From Candidatus Latescibacterota bacterium (GTDB taxonomy: Bacteria; Latescibacterota; UBA2968; UBA8231): a stretch of 64,000 nucleotides of DNA. Shown here piece by piece: positions 1-64,000 of the stretch. Positions within the stretch are counted from its first letter, which is position 1; every line of letters starts with the position of its first letter. The position numbers were made by a program, and so were the translations under genes. Location of the stretch: the NCBI GenBank assembly GCA_965261395.1, contig OZ253462.1, forward strand, positions 1,312,001 to 1,376,000. The letters are read 5' to 3'. The notes under the pieces were generated by a model, which was given only the letters and a program-made list of their open reading frames with translations, was not told the DNA's origin and ran no database searches.

Positions 1-787
1 GCGACAGCCTGTCGCAGAATTAGGAAATGATCGCACGGAACAAGCCAAGGAATTTCTGCGACAGCTTGTCGCAGAAATTCCTTGGGGACACAACATATTG
101 ATTTTAAATAAGATATCTGATTTCGACGCCCGCCTGTACTATCTCCGCGCCACCGCCCAATTCGGCTGGACGCGCAATGTCCTACTCAACCAGATCAAGG
201 CCGGAGCATATCAGCGCTCCTTGGCCGAAGGCAAGACGCATAACTTTCCGAGCACACTGCCCGAACATCTGGCCGAACAGGCGGAAGAAACCCTCAAGAG
301 TTCGTACAATCTCGAATTCCTGGGGATCTCACACGAGGTAAAAGAACGAGAACTTGAGACTCGGCTCATCGAGCAATTGCAGGATTTCATTCTAGAACTG
401 GGCTATGGCTTCTGCTTCGTGGGACGGCAGCATCGCCTGACCTTGGGCGACAAGGAGTATTTCGTTGATCTGCTGTTCTATCACCGCTTTCTAAAGTCGC
501 TGGTTGCCTTTGAACTGAAAGCGGGACCATTCGAGCCAGAATACGCCGGCAAGATGGACTTCTATCTCAACGTGCTCAATGAGAAAGAGCGAGCCAGAGA
601 CGACAACTCTTCCATCGGCATCATCATGTGTGCGGAAAAGGACAACCTCGAAGTGGAGTTTGCGCTCAAGAGCAAAACCAATCCCATCGGTGTGGCCGAA
701 TACCAGTTGCAATCGACTTTGCCGGAGGAATTCAAAGGCAAACTCCCGACATCCCAACAACTGCGGGAAGCGCTGCGCCTATCGTGA
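1..787 (+). CDS. YhcG/DUF1016 family PD-(D/E)XK nuclease-domain protein (5' end outside window)
   Basis: Frame is open from base 2 (RQPVAELG...LRQLVAEIPWGHNILILNKI). Motifs FILELGYGFCFVGRQ, VDLLFYH..L...VAFELK and EYAGKMDFYL are typical of YhcG. Confidence 0.9.
   Translation, partial: RQPVAELGNDRTEQAKEFLRQLVAEIPWGHNILILNKISDFDARLYYLRATAQFGWTRNVLLNQIKAGAYQRSLAEGKTHNFPSTLPEHLAEQAEETLKSSYNLEFLGISHEVKERELETRLIEQLQDFILELGYGFCFVGRQHRLTLGDKEYFVDLLFYHRFLKSLVAFELKAGPFEPEYAGKMDFYLNVLNEKERARDDNSSIGIIMCAEKDNLEVEFALKSKTNPIGVAEYQLQSTLPEEFKGKLPTSQQLREALRLS
45..85. repeat. Perfect 19-bp inverted repeat (3-nt loop) inside the yhcG-like CDS
   Basis: ccaaggaatttctgcgaca (45-63) / tgtcgcagaaattccttgg (67-85); a second near-copy of the core, gcgacagcctgtcgc, is at 1-15. 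Confidence 0.9.
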
Positions 788-827
788 AAAGCCGTAGAGA
801 ATAGACCATGCCGAAACCGACAGGAGT

Positions 828-1472
828 TTGAAAATGTACGACGAATGGAAACCTATCTACTCGGCTTTAGTTACCGACATCATGGACCAACTCGGCTACC
901 GCGATCAGGCCATGACTCCCGATATCCGACCCAGCCGCCCCGACGCCTTCATCGCTGGCCCGGCCCTCACTATCGACGCGTATGCTGATACCGAACCCCA
1001 CCCCGATCCCTACGGTCAAATTTTTGCCGCCTACGATCAAGCTAGCCCCGGCGATGTCTTCGTCATCGCCACCAATGGCGAAGAGCGCTCCGGCCTTTGG
1101 GGCGAGCTTCTCTCCACGGCTGCCCAAGCTCGCGGCGTCGAATCCGTGCTCACCGACGGCTTGGTCCGCGATGTGCGCCAGATGAACGCCATGGGCTACC
1201 ACTGCTTCTGCAAAGGCTATTCGCCGCTCGACTCGGCGGGCCGCATCCTCGCCAAAACGATCAACCAACCGATCACCTGCGGCGGCGTGCAGGTTCACCC
1301 CGGCGATTTTATTCTAGCCGACTACGATGGCGTGGCGGTGATTCCGGCGGCGATCAAAGGCGAAGTCCACAAAAAGGCTATGGAAAAGCTCGCCGGGGAA
1401 AACGTCGTGCGCGATGAACTGGCTGCGGGGCAGTCGCCGAGGGAGGTTTTTGATCGCTACGGGATATTGTGA
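828..1472 (+). CDS. RraA family protein (HMG/CHA aldolase-like)
   Basis: WGELLSTAAQARG...DGLVRD and GGVQVHPGDFILADYDGVAVIP motifs; start may be ATG 834. Confidence 0.85.
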   Translation: MKMYDEWKPIYSALVTDIMDQLGYRDQAMTPDIRPSRPDAFIAGPALTIDAYADTEPHPDPYGQIFAAYDQASPGDVFVIATNGEERSGLWGELLSTAAQARGVESVLTDGLVRDVRQMNAMGYHCFCKGYSPLDSAGRILAKTINQPITCGGVQVHPGDFILADYDGVAVIPAAIKGEVHKKAMEKLAGENVVRDELAAGQSPREVFDRYGIL

Positions 1473-1509
1473 TTGTTGGACGTTCATAGATTTCAGTTTC
1501 ATCCAACAG

Positions 1510-1737
1510 TTATACCTCAGTTAGCTCAGGAACGTGTTCATCCTCATATTTCTCAATCAGCACACCTATGACCTCCATTAATGAGGCTAGGGGGTGATTT
1601 TCGTTCTCGCCTACTACATCAATCAAATCGTCTAGTACAGCCACAAGCTGTTGATATTCGCTCTCTGCATGAGGAACGAACACAACAGGGGTCAGCATGG
1701 GCCATACATCTTGAGCGGTTTGTATTTTTGCTTCCAT
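1510..1737 (-). CDS. HigA-type antitoxin N-terminal domain (no C-terminal HTH)
   Basis: EYQQLVAVLDDLID..GENENHPLASLMEVIGVLIEKYEDEH; lies directly downstream of a HigB-like gene. Confidence 0.75.
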   Translation of the reverse strand: MEAKIQTAQDVWPMLTPVVFVPHAESEYQQLVAVLDDLIDVVGENENHPLASLMEVIGVLIEKYEDEHVPELTEV

Positions 1738-1740
1738 AAT

Positions 1741-2028
1741 TTACTCCTTCCATCTTCCTTTATCATACTCATCATGCGTTAGTACCGCACGAATATAGAT
1801 TTTCTGTCGGTTGTAATGTATTGCCGTGATAAGACGTGCCTTGTTCCCACCAATGTTGAAAACCGTCAATTTTTTTACCTGATCGGCGTGAGGAAATACT
1901 TTTTGCAACTCGACAAATGAACGGAAATCTCCTCGCTTCATTAATTTATACCAATGTCCGAGTGATGCCTTGGTATCAGGATGTTTCTGGGCAAACTCGT
2001 TCAGGCGTTTTCGCGTGATGATATGCAC
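1741..2028 (-). CDS. higB: HigB family toxin (mRNA interferase)
   Basis: MHIITRKRLNEF...FPHADQV..LTVFNIGGNKARLI.AIHY...IYIRAVLTHDEYD. Confidence 0.9.
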   Translation of the reverse strand: MHIITRKRLNEFAQKHPDTKASLGHWYKLMKRGDFRSFVELQKVFPHADQVKKLTVFNIGGNKARLITAIHYNRQKIYIRAVLTHDEYDKGRWKE

Positions 2029-2052
2029 GGAGCATTCCTGCCGATAAGGAGA

Positions 2053-2361
2053 TCAAGATTCTTCGATTTCGGATCGGAATTGTTCGAGTATGTCTTCTCT
2101 CCAACATTCGCGCTCGATTCGTGGCTGTTTGCCCATACCGATTTGTTGGCCGAGTGAGCCAAGTTCGGCAGCGTCACTGGGTTTCCAACCGTTTTCTATT
2201 GCCCACGATTCTATTTCGTTCGACAGTAAAATCTCACCCTCTCTATGAAGTCGCACGAACATCTCTTTGGCAGCATTCATATCGTTTGGATGTGCCAATC
2301 CTGTGGAAATATTCGTTCTCGCGGTAATCGCTTCAAGTGCTTTTTCGATGAGCGGGCTCAT
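2053..2361 (-). CDS. DUF1889/YoaC-like small protein
   Basis: MSPLIEKALEAI... and WAIENGW pattern recalled for DUF1889; aggag RBS. Confidence 0.6.
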   Translation of the reverse strand: MSPLIEKALEAITARTNISTGLAHPNDMNAAKEMFVRLHREGEILLSNEIESWAIENGWKPSDAAELGSLGQQIGMGKQPRIERECWREDILEQFRSEIEES

Positions 2362-2378
2362 TGCTGTCTCCTAATCGT

Positions 2379-3506
2379 CTAATGCTGGCCATCACCAGTA
2401 GCCCATACCTCAGAAACTTGACGGACACCTGCTTCATTCAGCAGCAATCGATCACCCTCCAGCATTCCGATTGGTTCTTTCGCTATGCCGGGCATAGGCA
2501 TGACGGTCTCATGCTGAAAGACGTTCAAGTCTTCCCTGTTGATGTACTCTTCGTATACTAGCTTTGGTTCAATTGTTGGAAAGACAGAGTCGAGCATCTT
2601 GCGCATGAGGATAGCGGTGGCGATTGCGGCCACTGGTCCGATGAACGGGCCAAGGAATCCGTTCGCGGAGGCAGCAAAAGTAACCAAGGTATGCACAGCA
2701 GATGCGGAGGCACTGGTCGCAACCGCCTTAGGCACATCAGTCCATGAGTCTCCGGTGAAGATACTGGCGCATGCGCCAATTAGTGTTCCCATTGCCACAG
2801 ATTGGCCGAGTGCTGGGAGGAAGACACTGGCGGGAACTCCCACCACCGGAAGTATTGGATCGACTATCGTCCGATAGGTTGTGGCAATACCGACTCCAAT
2901 CTCTGTCGCTCCTGCGGTTAGGAGAAGAAAATTCGGTGGATACAGACCCAAAGCAATGTCCAATGCCCCGAGTCCGAAATATGTCCCTGCGGCAAGAAAA
3001 GTGTGCGGTATTTTGTCGGAGAATGCGAAAAATACATCCCTTCCCGCACAGGCAAGACTGACACTGCCTCCCAGAATTTTGGGCACATTGATCGTCAGGA
3101 ATTTATTCACAAGCTGCGGCCTCATCCCAAGCTTCACAAGCTGTTCGCCAACGGCCGGCGGTAAGAGTGGGTTGGGTATTCCTTGTTTTGTAAGCGAATC
3201 CATACCCAAGTGATGCAGGAACTCCCCGAATTTTAGTCTCGGGTCCTTTAAGACTTTGTAGCCATTACAAAACAGATGGTGCCCGTGGGTAAGACGGTGA
3301 AAAGGGCCTTTGACTACGCCGCCTAGTGCTGTGGAACCGGTATCCATCCAACGTCCAGTAAATCCCGGAATATGATGTGCATAGTGAAGTTTCGTCAGGG
3401 CCTCCATCGGGTATACTGCATTGACGAGAGCGGGAGAGATCCCGCCAAGACATCTTAACGATATGTCAGTGGTACCAAGACCTGTTGCTGTGAAGAAATT
3501 TGTCAT
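2379..3506 (-). CDS. Hypothetical membrane protein (375 aa) with Gly/Ala-rich hydrophobic helices
   Basis: Long ORF with N-terminal HRLTHGHH motif and several hydrophobic segments; ATGA-coupled to the repaired upstream gene. Confidence 0.7.
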   Translation of the reverse strand: MTNFFTATGLGTTDISLRCLGGISPALVNAVYPMEALTKLHYAHHIPGFTGRWMDTGSTALGGVVKGPFHRLTHGHHLFCNGYKVLKDPRLKFGEFLHHLGMDSLTKQGIPNPLLPPAVGEQLVKLGMRPQLVNKFLTINVPKILGGSVSLACAGRDVFFAFSDKIPHTFLAAGTYFGLGALDIALGLYPPNFLLLTAGATEIGVGIATTYRTIVDPILPVVGVPASVFLPALGQSVAMGTLIGACASIFTGDSWTDVPKAVATSASASAVHTLVTFAASANGFLGPFIGPVAAIATAILMRKMLDSVFPTIEPKLVYEEYINREDLNVFQHETVMPMPGIAKEPIGMLEGDRLLLNEAGVRQVSEVWATGDGQH

Positions 3507-4110
3507 TTCGAGCCTCTATCTGTTAAGATCTTATCACGAGCCAAAATACGAAGCTTTGGAGCAATATCCTCGTCGAATTTGGCTATAAGAGCCTTGCGAA
3601 CGAGCTTGCGCCGATACTTCCTCATACTGATAGCGACACCGACTCCCACACCTGCTCCCACGACGCCCCCCCCCCTGCCGTGACAATACCAGCGGGAGCA
3701 CCAACAGCGCTACCAATGCTAGCAGCAGTGGTGAGAGTAGTGGCCCAAATCCACCAACCCGCTGTTCCCACAGGAATCAATGCAACAAGAATCGCGCCAC
3801 CACCACCTGCGATGATCGAGGAAGCTATCTCAGGTATTCGATCGATAGGAGGTGCCTCAACTACAAACTCCTCTGTATCTGGATTCACCCCCCCATCGCG
3901 AACCTTTGATAGGTAGTCCATAAATTCGTGCTGGAAGATTACAAGTCGCTGGTTGAAGACGGTCAGCATCTTCTCAAGGGCGTCCCTGTCGAGAGGGTCC
4001 GCTTCTTGAAGATTCTTTTGGTACTCGTACTTTACCTTGGCAAGCCCGGCTTCAAACTGCCGGTTCAAGTCGTTTATCAAGTCCTTCGATAGTTCTTGGG
4101 TCATTGGCAA
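3503..4110 (-). pseudogene. Glycine-zipper membrane protein frameshifted at a G10 tract
   Basis: C10 at 3666-3675 (+). With G8 or G11 the frame continues GVVGAGVGVGVAISMRKYRRKLVRK...DRGSK* and its TGA (3505-3503) overlaps the next ATG. Confidence 0.75.
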
Positions 4111-4331
4111 GCTCTTTCTTTGCGAGTTACCTTCAATCTGTTAGCGAGCGCGGTTCCTTCAGAATCTAGCGTAGCTTCGCGACTATAATTTCGCTCTCGA
4201 CTAGGTCGGAAGGGAAAAATCATCCAACGTTGTCTCCCAGAGATACATAAGATAGGAAGTTAGGAGGGTTCAGTCATGGAGCCTTTTCGCATTTCCTAAA
4301 TTTTCTGTTTACTGCACGATTTCAGAGCACC

Positions 4332-4610
4332 CTACACCCTAGCCAGCGCTTGCGCAAAGTCCGCGCACAGATCCTCGGCGGCCTCAATGCCGCACGCCAC
4401 TCGCACCAAGCCGTCGGCTATGCCCATGGCCGCCCGCTCCTCTCGGCTCAAGCCGCTGTGCGATGTGTTGACGGGCCGAGTAATGAGGGTTTCGACCTCG
4501 CCCGCGACGAGGTCCGAATAGCCGTTGAGGTACTTGATTGCGCGGTGTAGCTCTATATCAAACCCGATTTCCAGCGGGTGGAAGTTCCTTTGTGTTCGGT
4601 AGCTACTCAC
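4332..4610 (-). pseudogene. Cys/Met-metabolism PLP enzyme (cystathionine gamma-lyase/synthase family) remnant with internal deletion
   Basis: Degenerate PLP-lysine region PLEIGFDI..H.AIKYLNGYSDLVAG is joined directly to the C-terminal ETLITRP..TSH...GIADGLVRVACGIE. Confidence 0.8.
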
Positions 4611-4735
4611 TAGGTTAAACGCTTTCCAACCTCCGTCCTAGATAGACGGGATTAGGCGGACCAAGACCTTGATTTGCTTGGGTCTGTGTCAGTATTATGG
4701 CTCTCAAAGGGGTCAAGTCATGTTTGCAGCCCTAA

Positions 4736-4942
4736 ATGAAGGAGAGACCTGTGCCCACGCGTTTTACAGCCGTAATAACCAAGAGCGAAGATTTGCCTTT
4801 ATTCGTCGCTCGTTGCCCCCAGGTAGGCACGGTTAGCCAAGGAAAGACTGAGGAGGAAGCATTGAAAAACCTCAAAGAGGCTACCGAGCTGTACTTGGAA
4901 GAGGTCACAGATTCTTCACATCAGACTCTTCACCTTGCCTAG
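4736..4942 (+). CDS. HicB family antitoxin
   Basis: FVARCPQVGTVSQGKTEEEALKNLKEATELYLEE. Confidence 0.85.
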   Translation: MKERPVPTRFTAVITKSEDLPLFVARCPQVGTVSQGKTEEEALKNLKEATELYLEEVTDSSHQTLHLA

Positions 4943-5057
4943 CCTTCCCTCTGGGATCTCAGCTAGAAAAGCCCAGCGTGCTCTCGAGCGCTTGGGCTTT
5001 TATTTTGTCCGGCAGAAGGGCAGCCATATGGTACAGAACGCGCAAGCTACCGGCTGA
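4935..5057 (+). pseudogene. Truncated HicA toxin
   Basis: Not in the ORF track. TTG start gives MPSLPSGISARKAQRALERLGFYFVRQKGSHMV, then homology is lost and a stop follows. Confidence 0.75.
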
Positions 5058-5497
5058 ACAACGCGGAGCGATACCCACCACCTCCCGGTCCCGTCCCCCG
5101 ATCATCCAGAGCAAGGCACAAAGACGCCTTGCTCTTCTAACCCGGGCGACGCAAAAGGACGCGACGCCCTTCCCGAAAAATCTACCACACGCCTTCGCCG
5201 CACGTCCCCGAAGGCTTTGTTTCTACGAACCGAGCTATGATGTGGGTCGAGAGAGAGGCCCGCAAGATATGACCGAATTAGACCACCCCACAAGCCCCCG
5301 GCGTGTGGGGATTTTTCAACAGCCAAAGCATAAAAAAGGCGTTCTCGATTCGATGAGAACCGAGAACGCGATGTGTCAGGCCCGCAGAGCCTCGCAAGGT
5401 TGCGAGGCTTGACTACAGAGGCCCAATGTAAGCATCCGGGCGGGGAGGTCAAGGAAGCACTGGCGCGGCGACCCTCGTCGATTAGTCATGCGGTACT

Positions 5498-5725
5498 TCA
5501 GCGGAGGGGTATCTGTTTCTCTCTTGTATAATAGCTTCCATTGAACGGGATCGTCCCCTTTTCAACTTCAAACTTCAATAGCGCGAGAACACTGTTTCGC
5601 CAATCTGGAGGAAGGGATAATCGTCCTGGTGAATCGAGAAGGGCGTCGTCTCCTTGTTTCCCTTCCTGAGATAAACGCACCATTTCGTAAATCTCATGGC
5701 GACGCCATAACGATCCCTTTTCCAT
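5498..5725 (-). CDS. Small hypothetical protein or gene remnant abutting an IS end
   Basis: 75-aa ORF starting 10 bp from the IS left end; no recognisable motif. Confidence 0.35.
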   Translation of the reverse strand: MEKGSLWRRHEIYEMVRLSQEGKQGDDALLDSPGRLSLPPDWRNSVLALLKFEVEKGTIPFNGSYYTREKQIPLR

Positions 5726-5735
5726 GTTTTCATTA

Positions 5736-6630
5736 GAAGTGGTTTCATAACTTGATAGGGAGTCAGGTTTTTTCTTTTTTTCGGTCTTCTATTTTTTTTG
5801 ACCAGGAGTCCTGCCATGTCCCGCCATAGTTCCGAACTGACGGATACCCAGTGGTCGCCTATTGCTCCGCTGCTGCCGGAACCCCAAGCCTCCGCCAACG
5901 GGGGCCCCCAACCGATTCCCAACCGCCCGGTGTTTGAAGGCATTTTGTGGGTGCTCCGTAGTGGCGCACGCTGGAAAGATCTGCCTGAGCAATACCCCTC
6001 GCCCAGTACGTGCTGGCGTCGGCTGCGGGCTTGGGAAGCCGACGGGATCTGGCTAAAGGCGTGGCGGGCCTTGCTGCGACCACTCGATGCGCAAGGCCAA
6101 CTCGACTGGGCCGAAACCTTCGCCGATGGTAGTTTTGCCCCGGCCAAAAAAGGGGGCCTTGTGTCGGTAAAACCCCCCGTGGAAAGGGTCCGAAGTGGAT
6201 GGTGGTGGTCGACGGCCAAGGTCTTCCTCTGGGAAACTACCTGGACTCGGCGTCCTGTGCAGAAGTCACGTTGATTGAGCCCACGCTGGAGCGGGTGGCG
6301 ATCCCTCGACCCGGCCGCGGTCGGCCGCGGAAAAATCCGCGTCGGTTGATCTACGACAAAGCCGCCGATTCGGATCCGCTACGGACTCGATTGGCGCGAC
6401 GCGGGATTGAGTTGATCGGTCCCCATCGGAAAAATCGAAAGAAACCGCCGACGCAAGATGGACGACCCTTGCGCCGCTACAAGAGACGATGGAAAGTCGA
6501 ACGCACCTTCTCGTGGTGGGGCAATTTTCGACGGCTGGTGGTCCGATGGGAGTATCATATTCAGATGTATCAAGCCTTTGTCAATGTCGCCTGTCTGGTG
6601 ATCGTACTCAGACAGTTATGAAACCGCTTC
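5736..6630 (+). mobile_element. IS5 family element (IS427-like, two-ORF frameshift type)
   Basis: 17-bp IRs gaagtggtttcataact / agttatgaaaccgcttc (1 mismatch), flanked by TA on both sides. Confidence 0.9.
5816..6621 (+). CDS. IS5 transposase, OrfA + OrfB via -1 frameshift
   Basis: LTDTQW...GILWVLRSGARWKDLP; slippery AAAAAAGGGGG at 6146-6156; OrfB is in the -1 frame with DKAADSD and YKRRWKVERTF. Confidence 0.88.
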
Positions 6631-6633
6631 TAA

Positions 6634-7563
6634 GAAGCCGTCTGAAAACCCTCTGATGTAGCCGAATTTGAAAGGGCGTACTCATCGAGCCATATTCAGG
6701 TTTCACCACAAAATCTGAACAGAAAGGCTTGTATAATGAGTACGCCGCGTAGGCAATATGCCACCGATCTAACCGATGGACAATGGCAGCGGATCGAACC
6801 GTTGCTGCCCGCGCCGCGCTGGCGGCTTCACGGTCCGGGTCGGCCGCCGCGGGATCGACGCCAAATCGTCAACGGCCTTTTATATTTGAACAAGACGGGG
6901 TGTCCTTGGGCTTTGTTGCCTGCTTGTTTTGGGCCGTGGAAAACGGGGTATGATTACTTTCGTCGCTGGAGCCTGCAAGGGGTCTGGCCGCCGGTGTTGG
7001 ATCGGTTGACCAAGCGGGAACGCCGCCAGAGCGGCCGGGCGGCGATGCCGTCGGCTGGCTGCGTCGATAGTCAGACGATTAAGACCGCAACGCATGGTAA
7101 AACAACCGGGTATGACGCCGGTAAAAAGATCAAAGGCCGCAAACGGCATTTGTTGGTGGACACGTCGGGTTTGCTTCGACAGGTGGTGGTCACCGCCGCC
7201 GATGTCGATGATCGAGAGGGTTTGAAGCAGGTGTTGACCCGCTTGAAGGCCGCCGGAGTGGCTCGGTTACGCAAGCTGTGGGTTGATGGCGGCTACCAAG
7301 GCGAGGCCATCCGAACGTGGGTGGCCAACCAAAAAAAGACGCACAAAATAGACTTGGAAGTCGTCGCCAAACAAGGCTCCGGATTTACCCTAGTTAAACG
7401 CCGGTGGGTCGTCGAGCGCACCTTGGCGTGGTTGATGAATTTTCGCCGACATGCGAGAGATTATGAGGTCTTGACCCGCCATAGTGAAGCCTTGATCCAG
7501 ATTGCCATGATCCACTTGCTACTTAAACGAATCAAATGAAAATTAGAGTTTTCAGACGGCTTC
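6634..7563 (+). mobile_element. IS5 family element (IS1031-like), inserted directly against the previous IS
   Basis: 16-bp IRs gaagccgtctgaaaac / gttttcagacggcttc; TAA duplication at 6631-6633 and 7564-7566. Confidence 0.93.
6736..7539 (+). CDS. IS5 family transposase
   Basis: YATDLTDGQW, DSQTIKT, GYDAGKKIKGRKRHLLVDT, RRWVVERT. Confidence 0.95.
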   Translation: MSTPRRQYATDLTDGQWQRIEPLLPAPRWRLHGPGRPPRDRRQIVNGLLYLNKTGCPWALLPACFGPWKTGYDYFRRWSLQGVWPPVLDRLTKRERRQSGRAAMPSAGCVDSQTIKTATHGKTTGYDAGKKIKGRKRHLLVDTSGLLRQVVVTAADVDDREGLKQVLTRLKAAGVARLRKLWVDGGYQGEAIRTWVANQKKTHKIDLEVVAKQGSGFTLVKRRWVVERTLAWLMNFRRHARDYEVLTRHSEALIQIAMIHLLLKRIK

Positions 7564-7566
7564 TAA

Positions 7567-7856
7567 GAATCCCGCTGCCTTGACGGCATCATACTGGGCA
7601 GGATCATACAACACCTTTTCGGGTGGACCACCTTCAAGACGGGAGACATCCACGTTGATACCTTTGCCGATCCGCTCGAACATGATCTCCCCTTTGCTCA
7701 ACTTCGTCGTTGATTCGTAACTGTACAGTTCCCCGGTAGGGGAAAGCCCAGAATGAGTGCTATTGCGATTTTACGGAAGTGGAGTATACTGTTTTTGCAC
7801 CGGCAAAAGCGCCGGAGCCGCCTGGCCAGCGAGGGGCGATTCTTTTCTCCCATTTC
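7567..7856 (-). pseudogene. Degenerate duplicate of the 5' part of the GH5 gene
   Basis: Near-identical to 13723-14013; 1-bp deletion near 7731-7735 and truncation by the IS. Confidence 0.85.
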
Positions 7857-8188
7857 AGATATCAGATCTTCCGCGAAAAGCTGGCATAGTAACGAGAATC
7901 CCCTGAGGGATAATAAATCCCACGTTGAAATCAAGAGTTGGGCAGACCATCTGATGAGTTGAGTCGTGACTATTACAGGTCCTGTGTCGTCACTGGCTCT
8001 GCTGAACGATTCCGCTTCCCTCGCGAATCACCAGGACCCGTAGTTGTGAGATACGCGAACTTTGTTTAGTTTGCCGCCGTAGCGGTGTTCTCGGTAGGTA
8101 GCATAGCCGCGGATGTTGAATGGGTTGAGTGGGACGGAGAGATGCCAGAAAACACCGTCCACCCTCCAGAATCCATTGAGGTCTAACT

Positions 8189-9823
8189 ATGGGCATCGAC
8201 ACCTACACAGTGAACCACTGGAACGAGGCGACGCACGTGCACGAGCCATCGATCCTTACCATAGAGCAGGACTTCACCTTCGACGCGCTCGGGTTCGTCG
8301 TGCTGCCGCAACTCCTCAGCCAGGCCGAGCTGTCCGCGTGCCGCGACAGCGGCGATGGGCTGGGCAATCTCTGCAGCGAGGCCGGTGCCGTCGGACGCTA
8401 CGTGCGCGAGCTGTGCGGCGATGGCTTTCGCCAGGACGGCCCTGCGAGGCACGTCCCTGCCGCCGCCGCAGGAGGGTACGACGAAGCCTCGCTGCCACTG
8501 GAAGGCGGGGTGCACACGCTGGACCGGGCGTACATCAACCTAGCGGGGTGGAATGGCCGCAACGCCGACGGAACTCAGCTCCCGCGGGCCGGCGGCGCCT
8601 GGGAAGAGGTCCGCATCCGGCAGTGCCAGGGGCTGGTGGTGGCCATCGCCCTCACGGACTCCGCAGAAGGCAAGTGCCCGCTGGTGGTCGTGCCCTCCTC
8701 GCACAAGAGCGGGCTGCCTGCCCCACCGCTTCCATCCTCCAGCCGCTTCGCCGAGCGCCCGGCGCTGGCGGCGGGCGACGTGCTGCTGTGCGCCGCTAGC
8801 ACGCTGCACGGGGTCTGCCCGCAGGGTGATGAGGGCGAGCTACTCGTGGTAAATTTCATCTCGCGCACGGCTCGGCCACAGGGGCCACCTGACCAGCAGG
8901 ACAAGCAGCCCCTGCCCGCATGGGCGGAAGAGCTGGGCGAGGCCGAGCAAACCGTGCTGGCGGGCGGCGACTCGCGTCGCCTGCTCCTATCGGACGGCAC
9001 TACCACCTGGCTCACCTCCGCCGACGATGCCGACGCGGCGCAGAGGGCCTCCTCTGCCCTCGAGTTCGAACGCCGAGATGATCATGCCGAGCGCTGGGCG
9101 TTTGACACCCAGGGCTTCCTGTTGGTTGAGGGCGTCATGGACGATGATTGGGTCGATGCGGCCGTGGCGGGCATCGACGCCAACCTCGACCGCCAGGTGT
9201 ACCGGGGCGTAGGCGACAAGCTTGACGGGGACGTGACGCTTGCCGACATCCCTGGGGCGCCGACGATCTCGGGCACGGGCCGGCCGGACCTGAAGGACTT
9301 GTTTCAGCTACCGGTGCCGCACAATGCGCCTTTCCTCAAAATGCTGGCGCATCCGGCCGTCATCCAGCGCCTGAACTGGATGATTGGACCAGGGTACAGG
9401 GTAACTCAGAACACGGCCCTGTGCCACGTCAAAGGCTCGAGCGGGCAGATGCTGCACTCGGGGAACGCCAACCCGACCTGCATCGGCAAGCACTACGAGA
9501 TGGTAAACGGGCGCGTGCACACGAGGTCGGGCATCAACGTCGCCTGGCAGCTCACCGACGTCGGGCCCGACGATGGCGGATTTGTCGTAGTGCCGGGCAG
9601 TCACAAATCGTGCTACCCCTTGCCGCATTCGGTGCGGGTCTGCAACGAGCGCGCGCCGATCCGCCACATTCCAATGCGTCGCGGGTCTGTTCTCTTCTTT
9701 TTAGGAGGGACGGTCTGTCACGGGGCGTACCGCTGGGAGGCTGAGTCACCGAGGCGGACAGCGCTCTTCACGTACGGGCACGACGGCCGGTGCCCTTTTG
9801 CATGGCCCTCGAGCAAACTGTGA
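8189..9823 (+). CDS. Tandem two-domain phytanoyl-CoA dioxygenase (PhyH) family protein
   Basis: Two repeats of FD..GF.V, V.P.SHK and ..GD/GSVL...T.HG; gagg RBS. Confidence 0.85.
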   Translation: MGIDTYTVNHWNEATHVHEPSILTIEQDFTFDALGFVVLPQLLSQAELSACRDSGDGLGNLCSEAGAVGRYVRELCGDGFRQDGPARHVPAAAAGGYDEASLPLEGGVHTLDRAYINLAGWNGRNADGTQLPRAGGAWEEVRIRQCQGLVVAIALTDSAEGKCPLVVVPSSHKSGLPAPPLPSSSRFAERPALAAGDVLLCAASTLHGVCPQGDEGELLVVNFISRTARPQGPPDQQDKQPLPAWAEELGEAEQTVLAGGDSRRLLLSDGTTTWLTSADDADAAQRASSALEFERRDDHAERWAFDTQGFLLVEGVMDDDWVDAAVAGIDANLDRQVYRGVGDKLDGDVTLADIPGAPTISGTGRPDLKDLFQLPVPHNAPFLKMLAHPAVIQRLNWMIGPGYRVTQNTALCHVKGSSGQMLHSGNANPTCIGKHYEMVNGRVHTRSGINVAWQLTDVGPDDGGFVVVPGSHKSCYPLPHSVRVCNERAPIRHIPMRRGSVLFFLGGTVCHGAYRWEAESPRRTALFTYGHDGRCPFAWPSSKL

Positions 9824-9915
9824 GCTCCTGGTGCCCAATGCCCGCGCCCGAAGCCAGATCGTGCCCGGCCCGCCGTCCTACACAGCAGTTACCGCGCCTA
9901 ACGCTGCTCCCTGTT

Positions 9916-12207
9916 ATGCAATGGTCTTGCCGACATCTGCGCTGCGCCGTGCTGGCGCTCGCTGCGGCTGCTCCGCTCAATGCCGAGGAATTGCGCTTCG
10001 ACAACGCCGCCCAATGGCGCCAGTGGACCCTGCCCCTGGGGATCGTCGAACTGACGCCCCTGGGGGTCGTCCGCCCTTTGCCGGCTCGCAAAAACATCAA
10101 TGCCGCACTCGATGCCCTAGACCATGGCGGGGGCATCCGCGGCGTCGGGTCCAACCGCGCCACTGCGGCCCTGGTCTTCGACGGCGACCCTGCGACCGGC
10201 TGGCAGCCCGCCTCGGGCGACCTGGAAGAGACGGGCTGGATCGAGGTGGATCTGGGCCGCGGCGTCCCGGCCAGCCGCGTCTCCCTGGTCTTCGACGGCG
10301 CCGCACCCCCTTTCGAGATTTTCAACCTGCTGCTGTCCACAGGGGAACAGTTCGTCGACCATGCCAGAGTCCCGGTCCCCGGCACCCTGACCTACCGCAT
10401 CGCCGAGCGCTTCGGCGCAAACAGCGCCCACCGCGTCGACTTCGCCATTCCCGCCATACCCCCGACGCCGATCCAGTTCGTGCGTCTCGAAGCGCTCAAG
10501 GCCGCGCCCGATGCGCGGCTGGTCGAAATCGAAGTGGAAGCCCTGGGCGACAACCTGGTCTCGGGCTTGCGCGAGCGGGGCGGGGACGTCGAGATCATCA
10601 TCGGCACCAACCGCACAGATTTCGAAGCCGCGACGCTGACCAATGCCCTGCGGCTGGTCGACGGCCGAATCAACACCTACTGGCGCAGCGGCCGAGTCCC
10701 GCGCGCCTCCGACGATGTCTGGGCCTGGATCATCCTGGACCTGGGCGCCGTCTACTGGGTCGACCAGGTGCACCACATCGGCCATATCGATCGCGGGCGG
10801 CATTTCAATATGAACTTCCACGAGATGATGACCTCGGACGGCTCGCTGGCCGCGGACGGCTCGCTGCGCTGGACCAAGCACTTTTCCGGCGTCCTGCCGC
10901 GGACCACCCGCAGCCAGGGCATGGTTGCGCACCGCTTCGCCCCCATCCCCACGCGCTTCGTGCGCATCCTCTTCAAGACCTGGGACGCCCAGTGTACCAC
11001 CGCATCCAGCACTAGCGCGCCCGGTTGCTACTCCAGTGGCCACACTGCGGAGATCATGGTCTTCAGCGAGGGTTTTCCGCGCGAGGTGCGCTTCCATTCC
11101 CCCATCCTCGATCTCGAGGGCCGGAAGAATGTCAATGCCCTCCGCTGGGCCGCCGATGTGCCCTCCGGCACCCGGCTCGAGCTGCGCAGCCGCTCGGGCG
11201 ACGAACTGGAGCAGCTTTTCACCTTCTACGACAAGAATCTCAAAGAAGTCACCGAAAAGAAGTGGGACAAGCTCATTCCCTCTTTCCGCGGCCCCATCGA
11301 TACTACCACTGCGCCCGGCGGCGACTGGAGTCCCTGGAGCAATATCTACGCGGCCTCCGGCCAGACCTTCCTCTCGCCCTCGCTCAGGCGCTTCGTCCAG
11401 CTCGACGCGCGTCTGGTGAGCGACTCCCCCCTGCGGGCACCCTCCCTGGACTGGGTGAGCCTGGACTTCACCGATCCCATCGCCGAACGCGTCAGCGCCG
11501 AGGTCTACCCCTTCCAGGTCGAGCCGGGCACCATGGTGACCTTTTCCTACTGGCTGCGCGCCCCTGCTACTCGCGAAGGCTTTGACCGGCTGGCCATAGA
11601 GGCCTCCACGCCCCTGCGCTTTGTCGACACCCGCCTCGATGGCGCGCCCATCGAGGTCCAGGCGCGAGAGGACAGCGCCGGCTTCCGTTTGCAGTTCCCC
11701 CGCCGGGTGCAGAGCGGCGAACTGGTGGAGATGCGCTTTGAGGCCGCCGCTTTCCTGCAGGCCACGCGTTTTGACCTCTTTCTCGAAGACAGCCGGCTGG
11801 GCCCGGACGTGCGCCAGCGGGTCGAACCGGGTGACGCCAACCCACAGGTCGAAAGCAGTACCAATATCATCGAGTTGCCCCTGGACCGCGCTCTCTTCGC
11901 CCATCTCTCCGTGTACCCCAGAGTGCTCACACCCAATGGCGACGGCATAGGTGACCGCCTCTTCATCAGCCTGAACCTGATCAACGTGCTGGAGCACAGA
12001 CCGCTGAAACTGGAGCTTTTCGACCTGGCCAGCCGCCGGGTGCGCCAGATCTCGGCACGAGCGCTGGCCGGCGCCCAGGAACTGGTCTGGGACGGGCGAG
12101 ACCAATCGGGCGACCTGGTGCCGCCCGGCCACTACTTTCTACGGCTCAAAGTGGAAAGCGACGCCCGCAGCCAGAGCGTCAGCCGAATGGTGTCGATCGT
12201 CTATTGA
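9916..12207 (+). CDS. Secreted protein with discoidin-like domains and C-terminal FlgD Ig-like domain
   Basis: Signal-peptide-like MQWSCRHLRCAVLALAAAAPLNA; DGDPATGW, WIEVDLG; C-terminal LTPNGDGIGD...WDGRDQSGDLVPPGHY. The ORF is open from 9790. Confidence 0.8.
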   Translation: MQWSCRHLRCAVLALAAAAPLNAEELRFDNAAQWRQWTLPLGIVELTPLGVVRPLPARKNINAALDALDHGGGIRGVGSNRATAALVFDGDPATGWQPASGDLEETGWIEVDLGRGVPASRVSLVFDGAAPPFEIFNLLLSTGEQFVDHARVPVPGTLTYRIAERFGANSAHRVDFAIPAIPPTPIQFVRLEALKAAPDARLVEIEVEALGDNLVSGLRERGGDVEIIIGTNRTDFEAATLTNALRLVDGRINTYWRSGRVPRASDDVWAWIILDLGAVYWVDQVHHIGHIDRGRHFNMNFHEMMTSDGSLAADGSLRWTKHFSGVLPRTTRSQGMVAHRFAPIPTRFVRILFKTWDAQCTTASSTSAPGCYSSGHTAEIMVFSEGFPREVRFHSPILDLEGRKNVNALRWAADVPSGTRLELRSRSGDELEQLFTFYDKNLKEVTEKKWDKLIPSFRGPIDTTTAPGGDWSPWSNIYAASGQTFLSPSLRRFVQLDARLVSDSPLRAPSLDWVSLDFTDPIAERVSAEVYPFQVEPGTMVTFSYWLRAPATREGFDRLAIEASTPLRFVDTRLDGAPIEVQAREDSAGFRLQFPRRVQSGELVEMRFEAAAFLQATRFDLFLEDSRLGPDVRQRVEPGDANPQVESSTNIIELPLDRALFAHLSVYPRVLTPNGDGIGDRLFISLNLINVLEHRPLKLELFDLASRRVRQISARALAGAQELVWDGRDQSGDLVPPGHYFLRLKVESDARSQSVSRMVSIVY

Positions 12208-12414
12208 AATCCCGGCGGGACGTTGGGAATCTGTCCCGCAGCACTCACCCGCGGGCAACACGGGGATCTTCCTGCTCGATCGGAACGGCGTCGCGCCGGT
12301 GTTCGCGCTGCCGAGCCAAGGCTTCACTGTTACTTATTGAATCCATGATCAATCTCGGGAATCAGGAGGCGTTGCGGGTTGCATCGAATCCGTCACTTTT
12401 CCGAGTGCTGCTAC

Positions 12415-14010
12415 CTATTCCCGATAGCCGTGCAGTGCAATTCGATCCAGCAGGATAACCTGGTCTCTGTCGCCAAACAGGAACGCCACCCGGACATCTC
12501 TTATATCCCCGCCGGTATGCTTGTACTCAATCGTATATTCCCTTTTTGCGTTCGAGATTGTCACCGGCGTGGATGTCCAAAACCCATCGCTCGAACCGGA
12601 GACGTCGGCCAATCGCACCTTGAGAGTTCCCATCCCACCCACGGACTTGGCCAGGAAGGATATTTTATAAAGCCTTCCCTTTCTCAGGGAGATCAGGTAC
12701 CTACCCGGAGGACTCCACTCTCTCTTGGAGGTTTCCTGATAGATTTCGGCACGGTCCGATTTTTTGATTTCCACTTTGAGTGCAGCTAGGCCGCTCAGGC
12801 CTGCACTCCTTGCCACGGACGTCTGCACGGACCCTTCGCCGGTCCAGTGATCGGTTCCGCTGCTGAACTCCGAATTGATGAGTGGCGACATAGGCGGGGG
12901 CGGGGGGGCCGTGACTTCCGTAAGAATATCAAGTGCGTTCTGGTTCCAACCGTCCTCAGTATTGAGAATGTTGAAGGCCCATTGGTTGTTGAAACCTGCA
13001 CAATAATACATCCAGCCGATGTTGTGTTTCTTGCATTCGTCGGCTACAAACCCAATATAGGCCTTGAAGTCTTCAACCGTATGGCAGGGCGGCACCCAGG
13101 CACCCCATTCGCTCAGAAGCAGAGGCTTCCTCCATTTCTTCGACCATGCCACCGAGTGTGACATCTGCTCTCTCACTTCATCCTTCCACCCAGGAACTTC
13201 GTCTAGCCCCGAGGTCCCATGCGTGAACTTGTGAGGTTGATACATGTGGAAGAGGCCGATGATATTGGTGTCGTCCTCAAACCCTGAGCCGTCTTCCAGC
13301 CTGTACGTCAGATATTCCGGTGTGACGAATTCCTCGAGTTCACGACCCCCGTTAAAGCCAGGTCCGCCGATTCCGAGCGTGCGGTCTGGGTTGGTCTTCC
13401 TGATGATGGGGATCGCCGCGTTGAGGTATTCCATAACGGTCTTGCCGTCCTTTATCCCCTGAATCCCTCCCGGTTCCACTATCAGCCCCGCCGGTTCGTT
13501 CCAAAGTTCAAAGACAAGGCTGCCGGGATAGTCCTTGTAGTACTTCGCAATTCTATCCCAAATTGCGACAAACTCCTGTATGCCCTCTTTCGGCTTTGAT
13601 GCCCATTGACCGCTCCCCCACAAGCAGATCACGACAGCAAGGTCTCGGTCAAACGCGTCCTGTATCCTGGTTTTGTAGATAGCAGGATCTTCCCCAGCGC
13701 CAACGAAGAAGCGAATGCTTTGGAATCCCGCTGCCTTGACGGCATCATATTGGGCAGGATCATACAACACCTTTTCGGGTGGACCACCTTCAAGACGGGA
13801 GACATCCACGTTGATACCTTTGCCGATCCGCTCGAGCATGATCTCCCCTTTGCTCAACTTCGTCGTTGATTCGTAACTGTACAGTTCCCCCAGTAGGGGA
13901 AAGCCCAGAATGAGCGCTATTGCGATTTTACGGAAGCGGAGTATGCTGTTTTTGCACCGGCAAAAGCGCCGGGGCCGCCAGGTCAGTGAGGGGCGATTCT
14001 TTTCTTCCAT
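12415..14010 (-). CDS. Glycoside hydrolase family 5 enzyme with C-terminal CBM4/9-like domain
   Basis: Acid/base VFELWNEP, FHMYQPH, nucleophile LLLSEWG; start uncertain (14010 or 13840). Confidence 0.85.
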   Translation of the reverse strand: MEEKNRPSLTWRPRRFCRCKNSILRFRKIAIALILGFPLLGELYSYESTTKLSKGEIMLERIGKGINVDVSRLEGGPPEKVLYDPAQYDAVKAAGFQSIRFFVGAGEDPAIYKTRIQDAFDRDLAVVICLWGSGQWASKPKEGIQEFVAIWDRIAKYYKDYPGSLVFELWNEPAGLIVEPGGIQGIKDGKTVMEYLNAAIPIIRKTNPDRTLGIGGPGFNGGRELEEFVTPEYLTYRLEDGSGFEDDTNIIGLFHMYQPHKFTHGTSGLDEVPGWKDEVREQMSHSVAWSKKWRKPLLLSEWGAWVPPCHTVEDFKAYIGFVADECKKHNIGWMYYCAGFNNQWAFNILNTEDGWNQNALDILTEVTAPPPPPMSPLINSEFSSGTDHWTGEGSVQTSVARSAGLSGLAALKVEIKKSDRAEIYQETSKREWSPPGRYLISLRKGRLYKISFLAKSVGGMGTLKVRLADVSGSSDGFWTSTPVTISNAKREYTIEYKHTGGDIRDVRVAFLFGDRDQVILLDRIALHGYRE

Positions 14011-14013
14011 TTC

Positions 14014-14041
14014 CTCTAACGGTTTGCCCGTTGACGACCCC
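14014..14041 (-). repeat. attC-like half-site remnant directly before the GH5 gene
   Basis: Minus strand ggggt-cgtcaacgggcaaacc-GTTAGAG aligns with gagtt-cgtgagcgggcagccc-GTTAGAT of the 20121 site, with the same 16-nt arm. Confidence 0.5.
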
Positions 14042-14168
14042 GTGTGATCATGAGATGTGCTCCAATTTGCGTCCATTTCGTCCACCACCTGCACCGCTAT
14101 AACCCAGTCGTTTTTGTCGGGAATGGGAAAGTCGGCGAGGGGAGCGTGCCCGGTCTGATATTCCCCGT

Positions 14169-16340
14169 TCAGTATGCTACAGCGACGGACTGCAGGCGGA
14201 TCTCACTGCCCTTATCCGTCTCTACTTCCACCCGCGCCAGATAGATGCCAGGGCCGACCAGCTGTCCGGCTCCATCCCGACCGTCCCAGCGGGCCGTATG
14301 GCGCCCCGCGGCCTGAGCCTCTGGCTGCGCCTGCCATACCCGCCGTCCGTCCAGGGCATAGATGCCGACCTTTACCTCGGACGCCTGCTGCACCCGGAAC
14401 AAGGTATACTGGATGGATAACTGGTCGTTGACGCCGTCCCCCTGAGGGGTAAAAGCGCGGCTCCCCACCTCGAGATCCCCCAGAACTCCCCTTGCCGAGG
14501 AGGCCGACGCCACCACCACCAGCTGGTTGGAACCAAGCTCCTCGCTGACATCACCGCCTTCGACCCGCTGCAACAAGCTCTGTTCCCCGCGGTTGAAGAC
14601 CTCCCCTCCGAACTCGCCGGCCTCGTCGTAGAGCACCGTTTCCAGCCCAATGCGCAGCCGCTGATCGCCCTCCGGACTCAAGCGGCGGGGCAAAAATACA
14701 ACAAAACCGCTTTCCTCGTTCACGATGCTGTCCGGTTCCACGGCGCCCAGGGGCTCACCTATCTCCAGCCAGCCGAACTCCGCTTCCGCCGGCGTCATGA
14801 CCCGCACGACGTCGAAGCCGGTGCGATCCGCGCTGGAAAATTCAACGCCAATATCGTATACGAACGACTTTTTCTCGCCCGCCGGCACGCGCACTCGCCC
14901 GCCCTGCGGCTGGTGATCTTCCTCCAGGACCACCTCGCCCACGACCCGATCCGCCAACAGCGGCGCGATCTCGATCTGCAGCGAATCCAGCCGGGCAAAG
15001 TCAAAGAACGCATCCGTCTCCAGCTGCACCCGCAGCTGAAAGTAGCGCCCCCACGGCAGGCGCGGGTGCTGTCCCGACTCCTCGAGTGGCACCGACCAGA
15101 AACTCCAGTTTTTCAGATCCTCGACCACCGGCCCTCGGAATCCCACCGCCGGCACCGTGGTGCCGCGCGCCTCCAGTCTAGATATGGAACTGATCAAGGT
15201 CGCCCTCGGCACGGAGGAAGTCAGCCGTTCCCACTGTTTCTTGGTCACCTCCACGTGGGCTCCCAGATCGTCAAAGCCGAAGTAGGCCGTCGGAGTGCCG
15301 TCGCGACCCGTCCTGATCTCCACCTGGACGCGAACCGGACCGTCCTCGAGGGCGACCAACTGCTCCCCGTCCTTGCGCCACTTGCTCACCTCGAAGACCA
15401 CTCGCCCGAAGTTGACCTCCCGCCCCAGGTCCACTATCTGCGACTCCCAGGTCGCCGTAGGCGCAAAACCCCGGCCGTAGACCTCCATCTCCGCATAAGC
15501 CGACTGGACGACGATCGGCTGATCGTCCAAAGTGACTCCGTCGGGGACTTCCAGCAGGCGCAAATAGCGCAAATTCTGCAGCGGGAAGCGGACCTCGGTG
15601 ACGCTGTCGCGGTTGGCTTCGCGGTAGGCTAGCTGATTTTCCAGCGGGCAGCAGAAGCCCGCCCCGCGCCATCTGAAGCCCCGCTCCATCTCCTCTTCCA
15701 TTATACCTCCCTCGTCCTGGCGGGCTGTCAGGCTGAATGATTTGAGGACATAGTTGGGACGAAAGGGCTGGTCGCTGTCGGGGTTCACCCCCTCGGGAGG
15801 GTAGAACACAAAGCGCTCCACCGGCACCTGCGCGCCCATATCTATCGTGTAATAGAAAGACGACCCCGATGGTGGGCGGCTGCGCCGGTCGGCGACCTCG
15901 TCCCTGCGCTCGACGTAGGTGGCGGGATCGCCGTCGACGAAGACGAGGAGGTCGGCCTGGTACAAAATGCCATAATTCCCCAGGTTCTCGTCGCGGCTCT
16001 TCAATAGAAAGTTGCCCTGTCCCAGCCACAAACGCGGATGACCCGAGTGGTAAACCGGGTCGAAGGTGAACCTGAAGGGCTGCCAGGGTCCCAACCGAGG
16101 CAAGAGGTTCTCGTCCGGCTTGAGTTCGAAAGGCTGGAGCGCCCCGGCGGCGGTCGAGTCGTCCGTCATCAGGCTGAAATCCGCTACTTCCGTCCAGGAA
16201 ACGCCGCCCTCTCCTCCGAGCCGCCACCAATTTTCTTGGGCCGCCCCATGGCTGCAAAACCCTGCAATCCCACACAGCACGGCAAAGGCCAAAATCGCCA
16301 CTTTCGCGTTTATGCGCACCCGAACCTCAGGAATCCACAA
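14169..16340 (-). CDS. Secreted protein with C-terminal FlgD Ig-like domain (paralog of 9916-12207)
   Basis: Signal-peptide-like N-terminus, DGDPAT, NWSFWS, FTPQGDGVND...WDGRDGAGQLVGPGIY; start uncertain. Confidence 0.8.
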   Translation of the reverse strand: MWIPEVRVRINAKVAILAFAVLCGIAGFCSHGAAQENWWRLGGEGGVSWTEVADFSLMTDDSTAAGALQPFELKPDENLLPRLGPWQPFRFTFDPVYHSGHPRLWLGQGNFLLKSRDENLGNYGILYQADLLVFVDGDPATYVERRDEVADRRSRPPSGSSFYYTIDMGAQVPVERFVFYPPEGVNPDSDQPFRPNYVLKSFSLTARQDEGGIMEEEMERGFRWRGAGFCCPLENQLAYREANRDSVTEVRFPLQNLRYLRLLEVPDGVTLDDQPIVVQSAYAEMEVYGRGFAPTATWESQIVDLGREVNFGRVVFEVSKWRKDGEQLVALEDGPVRVQVEIRTGRDGTPTAYFGFDDLGAHVEVTKKQWERLTSSVPRATLISSISRLEARGTTVPAVGFRGPVVEDLKNWSFWSVPLEESGQHPRLPWGRYFQLRVQLETDAFFDFARLDSLQIEIAPLLADRVVGEVVLEEDHQPQGGRVRVPAGEKKSFVYDIGVEFSSADRTGFDVVRVMTPAEAEFGWLEIGEPLGAVEPDSIVNEESGFVVFLPRRLSPEGDQRLRIGLETVLYDEAGEFGGEVFNRGEQSLLQRVEGGDVSEELGSNQLVVVASASSARGVLGDLEVGSRAFTPQGDGVNDQLSIQYTLFRVQQASEVKVGIYALDGRRVWQAQPEAQAAGRHTARWDGRDGAGQLVGPGIYLARVEVETDKGSEIRLQSVAVAY

Positions 16341-17322
16341 GGCTTTTTAATCCACTTTCCAAGTCATCCAGCCATTGCGGCGTTTTGGGGTGAAAGGCTC
16401 CCAACACTTCCCAGAACCAGCACAAACCGGCGCCCATGGTGGCTTGTCTGACTTTAAGGTACGTCTCATCTGGTTCTATCCGCACTCCACCTGCCTCCGC
16501 ATACCCAGACCAAAACTCCTGCGGATAGTGATCGCGGCCATAAATTTCTTGAGGTTCTCGGGTAAACTCTGCTGCGACATGCAGTTGTTCATGTAGAAGG
16601 TCGCCAGTCGCTCCGTTCTCAAAATCGTAAATGCCGACTATATGGCCATCATCATCAACCAAAAGATTGTGTATAGTTGCATCTCCCCATAGAAGCCCTT
16701 GAGGACTCGGATTCGGCACGACATCAATCTTGTCCAGAAGATCTTCGATAATGGGCAACTTGGCTTGACAATCCTCTGGCAGGTCGGCTACCAAGTCCTG
16801 ATTGTAAAGGAGCTTTCTCCGTATGTCTTCTCGCCATTGGGTCACATCCTGCACGGGCAGAAGACCGTCGGATACTCTCTGTTCATTGATGGCAGCGACC
16901 ACTGAGCCAAATTCTTTGAGCAGGCGACACCGCCGATCATCGCTAGTACTGGGCATCTCGAAAAAGTCTCGTCCTTGAGTACCGGGGAGCAGACTAGAAA
17001 TCAGATAAGGATATCCGAACGCATCGGTGTCCTCGCATAATACACTGATCTCCGGGACGGGCAGAGTGGTTGTATCGCGTAACAATGCGGTAATATTGAA
17101 ATCGACCGCTAGCGAGAAGGCTTTTCGATACTTGATCTTGATCACATAGCTGCCGTCGCAACACACTGCCTTGTAGACACAGTTGGTTGGATTTGCTTCA
17201 AGTTCAGTCCATTCGATAACCGAGCCTAGCCCCTGTCTATCAAAAGCCACTGCTCCCTGCTCAGCAGTAAAGGTCGGCTTTGCCTTGGAGGCTTCTATAA
17301 ATGCTTGCTTGCTGATCGCCAA
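16327..17322 (-). CDS. APH/choline-kinase family phosphotransferase (putative cassette 4)
   Basis: YVIK, LPVPEI, WGDATIHNLLV...GIYDFE (HGD..N / DFE kinase motifs). Confidence 0.8.
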   Translation of the reverse strand: MAISKQAFIEASKAKPTFTAEQGAVAFDRQGLGSVIEWTELEANPTNCVYKAVCCDGSYVIKIKYRKAFSLAVDFNITALLRDTTTLPVPEISVLCEDTDAFGYPYLISSLLPGTQGRDFFEMPSTSDDRRCRLLKEFGSVVAAINEQRVSDGLLPVQDVTQWREDIRRKLLYNQDLVADLPEDCQAKLPIIEDLLDKIDVVPNPSPQGLLWGDATIHNLLVDDDGHIVGIYDFENGATGDLLHEQLHVAAEFTREPQEIYGRDHYPQEFWSGYAEAGGVRIEPDETYLKVRQATMGAGLCWFWEVLGAFHPKTPQWLDDLESGLKSLVDS

Positions 17323-17358
17323 ATCTACGCTCTGATATACTGTAACTTTCTTGATGTG

Positions 17359-17901
17359 CTAACTGATGTGCACAAGGATCTCATTTTTCGCGTAACGGTT
17401 GGTGCACTTGTGAACTTGCTGCAAGCAAGTTAGGTCGAGGGGCGCAGGCCCGAGCCACAAGTGCTGCTGTAAGACGTGGGACATAAAAATAAAGATGAAC
17501 AGACCTTCTTTCCCATTTATGATTTCCAACGGATCTGAGTCCCAGTGCCATCCCGTCGGAATATTCCACATATCGGGGGATTCAGGCATCGTGTGGAGCA
17601 AGGTGCCCCAGTGGGTGGGTGATTTCCAGCTAGGACCTAGGAGCTGGGTGATCGCATATGTGATCTTCTGGTCGCCAATATTCCAAAGGTCTCGGTTCGC
17701 TTGCAGTATCTTGATGAGTCCTTTTGTCGGGCGATTCCAGGTTGAGGAATCTTCGCGATCGAAGCCGTATCTCTGCTCAAGTATTTCCCATATGTACGTC
17801 ATCACGCGGTGCGTAAGTGTGCGATCAAAAGCCGATTCGAGGCGGACGTACCCGTTCAGATGGAAGCGTTCAATGTCCTCTTGAGAGAGAATTTGATTCA
17901 T
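17359..17901 (-). pseudogene. 3'-truncated PhyH family dioxygenase (putative cassette 3)
   Basis: LSQEDIERFHLNGYVRL, GWHWD (HxD motif); homology stops near 17472 where the frame runs into the attC-like site, so the distal His motif is absent. Confidence 0.75.
17390..17475 (-). repeat. attC-like site 3 (inverse core damaged)
   Basis: gtcttac-agca-gcacttgtg...aacttgcttgcagcaagtt-cacaagtgc-accaacc-GTTACGC; 9-bp stem plus the shared internal hairpin. Confidence 0.65.
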
Positions 17902-17931
17902 CGATGAAGTCACATTTCCTTGGGTATTTTC

Positions 17932-18021
17932 GGCTAACGTCTTCACGATTTGCGAACCCGCGCAGCGGGTTGGCGTAGCCCAAGGCGCGTATGCGCCGCA
18001 GCGCAAAACGCTGTGTTAGAT
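17932..18021 (-). repeat. attC-like site 2
   Basis: ATCTAAC-acag-cgttttgcg...aacccgctgcgcgggtt-cgcaaatcg-tgaagac-GTTAGCC; 90 bp, starting 35 bp after a stop codon. Confidence 0.8.
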
Positions 18022-18344
18022 GAAGTGAAGTCTTCATCCTTATATCACAAAATTATTAGCCTATTGCGTAATCACCATTTGATACCAAATCAAGTTGAGG
18101 CATTCTGTCTACTATCAGAGTTTGAGTTATCATATACTCCAACGCTTCAGAGTCACTATTGAAATATTCACTTTCTTTCTCCTGAACGATATCTCCAATA
18201 TCGTCATATATCCAGTGAAAAAAGCCATCGGTTAATTCCACTTTTTTACCTTCAAAAAACAGACATACATTAACTTGCCTCTGATTGGAACGGCCTGTTA
18301 TTTGAGGGAGAAAGCTGATTACAGCACTAATGCGATGGCCTTTA

Positions 18345-19276
18345 GAAGCCGTCTGAAAACTATATTTTTTCTATTTGATCCGTTTGAGCAGCAAGTGGAT
18401 CATAGCAATCTGGATCAAGGCTTCGCTATGGTGGGTCAACACCTCATAATCTCGGGCATGTCGGCGAAAATTCATCAACCACGCAAACGTGCGCTCGACG
18501 ACCCAACGGCGTGGTAACACCTCAAAGCCGGGGCCTTGTTTGGCGACGACTTCCAAGTCTATTTTGTGCGTCTTTTTTACGTTAGCCACCCACGTTCGGA
18601 TCGGATCGCCTCGATAGCCGCCATCGCCCCACAGTTTGCGTAACCGGGCTACGCCGGAGGCCCCCAAGCGGGTCAACACCTGCTTGAGGCCGTCCCGATC
18701 CTCTACATCGGCGGCGGTGACCACCACCTGTCTAAGCAAGCCCGAGGTGTCGACCAACAGATGACGCTTGCGCCCCTTGACCTTTTTTCCGGCGTCATAA
18801 CCGGTTGTTTTACCATGGGTTGCCGTCTTGATCGTCTGACTATCGACTACGCCAGCCGACGGCGTTGGAGCCCGTCCGTTGAGGCGGCGTTCCCGCTGGG
18901 TGAGTCGATCCAATACCTGCGGCCAGACCCCTTGTAGACTCCAGCGACGAAAGTAATCATACACCGTTTTCCACGGTCCAAAACAAGAAGGCAACAAAGC
19001 CCAAGGACAACCGGTCTTGGTCAGATACAAAAGGCCGTTGACGATCTGGCGTCGATCCCGCGGTGGCCGACCCGGACCGTTCGGCTGCCATGTCGAAGCC
19101 GGCAGCAACGGTTCGATCCGACGCCATTGCACATCGGTTACATCGGTGGCATATTGCCTACTAGGCGTACTCATCATACGAGCCTTTCTGTTCAGATTTT
19201 GTCGCGAAACCTGAATATGGCTCGATGAGTACGCCGATTCAAATACCGGCTACAGCAAGGGTTTTCAGACGGCTTC
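18345..19276 (-). mobile_element. IS5 family element (IS1031-like), 932 bp
   Basis: IRs gaagccgtctgaaaac / gttttcagacggcttc; TTA duplication at 18342-18344 and 19277-19279. Confidence 0.95.
18371..19177 (-). CDS. IS5 family transposase
   Basis: Same motifs as 6736-7539; protein identical to 56708-57514. Confidence 0.95.
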   Translation of the reverse strand: MMSTPSRQYATDVTDVQWRRIEPLLPASTWQPNGPGRPPRDRRQIVNGLLYLTKTGCPWALLPSCFGPWKTVYDYFRRWSLQGVWPQVLDRLTQRERRLNGRAPTPSAGVVDSQTIKTATHGKTTGYDAGKKVKGRKRHLLVDTSGLLRQVVVTAADVEDRDGLKQVLTRLGASGVARLRKLWGDGGYRGDPIRTWVANVKKTHKIDLEVVAKQGPGFEVLPRRWVVERTFAWLMNFRRHARDYEVLTHHSEALIQIAMIHLLLKRIK

Positions 19277-19386
19277 TTAGCAGTGGTGTTGTATACCTCC
19301 ACATATCCGACTCCTTTTTGGCCTCTTTCTGATGCTCGTTCCCATTCATAATTCATTGTATTTTCTCCATATTTACGGAATTGCCA

Positions 19387-20043
19387 TTATTTGGTCATAG
19401 AAGACTCTGTATTCGACTGGATCATTTCGGCTATTGTAGCCCATTCTTGATATAGTTCGGTTAAGTTTAACCTTTCTAACGTTTCATCTTTTTTATATTT
19501 ATGATGCTCGTCAGGATCACCAAATGTCATCTTACTTAGGTCCTTCTCAAAAAAATCGAATGCAATTTTCTCTAGTTGGTGCGCCATATCGATAAAGTCT
19601 GACCGAATGATACGACCAATCTCAGGAAATAGATCGGCAGGGGCTGGCCCGATAAGCATAGATAGGTTTAGCGTATAGTCTTGTATAAAATTGAGTTCAC
19701 GGCTTACAGGCTTTGTTAGCCACGCAGAATAGGTCGCAGCCACTTCTCTATGCTGAATATGCCAAGAGTAAAATTCCTCAGGACTCATGAAGAACTGTGG
19801 CGTTCGGGCAAGTTCTGATTCAGACTCCTGATACTCCAACGACCTCATATGTCTCATTGGAGCAACCAGCTTAAAAATTGCCTCATGGGCTTCGATTCGC
19901 CGATCCAGCACCTTTTCCCGTAGCCGAAGTTGCAACTCCTTCTCTTTTAATCTTGAATTTGCAAAGAAGGTGAACATTGAGCCCAACAAAACTCCTCCAA
20001 GGGCGAATACGGCGGTTATATTCTTCGCTAGAAGTTCATACAT
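19387..20043 (-). CDS. Hypothetical protein with N-terminal transmembrane helix (putative cassette 2)
   Basis: AT-rich 218-aa ORF; ITAVFALGGVLLGSMFTFF followed by a charged helix. Confidence 0.75.
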   Translation of the reverse strand: MYELLAKNITAVFALGGVLLGSMFTFFANSRLKEKELQLRLREKVLDRRIEAHEAIFKLVAPMRHMRSLEYQESESELARTPQFFMSPEEFYSWHIQHREVAATYSAWLTKPVSRELNFIQDYTLNLSMLIGPAPADLFPEIGRIIRSDFIDMAHQLEKIAFDFFEKDLSKMTFGDPDEHHKYKKDETLERLNLTELYQEWATIAEMIQSNTESSMTK

Positions 20044-20120
20044 AACCCATAAACCTGTTCGTTCATAGAATGGTGTTCTTATGGCAATTTATCTGTGTAG
20101 ATCTTTATTTTTTTTATTTC

Positions 20121-20205
20121 ATCTAACGGGCTGCCCGCTCACGAACTCGCGTAGCGAGTTGGGCGGAGGCCCGAATGGGCTGTAGCCGTGGGCGGGTTGT
20201 TAGAG
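20121..20205 (-). repeat. attC-like site 1
   Basis: CTCTAAC-aa-cccgcccacg...aactcgctacgcgagtt-cgtgagcggg-cagccc-GTTAGAT; 85-bp GC-rich island in AT-rich DNA, 37 bp after a stop codon. Confidence 0.8.
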
Positions 20206-20241
20206 GATGTGGGACAATTTAGGGCGATGTCTAAGAGAAGA

Positions 20242-22257
20242 TCATATCCCTAGCTTATGAAAGAAAATTTGATTACGCATTTTTGCATCTTTTAGCACTT
20301 TATCCCAACTAATCACTTCTATATAGAGCTTTGTATTTTCGTGCCAATTAAACCAGCCTAAACGATCGGGCATAGGTTTGAAATCCTTTTCTCGCCTAAG
20401 CCATTCTTCAACCTTAGGAGTTAAATCACAAACAACATATCCATAGAATGGGGTATTTTCCTCGACCAGCATTTTACGACCTTCAGGTGTCTTATATTTC
20501 CCATCGCGAATATTGTTAACGTAGCGAATGACTTGCTGGACCGGATCTTCTTTTGAAGATGGATTTACAAAATCATCTCTCTCCGGTTTTTTAAATTCAA
20601 AAATTGTTACAGGATTACTTGCTTCATTATCTCCACGGAAGAGGATACGCTTATTATAAACAAGAAGGTCAGGACGCTCGGAACCTTTGCCATTAAGCGG
20701 CAGATCGGATGATACATAGTTCGTGAAGTTCAGGCGTTCATCTATGATCCAGAGATTGTGATCTTCGAATGAAGTGACATCTGTGTCACCTTTTCGCGGA
20801 AAAATAACATCATGAACTATGCCCTCAGATGAATATTCCCCAGATTCGTCTACCTGAAGGCTTTTTCCAAAGATGTCTAGGATATTACGTCGAAGTGCAA
20901 TGTAGTGGATCAAGTCATTCTTGCTATTTCCTGATATTTTGCTGACGATTTCTGCGACATCTTTCTGTCGAGCTTCTAGATTTCCTTCCTTGTTTAGGAG
21001 TTGCGTGACATCTTTCTTCAGTTGCGTCTCTTGTCTGAATTTTTCTTGGTGTAAACGACTTTCAATCTCTTCGTTCGATGGATTGTAGGGCATCTTAGCC
21101 AAGTCTATAGCCTCAAGTATGTCCTTATGCCACGGCGCTTCTTCTTCCACATATGCCTGGACACTTACCCTCTTCTTTTCTTGACGAATAGCAACGTCTG
21201 AACCAACCGCATTCTTGGCGATTTCAGCAGATCTCGCTTCAATCTCGATCTGTGATATACCGAATTGAAGATCCCTGTCCATTTGGAATTCGAAGCTGCC
21301 ACGCTCTAGCGATACATTATTGTCTAAGTAAGAGCTGAATACGTAGGCTTTTACAATATAATTTCTGTCACGATTGACTTCTCCATTGCCATTATTATCG
21401 TAAAAATCTTCGCTGAACTCTGGTATGTATTTGTCTATAACCGATCCAGACACCTCTCTCTTATGTGCGACGAGGCTAATTCTGCTTCTCTGATTCCTTG
21501 GATAATACAATTTAAAAACTCTAACGATAAACTCTTCTATCGTTTCGTCATTATTACTGCTTTGCAGTGTGAAGGTGCTTTCTGATACTGGAACTTCTTC
21601 AATGACAGACGACAATTCGTTATTGAAGAAATCATTAAGTCGAATTGAGCCTGACCTGTCTTCCTCAGACAATATCACCTCAGGACAGATATAGTCTTGA
21701 GTGATAAAGTATGGGAGAAGTTTCTCGACGATATTTCTGGCTATCGTATTGAGTCTTTTGTCAATTGATCTTCCTTTTTTGAGATTTTTCAGATGAATGA
21801 TAGTTCGTGATGCTTTATCTGAGGAGTCTGATATTTTTTCATTAATGATAATATCAGTATCCTTACCCATGTCGAATGCGCGATGCTTGTAAATGCCATT
21901 GTCTTGGTATACGCTTTCCACATGGAGGTCATCAAAATATTTCAGGCAAGTAAATCGACCAAACCCTTTACCACCATCCTCGATTCTAAGGTCTGTATAT
22001 AATGTATCAAATGACCATCGATTTTCGTCTGTGAAGCCGATGCCATTATCGACTATTTCAAAACTACGGACATCTGACAAAGAACCATCCATTTCAAGCT
22101 GCTCAGACCGGAGAACTTTTATTTCAATTTTTCCATCTTGGCCGCCGCGGCTTTCAATTGCCTGTATTGCATTGACAACAACCTCAACAATCGATGTATA
22201 AACAGTCGTATTCGCTCTGATATTTTCAACCGCTCTCTTGATATTTACTTTGCTCAT
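20242..22257 (-). CDS. GHKL (HATPase_c) ATPase fused to a C-terminal PD-(D/E)XK-like nuclease (putative cassette 1)
   Basis: EVVVNAIQA, DNGIGF, GGKGFGRF; C-terminal RPDLL...IFEFKKP...PVQQVIRY. Confidence 0.8.
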   Translation of the reverse strand: MSKVNIKRAVENIRANTTVYTSIVEVVVNAIQAIESRGGQDGKIEIKVLRSEQLEMDGSLSDVRSFEIVDNGIGFTDENRWSFDTLYTDLRIEDGGKGFGRFTCLKYFDDLHVESVYQDNGIYKHRAFDMGKDTDIIINEKISDSSDKASRTIIHLKNLKKGRSIDKRLNTIARNIVEKLLPYFITQDYICPEVILSEEDRSGSIRLNDFFNNELSSVIEEVPVSESTFTLQSSNNDETIEEFIVRVFKLYYPRNQRSRISLVAHKREVSGSVIDKYIPEFSEDFYDNNGNGEVNRDRNYIVKAYVFSSYLDNNVSLERGSFEFQMDRDLQFGISQIEIEARSAEIAKNAVGSDVAIRQEKKRVSVQAYVEEEAPWHKDILEAIDLAKMPYNPSNEEIESRLHQEKFRQETQLKKDVTQLLNKEGNLEARQKDVAEIVSKISGNSKNDLIHYIALRRNILDIFGKSLQVDESGEYSSEGIVHDVIFPRKGDTDVTSFEDHNLWIIDERLNFTNYVSSDLPLNGKGSERPDLLVYNKRILFRGDNEASNPVTIFEFKKPERDDFVNPSSKEDPVQQVIRYVNNIRDGKYKTPEGRKMLVEENTPFYGYVVCDLTPKVEEWLRREKDFKPMPDRLGWFNWHENTKLYIEVISWDKVLKDAKMRNQIFFHKLGI

Positions 22258-22353
22258 AGCAGACCTACTTTCTTAAATCGATATTGATGTGCTAAGAGAT
22301 TTCTTGTGCCATGACGCCGCTGCTTACAGCTAAGACATGCGGCTTCCCATGTC

Positions 22354-22419
22354 CTCTAACTACTGTATTCCCGACGTACGTCGTCTAACTCACTTAAAGT
22401 AAGGGGTTAGACGACGTAC
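22354..22419 (-). promoter_or_regulatory. attI-like recombination site
   Basis: Minus strand cgggaatacagtaG|TTAGAGG with no attC body, next to a perfect 14-bp IR gtacgtcgtctaac (22376-22389) / gttagacgacgtac (22406-22419) that holds two more GTTAGAC cores. Confidence 0.55.
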
Positions 22420-22581
22420 ATCAAAGACTGATTTCTGGCCCCGTAGAATTCGCAAGCATTTATCTGTCAGTAATCTTAAAATTATGTTCGCATAAGTCCC
22501 ACCCGATAGCGCTCCTTGGCCAGGCGCAGATTCTCCTACGCCAGTTCCACTGTGCGCTGAGAAACAAAAACAAGAGGATAA

Positions 22582-22610
22582 AAAGAAAGCCCCTGAAAAG
22601 TCAGGGGCTT
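22582..22610 (-). terminator. Intrinsic terminator of tRNA-Val
   Basis: aagcccctga-cttt-tcaggggctt followed by a U-rich tail on the minus strand. Confidence 0.85.
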
Positions 22611-22616
22611 AGAAGA

Positions 22617-22693
22617 TGGTGGGCGATACTAGACTTGAACTAGTGACCTCCTGCATGTCAAGCAGGCGCTCTAGCCAGCTGAGCTAATCGCCC
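22617..22693 (-). tRNA. tRNA-Val(GAC)
   Basis: gggcgat acceptor stem, anticodon arm cctgc-ttGACat-gcagg, T-loop ttcaagt, encoded CCA. Confidence 0.97.
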
Positions 22694-22774
22694 TCGTGTT
22701 GCCTAATTGCAGACGGGTTAATAATATATCCCAGCATACCAACTGCGTCAAGATTGCGCCAAGAGGAGAGCAAA

Positions 22775-23827
22775 ATGCCTACTACCTACCGAGTTGGACT
22801 CATCGGCTGCGGGCGCATGGGCGCCACTATTGACGACGAAGTCAAAGGCGGCCCCAATGCCCAGCTCTTTCTGCCGTATTCGCACGCCGCGGCCATCGTC
22901 GCCTGCGAGCGCATGGAATTGATCGCTGTCTGCGATCCGATTGAGGAGAAGGTCGAACGCATCCGCGACCGCTACGGTGCCCAGCGAGCCTATGCCGATT
23001 ACAGGGAAATGATCGAGCGCGAAAACCTCGACGTGGTCAGCATTGCCACCCGACCGGGGCCGCACGCCGAGCAGGTGATTTTCGCCGCCGAAGCTGGCGT
23101 CAAAGGGATCTACTGCGAGAAGTCGCTGTGCAACGCCGTGCACGAGATGGACGCCATGCTGCAAGCCTGCATGCCGCGGGGCGTCAAATTCAACTACGGC
23201 ACGCAGCGGCGTTATGCCGCGCTCTATCGCGATGCGCGCGCCATGATCGAGCGCGGCGACATCGGCGAGGTACAGGCGGTCGTGGCAAACTGCGGGATCA
23301 GCGTGGCGCAATGGGGGCACACGCACGCGGCCGACATGATGCTCTTTTTTGCGCTGGACTCGGAGGCGGAATTCGCGCAAGGGACAGTACAGGCAGAGGC
23401 CGCAGATTGGGAGGGCGACCGGCTGACCATAGATCCGCGGATTAGCAATGGATACGTAAAGTTCAAAAACGAGATCCACGCGTACTTAGTGGGCACGCCC
23501 GGCTGGGAATTTGAGATCAGTGGCACCGAGGGTCAGCTACGCACCCTGAGCAATGGGATGGGCTATAGCCTGCGCAAGAAAGACGAGCACGGGGAATTGC
23601 GCCCGGTAGCCGCACCCGAAGCTGTCATTGAGAGCGGCACGCTGCGCGGAATGGAGGACATCGTCCGGGCACTCGACGACGACGGCGATACCCAAGGCAA
23701 TCTGCCGCTCGCCTGTCGCAGCCAAGAGCTAATCTTCGCGATCGTCGAGTCGCATCGGCAAGGCGGGGCACGGGTGGCCTTGCCGCTGGAGAACCGGGCC
23801 TTGTCGATTGCTCCAGATCACTACTAG
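22775..23827 (+). CDS. Gfo/Idh/MocA family oxidoreductase
   Basis: VGLIGCGRMG, IYCEKSL; gaggag RBS. Confidence 0.9.
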   Translation: MPTTYRVGLIGCGRMGATIDDEVKGGPNAQLFLPYSHAAAIVACERMELIAVCDPIEEKVERIRDRYGAQRAYADYREMIERENLDVVSIATRPGPHAEQVIFAAEAGVKGIYCEKSLCNAVHEMDAMLQACMPRGVKFNYGTQRRYAALYRDARAMIERGDIGEVQAVVANCGISVAQWGHTHAADMMLFFALDSEAEFAQGTVQAEAADWEGDRLTIDPRISNGYVKFKNEIHAYLVGTPGWEFEISGTEGQLRTLSNGMGYSLRKKDEHGELRPVAAPEAVIESGTLRGMEDIVRALDDDGDTQGNLPLACRSQELIFAIVESHRQGGARVALPLENRALSIAPDHY

Positions 23828-23832
23828 CGCCG

Positions 23833-24255
23833 ATGCAGATCAGCGTTGTCTCCTACGAGAAGCATCGCAACTCAGCGCTAGAAGCCGCCGAGCAGGAGTA
23901 TATCAAGCGGCTCTCGCGACAGGCACGGATTGCGCTCTGCCCAGGCAAAGCACGGGGCGGCTTGCCCGACCGGCTGTTGAAAGGGACGTATGTCGTAGGT
24001 CTGTACGTGGAAGGAGAGCCGTTCACCTCTGAGCAGTTGGCGCAACGGCTCCAGCGGCTCATGAACCAAGGTCAATCGCATCTAGTGTTGGTAATAGGAG
24101 GGGCCGAGGGAATGCCGACGGGGGTAGCATCTCAACTACAAGAGCAGTGGTCGCTGTCGTCGCTGACTTTTTCCCACCAGCTAGCGCGCCTGCTGTTGTT
24201 GGAAGCCCTGTATCGGTCCTTTGACATTTTAAGCGGCGGACGGTACCACAAATAG
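23833..24255 (+). CDS. rlmH: 23S rRNA (pseudouridine1915-N3)-methyltransferase
   Basis: VIGGAEG, SLSSLTFSHQLARLLLLEALYRSFDI..G.RYHK. Confidence 0.92.
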   Translation: MQISVVSYEKHRNSALEAAEQEYIKRLSRQARIALCPGKARGGLPDRLLKGTYVVGLYVEGEPFTSEQLAQRLQRLMNQGQSHLVLVIGGAEGMPTGVASQLQEQWSLSSLTFSHQLARLLLLEALYRSFDILSGGRYHK

Positions 24256-24264
24256 CCGCGCTGC

Positions 24265-25395
24265 TTAGAAGTACGTCATTAGCTTGTCCCAAAGCCCCAT
24301 GCGGCCGATGCTCTTTTCAGCGTGGATGGACACCACGGCGAGCAGGCTATCGCCCAGCGAGACCTTCAGCTTGCCCAGTTCGTCGCCGGCAGCGACCGGT
24401 GCTGTCAATTCCTCGGGCAGCTCTAGACGGCGGACGATCCGTTCCTCCTGTTCGGGAGTGAGCACGGCGACTACGGTGTCTTGGGCCAAGACGCGCACCT
24501 CTGGCTCTATGCCCCAGTCGAGCACGACCTTGCCCATCAGTTCGCCGGTTTTGACGATGGGCACGCGCGAGAAGTTATTAAAGCCCCAGCTTAGCAAGCG
24601 GCGGGTCTCTCGGTTGCGGACGCTCGTGGAGGAGGCCCCCAATATCACAGAGATTAGGCGCATGTTGTGGCGCGTGGCCGTGGAAACAAGGCAGGAGCCG
24701 GCGCGCCGCGTATAGCCGGTTTTTAGCCCGTCAAGCCCTTGGAACCGTCCCAGCAACCTGTTGGTGGCGCGGAGCATGAACTTGCCGTTGCGAAAGGGCT
24801 TGCGGCGGGTGGACGACCATTGCAGCACCTCCGGATGCTGGGCCAAGAGCACGCGGGCGATTTTGGAGAGATCGCGGACCGTGCTTAGGTTGCCCTTGCC
24901 GACCGGCGTGTTGTCGAGGCCGTGGACATTAACGCAGCGCGTGTCCTGCATCCCGAGGCTTTGGGCGCGCTCGTTCATCAGATCGACAAAGCTGGCGGTC
25001 GAGCCGGTGATGTGCTCGGCAATTGCCACGCAGGCATCGTTGGCCGAGGCAATTGCCACGGCCTCCATCAGCTCCTCCAGCGTAAAGACCTCGCCCCGCT
25101 TCAAGAAAACCTGAGAACCGCCGGTGCGCGCAGCGCGACGAGAGACCGAGACCGAGTCCTCTAGCGAGATTTTGCCAGCTTTGATCAATTCTAGGACTAC
25201 TAGTTCAAGCACCAACTTTTGGGTGCTGGCGGGCGAGCGCTGCAAGTCTGGGTGGTGGGCAAAGAGCACGGTACCGCTTTCGGCTTCGAGCAAGATGGCA
25301 GCGGCATACGACGGCTTCGGGCCGGGGTCGAAGACGGCAGCTTGAAGCGGTACCCAGGACAAACATATAGCGACACACAGTGAATGAATGTGCAT
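24265..25395 (-). CDS. D-alanyl-D-alanine carboxypeptidase (peptidase S11, PBP5-like)
   Basis: PASTQK (SxxK), SAN (SxN), GLKTGYT (KTG), PBP5 C-terminal domain. Confidence 0.92.
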   Translation of the reverse strand: MHIHSLCVAICLSWVPLQAAVFDPGPKPSYAAAILLEAESGTVLFAHHPDLQRSPASTQKLVLELVVLELIKAGKISLEDSVSVSRRAARTGGSQVFLKRGEVFTLEELMEAVAIASANDACVAIAEHITGSTASFVDLMNERAQSLGMQDTRCVNVHGLDNTPVGKGNLSTVRDLSKIARVLLAQHPEVLQWSSTRRKPFRNGKFMLRATNRLLGRFQGLDGLKTGYTRRAGSCLVSTATRHNMRLISVILGASSTSVRNRETRRLLSWGFNNFSRVPIVKTGELMGKVVLDWGIEPEVRVLAQDTVVAVLTPEQEERIVRRLELPEELTAPVAAGDELGKLKVSLGDSLLAVVSIHAEKSIGRMGLWDKLMTYF

Positions 25396-25588
25396 TGTTT
25401 CTCTCGCTCAAAAAGCCAAAGGGAATTACAAGGGATGGGCCTAAATGTAATAATTAAGACATGTTAGGTCAATCAAGATGTTGCACCGCCCATTCGGGCG
25501 ACGAGAGGGGCGGTACACCACCTTTTGGTCGGCGAGTGCTTGCTTACGAAAGCCAGCAGCGTAATTTTAGTTCCAGAAAGGACGACAT

Positions 25589-26572
25589 ATGACTACGGCA
25601 ACCATACCTCAACTCACGTACAGCGGCAAGCCGATCGCCATGGATCAGGTAGGTGAGCTCCGCCGCTCGGACGATATAACCGACGATCGGGACGCACTCT
25701 GGGAGCGGATGGAAGAAGATGGGTATTTGTTTTTGCCTGGATATTTGGATCGACGCGAAGTGTTGGCGGCGCGGGCAGCATTGTGCGATCGCCTCTTCAA
25801 GTCCGGGGTGCTAGACCCGGCACGTCCGCCGATGGAAGGCGTAGTGGCCACGGACAAGACGATCAATCCAGCGGCCACTGGCCCGTTTATGCCAGTCTTA
25901 GCACGAGACAATCCGCCGCTGGACCAGGTCCTCTACGACGGTCCGATGATGGCTTTTTACGAATTCTTCTTAGGTGGGCCTGTCCGGCACTACGACTATA
26001 CTTGGTTCCGCGCCAAGCAGCCGGGCACTAACACGGCGACGACCCCGCATTGCGACATCGTCTATATGGGCCGAGGGACCAAGGCGCTCTATACGTCGTG
26101 GACGCCCTTCAGCGATGTGCCCTACGAAATGGGGGGGCTGATGGTGTTGGAGGGATCGCACAAGAACCAAGCCCTGAAACAAGGCTACGGCCAGACCGAT
26201 GTGGATGCGTTTTGCGAAAACGACGGCCCCACAGCGGGCCAAATCGTCGCGGTCGCTCAGCAACAGGGCCGCGAGCTGACCCAAGAAGAACGCGAGCAAA
26301 TTCGCTGGAACTCGTCCGGGGCCTACTCGCACGACGCGATTGCCGTGCGCGAGGAGCTACAGAGCCGCTGGCTGACGGCCGAGTACCAGATGGGAGATTT
26401 GCTGGTCTTCTGCATGTATATGTTGCACGCCAGCTCAGACAACCAGACGGACCGCATTCGCCTCTCTTCCGATACGCGCTACCAGCGTTCACACGAGCCA
26501 ATAGACGAGCGCTGGATCGGCGACGACCCACCCGCGCACGGTATCCGCGCCAAGCGGGGCATGGTGTGCTGA
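25589..26572 (+). CDS. PhyH family dioxygenase
   Basis: EDGYLFL, PHCDIVY (HxD), GGLMVLEGSH, GDLLVF...LHAS. Confidence 0.9.
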   Translation: MTTATIPQLTYSGKPIAMDQVGELRRSDDITDDRDALWERMEEDGYLFLPGYLDRREVLAARAALCDRLFKSGVLDPARPPMEGVVATDKTINPAATGPFMPVLARDNPPLDQVLYDGPMMAFYEFFLGGPVRHYDYTWFRAKQPGTNTATTPHCDIVYMGRGTKALYTSWTPFSDVPYEMGGLMVLEGSHKNQALKQGYGQTDVDAFCENDGPTAGQIVAVAQQQGRELTQEEREQIRWNSSGAYSHDAIAVREELQSRWLTAEYQMGDLLVFCMYMLHASSDNQTDRIRLSSDTRYQRSHEPIDERWIGDDPPAHGIRAKRGMVC

Positions 26573-27163
26573 TTAGTTGACGGCTGGATCTTTGGGAAAC
26601 ACGGAGATGGGGCGATATTTGCCCCCCATGGAATGGAGCACTGTTTGCCACATGGTTTCGGGCGTGGGCGCGAGGATCAATTTGGGGTCGCCCGGGGCCA
26701 AAAACCAAGTGCCAGCACCAATCTCGGATTCGAGCTGGCCCGGCTCCCAGCCGGCATAGCCCAAGTAGAATCGCAGCCGCGGCACGTCGGACCGGAGCAC
26801 CTCGGCTTCGGCGTACTTAGTGTCGAGGTCGCCACCCAAATAGAGGCCGTCGAGGATTTTCGTGCCCCCTTCGACTAGGCCGTCGAGCCGGTGCAAAAAG
26901 AAAAGATAGCGCTGGTGTACTGGCCCGCCCTGATAGAATATCCGACCTAGCTCCGCACACGCATCTTCGCCGCCCGCGAGGTGTTGCAGAGACTCGGGTG
27001 CATAGCGCCGCACCCGCTCGCCGAGGGGCTGGTTGATCACCAAGCCCATAGTGATGTCGTCTTCGCTATAGTGGGTAATGAGCACGACCGTGCGGTCAAA
27101 GCCGAGCTCTTCGAGCGCGGGAGTAGCGACCAACAGGGTGCCGGTTTGGAGTGGTGCAGGCAT
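26573..27163 (-). CDS. YqgE/AlgH family protein
   Basis: FDRTVVLI, MGLVINQP, GGPV, FYLGYAGWEPGQLESEI. Confidence 0.9.
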   Translation of the reverse strand: MPAPLQTGTLLVATPALEELGFDRTVVLITHYSEDDITMGLVINQPLGERVRRYAPESLQHLAGGEDACAELGRIFYQGGPVHQRYLFFLHRLDGLVEGGTKILDGLYLGGDLDTKYAEAEVLRSDVPRLRFYLGYAGWEPGQLESEIGAGTWFLAPGDPKLILAPTPETMWQTVLHSMGGKYRPISVFPKDPAVN

Positions 27164-27231
27164 GACAGGTATCAGATGTAGCGAGTGCTGCTATGGACGA
27201 TAATAAAGATCGCGTGGCGAGACAACCTCGC

Positions 27232-28395
27232 TCAAGAGTACGCCAAGTAGCGGCGGCGGATAGCGTCAAAGGCTTGGCACGCCTCGGCCCAAGCGGCCTG
27301 CAACTCGGCGACAGTCGCGCCCGCATCGAGTGCACGACGGATCTGGTCAGTACCAGCGAGGCGGTCAAAGTTGTGGATGCCACCGGCGGGCACGCGCCAA
27401 GCGAATTCGCTCGGATAGAGCCGACGCACGGCCGCGAGTGCCTCAAAGCCAGCGCCGACAGGCTCGAAGGCCGCGCGATCGAGGACGTGAACTTGGACGC
27501 CCTCGCAGGTCGCGCCCGCGTACTTGCTGGCCGTCGGCTGGAAAAACGTCGGGCGGAAGCCCACCCCAGGCAGCGCTCGGCTGTTGAGCGCGTCGGCTAG
27601 GCGCGCCCCGTCGATAAACGGCGCGCCAAACTGTTCAAAAGGCTTGGCCGTCCCCCGTCCTTCAGACACGTTGGTCCCCTCGAAGAAGCAGGTTCCCGGA
27701 TAGATCACCGCCGTCTCCGGGCTGGGCATGTTGGGCGACGGCGGCACCCACGGCAGGCCGGTGTCATCCCAGTAAAAGGAGCGTTGCCAGCCCTCCATGG
27801 CGACGATGTGCAGATCCGCGCCGATGCCGTATTCCTCGTTGAAGAGGCGGGCGAGTTCGCCGATGGTCAGGCCGTAGCGCACTGGGATCGGGTACTGCCC
27901 GACGAAAGAGGCAAACGCCGGGTCGAGACAATTTCCGCCGATGGCTTGGCCGCCAATGGGGTTGGGGCGGTCGAGGACGAGGAAGGGGATGCCCGCTTGG
28001 GCGCAGGCGGCCATGCTCAGGCTCATGGTGTAGAGATAGGTGTAAAAACGCGCGCCGACGTCTTGGATGTCAAAGAGCATCAGCTCGACGCCCGCGAGCA
28101 TGGCCGCGTCCGGTGCCCGCGCTTGGCCGTAGAGACTGTAGGTTGGTACGCCGGTGCGTTCATCGGTGGAATGGGCGATGTGCTCGCCGTCCTGCGCTGC
28201 GCCGCGAATCCCGTGCTCCGGCCCGTACAATGCGACGAGCGTACAGAGCTCGGATTGGTGCAAGCGGTCCGCAGTGGACTGCAGGCGGGCATCGACTCCT
28301 GAGTGATTGGTAATCAGGCCGACGCGTCGTCCGCGGATGCGGATCAGGTCAGCGTCCGCGAGCAGGCGTTCGCACCCGAGGACGACGCGACTCAT
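27232..28395 (-). CDS. Exo-beta-N-acetylmuramidase NamZ family (DUF1343)
   Basis: GLITNHSG, PEHGIRG, DIQDVGARFYTY, LDRPNP, WVPPSPNMP; ATG 28395 is coupled to the upstream stop. Confidence 0.9.
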   Translation of the reverse strand: MSRVVLGCERLLADADLIRIRGRRVGLITNHSGVDARLQSTADRLHQSELCTLVALYGPEHGIRGAAQDGEHIAHSTDERTGVPTYSLYGQARAPDAAMLAGVELMLFDIQDVGARFYTYLYTMSLSMAACAQAGIPFLVLDRPNPIGGQAIGGNCLDPAFASFVGQYPIPVRYGLTIGELARLFNEEYGIGADLHIVAMEGWQRSFYWDDTGLPWVPPSPNMPSPETAVIYPGTCFFEGTNVSEGRGTAKPFEQFGAPFIDGARLADALNSRALPGVGFRPTFFQPTASKYAGATCEGVQVHVLDRAAFEPVGAGFEALAAVRRLYPSEFAWRVPAGGIHNFDRLAGTDQIRRALDAGATVAELQAAWAEACQAFDAIRRRYLAYS

Positions 28396-29432
28396 CGGGC
28401 TGCACCTGGCTCGGGCACGAGCGCGGAGGCGCGCTGGACGCGGCGAGCAAAATACTGGTAGAGAACGCTGCCTGGATAGACCCCGTCGCGTGCGACTGCT
28501 GCGCCGCGGATAGCTTGGCTCTGGCGGCGGCGGCGATAGATGTTGCGCGGATGCGCGAGGCACCAGAGCAAAGCGGCACAAGGGGCTGGGGCGCTGGACC
28601 ATCGACCTCGGCGGAGGTAGTAGAGCACGGCCAACACCTCCAACCACAGGCGCAAAGGCAGCAGCCACAGCAGGCGGCTTAGCCTTTCGTTTTTGCACAG
28701 CGTGATTAGACTGTTGCGGTGGTTGAAGTACGTCTTGCGGAAGGTGGCCGGGGGTTGGGAAAAGCCCGAGTGGTGAAAAACCACGGATTGCGGCACGGCG
28801 CGGATCTGGTAGCCAGCGAGTTGGAGACGCCAGCACAAGTCGATTTCCTCAAAGTGCATGAAGTACTCGGGGTCGAAAAATCCAACTTGGCGCACCGCGG
28901 AGACGCGGAGAAAGAGGGCTGCGCCGCAGGCCCAAAAGAGCGGTACGGACGCATCGTATTGCCCCTCGTCGCGCTCGCAGCGATCGAAGAGCCGCCCCCG
29001 ACAAAAGGCGTACCCCAAAGCGTCGATATAGCCACCGGCCCCGCCTCCGTAGTCGAAGTACTCGGGCGCGCTGGCCGAGCGCAGCTTGGGCTGACAGGCG
29101 GCGATCTGGGGGTTGCTATCGGCCATGGCGACGAGGGGGCCGAGCCAGTTCGGCTCGACGTGGGTGTCGTCGTTGAGCAGCACGGCGTAGCGGGTGTGGG
29201 CGGCCGCCAAGCCGCGATTGCAGGCTGCGGCAAACCCGAGATTGCGCTCGTTGCGCAAGATCGCTAGCTCGGGGAAGGCGGCTTTGGCCCGCTGCAAGCT
29301 CGGCGCGTTGCCGCCGTCGTCAACGACGAGTACACAGACGGGATAATCGCTGTGCGCATAAATCGAGGCCACGCAATCGTAGAGCACGTCTGCGCGGTAG
29401 TGCGGGATGACGACAGTGACGGCCTCGGTCAT
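28392..29432 (-). CDS. Glycosyltransferase family 2
   Basis: VVDDGG, NLGFAAACN, LLNDD, EEIDLCWR. Confidence 0.92.
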   Translation of the reverse strand: MTEAVTVVIPHYRADVLYDCVASIYAHSDYPVCVLVVDDGGNAPSLQRAKAAFPELAILRNERNLGFAAACNRGLAAAHTRYAVLLNDDTHVEPNWLGPLVAMADSNPQIAACQPKLRSASAPEYFDYGGGAGGYIDALGYAFCRGRLFDRCERDEGQYDASVPLFWACGAALFLRVSAVRQVGFFDPEYFMHFEEIDLCWRLQLAGYQIRAVPQSVVFHHSGFSQPPATFRKTYFNHRNSLITLCKNERLSRLLWLLPLRLWLEVLAVLYYLRRGRWSSAPAPCAALLWCLAHPRNIYRRRRQSQAIRGAAVARDGVYPGSVLYQYFARRVQRASALVPEPGAAR

Positions 29433-32005
29433 GGAGCGGCAGACTGGCGGAGGATGCGCTCGGCCTCGACCAACTCCGGCCGCTCGCCGTATTGCTCTTT
29501 GTACTGCTGGAGGATGGCCAATGCCCCGGGAACATCGCCCTTGGCCTGGCGGGCGGCAGCCAACTCGTAGTAGCCCTCCCAGCGGGCCGGAGCGAGGGCG
29601 ATGGCTTGGTGATAGAGACCTTCGGCGCGATCGTAGGCCGAGTAGGGTTCTTGGATCATCACCCCGATCAGTGCGATGATATTGTCGTAGGTGGCGGCCG
29701 GCTCAACGCCCACGCGCTCGATGAGGAACCGAGCGGCCTCGTAAATGTGCTCGGTCGCTACCTCGTGCTGGCCGAGCTCAGTGAAGTAATCGGCCGCCGC
29801 ATAGTGGTTTTCCCAGCTCAGGTAGATATTGTCCCGCGCCCACTGCATCAGTTGCGGCACCTCGGCTCTGCGTCCCTGCTCCTCGTAGCTGCGGGACAAT
29901 TGCAAGACGCAAGCCCAGTAGTTGCCCAAGAGGCGCTCGGAATTTTCGTCCTTGTACAAGGACGGGTCATTGAGGCCGCGGAAGCGATATTTCTCAAGGA
30001 GATTGTGCTCTAGGGCCTCGTCATCTACTCCATCTGTAGGCTCGGGCGAGACTTTTACGCTCATGCCGACCATCGTCAAATAGGGGTCGAGGTTGAGCAG
30101 GTTGCTGGTGGGAACGGTGATGGCAAAGTGGATGGGCTTTTTCCACTCGTTCCAGGCCAGAATTTTGATGACCATGACGTCTTGGACGCGGAGGATCGGG
30201 TACTCGGGATGAGCGCTCACTTCTACGTCAATGCCCAGTTTCTTTAGCTCCGGCGGCACCTTGGGCTCGGGCCAGTATCGTTTGTAGAAATCGACCATCT
30301 GCGTGTCGGTGAGCACGGAGTCGATGAAGTCATCGGTGTAGCGGATGTCGATGCGCGGCTCGCGGTCGCGCAGTTGCTTGATGTACCAGCCGGTGTTCAA
30401 CAAACTCAAGTTGACCACCCGCACATCGCGACGCACCCCTTCTACCTCCTGCAAGAACCACAGCGGAAAGGTGTCGTTGTCCCCATTGGTGAACAGGATG
30501 GAGCCTTCCTCGCAGCTAGTCAGCATGTTGTGCGCGTAGTCATAGGCGATAAAGTCGCCCGTGCGGTCTTCCACGTGATAGAGCCGCGCCGCCACCCCGG
30601 CCGGCAGCAACAACCCGGCCGCTGCCACTGCTATCACGACCGCCCGATGCCGCCCCCACTGCTGCCGCACCGCCTCGACCACGCCCAACCAGCCCAACCC
30701 GATCCACAGCGCGAACGCCAAGTACATTCCCCCAAATACGTAGTGCCGCTCGCGCGGCTGCGGGTCTGGCATGTTCAGGTAGAGCGACAGCCCAAACCCC
30801 ATAATCAAAAACAGTAGCAACACCCCCCCGAACCGCCGCCAGTCCCGCCGCCCGTGCCAAAACAGCCCCCACAGCCCCAGCCCGTACGGTACCAGCGAAA
30901 TGGACACCGGATCCGGCACGTTTATGGTGGCCTTGCGGAACACCTCGACCCGCTCCAAAAGCGGAAAGGGAAACTGCTGAAAGAAGTACTTCATCTGCTG
31001 ATCCCAGAACTGATAGGCGCGGCTCGCCCGCGCCGTCAGCATGGTCGTCAGCATACTCTCAGTGCCGTATTGCTCGCGGTTGAGGAACTTGAGGAACGCC
31101 GCCCAAGTCTCTGGATCGTTCTCGTCGATGGCCGGATTCAAGCCGGAGCGAATGTACAACGCACCATACGTGGAATAGCCCAACCCGAACAGCACGAGGA
31201 CGCCTAGCAGCAAAACGAACAGCCGCCGGTCGCGGCCGTACAGGTACGCCAGCACCCCCGCCAGCCCCAGCCCCAGCACCCCGTTCGAGCCAGCCCCCGG
31301 CCCCAATGCCACCAGCCCCAGCCCACTGACCACGCCCCAGCCGACTAGCAGCACGATCAGCCGTTGCAACTGGCGGTCGGCAAACCACGCCAGCAGCATA
31401 AGCGATGGAATCGTCAACAGACACAACAGGTGCACGCCGCCGCCGAGGCCGAATAAATAGGCCAGCGCCAATAGCCAGCGGTCGTTGGCCGCCCCAGCGC
31501 CGCTGCCTTCCCAGTAGAGAATCAGCCACAGCCCCAGACACGTAAACAAGATGGAGTAGCCGTACACCTCGGCTTCGGAGGCATTGTACCACTGGGTGTA
31601 GGAGAACGCCAACGTCAGCGCGGCCACGGCCCCACCGGCGAGGACGCCGATGTCGCGGGCGTCGCCTAGCGGTTGCAGGGGCTGGCCGCCCAAGGCCCGC
31701 CGCCCCAGCGCAACAGTCGATAGATAGACGCACCAAATAGCCAGCGCGGAGGTCAGCGCGGACATGAAGTTGACGCGGATGGCGACTTCGCCGATGGGGA
31801 ACAAGGTGAAGACCCGCCCCAACAGCACGTACAAAGAAGCGCCCGGAGGATGGGGCACGCCGAGGATATAGGACGTGGCGATGAACTCGCCGCAGTCCCA
31901 AAACGACACAGTTGGCGCGAGAGTCTTCACGTACACGCCCAACGTCAGCACGAAAATCCCCACCCCGAAAACCCGGTGGACTACAGCGGAATTAGGCATT
32001 GGCAT
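29429..32005 (-). CDS. DUF2723 / GT117 (TMEM260-like) membrane glycosyltransferase with C-terminal TPR
   Basis: SFWDCGEFI...LGVPHPPG, EAEVY, FTNGDNDTFPLW. Confidence 0.88.
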   Translation of the reverse strand: MPMPNSAVVHRVFGVGIFVLTLGVYVKTLAPTVSFWDCGEFIATSYILGVPHPPGASLYVLLGRVFTLFPIGEVAIRVNFMSALTSALAIWCVYLSTVALGRRALGGQPLQPLGDARDIGVLAGGAVAALTLAFSYTQWYNASEAEVYGYSILFTCLGLWLILYWEGSGAGAANDRWLLALAYLFGLGGGVHLLCLLTIPSLMLLAWFADRQLQRLIVLLVGWGVVSGLGLVALGPGAGSNGVLGLGLAGVLAYLYGRDRRLFVLLLGVLVLFGLGYSTYGALYIRSGLNPAIDENDPETWAAFLKFLNREQYGTESMLTTMLTARASRAYQFWDQQMKYFFQQFPFPLLERVEVFRKATINVPDPVSISLVPYGLGLWGLFWHGRRDWRRFGGVLLLFLIMGFGLSLYLNMPDPQPRERHYVFGGMYLAFALWIGLGWLGVVEAVRQQWGRHRAVVIAVAAAGLLLPAGVAARLYHVEDRTGDFIAYDYAHNMLTSCEEGSILFTNGDNDTFPLWFLQEVEGVRRDVRVVNLSLLNTGWYIKQLRDREPRIDIRYTDDFIDSVLTDTQMVDFYKRYWPEPKVPPELKKLGIDVEVSAHPEYPILRVQDVMVIKILAWNEWKKPIHFAITVPTSNLLNLDPYLTMVGMSVKVSPEPTDGVDDEALEHNLLEKYRFRGLNDPSLYKDENSERLLGNYWACVLQLSRSYEEQGRRAEVPQLMQWARDNIYLSWENHYAAADYFTELGQHEVATEHIYEAARFLIERVGVEPAATYDNIIALIGVMIQEPYSAYDRAEGLYHQAIALAPARWEGYYELAAARQAKGDVPGALAILQQYKEQYGERPELVEAERILRQSAAP

Positions 32006-32074
32006 GGTCTTAGGTGAATGCGCGGATAAACGATCTATTAAATATATAAGATAGGTAAAAGGCCGCCGACCGCC

Positions 32075-32724
32075 CTAGCCCACCAATTCGGCTGTACCCC
32101 AAGTGCTCGGATCGCGTTCAACGCCCATGTCCGAGATCAACGACCAAGACTGGGTGCCGTGCTGCGAGTCGTGCAATAGGTACGCAAACCCCACCCGGCT
32201 GAACTCCCTCGGCGCAAAACCATTGAGGCCCGCGGCCGGTAGTTTGATCTCTAACTGATAGCTCCGCTTGAGCCGGCGCAAGCCGGTCTTAATCGAGTCT
32301 TCCGGGCAGGGCGGTGCCTGTTCGCGGGCGTCTTCAATGGAAGTCTGGCGGGCGATGGGTTGCTTGCCGTCCTTGCCGCTGCCGCCGGGCAAGACGTAAA
32401 AGCGGTGGCAGAAGCGGTTGGCGCGGTGCTCCTTGACGTCGCGGGTGTCGATGAACAGTTCGAGGCTGTCGCCGGCAGCAGGTTGCAGCGGGTTGAGTTT
32501 GTAGGTCGTCTTGCTCTTGACCTCGCAGGCAAAGTACAGGCCGCTGTCGTCGTAGGCCATATAGACCGAGGCAAAGGGCTGTTGGCCATCGACGGCCATC
32601 AGGTCGGGCACGCGCTCTGTGTCGTCCCAATCGCGTAAGTTGCCGTCGATCTTGGGCGGCTTCTGCCGCCGCGGGCAGCGAAAGGAAAACTCGAAAAAGG
32701 CGCGTTGGGGCAGGTACAACTCGC

Positions 32725-32728
<4 letters not shown>
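32075..32728 (-). CDS. CBM9/DOMON-like sugar-binding domain protein
   Basis: PKIDGNLRDW, AYDDSGLYF, DSLELFIDT; ATGA overlap with the uvrA stop. Confidence 0.7.
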
Positions 32729-38394
<5,666 letters not shown>

Positions 38395-38436
38395 GACTCC
38401 ATGTAGCGCGGCAAAGGGAGGGGAACGAAAGCAGAG

Positions 38437-38465
38437 AATATACTATACGGATGTGCAGCGGGCAA
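38437..38465 (-). promoter_or_regulatory. Putative sigma70 promoter of uvrA
   Basis: TTGCCC-17bp-TATATT on the minus strand. Confidence 0.55.
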
Positions 38466-38496
38466 GCGGGGGAGTGCAGAATGAAGCGTGGGGGTT

Positions 38497-39735
38497 TTAG
38501 CGATGCGTTGAGGGAGCAGGACGTCGCTTGCGAATTTCCGTCCTTTCGCCGAATCCTGTGAGCAGGCCCTGTTCCCATAGATAGCCGGCTTTATCTCCGG
38601 CCTCCATTTGGCCTCTGCTTAGTGGGTCTGCGGCGAAGGGGGCAATGACCGATGTGCCGTCGATTTTCTCTATGTAGTACAGGTTTTCTAGCGGTATGGC
38701 GTTTAAAAACTGCGGCGAGTGCGTGAAGACGAACACCTGTCCGCCTCTATGGGCGTACTCTGCAAATTCTTCTGCAAGCAAATTCATCAGTAGTGGATAT
38801 AGATAGTTTTCAGGCTCTTCGACACAGAGAATTTTGTGTGGTTTAGGCTCGTGCAACAGCAACATGTAAGCGAACATTTTGATGGTGCCATCGGAGACAT
38901 TGAAGTCCAAAAAAGGTTCTATGAACGAGCCGTCAGCATAGCGGATTAGCAGGCTCCCGTCGTCGCCGATTTTGGCTTCAATATTCGAGACGCCCGGTAC
39001 CCTGTCGCGCATTTTTTGTAGGACTGTCGCAAAAATATCCGGATGTTCCTCTTTTAACTGGAAAGCGACGGAAGGTAGGTTATCCCCCGAACTGGAGAGA
39101 TGAAGGCCCTCTTGATGGCTCTTCTTACCGCGTGCTTGGCTAATGTGAAAGTCCGAAATATGCCAGTTTTCTATTAAGTCGCGGAATGCTTTCGCCGCCT
39201 TGAAACGCTCCAGTTGCCCGAGGCTGCTAATCGCCAATACGTCAGGGGCAACCGCTTGTTCTTCCCGCGTGAGTTCGGCGTCGGGTTTGCTAAAATCTTC
39301 TTCGTTGCTGACGGCTTCGCCTCGGCCTGCGGAGAAGTCGAGAAAGTGAAAAGGCTTGCCATAAGAGGATCGTTTATAGCGCAGTATTTCGCGGCGCACG
39401 AGCGGTTTTCCATCCTGTAAGCCTATTTCCAAGCGGTAGGTTACAAGGCGCTCTTTTTCTGCTATCGTCAAGCGAAACTTAAGTTCGATGATGATGCTTT
39501 CCGTGGCGTCCACATTGCGCGTAATAACTTCCCTGAACCCTCTGAAGCCACCTTCGTTTTGCAACGCGATGCGGACATTGTCAGACAAACAGTTTTTCAG
39601 GAACGCAAAGACGCGAAACAAGGTGGTTTTGCCGGTTCCGTTTTTGCCGATAAACACTGCTAGTGCAGGCAGGTTTTTCAGATGAATGTCTTTTAACGCC
39701 TTAAAGTTTTGGATGCGAATTTCTTTGATGATCAC
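38497..39735 (-). CDS. ABC-type AAA ATPase (AAA_21/AAA_15-like)
   Basis: [38 protein letters not shown]; GTG start at 39735. Confidence 0.88.
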
Positions 39736-39764
39736 GGCAATGCTCCCGTTAGATTTAGTACGTT

Positions 39765-40580
39765 CTAATCGTCGTCCGAGTCGTCGATCGAGAAGTGTGT
39801 CTTGAGGCCGAGGAGTTCGGTGGTCGAGTCGAGGAGCTTCAGATGGGTGAGGAACCATTCTTGCCCGGCACCGCGTTCTGAGTTTCTGAGGTGACCAGAG
39901 TCATTCAAACGGCGATGAATTTTCCTTTCAACTTCCGCTATGTCTATGCCGTTTGAGCCGACGTATATCCGCAGCAAGATGGGCGGTTCGGGAAGTGCTG
40001 TGCTTCCTCGCTGCTGCCGGAACCGCTTAATGGCGTTTTTTTCGGACATGCCCACTTTTAAGTACGTCCGGTCGTCTGTTTCGTCGTTTTCGGAAGTCTC
40101 GACTGGATAGCGGAGATAGTGCGGCAGCGCGTACACGTATATTCCCGGCACCGCCTCTTTTTCAGCGGCACTCGTTTGGCGCTCGAGTTTTTGTTCTTCC
40201 TCTGCCCGTTTTGCTGGATCCTTCGCACGACGATCGCACTCGGCTACCCGCTTCTCAATCTCCATGATAGTTGCAGGGGAAAGGTGCTCTTGGTGGCGTT
40301 CTACAAAACCTCGCAGCTCCTGAGCGTAACGTTGAAGTCGAGATAGAGGCAGAATCTCCACCCTAAAGGTATCTACAATTGCTTTTATATAGCGCCGAGT
40401 GCCGTAGACAACTCCCGTTGTCTTAACGTTCAGCTCCTTCTTGATCTCTTCTTCACTCACTCCCTTCTGACTAAGCCGCCATACCACACCGAGCCTCGTT
40501 TCGTCCTCACTAAGCGCCCTCTCGACTTCCTCCCGATACGTATCGCTTCCAGACTCTGGCTGTGTCAATTCATTGGCCAT
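39765..40580 (-). CDS. GIY-YIG superfamily T5orf172-domain protein with helical N-terminus
   Basis: GIYVY...YLKVGMS...KRFRQQ...PEPP...VERKIHRRL...GQEWF. Confidence 0.8.
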   Translation of the reverse strand: MANELTQPESGSDTYREEVERALSEDETRLGVVWRLSQKGVSEEEIKKELNVKTTGVVYGTRRYIKAIVDTFRVEILPLSRLQRYAQELRGFVERHQEHLSPATIMEIEKRVAECDRRAKDPAKRAEEEQKLERQTSAAEKEAVPGIYVYALPHYLRYPVETSENDETDDRTYLKVGMSEKNAIKRFRQQRGSTALPEPPILLRIYVGSNGIDIAEVERKIHRRLNDSGHLRNSERGAGQEWFLTHLKLLDSTTELLGLKTHFSIDDSDDD

Positions 40581-40666
40581 GAATCCCTTCTTTATCCTTT
40601 TAATTTTCGGCCTCTTCGCCTCGTAATATAGGCGCACAAGAGCAGTCCGGCCAATTGTGCGGTCGC

Positions 40667-40796
40667 TTGAGGCTCCCTTTTCGTCTGCGTATAATGACCG
40701 CTCGGTAATTCAGTAAAATCAATTGTTTATCACTCAAGAGGAGTTGCGAAAATGATTCAATTAGGGGCCAATTCGGTGCTCTTTGCAGGATTCGAT
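40667..40796 (+). repeat. Diverged copy of the isomerase promoter, RBS and first 15 codons (41815-41943)
   Basis: TTGAGG-17-TATAAT...gaggag...ATGATTCAATTAGGGGCCAATTCGGTGCTCTTTGCAGGATTCGAT. Confidence 0.9.
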
Positions 40797-40801
40797 ATAG
40801 A

Positions 40802-41079
40802 GTTGGCTCCTGATAGGAGATGCCGCAGGCCGTGCAGTCGAAGCGGTTGCTGAGCAGGAAGTCGGAGGCTCCTTCGCGGGCGACGATAAAAATCCCCTGC
40901 CCGAGGCGTAGCGCGTTGTCAACGGCCTCTGCCAAGCGGCGGTCTTCCCGCTTGCGGAGAATCAAGCGATCAACCACGACTTCAATGTTATGGCCGCTGT
41001 ATCGGTCGAGCTGAGGGGCGCTGTCGAGGGTGAAAATACTATACGGATGTGCAGCGGGCAAGCGGTGGCGTGCAGAATG
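40802..41079 (-). pseudogene. uvrA fragment (copy of 37607-37839) joined to a copy of the uvrA promoter (38440-38483)
   Basis: IFTLDSAPQLDRYSGHNIEVVVDRLIL...CTACGISYQEPT versus the intact uvrA; 44-bp promoter copy at 41036-41079. Confidence 0.9.
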
Positions 41080-41145
41080 GGAAGACCCCTTCCAGTTCTA
41101 GCAGGATTTGTTGATCGATTATAATCTACAACTTATATTTCAAGG

Positions 41146-41478
41146 ATGGAAATCCTCTACTATACCACTGCTTCAGGCAATTCGCCGGTCAAGAAATTTG
41201 TCGAGGGATTATCTCAAAGCCTACAGGAGGATTTCCTCCTGGCACTCGATCGGTTGAGGCAGGGGGAAAGCTTGGAGATGCCGTTGAGCAAGCCGCTGTT
41301 CAATATTGCTCTCGGTTTACACGAACTGCGCTTCAAAGAACGGCGCAGTATCTATCGAGTTTTTTATTTTATCAAGCGCGGAGATGCAATTTATCTGGTT
41401 CATGCGCTCCCCAAAAAGACCGAAACCATTCCCGATAAGGATAGACGGCTGATTCTCAGAAGACTGAAGGAGATTTGA
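41146..41478 (+). CDS. RelE/ParE family (Gp49-like) toxin
   Basis: YTTASGNSPVKKF, MPLSKPL...GLHELR, YRVFYF, HALPKKT. Confidence 0.88.
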   Translation: MEILYYTTASGNSPVKKFVEGLSQSLQEDFLLALDRLRQGESLEMPLSKPLFNIALGLHELRFKERRSIYRVFYFIKRGDAIYLVHALPKKTETIPDKDRRLILRRLKEI

Positions 41479-41480
41479 AA

Positions 41481-41783
41481 ATGCCTTGGGAAAAGGTAAA
41501 CATTGAGCAATGGGCAGAGGAACTCGGCGTCAATATTAACGAACTACGCCAGAAAGAACAGCTCATCGAAAAGATCGTGAAGAGTAGAAAGCGATTTGGC
41601 TTGACGCAAGGCCAATTGGCCGAGATGGTCGGCGTCTCCCAACCGCGCATTGCCCAGATTGAAAATAGAACCAAGATCGGAAAAATTAGCTTCGATGTAC
41701 TTTTCAATATCCTCGGTGTCTTGGGGCATGATTTTAAAATCACTACACGTAAGGTGCGCGATCTCGAGAATGTAAATACGTAG
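41481..41783 (+). CDS. XRE-family HTH antitoxin
   Basis: GLTQGQLAEMVGVSQPRIAQIE; adjacent to the toxin. Confidence 0.88.
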   Translation: MPWEKVNIEQWAEELGVNINELRQKEQLIEKIVKSRKRFGLTQGQLAEMVGVSQPRIAQIENRTKIGKISFDVLFNILGVLGHDFKITTRKVRDLENVNT

Positions 41784-41814
41784 CGGTATACCCAGACCAA
41801 CAGCGTCTGGCCGA

Positions 41815-41843
41815 TTGACGCCCCTTTTTCGTCTGCGTATAAT
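41815..41843 (+). promoter_or_regulatory. Sigma70 promoter of the isomerase operon
   Basis: TTGACG-17bp-TATAAT. Confidence 0.8.
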
Positions 41844-41898
41844 GATCCCTCGGTAATCCAGTAAAATCAAGTGCTTATCACCCAAGAGGAGTTGTAAA

Positions 41899-42699
41899 AT
41901 GATTCATTTAGGAGCCAATTCGGTGCTCTTTGCAGGATTCGATTTGGAAACGGCGATGCGCCATATCCACCTCGCCGGATACGACGGCGTCGAGCTGGCG
42001 GCGATCAGGGGCATGTGCGAGCACTTGGAGTTGGACAACTGGCAGGCGCAGGCCAACCAGATCAAAGAGCTGGCGGAAAAATACGAGCTAAAATTGCTGG
42101 CGATGGAGGAAGCTGCGCTCGACGAAGAGCGGCTGATGCTGGCGTTTGCGGCTGGCGCTGAGATTAGCATTCCCGTCATCAACGTCGGCCCGGGGGGCAA
42201 AAGCGATGTGGAAGAAGATTTCGAGCGGCAGGTCGCGCTGTTGGCCAAAATGGCCGATAGGGCGCATGAACACGGCGTGACGCTGTGCGCTAAGGCGCAC
42301 GTGGGGCAGTGCATTTACGATACGCCGACCACGTTGCGGGCGATGGAGCGGATCGACTCGCCGGGGTTTGGGGTGGATATGGATCCGAGCCACATCCATC
42401 GGGCGGGGGAGAATACGGTAGAGGCGCTGGCGGCGGTTATTTCGCGAGTCAAGCACGTTCACATAAGGGATTGCGCTGTGGCAGAAGGCGGGCCGGGCGC
42501 GCCGGAGTTGCAGGCGTGCGGGCGGGGCAACATCGATTTGTTCGGGTACGTCAAGGTGCTGCACGAAGCTGGACTAGATGTGGCGGCTAACTTGGAAGTG
42601 ATTGGTGCCAAGGAATACGACTTGGGGCAGGTGGCGACGATTGCGGCGGAGAGCCGGGGATATTTGAACGCCTGCTTGCGGGCTTGCGGTGCCCGTTAG
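41899..42699 (+). CDS. Sugar phosphate isomerase/epimerase (xylose-isomerase-like TIM barrel)
   Basis: GYDGVEL, DMDPSH, HVHIRD, GRGNID. Confidence 0.85.
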   Translation: MIHLGANSVLFAGFDLETAMRHIHLAGYDGVELAAIRGMCEHLELDNWQAQANQIKELAEKYELKLLAMEEAALDEERLMLAFAAGAEISIPVINVGPGGKSDVEEDFERQVALLAKMADRAHEHGVTLCAKAHVGQCIYDTPTTLRAMERIDSPGFGVDMDPSHIHRAGENTVEALAAVISRVKHVHIRDCAVAEGGPGAPELQACGRGNIDLFGYVKVLHEAGLDVAANLEVIGAKEYDLGQVATIAAESRGYLNACLRACGAR

Positions 42700-43240
42700 T
42701 CGAGCCTTTGTCGGTATCCGGGTACCGGCAGTGCTGGGAAAGCTGAGCGACGCGATGCGACCGTTGTGGCCGGCGCAGGGTGTGAGTTGGGTATCGCCGG
42801 AGAACCTCCATCTGACGCTGCGCTTTCTCGGCGCGGCTGAGGACGGACAAATCGCCGCGCTGAGACAGGGGCTGACGGCGGTTGCCGCCCGGCACGAGGG
42901 GTTTGTCGCGACTACAGGGCAAAGCGGCTGTTTTCCCAATCGCCGCCGGCCGAAGGTTATTTGGGCTGGAGTGGCGGATGCGGACGGACGGTTGGGCGCG
43001 TTGCAACGGGATGTTGAAGAAGTGGTGTGCGCTGCTGGTTGGGAGCCGGAGGAACGGGCCTTCCGCTCGCACGTGACGCTGGGTCGGGTGCGAGCAGAGG
43101 TGCGCCCGCCACGCAGCAAGTGGGGCGGCGATCTGCCACCGTTGCAGGTTCCGGTGGAGGCGGTGGAGCTGATCGAAAGTGTGCTCAAGCCGACCGGAGC
43201 CGAGTATCGAACATTGCACCGAGCGGAACTCTCATTGTAA
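42689..43240 (+). CDS. thpR: RNA 2',3'-cyclic phosphodiesterase
   Basis: Two HxT motifs: NLHLTLRFLG and SHVTLGR. Confidence 0.88.
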   Translation: MPVSRAFVGIRVPAVLGKLSDAMRPLWPAQGVSWVSPENLHLTLRFLGAAEDGQIAALRQGLTAVAARHEGFVATTGQSGCFPNRRRPKVIWAGVADADGRLGALQRDVEEVVCAAGWEPEERAFRSHVTLGRVRAEVRPPRSKWGGDLPPLQVPVEAVELIESVLKPTGAEYRTLHRAELSL

Positions 43241-43251
43241 AGGAACTTTAT

Positions 43252-44013
43252 ATGCCCGGCCGACCCTACATCCTCGCCGAGACCAATTGGCAGACCGTAG
43301 AGCACACCCCGTACGAGGTGGCGATCCTGCCGTGGGGGGCGACGGAAGCCCACAATTACCACCTGCCCTACTCGACCGACGTGGTGCAGTGCGATGAAAT
43401 CGTCGCGGCTGCGGCTCGCATCGCCTGGGAGCAGGACGCCAAGGTCATCGTCTTGCCGACCGTGCCCTTTGGCGTCAACACCGGCCAGTTCGACATCAAG
43501 CTGGACCTCAATCTCAATCCCTCGACCCAACTCGCCGTCTTGCAAGACTTGGTCGAGGTGCTCGCCCATCAGGGCATTCCCAAACTGCTCATTGTGAACG
43601 GTCACGGCGGCAACGACTTCAAGCAGATGGTGCGGGAGCTTTTGCCGCGCTATGCGATATTTATTTGCTGCATGGATTGGTTTAGGATCGCCGATCAGGA
43701 ACTTTTCGCGGCTGGCGGCGACCACGCCAACGAGATGGAAACCAGCCTCATGCAATACTTGCGGCCGGATTGGGTACTGCCCCTGTCGGAGGCGGGCAGC
43801 GGCCACGAGCACAAGTTTAAGATTGCCGCGCTGCGGGAAGGCTGGGTTTGGACCCAGCGCGATTGGACGCAGGCGACCGACGACACAGGCATCGGCGACC
43901 CGCGCCAAGCCACCCCGGAAAAGGGCCGCCGCTGTTTGGAACAAGTGGCAGCCCAACTCGCCGGATTTTTGGTCGAATTGGCCACTGCTGACCTAGATGA
44001 CCTCTATGAATAA
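43252..44013 (+). CDS. Creatininase family protein
   Basis: PWGATEAH..HLP..TD, NGHGGN, DHANEMETS. Confidence 0.9.
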   Translation: MPGRPYILAETNWQTVEHTPYEVAILPWGATEAHNYHLPYSTDVVQCDEIVAAAARIAWEQDAKVIVLPTVPFGVNTGQFDIKLDLNLNPSTQLAVLQDLVEVLAHQGIPKLLIVNGHGGNDFKQMVRELLPRYAIFICCMDWFRIADQELFAAGGDHANEMETSLMQYLRPDWVLPLSEAGSGHEHKFKIAALREGWVWTQRDWTQATDDTGIGDPRQATPEKGRRCLEQVAAQLAGFLVELATADLDDLYE

Positions 44014-45085
44014 GGCCATGCAGTTCTACGCGTTCGTCGCCCCCGGGCTAGAGCAAATCGCCCAACGAGAAATCGCCGCGCGCTTGGGGGCCGAGCGACA
44101 GGGCCGGCAGCGCGGCGTGGTGTTCTTTGCGACGGATGCCCCGCCGCAAGACTTACTCGCCTTGGGGACGACCGAGGATGTGTTCGCGCTAGTGGCTCGT
44201 GGCCCGGTGGATGCGGGGCGCGAGGGCTTGGAAAAGGCTGGCGCACTCGTCGCGGAGTCGCCGCTTTTTGAGGAGGCCGTGGGCGCGCATCGCCGCGCTC
44301 GTCCCAAGCGGATCAAGCGCATTACCTATCGGATTGTGGCCCAGCGTCGCAGCGGGCAGCAGCGCTATGTGCGCCAAGAGATGCGCCGCGCTTTGCAGCA
44401 GGCCATCGCTTGGCGTTTCCCGAGTTGGAAGCACGTGGCTGAGCAAGCGCTGTTGGAGGTGTGGGGTTTGGAGGCTGCGGGCGAGCTGATCTGCGGAGTG
44501 CGCCTTTCCGACGGGACTATGCGCCACCGCACCTACAAGGTTGCGCAAGTGGAGGCTTCGCTGCGGCCGACGGTGGCGCGGGCCTTAGTGATGCTATCCG
44601 AGCCGGAGGATGGCGACGTTTTTCTCGACCCCATGTGCGGGGCTGGGACCATTCTCATTGAGCGGGGGCTGCACGGCCGCTACGCCCAGCTTTTGGGCGG
44701 CGACATTCGCCCGGACGCTGTGGCTGCCGCCCGCACGAATATTGGCCCGCGCTACAAGCCGATTGCCATTCGCGAATGGGATGTGCGGGATTTGCCCTTG
44801 GGCGACGGCAGCGTAGATCGGGTGGTGTGCAACTTGCCATTTGGCAAAAAGATCGGCGGGTCGCAAGCGCTGCGCCCGCTCTACAAGGGCTTTGCTAGCG
44901 AGGTAGCAAGAGTGCTAAAGGCTGGTGGAGTGGCCGTGTGCCTGACTAGCGAGCGCGCCTTGCTGGCCGAAGCATTCGGCGCATGGCCGGGGCTGTACAT
45001 GGAGCGCGTGTTCCCGGTCGAAGTGCTGGGGCAACAGGCGTTTTGCTGTAAACTGTGTAAACTGAATAAACGCGCTGATCGTTAG
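44006..45085 (+). CDS. THUMP-domain RNA methyltransferase (UPF0020-like)
   Basis: ASLRPTVA, LDPMCGAGTILIE, CNLPFG. Confidence 0.85.
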   Translation: MNKAMQFYAFVAPGLEQIAQREIAARLGAERQGRQRGVVFFATDAPPQDLLALGTTEDVFALVARGPVDAGREGLEKAGALVAESPLFEEAVGAHRRARPKRIKRITYRIVAQRRSGQQRYVRQEMRRALQQAIAWRFPSWKHVAEQALLEVWGLEAAGELICGVRLSDGTMRHRTYKVAQVEASLRPTVARALVMLSEPEDGDVFLDPMCGAGTILIERGLHGRYAQLLGGDIRPDAVAAARTNIGPRYKPIAIREWDVRDLPLGDGSVDRVVCNLPFGKKIGGSQALRPLYKGFASEVARVLKAGGVAVCLTSERALLAEAFGAWPGLYMERVFPVEVLGQQAFCCKLCKLNKRADR

Positions 45086-45127
45086 AGCGGCGCATGAGAC
45101 ATTACATCAACCATAAAGGAGATTGTC

Positions 45128-45916
45128 ATGGCTGATTTTACGGGCCAAGTAGTTATCGTAACTGGCGGTGCCAAGGGTATTGGTGGGGGGATTTCTCGGG
45201 CGTTCGCTGGCCAGGGGGCGAAGGTTGCAGCATTGGACATAGACGCGGAGGCTGGCGCGGCCTTGGCCGAGGAGGAGGGCCAGATCCGCTTTTTTGAGGC
45301 CGACGTGGCCAGCGACGAGGTCTGCGCCCAGACCGTGGGACAGATCATCGAGGATTGGGGCCGCGTTGACGTGTTGTGCAACAACGTCGGCATCCAGCCT
45401 GTGCCCAGCTATTTGCCAGCCCACGAGCTGCCGATAGAAATGTGGGATCGGATCATTGACGTCAATCTGAAAAGTTTCTTCCTGATGGCCAGGCACTGCC
45501 TGCCGCAGATGATGGAGCAGCGCAAGGGGGTCATCATCAACACGGCCAGCGTCCAGGGATTGCAGTCGGCGTCGATGGTTTCGGCTTATGCCGCGAGCAA
45601 GGGGGGGATTATTTCTCTGACGCGGCAGCTTGCGCTCGACTACGCCCGGTACGGGATTCGGGTTTTAGCGGTCAACCCAGGGGGTATTCAGACGCCGTTG
45701 GTCGATGAGGTGATTGAGGCATTCGGCCACGAGCGCGAGCAATTCTTCAAGGATTACGCCAAGATCCATCCGATCGGCCGATACGGGCAGCCGGAGGACA
45801 TTGCCAATGCCGTGCTGTTCTTAGCTAGCGACAAGGCATCGTTTATGACTGGCGAGAATGTCTGCGTCGATGGGGGGCTGATGGCTAAGGGGGCGTGGGC
45901 TGAGGTTGAGGAGTGA
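45128..45916 (+). CDS. SDR family oxidoreductase
   Basis: TGGAKGIG, NNVG, YAASK. Confidence 0.93.
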   Translation: MADFTGQVVIVTGGAKGIGGGISRAFAGQGAKVAALDIDAEAGAALAEEEGQIRFFEADVASDEVCAQTVGQIIEDWGRVDVLCNNVGIQPVPSYLPAHELPIEMWDRIIDVNLKSFFLMARHCLPQMMEQRKGVIINTASVQGLQSASMVSAYAASKGGIISLTRQLALDYARYGIRVLAVNPGGIQTPLVDEVIEAFGHEREQFFKDYAKIHPIGRYGQPEDIANAVLFLASDKASFMTGENVCVDGGLMAKGAWAEVEE

Positions 45917-45965
45917 GAAGGTCGGGATTGTCGCCGAAGTAGTTTAGTCAAGAAGAAATAGATAT

Positions 45966-48900
45966 ATGCCCGGCCAATTGTTCACTCATTACTTCCTTAC
46001 CGACGGCATAAAGGCTACGGCTGAGTGGCAAGCGTCTCTGGGCCAGCCGGAAGCGTTTGCTGCGTTTAGGAACGGCGTTACTCGACATCACGACGCCCTC
46101 AGCCGTTCCCGAAATCCCAACGAAGCCCGCACGGAGGAGGAACTGATTCGTCCGGTTCTGGAGCTTTTGGGATGGACCGAGTACGTGCCGCAGCCAAGCG
46201 CCGCTGGCCATGAGGACATTCCCGATCATCTGCTTTTCGCTGACGCCGAATCCAAGGTGCGGGCCGGGAATCCCTTCCAGAGCGCGACAGTAGTTGAAGA
46301 GAGCAAGCGCTTTGGGCTTGCTCTCGACAGCCGGGATCGGAATGACCGGGCGCAGCGTGGGACACCGCATGGTCAGATTCTCCGATACTTGGCGACGGCT
46401 GAGATCGAGTCGGAGGGGCACATTCGTTGGGGCATTCTTACCAATGGCAGCGTCTGGCGGCTCTACGACTATCGAGCCCGTCCGCGCGCCAGTGGTTTCT
46501 TTGAAGCCGACTTGGCAGAACTGCTCAAGCCCGGCAAGGAAGACGATCTCCGCGTTTTTCATCTGCTGTTTCGCCGCGAGTCCTTCATGCTCCGGGAAGG
46601 GGCCACGACCACGTTCCTTGAAGCGGCGTTGGCTGAGGGTCGGCGCTATGAGGAACAGGTCGCGCAGGATCTTTCGGGGGTGGTGTTTGAGCGGGTGTTT
46701 CCCAGCCTCGTCAATGCGCTTGCGAAGAAATCGGGGGGAAGCCTCGTCGAGAGTCGGGATGCGGCGTTGATCTTCCTCTATCGGCTGCTGTTTGTGCTCT
46801 ATGCCGAGGACCGGGGGCTGCTGCCGGTCAACGACGCGCGGTACGACGACTATGGTTTGCGAAAGCCTGTCCGCGACGAGATTGCGAGCAGGATGGCGGC
46901 TGATGACACGTACTCGGCGATTGCTACCAATTATTACGACCATCTGACGACGTTGTTCAAGCTCATTGACAAGGGCGACGAGTCCATCGGTCTGCCGCCC
47001 TACAACGGTGGGCTGTTCGCGGTGGAAGCAGCGCCCTTGCTGGAAGCGGTCCGCTTGGACGACAAAGAAATCGCGCCCATCATCTACGATCTGAGCCACG
47101 CTGAGGATTCGCAGGGCGTGCGGCGCTTTGTCAACTACCGCGACATGTCCGTGCAGCAGCTTGGCTCGATCTACGAGCGGCTGCTGGAGCGCGAGCCGGT
47201 GCGCGATGACGACGGCAACATTTCCATTCGTCCCAATCCGTATGCCCGCAAGGACAGCGGCAGTTTTTATACCTCTCAGGAACTCGTCGATCTGATTGTC
47301 GAGCGGACCTTGAAGCCGCTGGCCGAAGAGCGGCTGCAAGCCTTTGAGGACAAGGCCGCCGTGCTCAAAAGCGAACGCCGATCTAAGGAGGAACGACGGG
47401 CAGAGCTTGAGCAGCTTGACCCAGCAGAGGCCGTATTAGACCTCAAAGTTCTGGACCCGGCGATGGGTAGCGGACACTTCCTCGTCACGGCGGTGGATTT
47501 TCTGTCTGACTACATCGCCGAGTTGATCGAGCGCGTCCCCGAAATTCCGGAATGGTTGGATGGCGAGTACGCGTCGCCGCTGGTGGGGCGCGTGGCGGCG
47601 ATTCGGGATGACATTCGCAAACGGGCCGACGAATCGAATTGGGTCTTGGACGAGGCGCAGCTTACCGACCAAGCCATTATCCGCCGCATGGTGCTCAAGC
47701 GCTGCATTTACGGGGTGGATAAGAATCGGCTGACGGTCGAGTTGGCTAAGGTATCGCTGTGGCTGCACAGTTTTACGGTGGGTGCGCCGTTGTCCTTCCT
47801 CGATCACCATTTGCGTTGCGGCGACTCGCTGGTTGGTCTGCGAGTGCGGGACGCCACCGATGAGCTGCACCGGCTCGGCGGGATGTTTGCCGGTAGCGCC
47901 ATTGCCGGGGCGGAGACGGCTACCGACGGGATGCAGCGCATTGAGGAGATGTCCGACGCGGATGTTGCGGAGGTGCAGGAATCGGCAGTGCTGTTCGACG
48001 GGGTGGAGAAGACGACCGCTGATCTGCGCGGCTTGCTCGACTTTTTGTGCGGTTGGCGTTGGCTGACGGCTGGAATGAAGAAGAAAGAACGCGATGAATT
48101 TGAGGGGCCGTTGGTTACGACGCTCGGCCAGCATACGGCGGATGCTTACGAGCTTTTGGCGCGCGGGCCGGAGGAGATGGGTGTTGCCGACGACACGCGG
48201 TTTGCCGAGTTGTGGCGCGCGGCGCGAACTATTGCCAACCGCGAGGGCTTCCTGCATTGGGAGGTCGTCTTTCCGGGGGTGTGGCATCGGTGGCAGGAAA
48301 GCCGTCCGCAAGGCGGCTTTGACGCGGTTATTGGCAATCCGCCGTGGGATCGGATCAAGCTGCAAGAGGTCGAGTGGTTTGCCACCCGCGCTCACGACCT
48401 CGCGCTGGCACCGACGGCGGCTGCGCGACGAAAGGGCATTCAGCAGTTGCGCGATCAGGGAGCGTCCCTTGCGGCCGAATTCGACGCGGCCAAGGCGCAG
48501 TCCGAGAGTCTGAGCCAGATGGTGCGCTCCGGTGGCGACTACCCGTTGCTCAGCGGCGGCGACATCAACCTGTACTCGCTGTTCGTCGAGCGGTCCATGA
48601 GCCTGATTAAGCCGGATGGCTTTGTCGGCTTGCTGACTCCGTCGGGCATTTACGCCGACAAGACGGCGGCCCGGTTTTTCCAGTCTGTTTCGACCAACGG
48701 ACGGGTGGGCGGCCTATTCGATTTTGAAAACCGTCGTCTTGGAACCGACCTGCCGCCTTTCTTCCCGGATGTGGACTCCCGCTTCAAATTCTGCGCCCTC
48801 ATCTTGGGTGGTGAGGAGCGACGATCCGACCAGACCGAATGCGCCTTCTTTCTGCACGACACGAAAACGATCCATGACGAAGACCGCTGCTTTCCATTGA

Positions 48901-49970
48901 CGCCGGACGATTTCGCCCGCGTGAATCCGAATACTGGCACTGCGCCCGTGTTTCGCCGACGACGGGACGCCGAGATCACTCGTAGAATCTACGAGAGGCA
49001 TCCAGTGTTGGTGAAGTGTTTGCAAAATAAAAAGAAGCGCGTGTGGCCGGTGAAGTACACGACGATGTTTCACATGACCAACGACTCCCACCATTTCAGG
49101 ACGGCTGAACAACTCGATGTGGAAGGTTTCTATCCTGTCGAAGGCAATCGTTGGAAGAAAGGCGAGGAGCTCTATTTGCCGCTGTATGAAGGTAAGATGG
49201 TGCAGGCATTCGACCATCGCGCCGCTAGCGTCGTGGTCAACCCAGAGAACCTGAATCGTCCGGCCCAACCCCGCGAAGCTACCGACGAAGAACACGCCAA
49301 CCCAAATTGGCTACCGGAACATCAATACTGGGTGCCGGCATCTGAATGTGGCTGGACTTCGGGATCGAATTGGGTCTTGGGATTCAAAGAAATCACAGCG
49401 CCTACAAATGTGAGGACATTTATCGCCGCGCTTTTTCCTGCGGTCGGATTCGGGAACAAGGTGCCGATTCTCAAGCCGGGAAAGACAGACCGCAACGAAT
49501 GGTTGCTGGCTGCTAATCTCAACGCGATGTCTTTCGACTTCGTGACGCGGCAAAAAGTCCAAGGCCAGACTCTAAACCTGTTCATCGTTGAACAACTCCC
49601 CGTCATCGCCCCCGCCGACTACGACCGCTCCTTTGGCGCGACGACCGCCCGCGACCTCGTCCGCGACCTCGTGCTCCGCCTCACGTACACCGCCCACGAC
49701 ATGGCTCCCTTCGCCCGCGACCTCGGCTACGACGGCGAGCCCTTCATCTGGGACGAAGAGGAACGCCGCCACCTCCGCGCCCGCCTCGACGCCCTCTACT
49801 TCCACCTCTACGGCCTGTCGCGGGACGACGCCGAATACGTGCTCGACACCTTCCCAATCGTCCGCCGCGAAGACGAAGCAGCCTGCGGAAAATACCGCAC
49901 CCGCGATATGACGCTGGCCTACATGAATGCGCTGGCAGCGGGAGATACGGAGACGAGGGTGGCGGTGTAG
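45966..49970 (+). CDS. Type IIG (Eco57I-like) fused restriction endonuclease / N6-adenine methyltransferase
   Basis: N-terminal PD...EESKR, WGILTNGSVWRLY; RKDSGSFYT, LDPAMGSGHF, GNPPW; C-terminal recognition region. Confidence 0.9.
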   Translation: MPGQLFTHYFLTDGIKATAEWQASLGQPEAFAAFRNGVTRHHDALSRSRNPNEARTEEELIRPVLELLGWTEYVPQPSAAGHEDIPDHLLFADAESKVRAGNPFQSATVVEESKRFGLALDSRDRNDRAQRGTPHGQILRYLATAEIESEGHIRWGILTNGSVWRLYDYRARPRASGFFEADLAELLKPGKEDDLRVFHLLFRRESFMLREGATTTFLEAALAEGRRYEEQVAQDLSGVVFERVFPSLVNALAKKSGGSLVESRDAALIFLYRLLFVLYAEDRGLLPVNDARYDDYGLRKPVRDEIASRMAADDTYSAIATNYYDHLTTLFKLIDKGDESIGLPPYNGGLFAVEAAPLLEAVRLDDKEIAPIIYDLSHAEDSQGVRRFVNYRDMSVQQLGSIYERLLEREPVRDDDGNISIRPNPYARKDSGSFYTSQELVDLIVERTLKPLAEERLQAFEDKAAVLKSERRSKEERRAELEQLDPAEAVLDLKVLDPAMGSGHFLVTAVDFLSDYIAELIERVPEIPEWLDGEYASPLVGRVAAIRDDIRKRADESNWVLDEAQLTDQAIIRRMVLKRCIYGVDKNRLTVELAKVSLWLHSFTVGAPLSFLDHHLRCGDSLVGLRVRDATDELHRLGGMFAGSAIAGAETATDGMQRIEEMSDADVAEVQESAVLFDGVEKTTADLRGLLDFLCGWRWLTAGMKKKERDEFEGPLVTTLGQHTADAYELLARGPEEMGVADDTRFAELWRAARTIANREGFLHWEVVFPGVWHRWQESRPQGGFDAVIGNPPWDRIKLQEVEWFATRAHDLALAPTAAARRKGIQQLRDQGASLAAEFDAAKAQSESLSQMVRSGGDYPLLSGGDINLYSLFVERSMSLIKPDGFVGLLTPSGIYADKTAARFFQSVSTNGRVGGLFDFENRRLGTDLPPFFPDVDSRFKFCALILGGEERRSDQTECAFFLHDTKTIHDEDRCFPLTPDDFARVNPNTGTAPVFRRRRDAEITRRIYERHPVLVKCLQNKKKRVWPVKYTTMFHMTNDSHHFRTAEQLDVEGFYPVEGNRWKKGEELYLPLYEGKMVQAFDHRAASVVVNPENLNRPAQPREATDEEHANPNWLPEHQYWVPASECGWTSGSNWVLGFKEITAPTNVRTFIAALFPAVGFGNKVPILKPGKTDRNEWLLAANLNAMSFDFVTRQKVQGQTLNLFIVEQLPVIAPADYDRSFGATTARDLVRDLVLRLTYTAHDMAPFARDLGYDGEPFIWDEEERRHLRARLDALYFHLYGLSRDDAEYVLDTFPIVRREDEAACGKYRTRDMTLAYMNALAAGDTETRVAV

Positions 49971-50131
49971 ATTGGCGACAGCGGCGGTGCTTGACAGGGT
50001 TCGGGCGATCCGAGACGTTAAGCGTGACAGGCTTTTGGGACGGGGCAGTATCCATTCAACAGCTTCACTGAAGAGTGAACGCGGATTCCTGCAACAATGC
50101 CTATAATTACATACTACATGGAGTCCGTAGC

Positions 50132-50410
50132 ATGGATATCGGATATGTATGGGATAAAAATAAATATCAAGAAGTTCAAAGGAAGCACCAAGTCCAGTTT
50201 TATGAGGCCGTTTCCGCATTTGATGATCCAGACGGATACGAGGCCTCGGATCCAGCAGGGCATGAAGATCGGTGGATTCGGATAGGGGCAACCGCCAGTG
50301 GTCGAGTATTAGCCATAGTTTGCTCCGAAGAAGATTTACCGATCTACCGTTTTATCACCGCATTTGATGCAGAAGGAAGATGGCTCGATGGATACTACAC
50401 AAGAGACTGA
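50132..50410 (+). CDS. BrnT family toxin
   Basis: YVWDKNK.....RKHQVQFYEAVSAFDDP, EDRWIRIG, RFITA. Confidence 0.85.
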   Translation: MDIGYVWDKNKYQEVQRKHQVQFYEAVSAFDDPDGYEASDPAGHEDRWIRIGATASGRVLAIVCSEEDLPIYRFITAFDAEGRWLDGYYTRD

Positions 50411-51626
50411 ATTTGACTATCAAACGCATATGAAAGAAAGCGCACAAGGACCAAGCAAAATTAATCGTGGAACAGAGGCGCGTGAAAAACGACGTGAGGC
50501 TGCCGAGGAGCGGCTTTCCCAAAGCGGCCAGTTAAGCAGAGTTTTAGAAAAAATCCAAGAGATAGCGGAAACATCGGCTGACGGAGACCACATATACCGT
50601 GGAGAACCTAAGCACTATAAGAAAGTGTCTTCAAGTCTTTATCGTAAATATGGGGATATTGATGCAGAGCATTTTAATATTGAAATTGTCCAGAAAGAAA
50701 TTCTGAAGGAAGCCAAAAAATACACTAGCGAAACCGATGACTTTGAAATACTGACCGAACTCCAACACTACGGTGGCGCTACCAACCTGATAGATTTCAC
50801 CACTGATTGTCTCATAGCTCTTTTCTTTGCTTGCGAGGGCTCTGAATTTTTAGAAAAAGATGGTAGGGTTATCTTGTTGCAGAACACCAAGGAGGTGAAC
50901 AAATGGATTCAGTTCCCTCAGAATCCAAGAAACCGCATCATAGCCCAGAAAAGTATATTCGTTCTTCCACCTAATGGCTTTATTGAACCAGATCATGTAA
51001 TCAACATTCCAAAAGACATTAAATCTCCCATGTTAGATCACTTACGGAAATACCACGGCATATCTACGGAGACCATATACAACGACCTCCATGGTTTCAT
51101 CATATACCAAAGCGTTCATCAAAGTGCCTCTGTAGAGTTTTACGCTGGTCTTACTTATCATAGGAAAAAAGACTGCCTCAAAGCCATCGAACATTATAGC
51201 AAATCTATTGAACTCGATCCGCGAAAATCCTCTGCCTATTACAATCGAGGTATTGCTTATTTCGAAAAAGGTGCGTATGATCGTGCCTTCGAAGACTATA
51301 ATAAGGCAATAGAATTGGATCCAAAGTTTGCCGATGCTTTTAACAATCGCGGCAATGTTCACCTCGCAAAAGGTGCGTATGATCGTGCCTTCGAAGACTA
51401 TAATAAGGCAATAGAACTAAAGGATGTCGCGGCCTATTACAATCGTAGTCTATGTTGGCTACACTGGCAAAATTGGCAAGAAGCCAAATCCGACCTAACT
51501 GTTGCCAAAAGCATGGGTATGGATATTATTGCGGCATTTCGTAAAAATTGCGAAAACATTGAGGAATTTGAGGAGAAAATTAGTGTTAAATTGCCGGAAG
51601 ATATCGCAGCCATGCTAACGCCATAA
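50388..51626 (+). CDS. FRG-domain + TPR protein with antitoxin-like N-terminal extension
   Basis: IYRGE, LQHYGGATNLIDFT....IALFFAC, RIIAQKS.F; 3-4 TPRs (AYYNRG); start overlaps the brnT 3' end. Confidence 0.85.
   Translation: MDTTQETEFDYQTHMKESAQGPSKINRGTEAREKRREAAEERLSQSGQLSRVLEKIQEIAETSADGDHIYRGEPKHYKKVSSSLYRKYGDIDAEHFNIEIVQKEILKEAKKYTSETDDFEILTELQHYGGATNLIDFTTDCLIALFFACEGSEFLEKDGRVILLQNTKEVNKWIQFPQNPRNRIIAQKSIFVLPPNGFIEPDHVINIPKDIKSPMLDHLRKYHGISTETIYNDLHGFIIYQSVHQSASVEFYAGLTYHRKKDCLKAIEHYSKSIELDPRKSSAYYNRGIAYFEKGAYDRAFEDYNKAIELDPKFADAFNNRGNVHLAKGAYDRAFEDYNKAIELKDVAAYYNRSLCWLHWQNWQEAKSDLTVAKSMGMDIIAAFRKNCENIEEFEEKISVKLPEDIAAMLTP
51266..51416 (+). repeat. 49-bp identical direct repeat with 102-bp (34-aa TPR) period
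   Basis: 51266-51314 = 51368-51416 (KGAYDRAFEDYNKAIE). Confidence 0.9.
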
Positions 51627-51641
51627 TGAAGACACGACGAG

Positions 51642-51908
51642 ATGAAGAGAACATTGACCATTGACTACAGCGATGAGGTTCTACTGGCTCTCGGATGTTC
51701 ACCCAAGTAGTTCAACGAAGAGGCCAAGCTCCTCGTCGCTATCAAGCTCTACAAGTTGGGACGGTTGTCCTCGGGGGCCGCAGCCAAACTGGCCGACATT
51801 CCCAAGCCATTATTCCTGATGAAGTTAGCCGACTACGGTGTCGATGCCTTCCACCTGACCGAGGCAGACCTCCGACAGGACTTGGCTAGTGTCCGACATC
51901 ATCTGTGA
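51642..51908 (+). pseudogene. UPF0175 family antitoxin-like gene with internal stop
   Basis: MKRTLTIDYSDEVLLALG...*...AIKLYKLGRLSSGAAAKLADI; TAG at 51708-51710. Confidence 0.8.
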
Positions 51909-51942
51909 AGGCTATCAAAGCCGCTATCGAGGAGTCGAAAAA

Positions 51943-52182
51943 ATGAAGATGGGCTCCCGTTACGTCAAAATAGTGGAATGGTCTGCTGAAGATCAGTGCT
52001 ATGTTGGCAGTTGTCCGGGTCTCTTTTACGGTGGATGTCACGGTGATAACGAACAAGAAGTGTTTTCAGAACTGTGTCGCATCGTTGAAGAGACAATTGA
52101 ACTATACAGGCAAGACGGCAGGTCATTACCTTCACCGATATCCGGTAAGGACTATGCCAACAAGATGTTAGAAATTGCCTGA
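51943..52182 (+). CDS. HicB-like antitoxin
   Basis: YVKIVEWSAEDQCYVGSCPGL..GGCHGD.E.EV..EL. Confidence 0.8.
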   Translation: MKMGSRYVKIVEWSAEDQCYVGSCPGLFYGGCHGDNEQEVFSELCRIVEETIELYRQDGRSLPSPISGKDYANKMLEIA

Positions 52183-52199
52183 CAGGCCGCTGTAGTTAA

Positions 52200-53777
52200 T
52201 CAGTGAGCTATAGCCAATTCGACGCCGGTCAGTATCACTTGCTCGCGGCGATCTTTTTGCCCTGCCACTAGCCGCACGACGATCTCGTTGATCCCCTGCC
52301 GCAAAAAAGAACCATCCACTGCAAATTCCACGCTGACCCCTTCCATTTTCCCCTCGACCGGACGGGTGGGATAGCTGGCCCAAAACAGCGGTGCTGCCTG
52401 CTGGCGTGCCCAGCCCTCGCCGCTGACTTGAGCTTGATCCCAAGGGAGGGCGTGGCCGTTGAGAACGACTTCGAGGCGGTCTTCCGGGGGCAAGCGATCC
52501 AAACGCAAGGCCAAGCCGCCGGTGGCGTCGGCTACCTCATCGACAACGCGGATGCGAAGCGTCGGCCCCAAACTCGGGCTTTCAGCAGGCAAAGGCACGG
52601 GAAGCTGCGTCGAGGGGTTGGCCAAGCGGAAGGCGGCGCTGTGGCCCTCCGTGGGGCTGAAGGACATGGTACCGCTGATTTCATAGCACTTGTCGAGTTT
52701 TTTCAGGGTTTCGAGGTCGGAAAACTCAGCGGCGGTTTGGCGGTTCCATTCGGGCGACATGGTGTAGAAGTTGTACAGATAAATGCCGTCGGCCCCGTCG
52801 GTGAGCCAGCGCAGGGCCAAGGCGCGGAGGAAGCGCCGGTCGCTGTGGCGGGTGGCCTCAATGCAGCCATAGACGAGGCAGGGAGTAGAGGCCGCAGCGC
52901 GGACGAATTCATCGACCGGAGTTTCAAACGAGATAAAGCCGCCGCCAACGACGACGATATCGACGAGGCCGGTCTCGATCCATTCGTCAACGTCGAGGCC
53001 AATGCTCCGGGAATCGGCCAAAGTCGGCGGGACGCGGACGGCCAGTTGCAACGGTTTGCCCCGTTGGGCACTGACCTCGTCGAGCCGCGCCCTGATCTTT
53101 TGCACCAGATCGGTCATTAGGTAGCTGTTGGCCGTGGCTTCGGCCATGCGGAAGAAGGCCGAATGGCGCATGAAGTCGAGTTCGATGCCATCGACGTCAA
53201 AGCGCTCAAAGACCTCGCAGGCGATGCGCCGCATGTGTTCGCGCACCTCGGGGTGGGCGTAGTCGAGGCCGGTGCGGATGCCCCACTCAACTGACTTTTC
53301 GGGGAATTCTTCGCCGGGGCGGCCAATGAGCAGGTGGGGCTGCTGGCGGCGGAAGCGACCGTAGCCGGGATGGGTCGGGTCGATCACGTAGTGGCTGTTC
53401 ATGCGCACGCGCGGGAAGAAAGGGATCTCCGCCTCCCGGCACAGTCGCGCAAGCGCAGTCAACGGCCCGCCGCACTCGGCAATCAGACCTTGTAGGTTGG
53501 CGGCGAGTTGCTCTTCGACGCCGGGCGTGGCCGAGTGGACGAAGGAAGGGGCTGTCGCGTCGAGGCCGCTGCTTTCGTCACCGAATCGCTCGCCAATCTC
53601 CGTCTCGAAATGATACACCTCGTGATCGCCCGTGCTCCACCAGAGCGCGCCGCCAGTGCCAGCATAGCCGTCGACGACTTTTTCCTTTAGGTCAGCGACG
53701 GTGACGTTTTTCTCGGCTGTGAAAATCCAGCCGTCGTCAGTGAAGATGATGGGCGGTGCCTTGGGCTTGGGGGCCAT
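52200..53777 (-). CDS. Glycoside-hydrolase-like TIM-barrel protein (GHL10/DUF187-like)
   Basis: RVRMN.H, LDYAHPEVR, DVDGIELDFMR, GADGIYLYNF. Confidence 0.7.
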   Translation of the reverse strand: MAPKPKAPPIIFTDDGWIFTAEKNVTVADLKEKVVDGYAGTGGALWWSTGDHEVYHFETEIGERFGDESSGLDATAPSFVHSATPGVEEQLAANLQGLIAECGGPLTALARLCREAEIPFFPRVRMNSHYVIDPTHPGYGRFRRQQPHLLIGRPGEEFPEKSVEWGIRTGLDYAHPEVREHMRRIACEVFERFDVDGIELDFMRHSAFFRMAEATANSYLMTDLVQKIRARLDEVSAQRGKPLQLAVRVPPTLADSRSIGLDVDEWIETGLVDIVVVGGGFISFETPVDEFVRAAASTPCLVYGCIEATRHSDRRFLRALALRWLTDGADGIYLYNFYTMSPEWNRQTAAEFSDLETLKKLDKCYEISGTMSFSPTEGHSAAFRLANPSTQLPVPLPAESPSLGPTLRIRVVDEVADATGGLALRLDRLPPEDRLEVVLNGHALPWDQAQVSGEGWARQQAAPLFWASYPTRPVEGKMEGVSVEFAVDGSFLRQGINEIVVRLVAGQKDRREQVILTGVELAIAH

Positions 53778-53790
53778 GTCGCTTCCTCCG

Positions 53791-54867
53791 CTAACAGTCT
53801 AGATAGGCTTTGATGATGTCGATGATCAGGGCGATGTCGCAGCGGGCCTCTTCCAAGGGAGTACGCGGCTGCGCGCCCTCAGTGATGCAGGCGTGGAAGT
53901 GCTTCATCTCGCGGACGAAGGGGCCTTCCCACGCAATGGCTGGGCGGTGGACGACGGCCTCGCCGGCCTCGTCGAGAGTCTGAATCTCCAAGGTGGAGAG
54001 GATCCCCCGCGAAAAGCCGGTCGGATAAGAGAGCAACACGCGGCGGTCGTCCCCGCAAACTTCGAGGGTCTCCTTGAAGTCGCGCACATCCCTCAGCTCG
54101 ACCCAAGTGGCCGCACAGCGCGCGCCGTTTGGGTATGCGAGCATAGTGCTGACGCCCCAGCCGTCGTACCAGATTTCGGTGCTGGCGACCCGTTCGGGTA
54201 CGCCCATGATGGCGCGCAAGCCGTAGATGTCGTGGATCATGCTGCCGGCGAGGTGGCCAAAGGCAGCTTGCACGTCGGCGGGGACTTCGCCGATGGCTTC
54301 GCGCACGGCCGCAGCGCGCGCCGCGCTTGTCCGCTCGACGGCATCAGCGGGCAAATCGTCGGTGCGGTGCAGGCGGAAGTGCGCGAGGTGATGCGAGTTG
54401 TTGGTGTGCAGGTGGTGGATCTGCACGAAGCGGATTGCGGCCATGTCAGCGGCAGCGCGGGCCGCGGCCTCAAAGGCCGGATCGTACACCTTCATATAAC
54501 CAGCCAAGCCAACGGTGCCAGCCGCCTGCCGGGCGGCAATGATCCGATCGGCCTCTTGCAGCGAGAAGCAGATCGGCTTTTCGATAAAGACGTGTTTGCC
54601 AGCCTCAAAGGCGGCGACGGCGATCTCGGTCTTGGGATCGGTGTGGCACAAGAGCACGGCGTCGAGATCCGCGGCGAGCAGCGTGCGCCAGTCGTTGGTG
54701 TGGTATGGCACGTGAAACTCTTGCGCCACGGTCTGCGCCAAGGTCGGCGAGAGGTCGCAGACCATCTCGACGAAAAACAGGTCCTTGAGCGCGGTGAGGT
54801 TGGGCAGGTGCTGGACTTGGGCGACGGCCCCGCAGCCGATGACGCCGATGCGGATAGGATTTTTCAT
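53791..54867 (-). CDS. Gfo/Idh/MocA family oxidoreductase
   Basis: IGVIGCGAVA, GKHVFIEKP. Confidence 0.92.
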   Translation of the reverse strand: MKNPIRIGVIGCGAVAQVQHLPNLTALKDLFFVEMVCDLSPTLAQTVAQEFHVPYHTNDWRTLLAADLDAVLLCHTDPKTEIAVAAFEAGKHVFIEKPICFSLQEADRIIAARQAAGTVGLAGYMKVYDPAFEAAARAAADMAAIRFVQIHHLHTNNSHHLAHFRLHRTDDLPADAVERTSAARAAAVREAIGEVPADVQAAFGHLAGSMIHDIYGLRAIMGVPERVASTEIWYDGWGVSTMLAYPNGARCAATWVELRDVRDFKETLEVCGDDRRVLLSYPTGFSRGILSTLEIQTLDEAGEAVVHRPAIAWEGPFVREMKHFHACITEGAQPRTPLEEARCDIALIIDIIKAYLDC

Positions 54868-55011
54868 AAGCGGTGTACCACGGTTGAATGGAAGGGAGTG
54901 TTAGGTGCTCAATATGGCGAAAAATAGAACGGCCCCTTTCCTGCCACAAGGCAAAAGGAGTCTTGCTAGCCAGCTTGGACGACGTATCTTGCTATGCCGT
55001 ATAGGAGGTGC

Positions 55012-55250
55012 ATGACTTTGACCAATCTATTTTTTGATCAGCCCGTTTTCAACTCGTCATATGAGTACCCGGTCAAGCGTTGGGAACTGGAAGAGAGAGC
55101 AACTGACCCAAGAGATCGTCAAAGGCCGGAGGCCAGTTCAATTCATCACGCCGATCCCGCAGCCGAAGAAGCAGCGAGACGGGCAACAAAATCGCCGTGA
55201 AGGTGGTCAATCTTCTGGGGGACGAGGTGATGAAGATGTTTCGGATGTGA
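55012..55250 (+). pseudogene. Type III-like restriction-modification scar: Res N-terminus joined to MTase C-terminus
   Basis: FFDQPVFNSSYEYPVKRWEL / RRPVQFITPIPQPKK (Res start, frameshifted), then KIAVKVVNLLGDEVMKMFRM* (MTase end). Confidence 0.7.
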
Positions 55251-55584
55251 GGGGAAGGAAGAGATAGTTTGTAGTTGTGAAGGAGATGGACGATTTTTAT
55301 ATTGGCGAAGTTAAAGCGAGGAAGTGAGCGCGGTGATAAGACAGTGGATGCGAAGGAATCAAGCTGATTGCGGACTAAACAAAGAGGTGTAATGACTGAT
55401 CAAGAGATACAAGAATTGATAACATCTCCCAAGAAAATTAAAAAGAGGGAGCCTGCTGAAGGGTACAATGAAAGAGACAGCCACAGACGTTGCAATCTGG
55501 TATTGGAAGATGCCTCGGGCGATGAAAGAGTCCTTTCTGTTTTTATTCGTCAGAATATCTTTTTCGGAATAAGTAGTATTTGGC

Positions 55585-55613
55585 TTGACATATCCTCTTT
55601 ATCTTCGTATATT
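55585..55613 (+). promoter_or_regulatory. Transposase promoter overlapping the left IR
   Basis: TTGACA-17bp-TATATT. Confidence 0.7.
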
Positions 55614-55638
55614 TACAGTAAGAAAAGGGAGATACGCC

Positions 55639-56511
55639 ATGAACCTAATCACCATTTTTAATCAGTTCCCCGACCAACAATCTTGCATCGCTCATTTGGA
55701 GGCGATCCGCTGGCCGGAGCAAGCCTTTTGCCCACAATGTAGTAGCGACCGCGTAGCTCGCAAAGCTGAAAAAACGCTGGTTGGCCGGTGGAATTGCCAT
55801 AAGTGCAAGTCGAGCTTTAACGTGCTGGCTGGTACCATTTTTAGCGGTACTCAAATCCCTCTGCAAAAGTGGTTTTTGGCAATCAGCTTAATGGCCAATG
55901 CGAAGAAGAGCTTGTCGAGCTATCAATTGGCCCGCGACTTGGAACTAAACCAGAAAACGGCATGGTACATGCAACAGCGTATCCGCGCGGCAATGGCAAG
56001 CGACGAAGGGGCCTTGTTGCAAGGAATCATTGAGGCGGACGAAACCTATCTCGGCGGCAAGCCGCGCCACAAGGACAAGGACAACAGGCGCGGTCGTGGA
56101 GCTTCGGGCAAAACCTCCGTCGTGGGAGCCGTCCAGCGCAAGGGCGAAGTCAGGGCCGAAGTTACCGACGATACCAAGGGCGCGACCGTCTTGGGCTTTA
56201 TCGAGCAGTCCGTAGAGCCGGAAGAATCCGCGCTTATCACCGACGAGTACAAAGCCTACACCAAAGCCTACAAGCTTATGCCCCATCGCGTCGTCAATCA
56301 CGGTGAAGGCTTTGTCGATGCCGACGACAAGACCCTCCACACCAACACCATTGAAGGCTTTTGGAGCTTGCTTAAGCGAGCATGGTACGGCTCACACCAC
56401 AAGTACACCAAAGGCTGGTCGCCACTGTTTGTGGCTGAGGCTGTCTGGAAGTATAACCATCGCAAGGATGACGATAGCTTTAACGGCCTATTGAGGACTT
56501 GCTTCGCGTAG
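55639..56511 (+). CDS. IS1595 family transposase
   Basis: CPQC...CHKC zinc ribbon, IEADETYLGG, ITDEY, HTNTIEGFWSLLKR. Confidence 0.95.
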   Translation: MNLITIFNQFPDQQSCIAHLEAIRWPEQAFCPQCSSDRVARKAEKTLVGRWNCHKCKSSFNVLAGTIFSGTQIPLQKWFLAISLMANAKKSLSSYQLARDLELNQKTAWYMQQRIRAAMASDEGALLQGIIEADETYLGGKPRHKDKDNRRGRGASGKTSVVGAVQRKGEVRAEVTDDTKGATVLGFIEQSVEPEESALITDEYKAYTKAYKLMPHRVVNHGEGFVDADDKTLHTNTIEGFWSLLKRAWYGSHHKYTKGWSPLFVAEAVWKYNHRKDDDSFNGLLRTCFA

Positions 56512-56681
56512 CAACTTGACGCACATCTCCTTAGTGTACTAAATTGTCAGTACACTAAGGAGGTATAGCATGGATGGTACTCTGAGTACTAACAAAAAAG
56601 AAGCGACTTACAAGAAAATAATATTTTTCCAGAAAGACCAAAAATATCAGATAGAAGACTATCTAAACTCAAAAGTTATAA

Positions 56682-57613
56682 GAAGCCGTCTGAAAACTAT
56701 ATTTTTTCTATTTGATCCGTTTGAGCAGCAAGTGGATCATAGCAATCTGGATCAAGGCTTCGCTATGGTGGGTCAACACCTCATAATCTCGGGCATGTCG
56801 GCGAAAATTCATCAACCACGCAAACGTGCGCTCGACGACCCAACGGCGTGGTAACACCTCAAAGCCGGGGCCTTGTTTGGCGACGACTTCCAAGTCTATT
56901 TTGTGCGTCTTTTTTACGTTAGCCACCCACGTTCGGATCGGATCGCCTCGATAGCCGCCATCGCCCCACAGTTTGCGTAACCGGGCTACGCCGGAGGCCC
57001 CCAAGCGGGTCAACACCTGCTTGAGGCCGTCCCGATCCTCTACATCGGCGGCGGTGACCACCACCTGTCTAAGCAAGCCCGAGGTGTCGACCAACAGATG
57101 ACGCTTGCGCCCCTTGACCTTTTTTCCGGCGTCATAACCGGTTGTTTTACCATGGGTTGCCGTCTTGATCGTCTGACTATCGACTACGCCAGCCGACGGC
57201 GTTGGAGCCCGTCCGTTGAGGCGGCGTTCCCGCTGGGTGAGTCGATCCAATACCTGCGGCCAGACCCCTTGTAGACTCCAGCGACGAAAGTAATCATACA
57301 CCGTTTTCCACGGTCCAAAACAAGAAGGCAACAAAGCCCAAGGACAACCGGTCTTGGTCAGATACAAAAGGCCGTTGACGATCTGGCGTCGATCCCGCGG
57401 TGGCCGACCCGGACCGTTCGGCTGCCATGTCGAAGCCGGCAGCAACGGTTCGATCCGACGCCATTGCACATCGGTTACATCGGTGGCATATTGCCTACTA
57501 GGCGTACTCATCATACGAGCCTTTCTGTTCAGATTTTGTCGCGAAACCTGAATATGGCTCGATGAGTACGCCGATTCAAATACCGGCTACAGCAAGGGTT
57601 TTCAGACGGCTTC
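56682..57613 (-). mobile_element. IS5 family element (IS1031-like), 932 bp, apparently identical to 18345-19276
   Basis: Same IRs; TAA duplication at 56679-56681 and 57614-57616. Confidence 0.95.
56708..57514 (-). CDS. IS5 family transposase
   Basis: Translation identical to 18371-19177. Confidence 0.95.
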   Translation of the reverse strand: MMSTPSRQYATDVTDVQWRRIEPLLPASTWQPNGPGRPPRDRRQIVNGLLYLTKTGCPWALLPSCFGPWKTVYDYFRRWSLQGVWPQVLDRLTQRERRLNGRAPTPSAGVVDSQTIKTATHGKTTGYDAGKKVKGRKRHLLVDTSGLLRQVVVTAADVEDRDGLKQVLTRLGASGVARLRKLWGDGGYRGDPIRTWVANVKKTHKIDLEVVAKQGPGFEVLPRRWVVERTFAWLMNFRRHARDYEVLTHHSEALIQIAMIHLLLKRIK

Positions 57614-57909
57614 TAAGAATTTCTCCATCATCAGTTGTTGTCATTGTAGGCAAAGAGATCCAATCTGTTTCCTGATCTCCTTTCCCATAACGTATTCTTA
57701 CTTCGTAATTTTTATTCGGAAACAGATTTTGAATTACTATCCCATTTTCGACCTGTCGAAAATTACTATTCCCAGTCGGACGAATAAATTCAGGTTCATC
57801 TGCTAAACGGTATTCTACATCAGTCCAAATCCGTTCATCAGCCATCGTCTAGCTCCTTCTAGTTGATGGTTAGGTGGCTCCAGTCTCGGTAACTGGGGCC
57901 GCTATTAGA

Positions 57910-57997
57910 GCGCAGCAGGTAGTTAGAACATATCTTTATCCTTAGTTCCGCGGTACACGGAGCCACCGGGCATTACAGCCCGGACTACCTGCTGCGC
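57910..57997 (-). ncRNA. Candidate structured RNA (multi-stem leader) in the IS1595 passenger region
   Basis: 14-bp closing stem gcgcagcaggtagt / actacctgctgcgc enclosing ccgggc-tgtaat-gcccgg and tccgtg-tac-cgcgga hairpins. Confidence 0.4.
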
Positions 57998-58380
57998 CTT
58001 TTATAGTGGGCAAAAGTACTACAGACAGACTACCAAGTCAAGCCAAATACTACTTATTCCGATCTTTTTTATAGAAAATTTTTCTATTGGTTTGGTCTAT
58101 AAAACAAAAGATAAAGCGTTGGGGTCCATAACGCTTGTTCGCTACAATGGTCCGCACGGAGAAACGAGCCGGAATAAGGACGGTCATTACGCCAAGTCAC
58201 ATATACACCGTATAACTGCTGAGGAAGTTCAGTCTGGCATTATGCAGCCGCAAGAGAAGCACAGAGAGATTACAGAAAGGTATAGCACGTTTGAAGGCGC
58301 TCTCAAGGCTTTTTTTGACGATGGGGGCATAGTGAATGGTTTAGAATACTTCCCTAAGTTGAGTCAAATGGGACTTTTCG

Positions 58381-59148
58381 ATGGACACCAATAAAGTAAT
58401 CCACCTTCTACACGACAGAGCCAAAACGGGCTTTGACGTCTATGAGCGAAGGCCTGGAGCATATCAACTTATAATCCCCATACTTCACGAAGACGGTGAT
58501 ATGGTGGATATTTATTTGCAAGATAGTCCTAAAGGTGAAAACTATGTCCGTGTCTGTGATTTTGGCATGGCTGTTATGCGTCTTTCTTACACCTATGAAA
58601 TAAATACGGATTCCCGGCGGAGAATTTTTGAAAGCATTTTAATGAACAGTGGGGTTCAAAATGAGGAAGGAAACCTTTATTTAGATACTTCCCTTGAGAT
58701 GGTCTACGAGAGTATTCTTCAGCTTGCAGGTTGTGTGCAGAAAGTATGCAATATGCGCTATTGGAGCAGAGAGATCGTCCGATCTACATTCTATGAAGAC
58801 CTTAAAGAGTATACCACGACAGAGTTGAGAAAATTCGACCCGCAGCCGGACATCACGCCTATTGCCAATTATGAACTAATCACTATAGATTGGTCTTTGA
58901 GTTACAACAATCGTAAATTTTACCTTTTTGGAGTACGCGGAAACAGTAAAGCAAAAAGCACGGCTATCGCACTGTTGGAGCTCAAAAGAGCGGGTCTCCT
59001 GTTTACCAGTCTGGTAGTACATGAGGACATGCTGGAATTGGGAACTAAGGAAGCCGCCTATCTTACTAAGAATGCCGATAAGCAATATCTAAAGCTGGAT
59101 GATTTTCGAGAAGGCGTAGTATCCGATATTAGCAGGATTGCGGCATGA
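58381..59148 (+). CDS. DUF1828 domain-containing protein
   Basis: IIPILHEDGDMVDIYL...VCDFGMAVMRLSY, STFYEDL; overlaps the upstream gene end by 14 bp. Confidence 0.75.
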   Translation: MDTNKVIHLLHDRAKTGFDVYERRPGAYQLIIPILHEDGDMVDIYLQDSPKGENYVRVCDFGMAVMRLSYTYEINTDSRRRIFESILMNSGVQNEEGNLYLDTSLEMVYESILQLAGCVQKVCNMRYWSREIVRSTFYEDLKEYTTTELRKFDPQPDITPIANYELITIDWSLSYNNRKFYLFGVRGNSKAKSTAIALLELKRAGLLFTSLVVHEDMLELGTKEAAYLTKNADKQYLKLDDFREGVVSDISRIAA

Positions 59149-59294
59149 GTCTTGTTATACGGCTCTGATCCAACAACAAGAGGATTGGAATTCAATCGAC
59201 AGGAAGCAATTCGGGAGGTGGAAGGCGAGTATAATAAAATCGCCATTCTACCTCCTTCTTTCTTAAGCATCCGCTGTCATTTTCTGCCCCTGAT

Positions 59295-59939
59295 TTATCC
59301 CACCTTGCCGACGCGCGGCGTCAAGTCGTTCCACAGATCGGCCATTGCGTAGGCCCGCTTTAAGCTCTGGTACACGTCTTGCCACATGGCCTCGCGCAGT
59401 TCGGTGGCCTGTGCTTGGTCGCCGGCCGCGAGAGCCGCCTTGAGTTGGTCGCTCCTTGCTGCTTGGGCGGTCGCTTGGTCGCTGGCGGCCTGGGCTAGGT
59501 CGGCTGACGCGGCGGTGAAGTTGTCGATGAGTTCGTCGATGGGCGTGTCGGTGTCCGTCTCCACGTCGTACGAACTAGAGGGCTGGAAATGGGTCGAGTG
59601 GCGGGTGCCGTCGGGATCGCGGCCGGTGTGGGTCGGTTGGATGTGGGGCGTTACTGACAGGTACATGACCATTGGTTCGTCGCCGATCACCCGCACCTGA
59701 TGAATCTCGTCGGCGAGGGCAACGCAGAGCTGACCCGCGCACAGCTCCTGTTCGCTACCAGCGATGTGGAAGACGCAGCGGCCTTGCAGGATGAGGAAAA
59801 TCTCGTGGCCGAGATCGTGGCTGTGCAGGCCGGCCACCGCACCCGGCTCCATGCGTAGGAAGCGGGAGCGGATGTGCGGGGTGACGAGCAGGTTTTTGAT
59901 GTGTTCCTCTTGGCGAAAGTCGAAAATTTCAAAGGCCAT
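59295..59939 (-). CDS. Cupin domain protein
   Basis: LHSHDLGHEIFLILQG...DEIHQV; aggag RBS. Confidence 0.85.
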   Translation of the reverse strand: MAFEIFDFRQEEHIKNLLVTPHIRSRFLRMEPGAVAGLHSHDLGHEIFLILQGRCVFHIAGSEQELCAGQLCVALADEIHQVRVIGDEPMVMYLSVTPHIQPTHTGRDPDGTRHSTHFQPSSSYDVETDTDTPIDELIDNFTAASADLAQAASDQATAQAARSDQLKAALAAGDQAQATELREAMWQDVYQSLKRAYAMADLWNDLTPRVGKVG

Positions 59940-60067
59940 GAACAGGCTCCTTGCGGAAATAGATGGGAATGGTAAACGGGCCATTGCCAATATACCCAAG
60001 TCCAGCGTCCCTAAAAACGTCTATAGAGGAAGCTGCTCGTCGCTTCTGAACAGTTCGTCCGAACTTG

Positions 60068-61822
60068 TCAAACTTCGACGAATCCCTCCGGCAACCCCTC
60101 CCCTTTGACCAACGCCTCCTTTAGCGCCCGCGCATGTTGGCAAATCCCCCGATAAGAAAACCCCTTACAACTGCAACTTATATCGTTCCCTTCCCCTTCC
60201 AACTCGTAGAACGCCCCCGGCTTCGACGAACTGTCCACCCGGTACCGCGCTCGCTTTGGCCCTGCCAAGACCCGCGCCAACACCCGCACCGCTTCCGCCG
60301 ACGGCAAGCGCGACTTGGCCGCCGACTCGACGGCGGGCTGCGCGGCGACAAAAGCTGCCCCGGCCTCGCGCAACAATTCCACCACTTGCTGATCGTCCAT
60401 AGCGCCAGCAGACGGCGCGGGCAGCACCTCCATCACCCGCCGCAATTCGTCCATTACGTCGCGCTGGAAATCTCCGGGCAAGGCGCTGCCTTCGACTAGT
60501 TGGTCGATCAGCGCCGACTTGGTCTCGAGGACCGTCTTGACGAATTCGTCGATCGTGCCGCTGCCGACCATATAGGTGACGTTGACGGTTTGCTGTTGCC
60601 CGATGCGGTAGGCCCGGTCCTCAGCCTGCCAGTGATTAACCGGCACCCAGTCGAGATCGTTGAAGACCACCTGCCGCGCTGCCGTGAGGTTGAGCCCGAT
60701 GCCCCCGGCGGTAATCTGCGCGGCCAGCACCTGCACTGAATCGTCCTCCTGAAAGCGGTCGGCCAGTTGTTGCCGCTCACTCGCTGGCACTGCGCCGGTG
60801 ATGGCTACTGCCTTCTGGCCAAAGTGCTTGCGCAGCGTGTTGACGGGTGATAGATAACACGAGAAGACCAGCACCTTCTCGCCCTGTTCTAACGCATTTT
60901 CGACGAAGGGGATCGTGCTGCGGACCTTGGCGATGGCCAAGCGGTTGCGCGCAGTGGTCAACTGGCCCATGATCCAGCCCTGGCGCGAGCGGCGCTCGGC
61001 CTCGGTCTCGCCGGCAAGCTCGGCTTGGCCCCGGCGCGAGATGGTGTGCAACAGCTCCATCACCGCCTCGCTCATGTCGCGCGCCACCCGGCTGGCGACC
61101 TCCACGTCGAGCCAACTGCGGATCTTGGGCGGCAAGTCGAGTACCTCGGCCTTGGTGCGACGCAGCATGATGCCGTGCAATTGCACGGTCAGCTCTTCGA
61201 TGTTGGAGGCCCCGTCGGCGACCCAGCCATAGTCGCCCTTGTAGCCGTCGCAATAGCGCTTGGCAAACGAGACGAACGAACGTCCGAGTGCGTGGCGCGC
61301 CAACTGCAACAAGGGGAAGAGATCGCGCGGCCGGCTCGTCAATGGCGTGCCGGTCAAAAGGTGAACCACGGCCTCGTCGCCAACGGCCTTGACCAAGTCC
61401 AGCGACAGGCGGTGCCGCTGGCTGCGGTAGTTTTTGAGATAGTGGGCCTCGTCGAAGACTAGGCCGCTCCAGGCGTGTGCTGCCAGCGGGTGTTTGGCGA
61501 GAATGTCGTAGTTGATGACGACCCAGCCGGTATAGCCGGGCTCAGGCGCGGGTGCGGGGCCGACGATGGCGATCTCCGCCGTGGGTAGCACCAGCGCAAT
61601 CTCGCGCGCCCAGTTGATCTTGACCGCAGCCGGGCCGACGGCCAGATACGGTCCCTCGGGTCGGGCTTGGCGCATGGCCAGCACGGACTGCCGAGTCTTG
61701 CCCAGCCCCATGTCGTCGGCGAGGATGGCCCGCTGCCGACCCAACAAAAAGGCGATGCCCTCGACCTGATGGGCATATAGCCCGGCGGCTAGGGCTTCGG
61801 CCTGTTGTTGTGCCGTACTCAT
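60068..61822 (-). CDS. SNF2-family helicase with C-terminal SWIM zinc finger
   Basis: ADDMGLGKT, DEAH, TGTP, QAEDRAYRIGQ; CSCKGFSYRGICQH. Confidence 0.9.
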   Translation of the reverse strand: MSTAQQQAEALAAGLYAHQVEGIAFLLGRQRAILADDMGLGKTRQSVLAMRQARPEGPYLAVGPAAVKINWAREIALVLPTAEIAIVGPAPAPEPGYTGWVVINYDILAKHPLAAHAWSGLVFDEAHYLKNYRSQRHRLSLDLVKAVGDEAVVHLLTGTPLTSRPRDLFPLLQLARHALGRSFVSFAKRYCDGYKGDYGWVADGASNIEELTVQLHGIMLRRTKAEVLDLPPKIRSWLDVEVASRVARDMSEAVMELLHTISRRGQAELAGETEAERRSRQGWIMGQLTTARNRLAIAKVRSTIPFVENALEQGEKVLVFSCYLSPVNTLRKHFGQKAVAITGAVPASERQQLADRFQEDDSVQVLAAQITAGGIGLNLTAARQVVFNDLDWVPVNHWQAEDRAYRIGQQQTVNVTYMVGSGTIDEFVKTVLETKSALIDQLVEGSALPGDFQRDVMDELRRVMEVLPAPSAGAMDDQQVVELLREAGAAFVAAQPAVESAAKSRLPSAEAVRVLARVLAGPKRARYRVDSSSKPGAFYELEGEGNDISCSCKGFSYRGICQHARALKEALVKGEGLPEGFVEV

Positions 61823-61890
61823 GAGTGCTCTGCAGCGTGGGCGGCGAATTCCTCGAACTTGCCGATATAGGTCCCTTCTTCGGTGGGCAT
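61819..61890 (-). CDS. 23-aa leader or remnant peptide coupled to the helicase
   Basis: aggag-N5-ATG; MPTEEGTYIGKFEEFAAHAAEHS*; its TGA overlaps the helicase ATG (ATGA). Confidence 0.45.
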   Translation of the reverse strand: MPTEEGTYIGKFEEFAAHAAEHS

Positions 61891-62126
61891 GGTTGCTCCT
61901 CGTGGCTTGGGTTGGTCGTAGGATTTAAGGCGACGGGGATGACCGGGGCAAGTCTTTGCCAGCTATCGCGTGGGCAGAGCTTAGAAAATACCGCGGTGAA
62001 ACTATCGGCTTTGATAATGTCGTTGACGCCCTGTAGTTTACAATACGGAACGGCGGTCGCGTCTCGATTATGAGGCCGGCCGCGGGAAGACGTGGGCGAC
62101 CGAGCAAAATCCCAGCAAAGGCGAAT

Positions 62127-64000
62127 GTGACAGCAGCCCAACCACAGCGCGGCGTTTCCAAACGGGCGGTTTTTGTCGGCCTGCTCTGCGCTACTGCGAT
62201 CTCCTGCGGGGAATCCTATGGCACGCTGGTGGTGAGAGGTTCGGCTATGGCCGCCGATTATTCCACTGGTGCTGCCATCTTCCTGTTCTTTCTGCTCACT
62301 TTGCTGCTCAATCCCCTTGCTCATCTGCTCACCGGTTCGCGGCTGCACAGCGGCGAGTTAGCGACCATTTACATAATGATGATCGTGGCTTCGGCGATTC
62401 CCTCTTGGGGTTTCGTTATGAACTTGATCCCGTTTTTAGGGGGGCTGTTTTACTTCGCCACGCCGGAGAACGACTGGGCCAATATCATTCACCCGCACAT
62501 CAAACCCTGGCTCGTGTCCCAGGACCGCGCGGCGATCTGGAAGCTCTTTGAGGGGGCGGCGCGCGGCGAGCCCGTGCCCTGGGGGCTGTGGCACAAGCCG
62601 ATGTTGGCTTGGGGGTTCTTCATACTCAGCGTTTATTTCGTCACGCTCTGCATGCTGGTCATCCTGCGCAAGCAGTGGATGGAACACGAGCGCCTGCTCT
62701 TCCCGCTCTCGGTCCTGCCGCTCGAATTGGCCCAAGGGGAGCAGGGCCGTCTGCTGCCGCCGTTGCTGCGCAACTATCTGACTTGGGTCGGCTTTCTGCT
62801 CCCGTTTCTCATCAATCTCGTCAATGGCCTGCACTCCTACTTCAACTACTTCCCCTTCATCCAGTTGAATACCCCGCTGCGTTTTCTGCGCGAATCCGTG
62901 CGTCTGAACCTTTACCCGCGCTTCGAGGTCATCGGGCTTTCGTATCTGTTGAGCCTCGATGTCTCGTTCGGCGTGTGGTTCTTCGCCTTTCTCGCCTATG
63001 TCCACACTGGGGTCGAGCGGCTGTTTGGCTGGAGCATTGGCCCGTCGCAGCCCTACTCGATGCCCGCTTCGGCCAGCGTCGCCCACCTGGCGCAGGGCGC
63101 AATGTTCTTCCTAGTCTTTTCCAGCCTGTGGGCCGCGCGCCAACATATCGGCGACGTGCTGCGCAAGGCCTTCAAGCGCGATCCGGCGATTGACGATAGC
63201 GGCGAGATGCTCTCGTACCGCACGGCCGTACTGGGTTTTATCTTCGGGTCGATCTTCGCCGTGTGGTGGCTGGCGCAAACCGGCCTGCAGTTCGGCATTG
63301 CGCTTTTTTACTTTCTGCTCTGCTTGGCCACTTTTATCGGTTTGGCGCGTATTGTCTCCCAAGCCGGCCTCGCCTACGGTGTGTCGCCGGTGGCCCCGCC
63401 GGTATTTATGGTCACGGCGCTTGGGCCGACCGCGCTTGGAGCGAGCGGGCTGACGGCGCTCGGCATGAACTTCCCCTGGACAGCCGATTTGCGCACCTTC
63501 GTCATGGCCTCGGCGGCGACCGGCCTCAAGATCGCCGAGGTTATGCGTTTGGAGACCCGGCGGCTGTTTTGGGCGATCGCCGCGACCATAGTGGTCACTC
63601 TGATTTCCGCGGCATGGATGGTTACCACGTTGGCGTATAAATACGGTGGCATCAATCTCGGGGGTTGGGGTTTCGGCGGCTTGACCCAACTGACGGGTAA
63701 CTGGATCGCACACAATATCAACAACCCGGAGGAAATCTACGGCTGGCACCTCATCTACACCGGCATCGGCAGCGTCGTCATGGCCGTGCTGAGCTTTCTC
63801 AAGGCGCGTTTCGTCGGCTTCCCGATCCATCCCATCGGCCTAGTCCTCGGTCTGACCTACCCGATCAGCCAGATTTGGTTTTCGGTCTTTATCGCCTGGG
63901 CTTTCAAAGCGGTCATTTTGAAATACGGCGGGGCCAGGGGCTATCGCCTGCTGCGCCCGCTCTTTCTCGGCATGGTGCTGGGCGCTTTTGGCTCGGCGGG
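62127..64000 (+). CDS. DUF6785/DUF6784-type polytopic membrane protein (runs off window)
   Basis: Absent from the ORF track (no stop in window). YFATPENDW, ILRKQWMEHERLLFPL, FPIHPIG, LKYGG...YR..RPLFLG; alternative start ATG 62070. Confidence 0.8.
   Translation, partial: MTAAQPQRGVSKRAVFVGLLCATAISCGESYGTLVVRGSAMAADYSTGAAIFLFFLLTLLLNPLAHLLTGSRLHSGELATIYIMMIVASAIPSWGFVMNLIPFLGGLFYFATPENDWANIIHPHIKPWLVSQDRAAIWKLFEGAARGEPVPWGLWHKPMLAWGFFILSVYFVTLCMLVILRKQWMEHERLLFPLSVLPLELAQGEQGRLLPPLLRNYLTWVGFLLPFLINLVNGLHSYFNYFPFIQLNTPLRFLRESVRLNLYPRFEVIGLSYLLSLDVSFGVWFFAFLAYVHTGVERLFGWSIGPSQPYSMPASASVAHLAQGAMFFLVFSSLWAARQHIGDVLRKAFKRDPAIDDSGEMLSYRTAVLGFIFGSIFAVWWLAQTGLQFGIALFYFLLCLATFIGLARIVSQAGLAYGVSPVAPPVFMVTALGPTALGASGLTALGMNFPWTADLRTFVMASAATGLKIAEVMRLETRRLFWAIAATIVVTLISAAWMVTTLAYKYGGINLGGWGFGGLTQLTGNWIAHNINNPEEIYGWHLIYTGIGSVVMAVLSFLKARFVGFPIHPIGLVLGLTYPISQIWFSVFIAWAFKAVILKYGGARGYRLLRPLFLGMVLGAFGSA

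Follow-up and report, generated by a model that had tools for sequence, protein, structure and literature searches.

Probable remnant of a chromosomal integron-type platform, decayed and without recombinase, beside tRNA-Val in Candidatus Latescibacterota

Introduction

Sedentary chromosomal integrons, such as the arrays of Vibrio, lie on the chromosome and carry species-typical attC sites that are similar to one another; their content varies among related species, and the attI-proximal cassettes are the most variable. The Latescibacterota are an uncultured phylum associated with sponges and marine environments; judged by title and abstract, we found no report of integrons in this phylum in the literature. 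Clusters of attC sites lacking an integron-integrase are known as CALINs (Cury et al. 2016, PMC4889954). The available text of that paper proposes integrase loss as one origin of CALINs, records intI pseudogenes near just 15 of 279 of them, and treats as surprising that CALINs are common in genomes without IntI. Reverse-orientation integrons of Spirochaetota, and archaeal integrons with attI downstream of intI, are described in the accessible part of a further report (PMC9668308).

Here we describe a minus-strand gene-cassette array beside a tRNA-Val gene in a Candidatus Latescibacterota genome, at positions 14000-22360 of the window, that is, of the whole 64-kb stretch of DNA that was analysed (Table 1). 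Most probably, the region is what remains of a chromosomal integron-type platform, now decayed and without its recombinase, which stood beside tRNA-Val in the ancestor of the genus.

Results

Layout and contents of the array

The co-oriented minus-strand genes, the three palindromes and the bare core with its 14-bp inverted repeat, on which a preliminary description of the locus was based, are all present in the sequence. The array that it delimited at 16327 is real, but runs on to about 14000. Its cassette 3' ends comprise two intact attC-type sites (A and B), a damaged one (C), a degenerate remnant and one that has been deleted. On the proximal side, alignments show homology with all orthologous loci from about 22578 onward. 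On the distal side, GC content is 0.53-0.55 over the GH5 gene and 0.62-0.69 beyond it, and a covariance model run over the window (see below) found no further site past this gene, which may be the final cassette or may already belong to the distal flank. The degenerate remnant retains the 3' half of a site and the core GTTAGAGGAAATG, the ATG of which is likely the start of the GH5 gene.

Table 1. Features of the tRNA-Val locus in window coordinates; bit scores of sites are from the covariance model
Feature	Position	Strand	Remarks
tRNA-Val (GAC)	22617..22693	-	ARAGORN; conserved proximal flank of the array
Hairpin and T-run immediately 3' of the tRNA, probable tRNA terminator	22588..22612	-	read from the sequence; kept in relatives
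Mosaic leader, tRNA to attI-like site	22420..22575	-	breakpoints vary among relatives
Perfect 14-bp inverted repeat	22376..22419 (arms 22376-22389 / 22406-22419)	.	hairpin -23 kcal/mol
attI-like core CGTCGGGAATACAGTA|GTTA	22357..22376	-	relatives' homology stops at 22346-22357
Cassette 1: 671-aa GHKL-type ATP-binding protein	20128..22359 (ORF 20242-22257)	-	
attC-type site A, intact	20107..20221	-	79.6 bits
Cassette 2	17939..20126	-	218-aa ORF (19387-20043) and a small ORF
Small ORF of cassette 2, interrupted by the IS	19192-19356 and 18056-18241	-	
IS5-family insertion sequence	18342..19276	-	transposase 18371-19177
attC-type site B, intact	17918..18037	-	120.1 bits
Cassette 3: truncated PhyH-family gene	17397..17937	-	alignment with L028
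attC-type site C, damaged	17376..17488	-	58.7 bits
Cassette 4: APH-family phosphotransferase	16306..17395 (ORF 16327-17322)	-	Pfam APH, 62 bits
Probable cassette 5: 723-aa secreted protein, T9SS-type C-terminal domain	14169..16340	-	Pfam FlgD_ig, CHU_C
Degenerate attC remnant	14000..14079	-	19.5 bits, E 0.008 over the window
GH5 cellulase and CBM gene	12415..14010	-	Pfam

The protein of cassette 1 matches Pfam HATPase_c at 24.6 bits, below the cut-off of that family, and falls in Atlas clusters of about 670 aa titled 'ATP-binding protein'; the cassette was not found in the 27 related loci searched (L022-L048, among them 20 orthologous loci). The ORFs of cassette 2 match no family, and the proteins of cassettes 1-4 have no match in PADLOC or NCBIfam. 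The PhyH ORF is found at full length in L028, where it scores 25.3 bits against Pfam PhyH (cut-off 22); its truncated counterpart in the window has no Pfam match. The start codon of cassette 5 directly follows the core of the APH attC in L025 and L022, the gene is truncated or missing in several relatives, and in L037 the GH5 gene adjoins the tRNA-Val leader directly. The cassette genes begin about 10 nt past the core, so that the recombination site also serves as a translation signal.

The attC-type sites share a structure and cluster in the genome

Site A has the inverse core TCCCACATCCTCTAAC at 20214-20199 and the core GTTAGAT from position 20127; site B has the inverse core TTCATCTAAC at 18021-18012 and the core GTTAGCC from 17938. 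Both follow the inverse core RYYYAAC / core GTTRRRY rule (CTCTAAC / GTTAGAT in A, ATCTAAC / GTTAGCC in B). Site C retains its L boxes and the core GTTACGC, its own inverse core being gone. Among 19 aligned sites of the genome TAAC and GTTA are near-invariant; otherwise, it is the structure, with paired R and L boxes and a variable terminal part, rather than the sequence that is conserved. RNAalifold returned just three pairs from the raw MAFFT alignment, and the structure was therefore drawn by hand and then tested. In this structure 79.8% of the cells are paired, versus 30-41% when the partners are slid; compensatory changes occur in 19 of the 30 pairs, all 10 L-stem pairs covary, and none of 500 shuffles attains the observed values. 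Canonical extrahelical bases, which in attC sites mark the recombined (bottom) strand together with an unpaired central spacer, were not identified; the sites have a conserved asymmetric loop instead (3 nt in 90 and 6 nt in 76 of 97 sites). In 28 of 35 cassettes one position reads A.C in the top strand and G.T in the bottom strand, and the bottom strand gives the more stable fold in 77 of 96 sites. The substrate of recombination would be such a folded single strand.

A covariance model built from the 19 sites, and run over the whole window with filters off, gives three strong and two weak matches, and site B is the highest-scoring site of the genome. With three strong sites within 3 kb under this lineage-specific model, and no tyrosine recombinase in the window, the locus counts as a CALIN in the sense of Cury et al. 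2016, much as had been suggested. A scan for more sites, proposed in the same description, finds 22 attC-type sites in about 10 small clusters over the 6.55-Mb genome, with a single orientation inside each cluster.

Cassette starts match the inverse core of their own site

Recombination at G|TT of the GTTA core implies that a cassette opens with bases that can pair with the inverse core of the attC at its own end. Such complementarity, at 3 of 3 variable bases, is seen in 35 of 64 adjacent pairs; for own-site pairings the figure is 6 of 96, and for all others 387 of 9056 (4%). The count took 96 of the 97 sites, one being left out for a gap at an anchor column. The complementarity of core and inverse core is thus a genuine hallmark here, as was claimed from the first two units alone. 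Unit 1 is complementary, start to end, at 14 of 16 bases, and unit 2 at 10 of 10 (GTTAGATGAA against TTCATCTAAC). In the window the hallmark is found from attI to A and from A to B; from B to C it is missing because of a deletion, the variable bases of site C matching at 0 of 3 positions in the window versus 3 of 3 in the undeleted L028 homologue.

These counts bear on whether the palindromes could be REP-like elements, miniature transposable elements or terminators that take no part in the recombination of cassettes. GC-rich hairpins that follow genes at about 22 places in a genome would suit such elements, but the sites are clustered and co-oriented within clusters, in relatives they occur together with a recombinase gene and an attI-like site, and their outer bases pair with the start of the preceding unit, not with their own arm (the 35 of 64 versus 6 of 96 above). 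Both a random genomic distribution of the sites and own-arm complementarity were tested and not found. We give this explanation almost no credence.

An attI-like core precedes the first cassette

The bare core, GTTAGAGGACATGGGA, lies at 22360-22345, and crossover would take place between 22360 and 22359. On its tRNA side about 140 bases are 85-96% conserved in seven relatives' loci, and homology stops at GTTA; different cassettes come after it in the window, in L029 and in L048, and a cassette that adjoins the attI-like core in L029 stands after an attC in L032. Moreover, the motif TCGG(G/T)AATAC..TA|GTTA of the bare core recurs in G030, G040 and G016, at sites immediately downstream of their recombinase genes. 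On the basis of this 10-base common motif at equal offset, and of the conservation patterns, it is plausible that the bare core is attI, in agreement with the proposal that the array has kept its attI. The arms of the 14-bp inverted repeat carry GTCTAAC / GTTAGAC and the repeat is kept in L022, L027, L029 and L048; the covariance model aligns 22340-22428 weakly (11.5 bits, E 0.89 over the window). Possibly, the repeat is a recombinase-binding element of attI, or a collapsed attC. A likeness between the window leader and the attI of divergent-type elements, in which an inverted repeat is followed by CAAGCA|GTTA, was rejected, as it came down to chance words of 9-10 bases.

In the leader-equivalent position, tblastn detects parts of an array-type recombinase gene: in L024 and L038 they cover the middle of the protein, in L031 and L033 the C-terminus (up to 62% identity, E 9e-8). 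The window leader has no significant tblastn match to the array-type recombinase and no recognisable remnant. A conserved '..LRLAKERY..' stretch met in the search for remnants was not counted as recombinase.

Related loci differ by whole cassettes

The 20 orthologous tRNA-Val loci of congeners hold 0-8 sites each, and their cassettes differ, so that cassette content at this locus varies among relatives, which the preliminary description had also called to be compared. In 12 of the 20, 1-8 sites lie in one orientation with differing content next to a flank protein that is 90-97% identical, and breakpoints between loci fall at the GTTA core. The APH block, 97% homologous in L022, L026, L028, L031 and L032, ends at 17397-17399 and is preceded by different attCs in relatives (L022, L028) and in runs X1 and X2. 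Since contigs of other samples put different attCs before the APH cassette, turnover of cassettes in the population may be ongoing. Cassettes 1 and 2 were not found in any of the 20 orthologous loci; together with the intact sites A and B and the attI-like core, this would also fit a recent acquisition and hence a recent source of recombinase. The shared distal cassettes have diverged to the same degree as the flanks (93-98% versus 90-98%), which fits vertical inheritance with differential loss.

A low-GC block (0.37-0.52) immediately 3' of a tRNA gene, recombinase fragments beside that gene in relatives and, in L036, a different and more complete tyrosine recombinase at the same place could also describe a genomic island at tRNA-Val, inserted by a phage-type integrase of the usual kind, in which case the palindromes would be repeats that have nothing to do with it. 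Yet relatives differ by single cassettes with GTTA cores at their borders and not by the island as a whole, the best match of the fragments is the array-type recombinase (up to 62%), and no second tRNA 3' end is found at the distal end in alignments with the relatives' loci. An island of this kind is therefore very improbable.

Deletions and an insertion sequence have damaged the array

Of the three sites recognised at the outset A and B are intact, but C no longer has a genuine inverse core. According to the alignment with L028, cassette 3 has lost about 370 bp, namely the 3' end of its gene and the inverse core of its attC: window positions 17464-17986 and 17393-17476 correspond to L028 4897-5420 and 4444-4528, with an overlap of 13 bases. 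L022, L025 and L026 still have the attC of the APH cassette, which the window and L023 lack; a deletion of about 170 bp has affected this attC, and the deletion at about 16302-16307 has remodelled the 5' end of cassette 5. In total, three of the five cassette 3' sites are damaged.

Cassette 2, correctly taken as one unit in the preliminary description, contains a 935-bp IS5-family element that had escaped notice (Pfam DDE_Tnp_1 and DUF4096; NCBIfam IS5 family, 239 bits). Runs X1, X2 and X15 were searched as assembled contigs; X1 has an IS-free cassette 2 with 0 mismatches, its contig joint 18341>19277 omitting 935 bases. Summed contig depth is high over the IS, which fits a multi-copy element. 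At genome position 2758.9 kb a further site is bordered by the same end of the IS. In X15 there is a contig joint 18018>22357, of which the shorter side is 30 letters and the letters between are not known; we draw no conclusion from it.

The genome has no cognate recombinase, and the array-linked enzyme of relatives is IntI-like

The genome, a single contig of 6.55 Mb (95% complete by marker genes, with 8% contamination), has neither an integron integrase nor a cognate recombinase, and no remnant of such an enzyme, although a plasmid-borne recombinase would escape a single-contig assembly. The best TIGR02249 match in the genome scores 82 bits (cut-off 265). Four proteins match PF00589, three above the cut-off and one below (23.9 bits), and none of them is encoded in the 64-kb window, which, as stated before, lacks a tyrosine recombinase. 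The search of the genome for an IntI-like enzyme thus leaves just three clear tyrosine recombinases, all Xer-like and 24-38% identical to the array-type enzyme by tblastn; the best-matching is XerD-like and adjoins uvrC. None of 31 genomes of the genus exceeds the TIGR02249 cut-off; 22 of the 31 have attC-type sites, and at most one (G016) has an array-type recombinase gene.

In relatives, covariance-model matches adjoin IntI-like recombinase genes in 8 of 10 loci, and such a recombinase adjoins arrays of this kind on many metagenomic contigs. The gene order is recombinase, attI, cassettes, on a single strand, in G030, G040, G047 and metagenomic contigs. For the array-linked enzymes TIGR02249 is the best or second-best family (206-240 bits versus a cut-off of 265), and they have the Phage_int_SAM_4 N-terminal domain and the catalytic residues, like IntI. 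In an alignment with two canonical IntI proteins they lack the IntI insertion of about 26-31 residues and about 10 further residues, and no insertion of more than 13 residues occurs among 80 metagenomic homologues. This IntI-like enzyme would be the cognate recombinase. The earlier term 'IntI-mobilised' has to be qualified, the relatives' enzyme being below the TIGR02249 cut-off and without the IntI-specific insertion. Canonical IntI of relatives was considered as the cognate enzyme and rejected, as no such site lies around five of its genes (about 19-20 kb of DNA searched on each side in G046, G047 and G081, less at contig ends in G074 and G026) or in five shorter loci. A split IntI gene in G014 was likewise not accepted as proof of IntI in the genus: it lies on a 2.4-kb contig, its flank matches the genome described here at just 70% over about 400 bases, and it may be foreign DNA.

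It had been proposed that the array is serviced in trans, which would now mean that it is still active, through a recombinase elsewhere in the genome, on an extrachromosomal element or in transient arrival. The attI-like core and sites A and B are intact, and the two attI-proximal cassettes are unique among the 20 orthologous loci, as expected for recent attI insertions; 22 of 31 genomes of the genus keep sites with a recombinase gene in at most one; and population contigs show alternative cassette junctions at 17397. Against this, neither a cognate nor a canonical integrase is found in the 6.55-Mb contig, the 3' sites are damaged in three of five cassettes, the IS is fixed in this genome, and the divergence of the distal cassettes fits vertical inheritance with differential loss. 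Because integrase, cognate recombinase and remnant are all absent from the genome, and the array is decayed, the proposal is unsupported, and we consider service in trans unlikely.

Discussion

In the reading that we favour, a decayed remnant of an integron-type platform, the original layout would have been tRNA-Val, a recombinase gene reading towards the array, an attI-like site and then co-oriented cassettes, each closed by a folded attC-type site. Cassettes would have moved in and out by site-specific recombination at G|TT within the core. The recombinase gene would then have been lost from this genome, leaving the attI-like core and two intact attC sites, while the remaining sites were hit by deletions and the IS landed in cassette 2. 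Because the recombinase is gone, sites are damaged and the IS is inserted, the array is most likely frozen; for it to move, the cell would have to receive a compatible recombinase.

The array is a CALIN, which is a known kind, but the variant of integrons to which it belongs is possibly undescribed. More broadly, and only tentatively, since we put this somewhat below an even chance, the sites could represent a widespread, undescribed branch of integrons whose integrase is without the domain held necessary for attC recombination; in the main texts of openly accessible articles, we found no description of cassette arrays served by an integrase lacking the additional domain. In this insertion-less branch the folded site would be read through the 3 x 6 nt loop and the G.T / A.C position. 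The latter would lie in an extended outer stem, together with the ribosome-binding site and start codon of the cassette. If so, part of the 'integrase-less' CALINs are not orphan, and are or were served by an enzyme that integron finders discard. Taken alone, the window is an ordinary orphan cassette array; the readable history at the tRNA-Val locus makes it a clear example of integrase loss as the source of a CALIN. An enzyme without the domain bears on why CALINs are common without IntI, and on the evolution of integron integrases from Xer-like ancestors (compare the available text of PMC4792948).

The array resembles CALINs in having at least two co-oriented attC-type sites, no integrase nearby, a small size, cassettes of unknown function and a genome without IntI; in contrast to CALINs, it was detected by a lineage-specific model and not by that of IntegronFinder, its origin can be traced through the recombinase fragments of congeners, and it has kept an attI-like site. 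It matches sedentary chromosomal integrons in the similarity of its sites, its place on the chromosome and the variability of its cassettes, which is greatest next to attI, but here the arrays are short (1-5 sites), are spread over about 10 loci and have no integrase, and the array enzyme of relatives is without the additional domain of IntI. That enzyme is akin to canonical IntI in its relation to TIGR02249, its Phage_int_SAM_4 domain and its catalytic residues, whereas the insertion present in the canonical IntI of the same bacterial family is missing from it. Finally, the integrase reads towards the array in G030, G040 and G047, as in the integrons described in the accessible part of PMC9668308; the integrases reported there have the additional domain, and the array enzymes of these bacteria are without it.

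An integron-type array beside tRNA-Val

In the window (positions 1312001–1376000 of a single-contig genome of 6.55 Mb), a low-GC block (GC 0.37–0.52 vs 0.58–0.69) in which all the genes are co-oriented on the minus strand lies between a tRNA-Val gene and the GC-rich flank. An integrase-less integron-type array, as proposed in the preliminary description, is the right core interpretation. That description placed the three palindromes, the 14-bp inverted repeat and the complementary ends exactly where they lie. Its array, however, was too short: the APH cassette has an attC in relatives, and a degenerate site follows the gene for a T9SS-type protein (see the table). In the related loci L025 and L022, the T9SS-type protein gene has its start codon immediately behind the attC of the APH cassette. 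About 170 bp at this attC are missing in the window and in L023, a loss that remodelled the start of the gene; compared with L025 and L022, the window protein thus has a new N-terminus and start codon at 16302–16340 (GTG near 16320).

Positions of array features in the window and of further attC-type sites
Feature	Position	Strand	Remark
tRNA-Val	22617–22693	minus	
14-bp inverted repeat	22376–22389 / 22406–22419		
Bare GTTA core	~22360–22345		attI-like
Site A	20107–20221	minus	attC type
Site B	17918–18037	minus	attC type
Site C	17376–17488	minus	attC type
Degenerate attC-type site	14000–14079		19.5 bits with R1; follows T9SS-type protein gene
Further sites, same genome (L012–L021)	337–339, 571–573, 592–598, 1491, 1776–1779 kb	plus	
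Further sites, same genome (L012–L021)	2753–2760, 2864, 5804–5814, 6192 kb	plus	
Large arrays, G046	C2:5–36 kb, C3:289–363 kb		
Large array, G047	C1:487–534 kb		

The palindromes form a structured family

An iterated nhmmer search of this genome, seeded with the three sites, converged at 27 matches with E ≤ 1 (20 included) in about 10 clusters. The structure, hand-drawn on an alignment of 19 complete sites, comprises from the outside in an outer R stem (TAAC/GTTA), an asymmetric internal loop, a 10-bp L stem and three inner hairpins. In this alignment 79.8% of the paired cells are complementary, against 30–41% when the partners are slid by 1–3 columns; both-sided changes occur in 19 of 30 pairs, with covariation in all 10 L-stem pairs, and 0/500 shuffles reached the observed pairing values. 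The covariance model built from these sites (R1) gives the window's sites B, A and C 120.1, 79.6 and 58.7 bits, respectively, and matches faintly (11.5 bits) across the bare core and inverted repeat. Genome-wide, a scan of the kind envisaged in the preliminary description did find more sites, with at least 22 matches at E ≤ 0.1 among the 150 scored of ~3584 candidates. About nine more places in the genome have this attC type, as small clusters or isolated sites; all are on the plus strand, the window array being on the minus strand, and no recombinase was found near them.

The R stem extends to about 16 bp. In 28/35 matched cassettes the A at position +10 of the cassette start stands opposite a C-side base, which makes an A.C mismatch in the top strand and a G.T wobble in the bottom strand; of the two folds, that of the bottom strand is the more stable in 77/96 sites. 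The internal loop has 3 nt on its 5′ side in 90/97 sites, and 6 nt (76/97) or 5 nt (21/97) on its 3′ side. Many cassette ORFs start with an ATG about 10 nt past GTTA, so that the purine-rich core may serve as their ribosome-binding site. ORF starts also tend to place the ATG within the conserved core extension (GTTAnnnGAAATGGGA), at window 14008–14020 and at many other sites, so that recombination site, ribosome-binding site and start codon overlap.

Many cassette starts match their own inverse cores

Because integron crossover takes place between the G and the TT of the core, the first bases of a cassette complement the inverse core of the attC that belongs to it. We aligned to R1 a set of 97 sites, drawn from this genome and from relatives, dropped one with a gap in an anchor column, and compared the three variable bases after GTTA with the complement of the three before TAAC. 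All three match in 35/64 pairs with the next site downstream, compared with 6/96 for a site's own other arm and 387/9056 for all other pairs; the pairs that fail are mostly separated by over 2 kb and may lack an intervening site. Within the window, the bare core agrees in this way with site A (10/12 positions) and site A with site B (9/12), but site B does not agree with site C. This failure results from a loss of ~370 bp, retained by relatives, in which a PhyH-family gene lost its 3′ end and the attC of that gene its inverse core; the undeleted homologue of site C in the related locus L028 matches at 3/3.

Moreover, cassette content differs among the 20 orthologous loci, defined by a flanking oxidoreductase 90–97% identical, a comparison already suggested in the preliminary description. 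Within 10 kb beside tRNA-Val these loci carry 0–8 sites (at least one in 12/20), always in the window's orientation, and cassettes 1 and 2 of the window occur in 0/20. The APH cassette recurs in relatives at 97% identity in a block that stops at 17397–17399, where the core of site C lies; the attCs standing before this block differ in L022 and L028. One cassette comes directly after the bare core in L029, and in L032 after an attC next to the tRNA. Among assembled contigs from other samples, some break at 17397 and continue into other attCs, and one sample has cassette 2 with 0 mismatches and without the 935-bp IS. This IS5-family element (18342–19276) sits within cassette 2, and its end directly adjoins a truncated attC at ~2758.9 kb of the genome (L018). 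Its summed contig depth, which adds together several organisms, is high in all four runs and fits a multi-copy element.

The attI-like core and the missing recombinase

It seems plausible, judging from sequence comparison, that the array keeps its attI, as had been proposed. Towards the tRNA, ~140 bases adjoining the bare core are 85–96% conserved in seven relatives' loci; homology stops at 22346–22357, that is, at GTTA, and the cassettes that follow differ among loci. The core is preceded by the 16 bases CGTCGGGAATACAGTA, which at equal offset resemble TTCGGGAATACCGTAA|GTTA, TTCGGTAATACCATA|GTTA and TTCGTATAATACCA|GTTA in the relatives G030, G040 and G016, respectively, where the motif lies just downstream of a recombinase gene oriented towards the array. 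Four congeneric loci (L024, L038, L031 and L033) have fragments of such a recombinase gene on the cassette strand, in the stretch that separates tRNA-Val from the array (identity up to 62%, E down to 9e-8); none is recognisable in the window. Most likely, the ancestral platform had the order tRNA-Val, recombinase, attI, cassettes, and its recombinase decayed independently in the descendants. In L036 a tyrosine recombinase gene of another kind, fairly complete and 26% identical to the array type, adjoins tRNA-Val (8444–9328), and attC-type sites are absent; this gene may encode an ordinary island integrase that uses this tRNA too.

That the array is serviced in trans, as also proposed, is unsupported in this genome, where the best match to the IntI family TIGR02249 reaches 82 bits (cut-off 265); the array shows decay. 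None of the genome's four PF00589 matches (three above the cut-off, one below at 23.9 bits) lies in the window, and the gene best matching the array-type recombinase is XerD-like and beside uvrC. Canonical IntI occurs in 9/76 genomes of the bacterial family and in 0/31 of the genus, of which 22/31 have R1 sites; the one near-miss in the genus, from G014, is broken across two frames of a 2.4-kb contig that lacks synteny with this genome. Around canonical IntI in five relatives no R1 sites were found, within ~19–20 kb on each side (G046, G047, G081) or to nearer contig ends (G074, G026). G046 and G047, of another genus, carry this site type in large arrays (52 and 19 scored matches) that lie tens of kb from their canonical IntI genes.

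A recombinase linked to the sites in relatives

In 8/10 loci examined, R1 sites adjoin a tyrosine recombinase other than canonical IntI; the two loci without sites are contigs of 2.5 and 9.5 kb. The recombinase is oriented towards the array in G030, G040 and G047, and divergent, as in classical integrons, in G050, G052, G054, G055 and G056. In these five (L124–L128) the attI region is conserved; about 250 nt before the start of the recombinase gene it has a perfect 10-bp inverted repeat (TATGCGAACC..GGTTCGCATA) followed by CAAGCA and the GTTA core. Several divergent-type genes look damaged: that of G055 contains a stop, and those of G050 and G052 differ at the C-terminus. The array-linked recombinases have Phage_int_SAM_4 and Phage_integrase domains, score 206–240 bits on TIGR02249, below the cut-off, and 207–235 bits on NF040815 ("site-specific tyrosine recombinase/integron integrase"), and lack the IntI-specific insertion when aligned with two canonical IntI of the same bacterial family. 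With 8000 candidates scored, their family comprises at least 7143 proteins at E ≤ 1e-30; the names given at source are XerD, tyrosine recombinase or integron integrase. On 80 metagenomic contigs with homologues 42–58% identical (one is a 94% fragment), no homologue has an insertion of more than 13 residues, and all R1 matches at E ≤ 0.1 (40/40) are on the recombinase's strand; where the downstream flank spans 4 kb or more, 9/17 contigs have a site downstream, and upstream a site occurs in 1/23.

As far as literature searches show, a link between such arrays and an insertion-less IntI-like recombinase is undescribed; PMC9668308 treats the IntI-specific domain as defining. The array itself, as a cluster of attC sites without an integron-integrase, is a CALIN, a known kind (PMC4889954).

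Follow-up and report, generated by a model that had tools for sequence, protein, structure and literature searches.

Integron integrases are defined and sought by an additional domain, which is held to have enabled the recombination of folded single-stranded sites, and the I2 helix of IntI reads extrahelical bases. The integrases of the reverse (inverted) integrons of Treponema have the additional domain as well. In canonical attC/IntI systems, the attC site is an imperfect-palindrome hairpin with a ..TAAC inverse core and a GTTA.. core, the cassette boundary lies at G|TT, the R''-L'' arm carries single-base bulges, and folds of the bottom strand are more stable than those of the top strand. 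The site stands downstream of one sense ORF, and the arrays lead away from a divergent integrase and attI. The sites described below share these features, except that single-base bulges on this arm occur in part of them and at other positions.

Several described systems come close to them in other respects. According to Nivina 2016, the spacer of canonical attC sites measures 5 to 6 nt per arm; in part 1 of 2 of the IntegronFinder seed alignment, almost all rows give the 5' spacer 5 letters, and the length of the 3' spacer ranges from 4 to 7. The attC sites of sedentary chromosomal integrons, such as the Vibrio VCRs, resemble the present sites in their length of 85 to 100 nt, their lineage-conserved sequence, and their branched variable terminal structure, but they are set apart in the published description by a domain-bearing IntI, two-sided spacers, and three extrahelical bases (Nivina 2016). 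IntegronFinder needs the additional domain to call an IntI (Cury 2016), and the domain is held to be necessary for attC recombination in parts of Cury 2016 and Ghaly 2022. The integrase reported here fits the insertion-less members of an 'integron-like' subgroup of simple tyrosine recombinases (Smyshlyaev 2021); the portion of that account available to us does not link these members to cassette arrays or attI sites. In this work, we analysed three sites, w1 to w3, on a Candidatus Latescibacterota chromosome. We consider it likely that they are attC-type sites of a distinct class, that their cognate, I2-less integrase is the one found in related genomes, and that cassettes are moved at such sites as in integrons.

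The three sites and their array

The window, that is, the whole stretch of 64,000 nucleotides that was analysed, carries the sites in an array beside a tRNA gene, with the following features.

22617..22693, minus strand: tRNA-Val (GAC), a conserved flank of the array.
22354..22419, minus strand: array start; by eye, a 14-bp perfect palindrome at 22419-22406 and 22389-22376 that ends with TAAC and begins with GTTA, followed by an attC-3'-arm-like stretch with GTTAGAG at 22360-22354, for which the R1 model gives no match.
20242..22257, minus strand: ORF of 671 aa upstream of w3, with a weak HATPase_c match; probably the first cassette.
20121..20205, minus strand: attC-type site w3; R'' CTCTAAC, R' GTTAGAT, internal hairpin 20144-20160, R1 model E 9.0e-14.
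19387..20043, minus strand: cassette ORF of 218 aa between w3 and w2, with no Pfam family.
18341..19280, minus strand: IS4/IS5-family insertion sequence within the w3-w2 cassette, with the transposase at 18371-19177 and terminal inverted repeats.
17932..18021, minus strand: attC-type site w2; R'' ATCTAAC, R' GTTAGCC, internal hairpin 17955-17971, R1 model E 6.4e-18.
17479..17904, minus strand: cassette ORF of 142 aa between w2 and w1, with no Pfam family.
17390..17475, minus strand: attC-type site w1, the last of the array; R'' GTCTTAC (degenerate), R' GTTACGC, internal hairpin 17413-17431, R1 model E 1.3e-11.
16327..17322, minus strand: APH-family phosphotransferase ORF downstream of w1.

The R1 covariance model was trained on nine sites of the window's genome, and the E-values were calculated over the whole 6.5-Mb genome. 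A strict generic hairpin finder recovered w3 alone in the window, and a looser finder was used instead, together with the covariance model. An Rfam search of the window returned a tRNA match only; the IntegronFinder attC model is absent from Rfam.

The first-pass annotation of this stretch had described three attC-like sites with a 12- to 13-nt arm, an AAC..GTT hairpin, and an exact 16-nt spacing, and all of these were present on the gene-sense strand. The stretch after the inverse core measured 13, 13, and 12 nt in the three sites, the distance from the hairpin to the GTT core was 16 nt in each of them, and the hairpin stems had 7 to 8 bp. The sites are imperfect palindromes of about 85 to 90 nt each, and the z-scores of their DNA folds ranged from -2.65 to -3.92 relative to shuffles. 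With RYYYAAC taken as the inverse core and GTTRRRY as the core, w2 and w3 fit, and w1 fails at R'' (GTCTTAC). Folded as the bottom strand, w2 shows the R box and then, on the R' arm, a bulge of 4 nt; 2 bp separate it from a single-nucleotide bulge on the R'' arm, beyond which come the L stem and a three-way junction. In w3, 4 nt are bulged out on the R' arm and the stem has 11 bp, without a single-base bulge.

When the window's own genome was searched for an integrase, none was found. The three sites are the cassette sites of an integrase-less array (CALIN) beside tRNA-Val. The array resembles other CALINs in having three sites within 4 kb in a genome without an integrase; it was defined here by a class-specific model. 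It may be inactive, with no integrase in the genome, a degenerate R'' in w1, and an insertion sequence within one cassette; eight more copies of this IS4/IS5-family element, with 100% identity, are present in the genome. The module of the 142-aa ORF was also found in three other species of the genus, where its neighbourhood was different, and the module spanning positions 16307-17399 of the window, with the APH ORF, recurs in other species, its right end lying inside the R' of w1. In other species of the genus, the same flanks enclose different cassettes.

Integrase, attI-like region, and arrays in related genomes

With the R1 model, sites of the class were detected in 40 of the 76 genomes of the bacterial family. 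They form arrays in which all sites share one orientation, with as many as 21 sites per 20 kb. The longest ORF was on the sense strand of the site in 45 of the 49 inter-site intervals, and the median unit was 904 bp long. In six genomes (G014, G015, G016, G011, G012, and G010), 20-kb stretches contained 53 sites, all of which point away from a divergent integrase. A second locus of G016 (L088), whose array points towards a truncated integrase copy, was left out of this count because that copy lies downstream of the array.

Judged from its sequence, the array-linked integrase is an IntI-like tyrosine recombinase without the additional (I2) domain of IntI. Its match to TIGR02249 reached 239.6 bits in two stretches, which, unlike that of IntI, is below the cut-off of 265; XerA gave 207 bits and XerC/D about 172. 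Aligned with a canonical IntI from the same bacterial family, it shows 37% identity and leaves gaps of 29 and 9 residues where the additional domain lies. In an alignment with the integrases of G014, G011, and G016 (A5), insertions of 31 and 10 columns were found in four canonical IntIs and were absent from the array-linked integrases, in which the catalytic R, K, H-x-x-R, H, and Y are all present. Among solved structures, VchIntIA (2a3v) is the closest relative, and about 42 of the residues in its chain positions 175 to 235 are without a counterpart. Three of the six integrase genes (those of G015, G012, and G010) have a stop or frameshift, and these may be long-read assembly errors or real decay. 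The integrase tree was built with 5 canonical IntIs and 24 sampled homologues, leaving out three more canonical IntIs (L014-L016), which had no ORF under the filter. A distinct site class or recombinase had been proposed from the window's letters, and the finding that the arrays adjoin an IntI-like tyrosine recombinase without the additional domain supports this.

Upstream of the integrase, the six loci share a conserved region of about 230 bp, which ends abruptly at ..CAG|TTA. Beyond this point lies the consensus cassette start, as after every R', and we refer to the region as attI-like. The position of the neighbouring integrase suggests that it is the catalyst at the class sites. One further genome (G009) has the integrase and no site at E <= 0.001; it is 84% complete and consists of 150 contigs.

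We then considered whether w1 to w3 could be ordinary CALIN attC sites served in trans by a canonical IntI, the neighbouring domain-less integrase being irrelevant to cassettes. A canonical IntI above the TIGR02249 cut-off was found in 9 of the 76 family genomes. Since one of them, G006, has at least 44 class sites and, as its sole relative of the domain-less integrase, a truncated fragment of 115 aa, the canonical IntI encoded elsewhere in that genome may act in trans. The single-base bulges of the class, which lie on the canonical arm (see below), would also suit an ordinary IntI. However, the 20 kb around canonical IntI genes, examined in five stretches from G006, G007, and G065, contained no site of the class, and the exact hairpin motif was likewise absent near canonical IntI genes. 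The six canonical attC sites that do occur there have near-symmetric spacers (loops of 4/2, 3/3, 3/2, 2/1, 2/1, and 3/2) and two R''-arm bulges. Moreover, six class arrays begin at the conserved attI-like junction by the domain-less integrase, and the trio of integrase, attI, and array is also found in Paenibacillus. We therefore regard service by a canonical IntI as unlikely and favor a class of sites with the domain-less integrase as its partner.

Folding, covariation, and strand of the class sites

From the 75 class sites at the start, 13 were left out because they had no AAC/GTT at the expected ends, w1 being among those dropped, and 62 were kept for folding and arm measurement. In 37 of these 62 sites the hairpin lies 16 nt from R', and in another 16 sites the distance is 15 nt. 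Of the 59 sites with a parsed junction, 33 have an R' arm of 16 nt and 9 have one of 15 nt; for the R'' arm, 29 sites have 13 nt and 9 have 12 nt. The R' arm exceeded the R'' arm by 2 to 4 nt in 45 of the 59; the difference was 0 in 9, +1 in 3, +6 in 1, and -6 in 1. In contrast to the canonical spacer on each arm, the first loop was a one-sided bulge of 3 to 6 nt on the R' arm, with none opposite, in 38 of the 54 parsed sites, and 52 of the 54 had more unpaired bases on the R' arm than on the other arm. Of the 54 parsed sites, 29 had single-base bulges on the R''-L'' arm, compared with 4 that had them on the opposite arm, and the positions differ from the canonical ones. One such bulge is seen in w2 and none in w3; w1 was not parsed. 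The extra bases had been placed on the R' side by the first-pass annotation. This was correct in that the R' arm is longer, owing to the one-sided bulge by the R box, but a move of the extrahelical bases to that side is not supported, with the single-base bulges mostly on the R''-L'' arm.

In the structure that we propose for the class, the ..TAAC of the R box would pair with GTTA.., next to a bulge, rich in pyrimidines, of some 4 nt that is confined to the R'-L' arm. After the bulge, 2 bp would lead, often by way of one or two single-base bulges in the R''-L'' arm, to a stem of about 9 bp. At a three-way junction, the conserved hairpin, with its AAC..GTT base, would stack directly on L', at a fixed 15 to 16 nt from the crossover point. 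The first paired segment has 2 bp in the class, compared with about 5 bp in canonical sites, and the class junction lies at a fixed distance from R'. That the sites form a distinct structural attC class tied to a distinct recombinase is supported, and the one-sided bulge and the conserved hairpin are possibly the structural marks that replace recognition through I2.

It had also been claimed that the stems vary in sequence yet remain paired. This passed a covariation test on 63 aligned sites, in which the covariation score was 0.357 compared to 0.112 in shuffles, none of the 500 shuffles reached it, and slid partners gave 0.035 to 0.077. Paired cells amounted to 90.3%, compared to 74.4% in shuffles, in an alignment (A3) that was fitted to the model's structure and so favours the pairing counts. 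Both-sided changes were found in 18 of the 25 pairs, with 6 of 7, 5 of 5, and 5 of 7 pairs in the L stem and the two internal hairpins, respectively, and the four TAAC/GTTA pairs were retained in 57 to 59 of the 63 sites. Because the arms of different sites fell out of register in the MAFFT alignment, RNAalifold detected no helices beyond the two internal hairpins, and the outer helices were set by hand.

The bottom strand (antisense to the genes) folded more stably in 56 of the 62 sites, with a mean difference of 2.39 kcal/mol. In canonical attC sites, the bottom strand is likewise the more stable, by 2.12 kcal/mol (Nivina 2016). An altered strand selectivity, as initially suspected from the arm asymmetry, is not what these data indicate: folding of both strands gave the bottom, not the top, as the stabler one in most sites, and the 53 of 53 array sites pointing away from the integrase and attI agree with it. 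We infer that the bottom strand is the one that recombines. Use of the opposite (top, gene-sense) strand owing to the reversed asymmetry would be in line with the excess of 2 to 4 nt in the R' arm of 45 of the 59 sites, and the rules of strand choice could differ because the integrase is without the I2 helix that in IntI reads extrahelical bases. This reading is nevertheless quite improbable, considering the stability of the bottom strand, the distribution of the single-base bulges (29 on the canonical arm versus 4), and the array polarity, which in all 53 sites of the six arrays is that given by bottom-strand recombination in ordinary integrons, together with the sense ORF in 45 of 49 cassettes.

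The sites could also be recombined as double-stranded DNA in the manner of Xer/dif, with their hairpin potential as a by-product of paired binding sites. An integrase without the domain linked to single-strand recombination, whose next-best family matches are Xer recombinases, would be consistent with such a reaction. We hold it to be highly improbable, since covariation is not confined to the boxes but also involves the variable L stem and the two internal hairpins, and no inverted core with a 6- to 8-bp spacer was seen by eye at R'. Recombination of a folded single strand is the reading that we retain. By analogy with integrons, the G|TT of R' in the folded bottom strand would be the point of exchange with attI or a further site, and cassettes would be inserted, excised, and shuffled through this reaction.

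Strain differences in cassettes and homologous loci in Paenibacillus

Cassette differences between strains were found in assembled metagenome contigs, not raw reads. Two other studies contributed three runs whose contigs join attI to the homologue of the third cassette of the reference strain. Two of those three runs have cassette 2 and then cassette 1, and the contig match has the R' G of the first attC as its exact starting point. The breakpoints in L083, at 1595|1596, 2627|2628, and 3045|3046, are the predicted G|TT points. Several other joints (2587>5451, 2619>5411, 2630>4154, 3041>5412, 2602>7295, and joints at 23-251) were rejected; one side of each had 20 to 34 matching letters, in attC repeats or repeated flank. 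A role outside recombination, as REP-like repeats or terminators, might be expected of GC-rich hairpins downstream of ORFs in a genome without an integrase, but is hardly credible in view of the TAAC/GTTA cores, the arrays, their start at the attI junction, and strain differences that break exactly at G|TT.

In Paenibacillus, similar arrays were found beside homologous integrases, with the arrangement of integrase, attI, and array at nine loci. Integrons have been reported to be almost absent from the phylum of this Gram-positive genus. We see an about even chance that there is a second integron lineage without I2, comprising a recombinase that is a sister of IntI, an attI of its own, and a matching attC class, in at least Latescibacterota and Paenibacillus. 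If so, the I2 helix is no prerequisite for recombining folded attC sites, and other structural marks can achieve strand and site recognition. Present integron censuses would then overlook a whole lineage, or file its members as integrase-less CALINs, and Gram-positive bacteria such as Paenibacillus may possess integron-type gene capture. The system would also provide an experimental handle on the origin of single-strand recombination from Xer-like enzymes. A full-text literature search, with subscription journals outside its coverage, found no account of such a domain-less integron system.

The integrase loci differ in layout. In Paenibacillus and in a second integrase lineage of Latescibacterota, the array runs in the direction of the integrase gene, at whose 3' end attI lies, as in the reverse integrons of Treponema. 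The six Latescibacterota loci of the G014 type differ from those of Treponema in being divergent, not inverted.

The three sites and their array

Three attC-type sites were examined in the window:

17390-17475, minus strand: site w1, inverse core ending TTAC, AAC..GTT hairpin at 17413-17431
17932-18021, minus strand: site w2, inverse core ending TAAC, AAC..GTT hairpin at 17955-17971
20121-20205, minus strand: site w3, inverse core ending TAAC, AAC..GTT hairpin at 20144-20160

On the minus strand, each opens with an inverse core and 12 to 13 nt; a GC-rich hairpin follows and then, past a short linker, a second hairpin whose base is AAC..GTT, exactly 16 nt, and a GTTRRRY-like core. The first-pass annotation had described the 12- to 13-nt arm, the AAC..GTT hairpin and the exact 16-nt spacing, and its description was accurate. 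As single-stranded DNA, the sites folded better than shuffled sequences (z = -2.65 to -3.92), forming an R box and, past an asymmetric internal loop, a stem of about 10 bp that leads to a three-way junction. An Rfam search of the window found no family covering them.

Genes and sites all lie on the same strand, in the order tRNA-Val, 671-aa ORF, w3, 218-aa ORF, w2, 142-aa ORF, w1 and APH-family ORF, and an IS4/IS5-family element interrupts the 218-aa ORF unit between w3 and w2. At this locus, other species of the genus carry different cassettes inside the same flanks, and the APH and 142-aa units reappear elsewhere as modules.

At least nine species of the genus carry the APH-family unit (16307-17399), with 97-98% identity. 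On the right, the unit ends inside the R' of w1; its left end has no attC. The IS element (18341-19280, about 940 bp), which sits within a cassette, has eight more copies in the same genome at 100% identity and many in the genus at 66-92%. A further site of the class, at G000:C1:2758870-2758962, has its 5' side cut by apparently the same IS terminal repeat. The IS may prefer TTAG-like targets in or near class sites. Between tRNA-Val and the 671-aa ORF (22354-22419), a perfect palindrome of 14 bp whose ends are TAAC/GTTA is followed by a stretch resembling an attC 3' arm and by GTTAGAG; this may be a remnant attI or half site marking the array start.

A covarying site class with a bottom-strand fold

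A covariance model of the site class, R1, was built from nine sites of the window's genome. It found 16 sites at E <= 0.0012 in this 6.5-Mb genome, grouped in three arrays apart from some singletons, and matched 40 of the 76 genomes of the bacterial family. Covariation, named in the first-pass annotation as a check of the sites, was present. In an alignment of 63 sites, which was fitted to the model and biases pairing and covariation counts upward, the four helices were 90.3% paired and 18 of 25 pairs had changed on both sides; the margin was nonetheless large, with a covariation score of 0.357 versus 0.112 in shuffles (0/500 reached it) and 0.035-0.077 with slid partners. In 45 of 49 between-site intervals, the longest ORF was encoded on the sites' sense strand (median unit, 904 bp). 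The arrays of the class are cassette arrays.

We then folded both strands of 62 sites, using DNA parameters with the AAC/GTT pairs enforced; 13 of 75 sites, including w1, had been dropped beforehand. The gene-antisense (bottom) strand was more stable in 56 sites, equally stable in 2 and less so in 4; the difference averaged -2.39 kcal/mol. Nivina 2016 likewise describes the bottom strands of canonical attC as the more stable.

Bottom-strand loops were parsed in 54 sites. In 38 of them, the first loop past the R box was a bulge confined to the R'-L' arm (4 nt in 29, 3 nt in 7, 5 nt in 1 and 6 nt in 1), and this arm had more unpaired bases in 52. Among the 26 sites that showed the whole pattern, the bulge was mostly pyrimidines. 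Six attC beside canonical IntI genes in this bacterial family were folded likewise; their loops were near-symmetric (4/2, 3/3, 3/2, 2/1, 2/1 and 3/2) and were followed by 5-6 bp and by two single-base bulges, both on the R'' arm. The first of the two parts of the IntegronFinder seed alignment has a 5' spacer of five letters in nearly all rows and a 3' spacer of four to seven. The first-pass annotation had placed the extra bases on the R' side. However, in 29 of the 54 class sites the R''-L'' arm had a single-base bulge 2 bp past the first loop, versus 4 sites with one on the other arm, and some sites had a second one 4 bp further along. The class thus retains bulged bases on the canonical R''-L'' arm and lacks the R''-side half of the spacer, because of which the R' arm is 2-4 nt longer than the R'' arm in 45 of 59 sites.

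The spacing between R' and the junction hairpin was nearly constant: of 62 sites, 37 had 16 nt and 16 had 15 nt. In the 63 aligned sites, the basal AAC/GTT pairs of this hairpin were almost invariant. This suggests that these features may be recognized by a protein.

The site closest to the integrase in one genome (G016, L082:17241-17336) stays perfectly palindromic through the spacer, is bulge-free on both arms, and folds into 17 continuous bp at -41 kcal/mol.

The array-linked integrase

Six other genomes, from four genera (G014, G015, G016, G011, G012 and G010), have arrays of the class next to a divergent integrase. At all six loci the array starts 0.65-1.4 kb from the 5' end of the integrase gene, and 53 of 53 sites in the six 20-kb stretches are directed away from it. 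G014, G011 and G016 have an intact gene; the G015 gene has one in-frame stop, and those of G012 and G010 have frame changes. The G014 protein (301 aa) shares 37% identity with a canonical IntI from the same family. The best model for the array-linked integrase was the integron-integrase model TIGR02249, matched in two pieces at 239.6 bits, under the cut-off of 265; XerA gave 207 bits and XerC/D about 172. It lacks 31- and 10-column insertions common to four canonical IntIs, and about 42 residues of the solved VchIntIA structure (chain positions 175-235) have no counterpart in it. Standard practice (Cury 2016; Ghaly 2022) would not class it as IntI. In a quick tree of 37 rows, thinly sampled and with two long-branched Xer proteins as outgroup, four array-linked integrases formed one clade (support, 100) nested among sampled homologues, and this homologue group was sister to five canonical IntIs (support, 99).

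The window's genome had no integron integrase (top TIGR02249 match, 82 bits), and only Xer-like proteins in it resembled the array-linked integrase. The window's own array may be a fossil, because its genome has no integrase, one site is degenerate and an IS has inserted.

A second, truncated integrase copy (residues 34-223) is found in G016 at L088:10058-10624, at the far end of another six-site array whose sites are directed towards it. Four canonical IntIs of the family (L017, L018, L019 and L020) have an N-terminal extension of about 100 residues, absent in the fifth (L013).

Predicted crossover points, strand and related loci

About 230 bp upstream of the integrase start is conserved across the six loci and ends sharply at ..CAG|TTA (GAT in G012). 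Past this point the sequence is locus-specific and opens like every cassette after the R' core. This pattern is the hallmark of an attI crossover point.

Contigs of public runs were compared with the G011 locus sequence. Three runs from two other studies had a 1.5-kb contig running from the integrase through attI directly into a homologue of the reference strain's third cassette (depth, 13.4, 7.3 and 6.5). Two of these runs also had a contig of 1 kb in which the end of cassette 2 is joined to the start of cassette 1, the two sides sharing just 4 letters. The match of this 1-kb contig starts precisely at the G of R' in the first attC. The three breakpoints (1595|1596, 2627|2628 and 3045|3046) are the G|TT of attI and of two R' cores. 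Since the contigs are assembled, they establish that the joined forms exist and give neither their frequency nor a free-circle state.

The first-pass annotation had proposed a distinct site class with its own recombinase and a different strand selectivity. A distinct class together with a distinct recombinase is supported: the integrase adjoining the arrays scores below the cut-off and is without the IntI insertions. A change of strand selectivity is not supported: the stability of the folds, the arm that carries the bulged bases, polarity relative to attI and ORF orientation all fit the bottom strand. The class sites would probably recombine as bottom strands, as in ordinary integrons. In one genome, G006, they may instead be served in trans by a canonical IntI, as it carries many class sites, a canonical IntI elsewhere and just a truncated relative of the domain-less integrase.

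In a contig of this genome (G006:C2), a 115-aa fragment of a second, G007-like integrase lineage (L170:17243-17590) lies upstream of, and co-directional with, a class array that has at least 14 sites in the 5.2-35.6 kb interval of the contig.

R1 also matched arrays beside homologous integrases (45-57% identity) at 18 loci, where 77 of 77 matches were downstream of the integrase and co-directional.

Loci with arrays downstream of homologous domain-less integrases
Paenibacillus (16 loci): L116, L117, L120-L123, L127-L131, L135, L137, L138, L144, L167
Further Latescibacterota (two loci): L097, L115

For Firmicutes, IntegronFinder 2.0 reports a single complete integron and a few CALINs (attC clusters without an integrase). 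At nine Paenibacillus loci, a conserved attI-like region past the integrase stop codon ended at ..GATG|TTA and was followed by divergent cassette starts. Sites there were 104-190 nt long and kept the 12-nt versus 15-nt arms.
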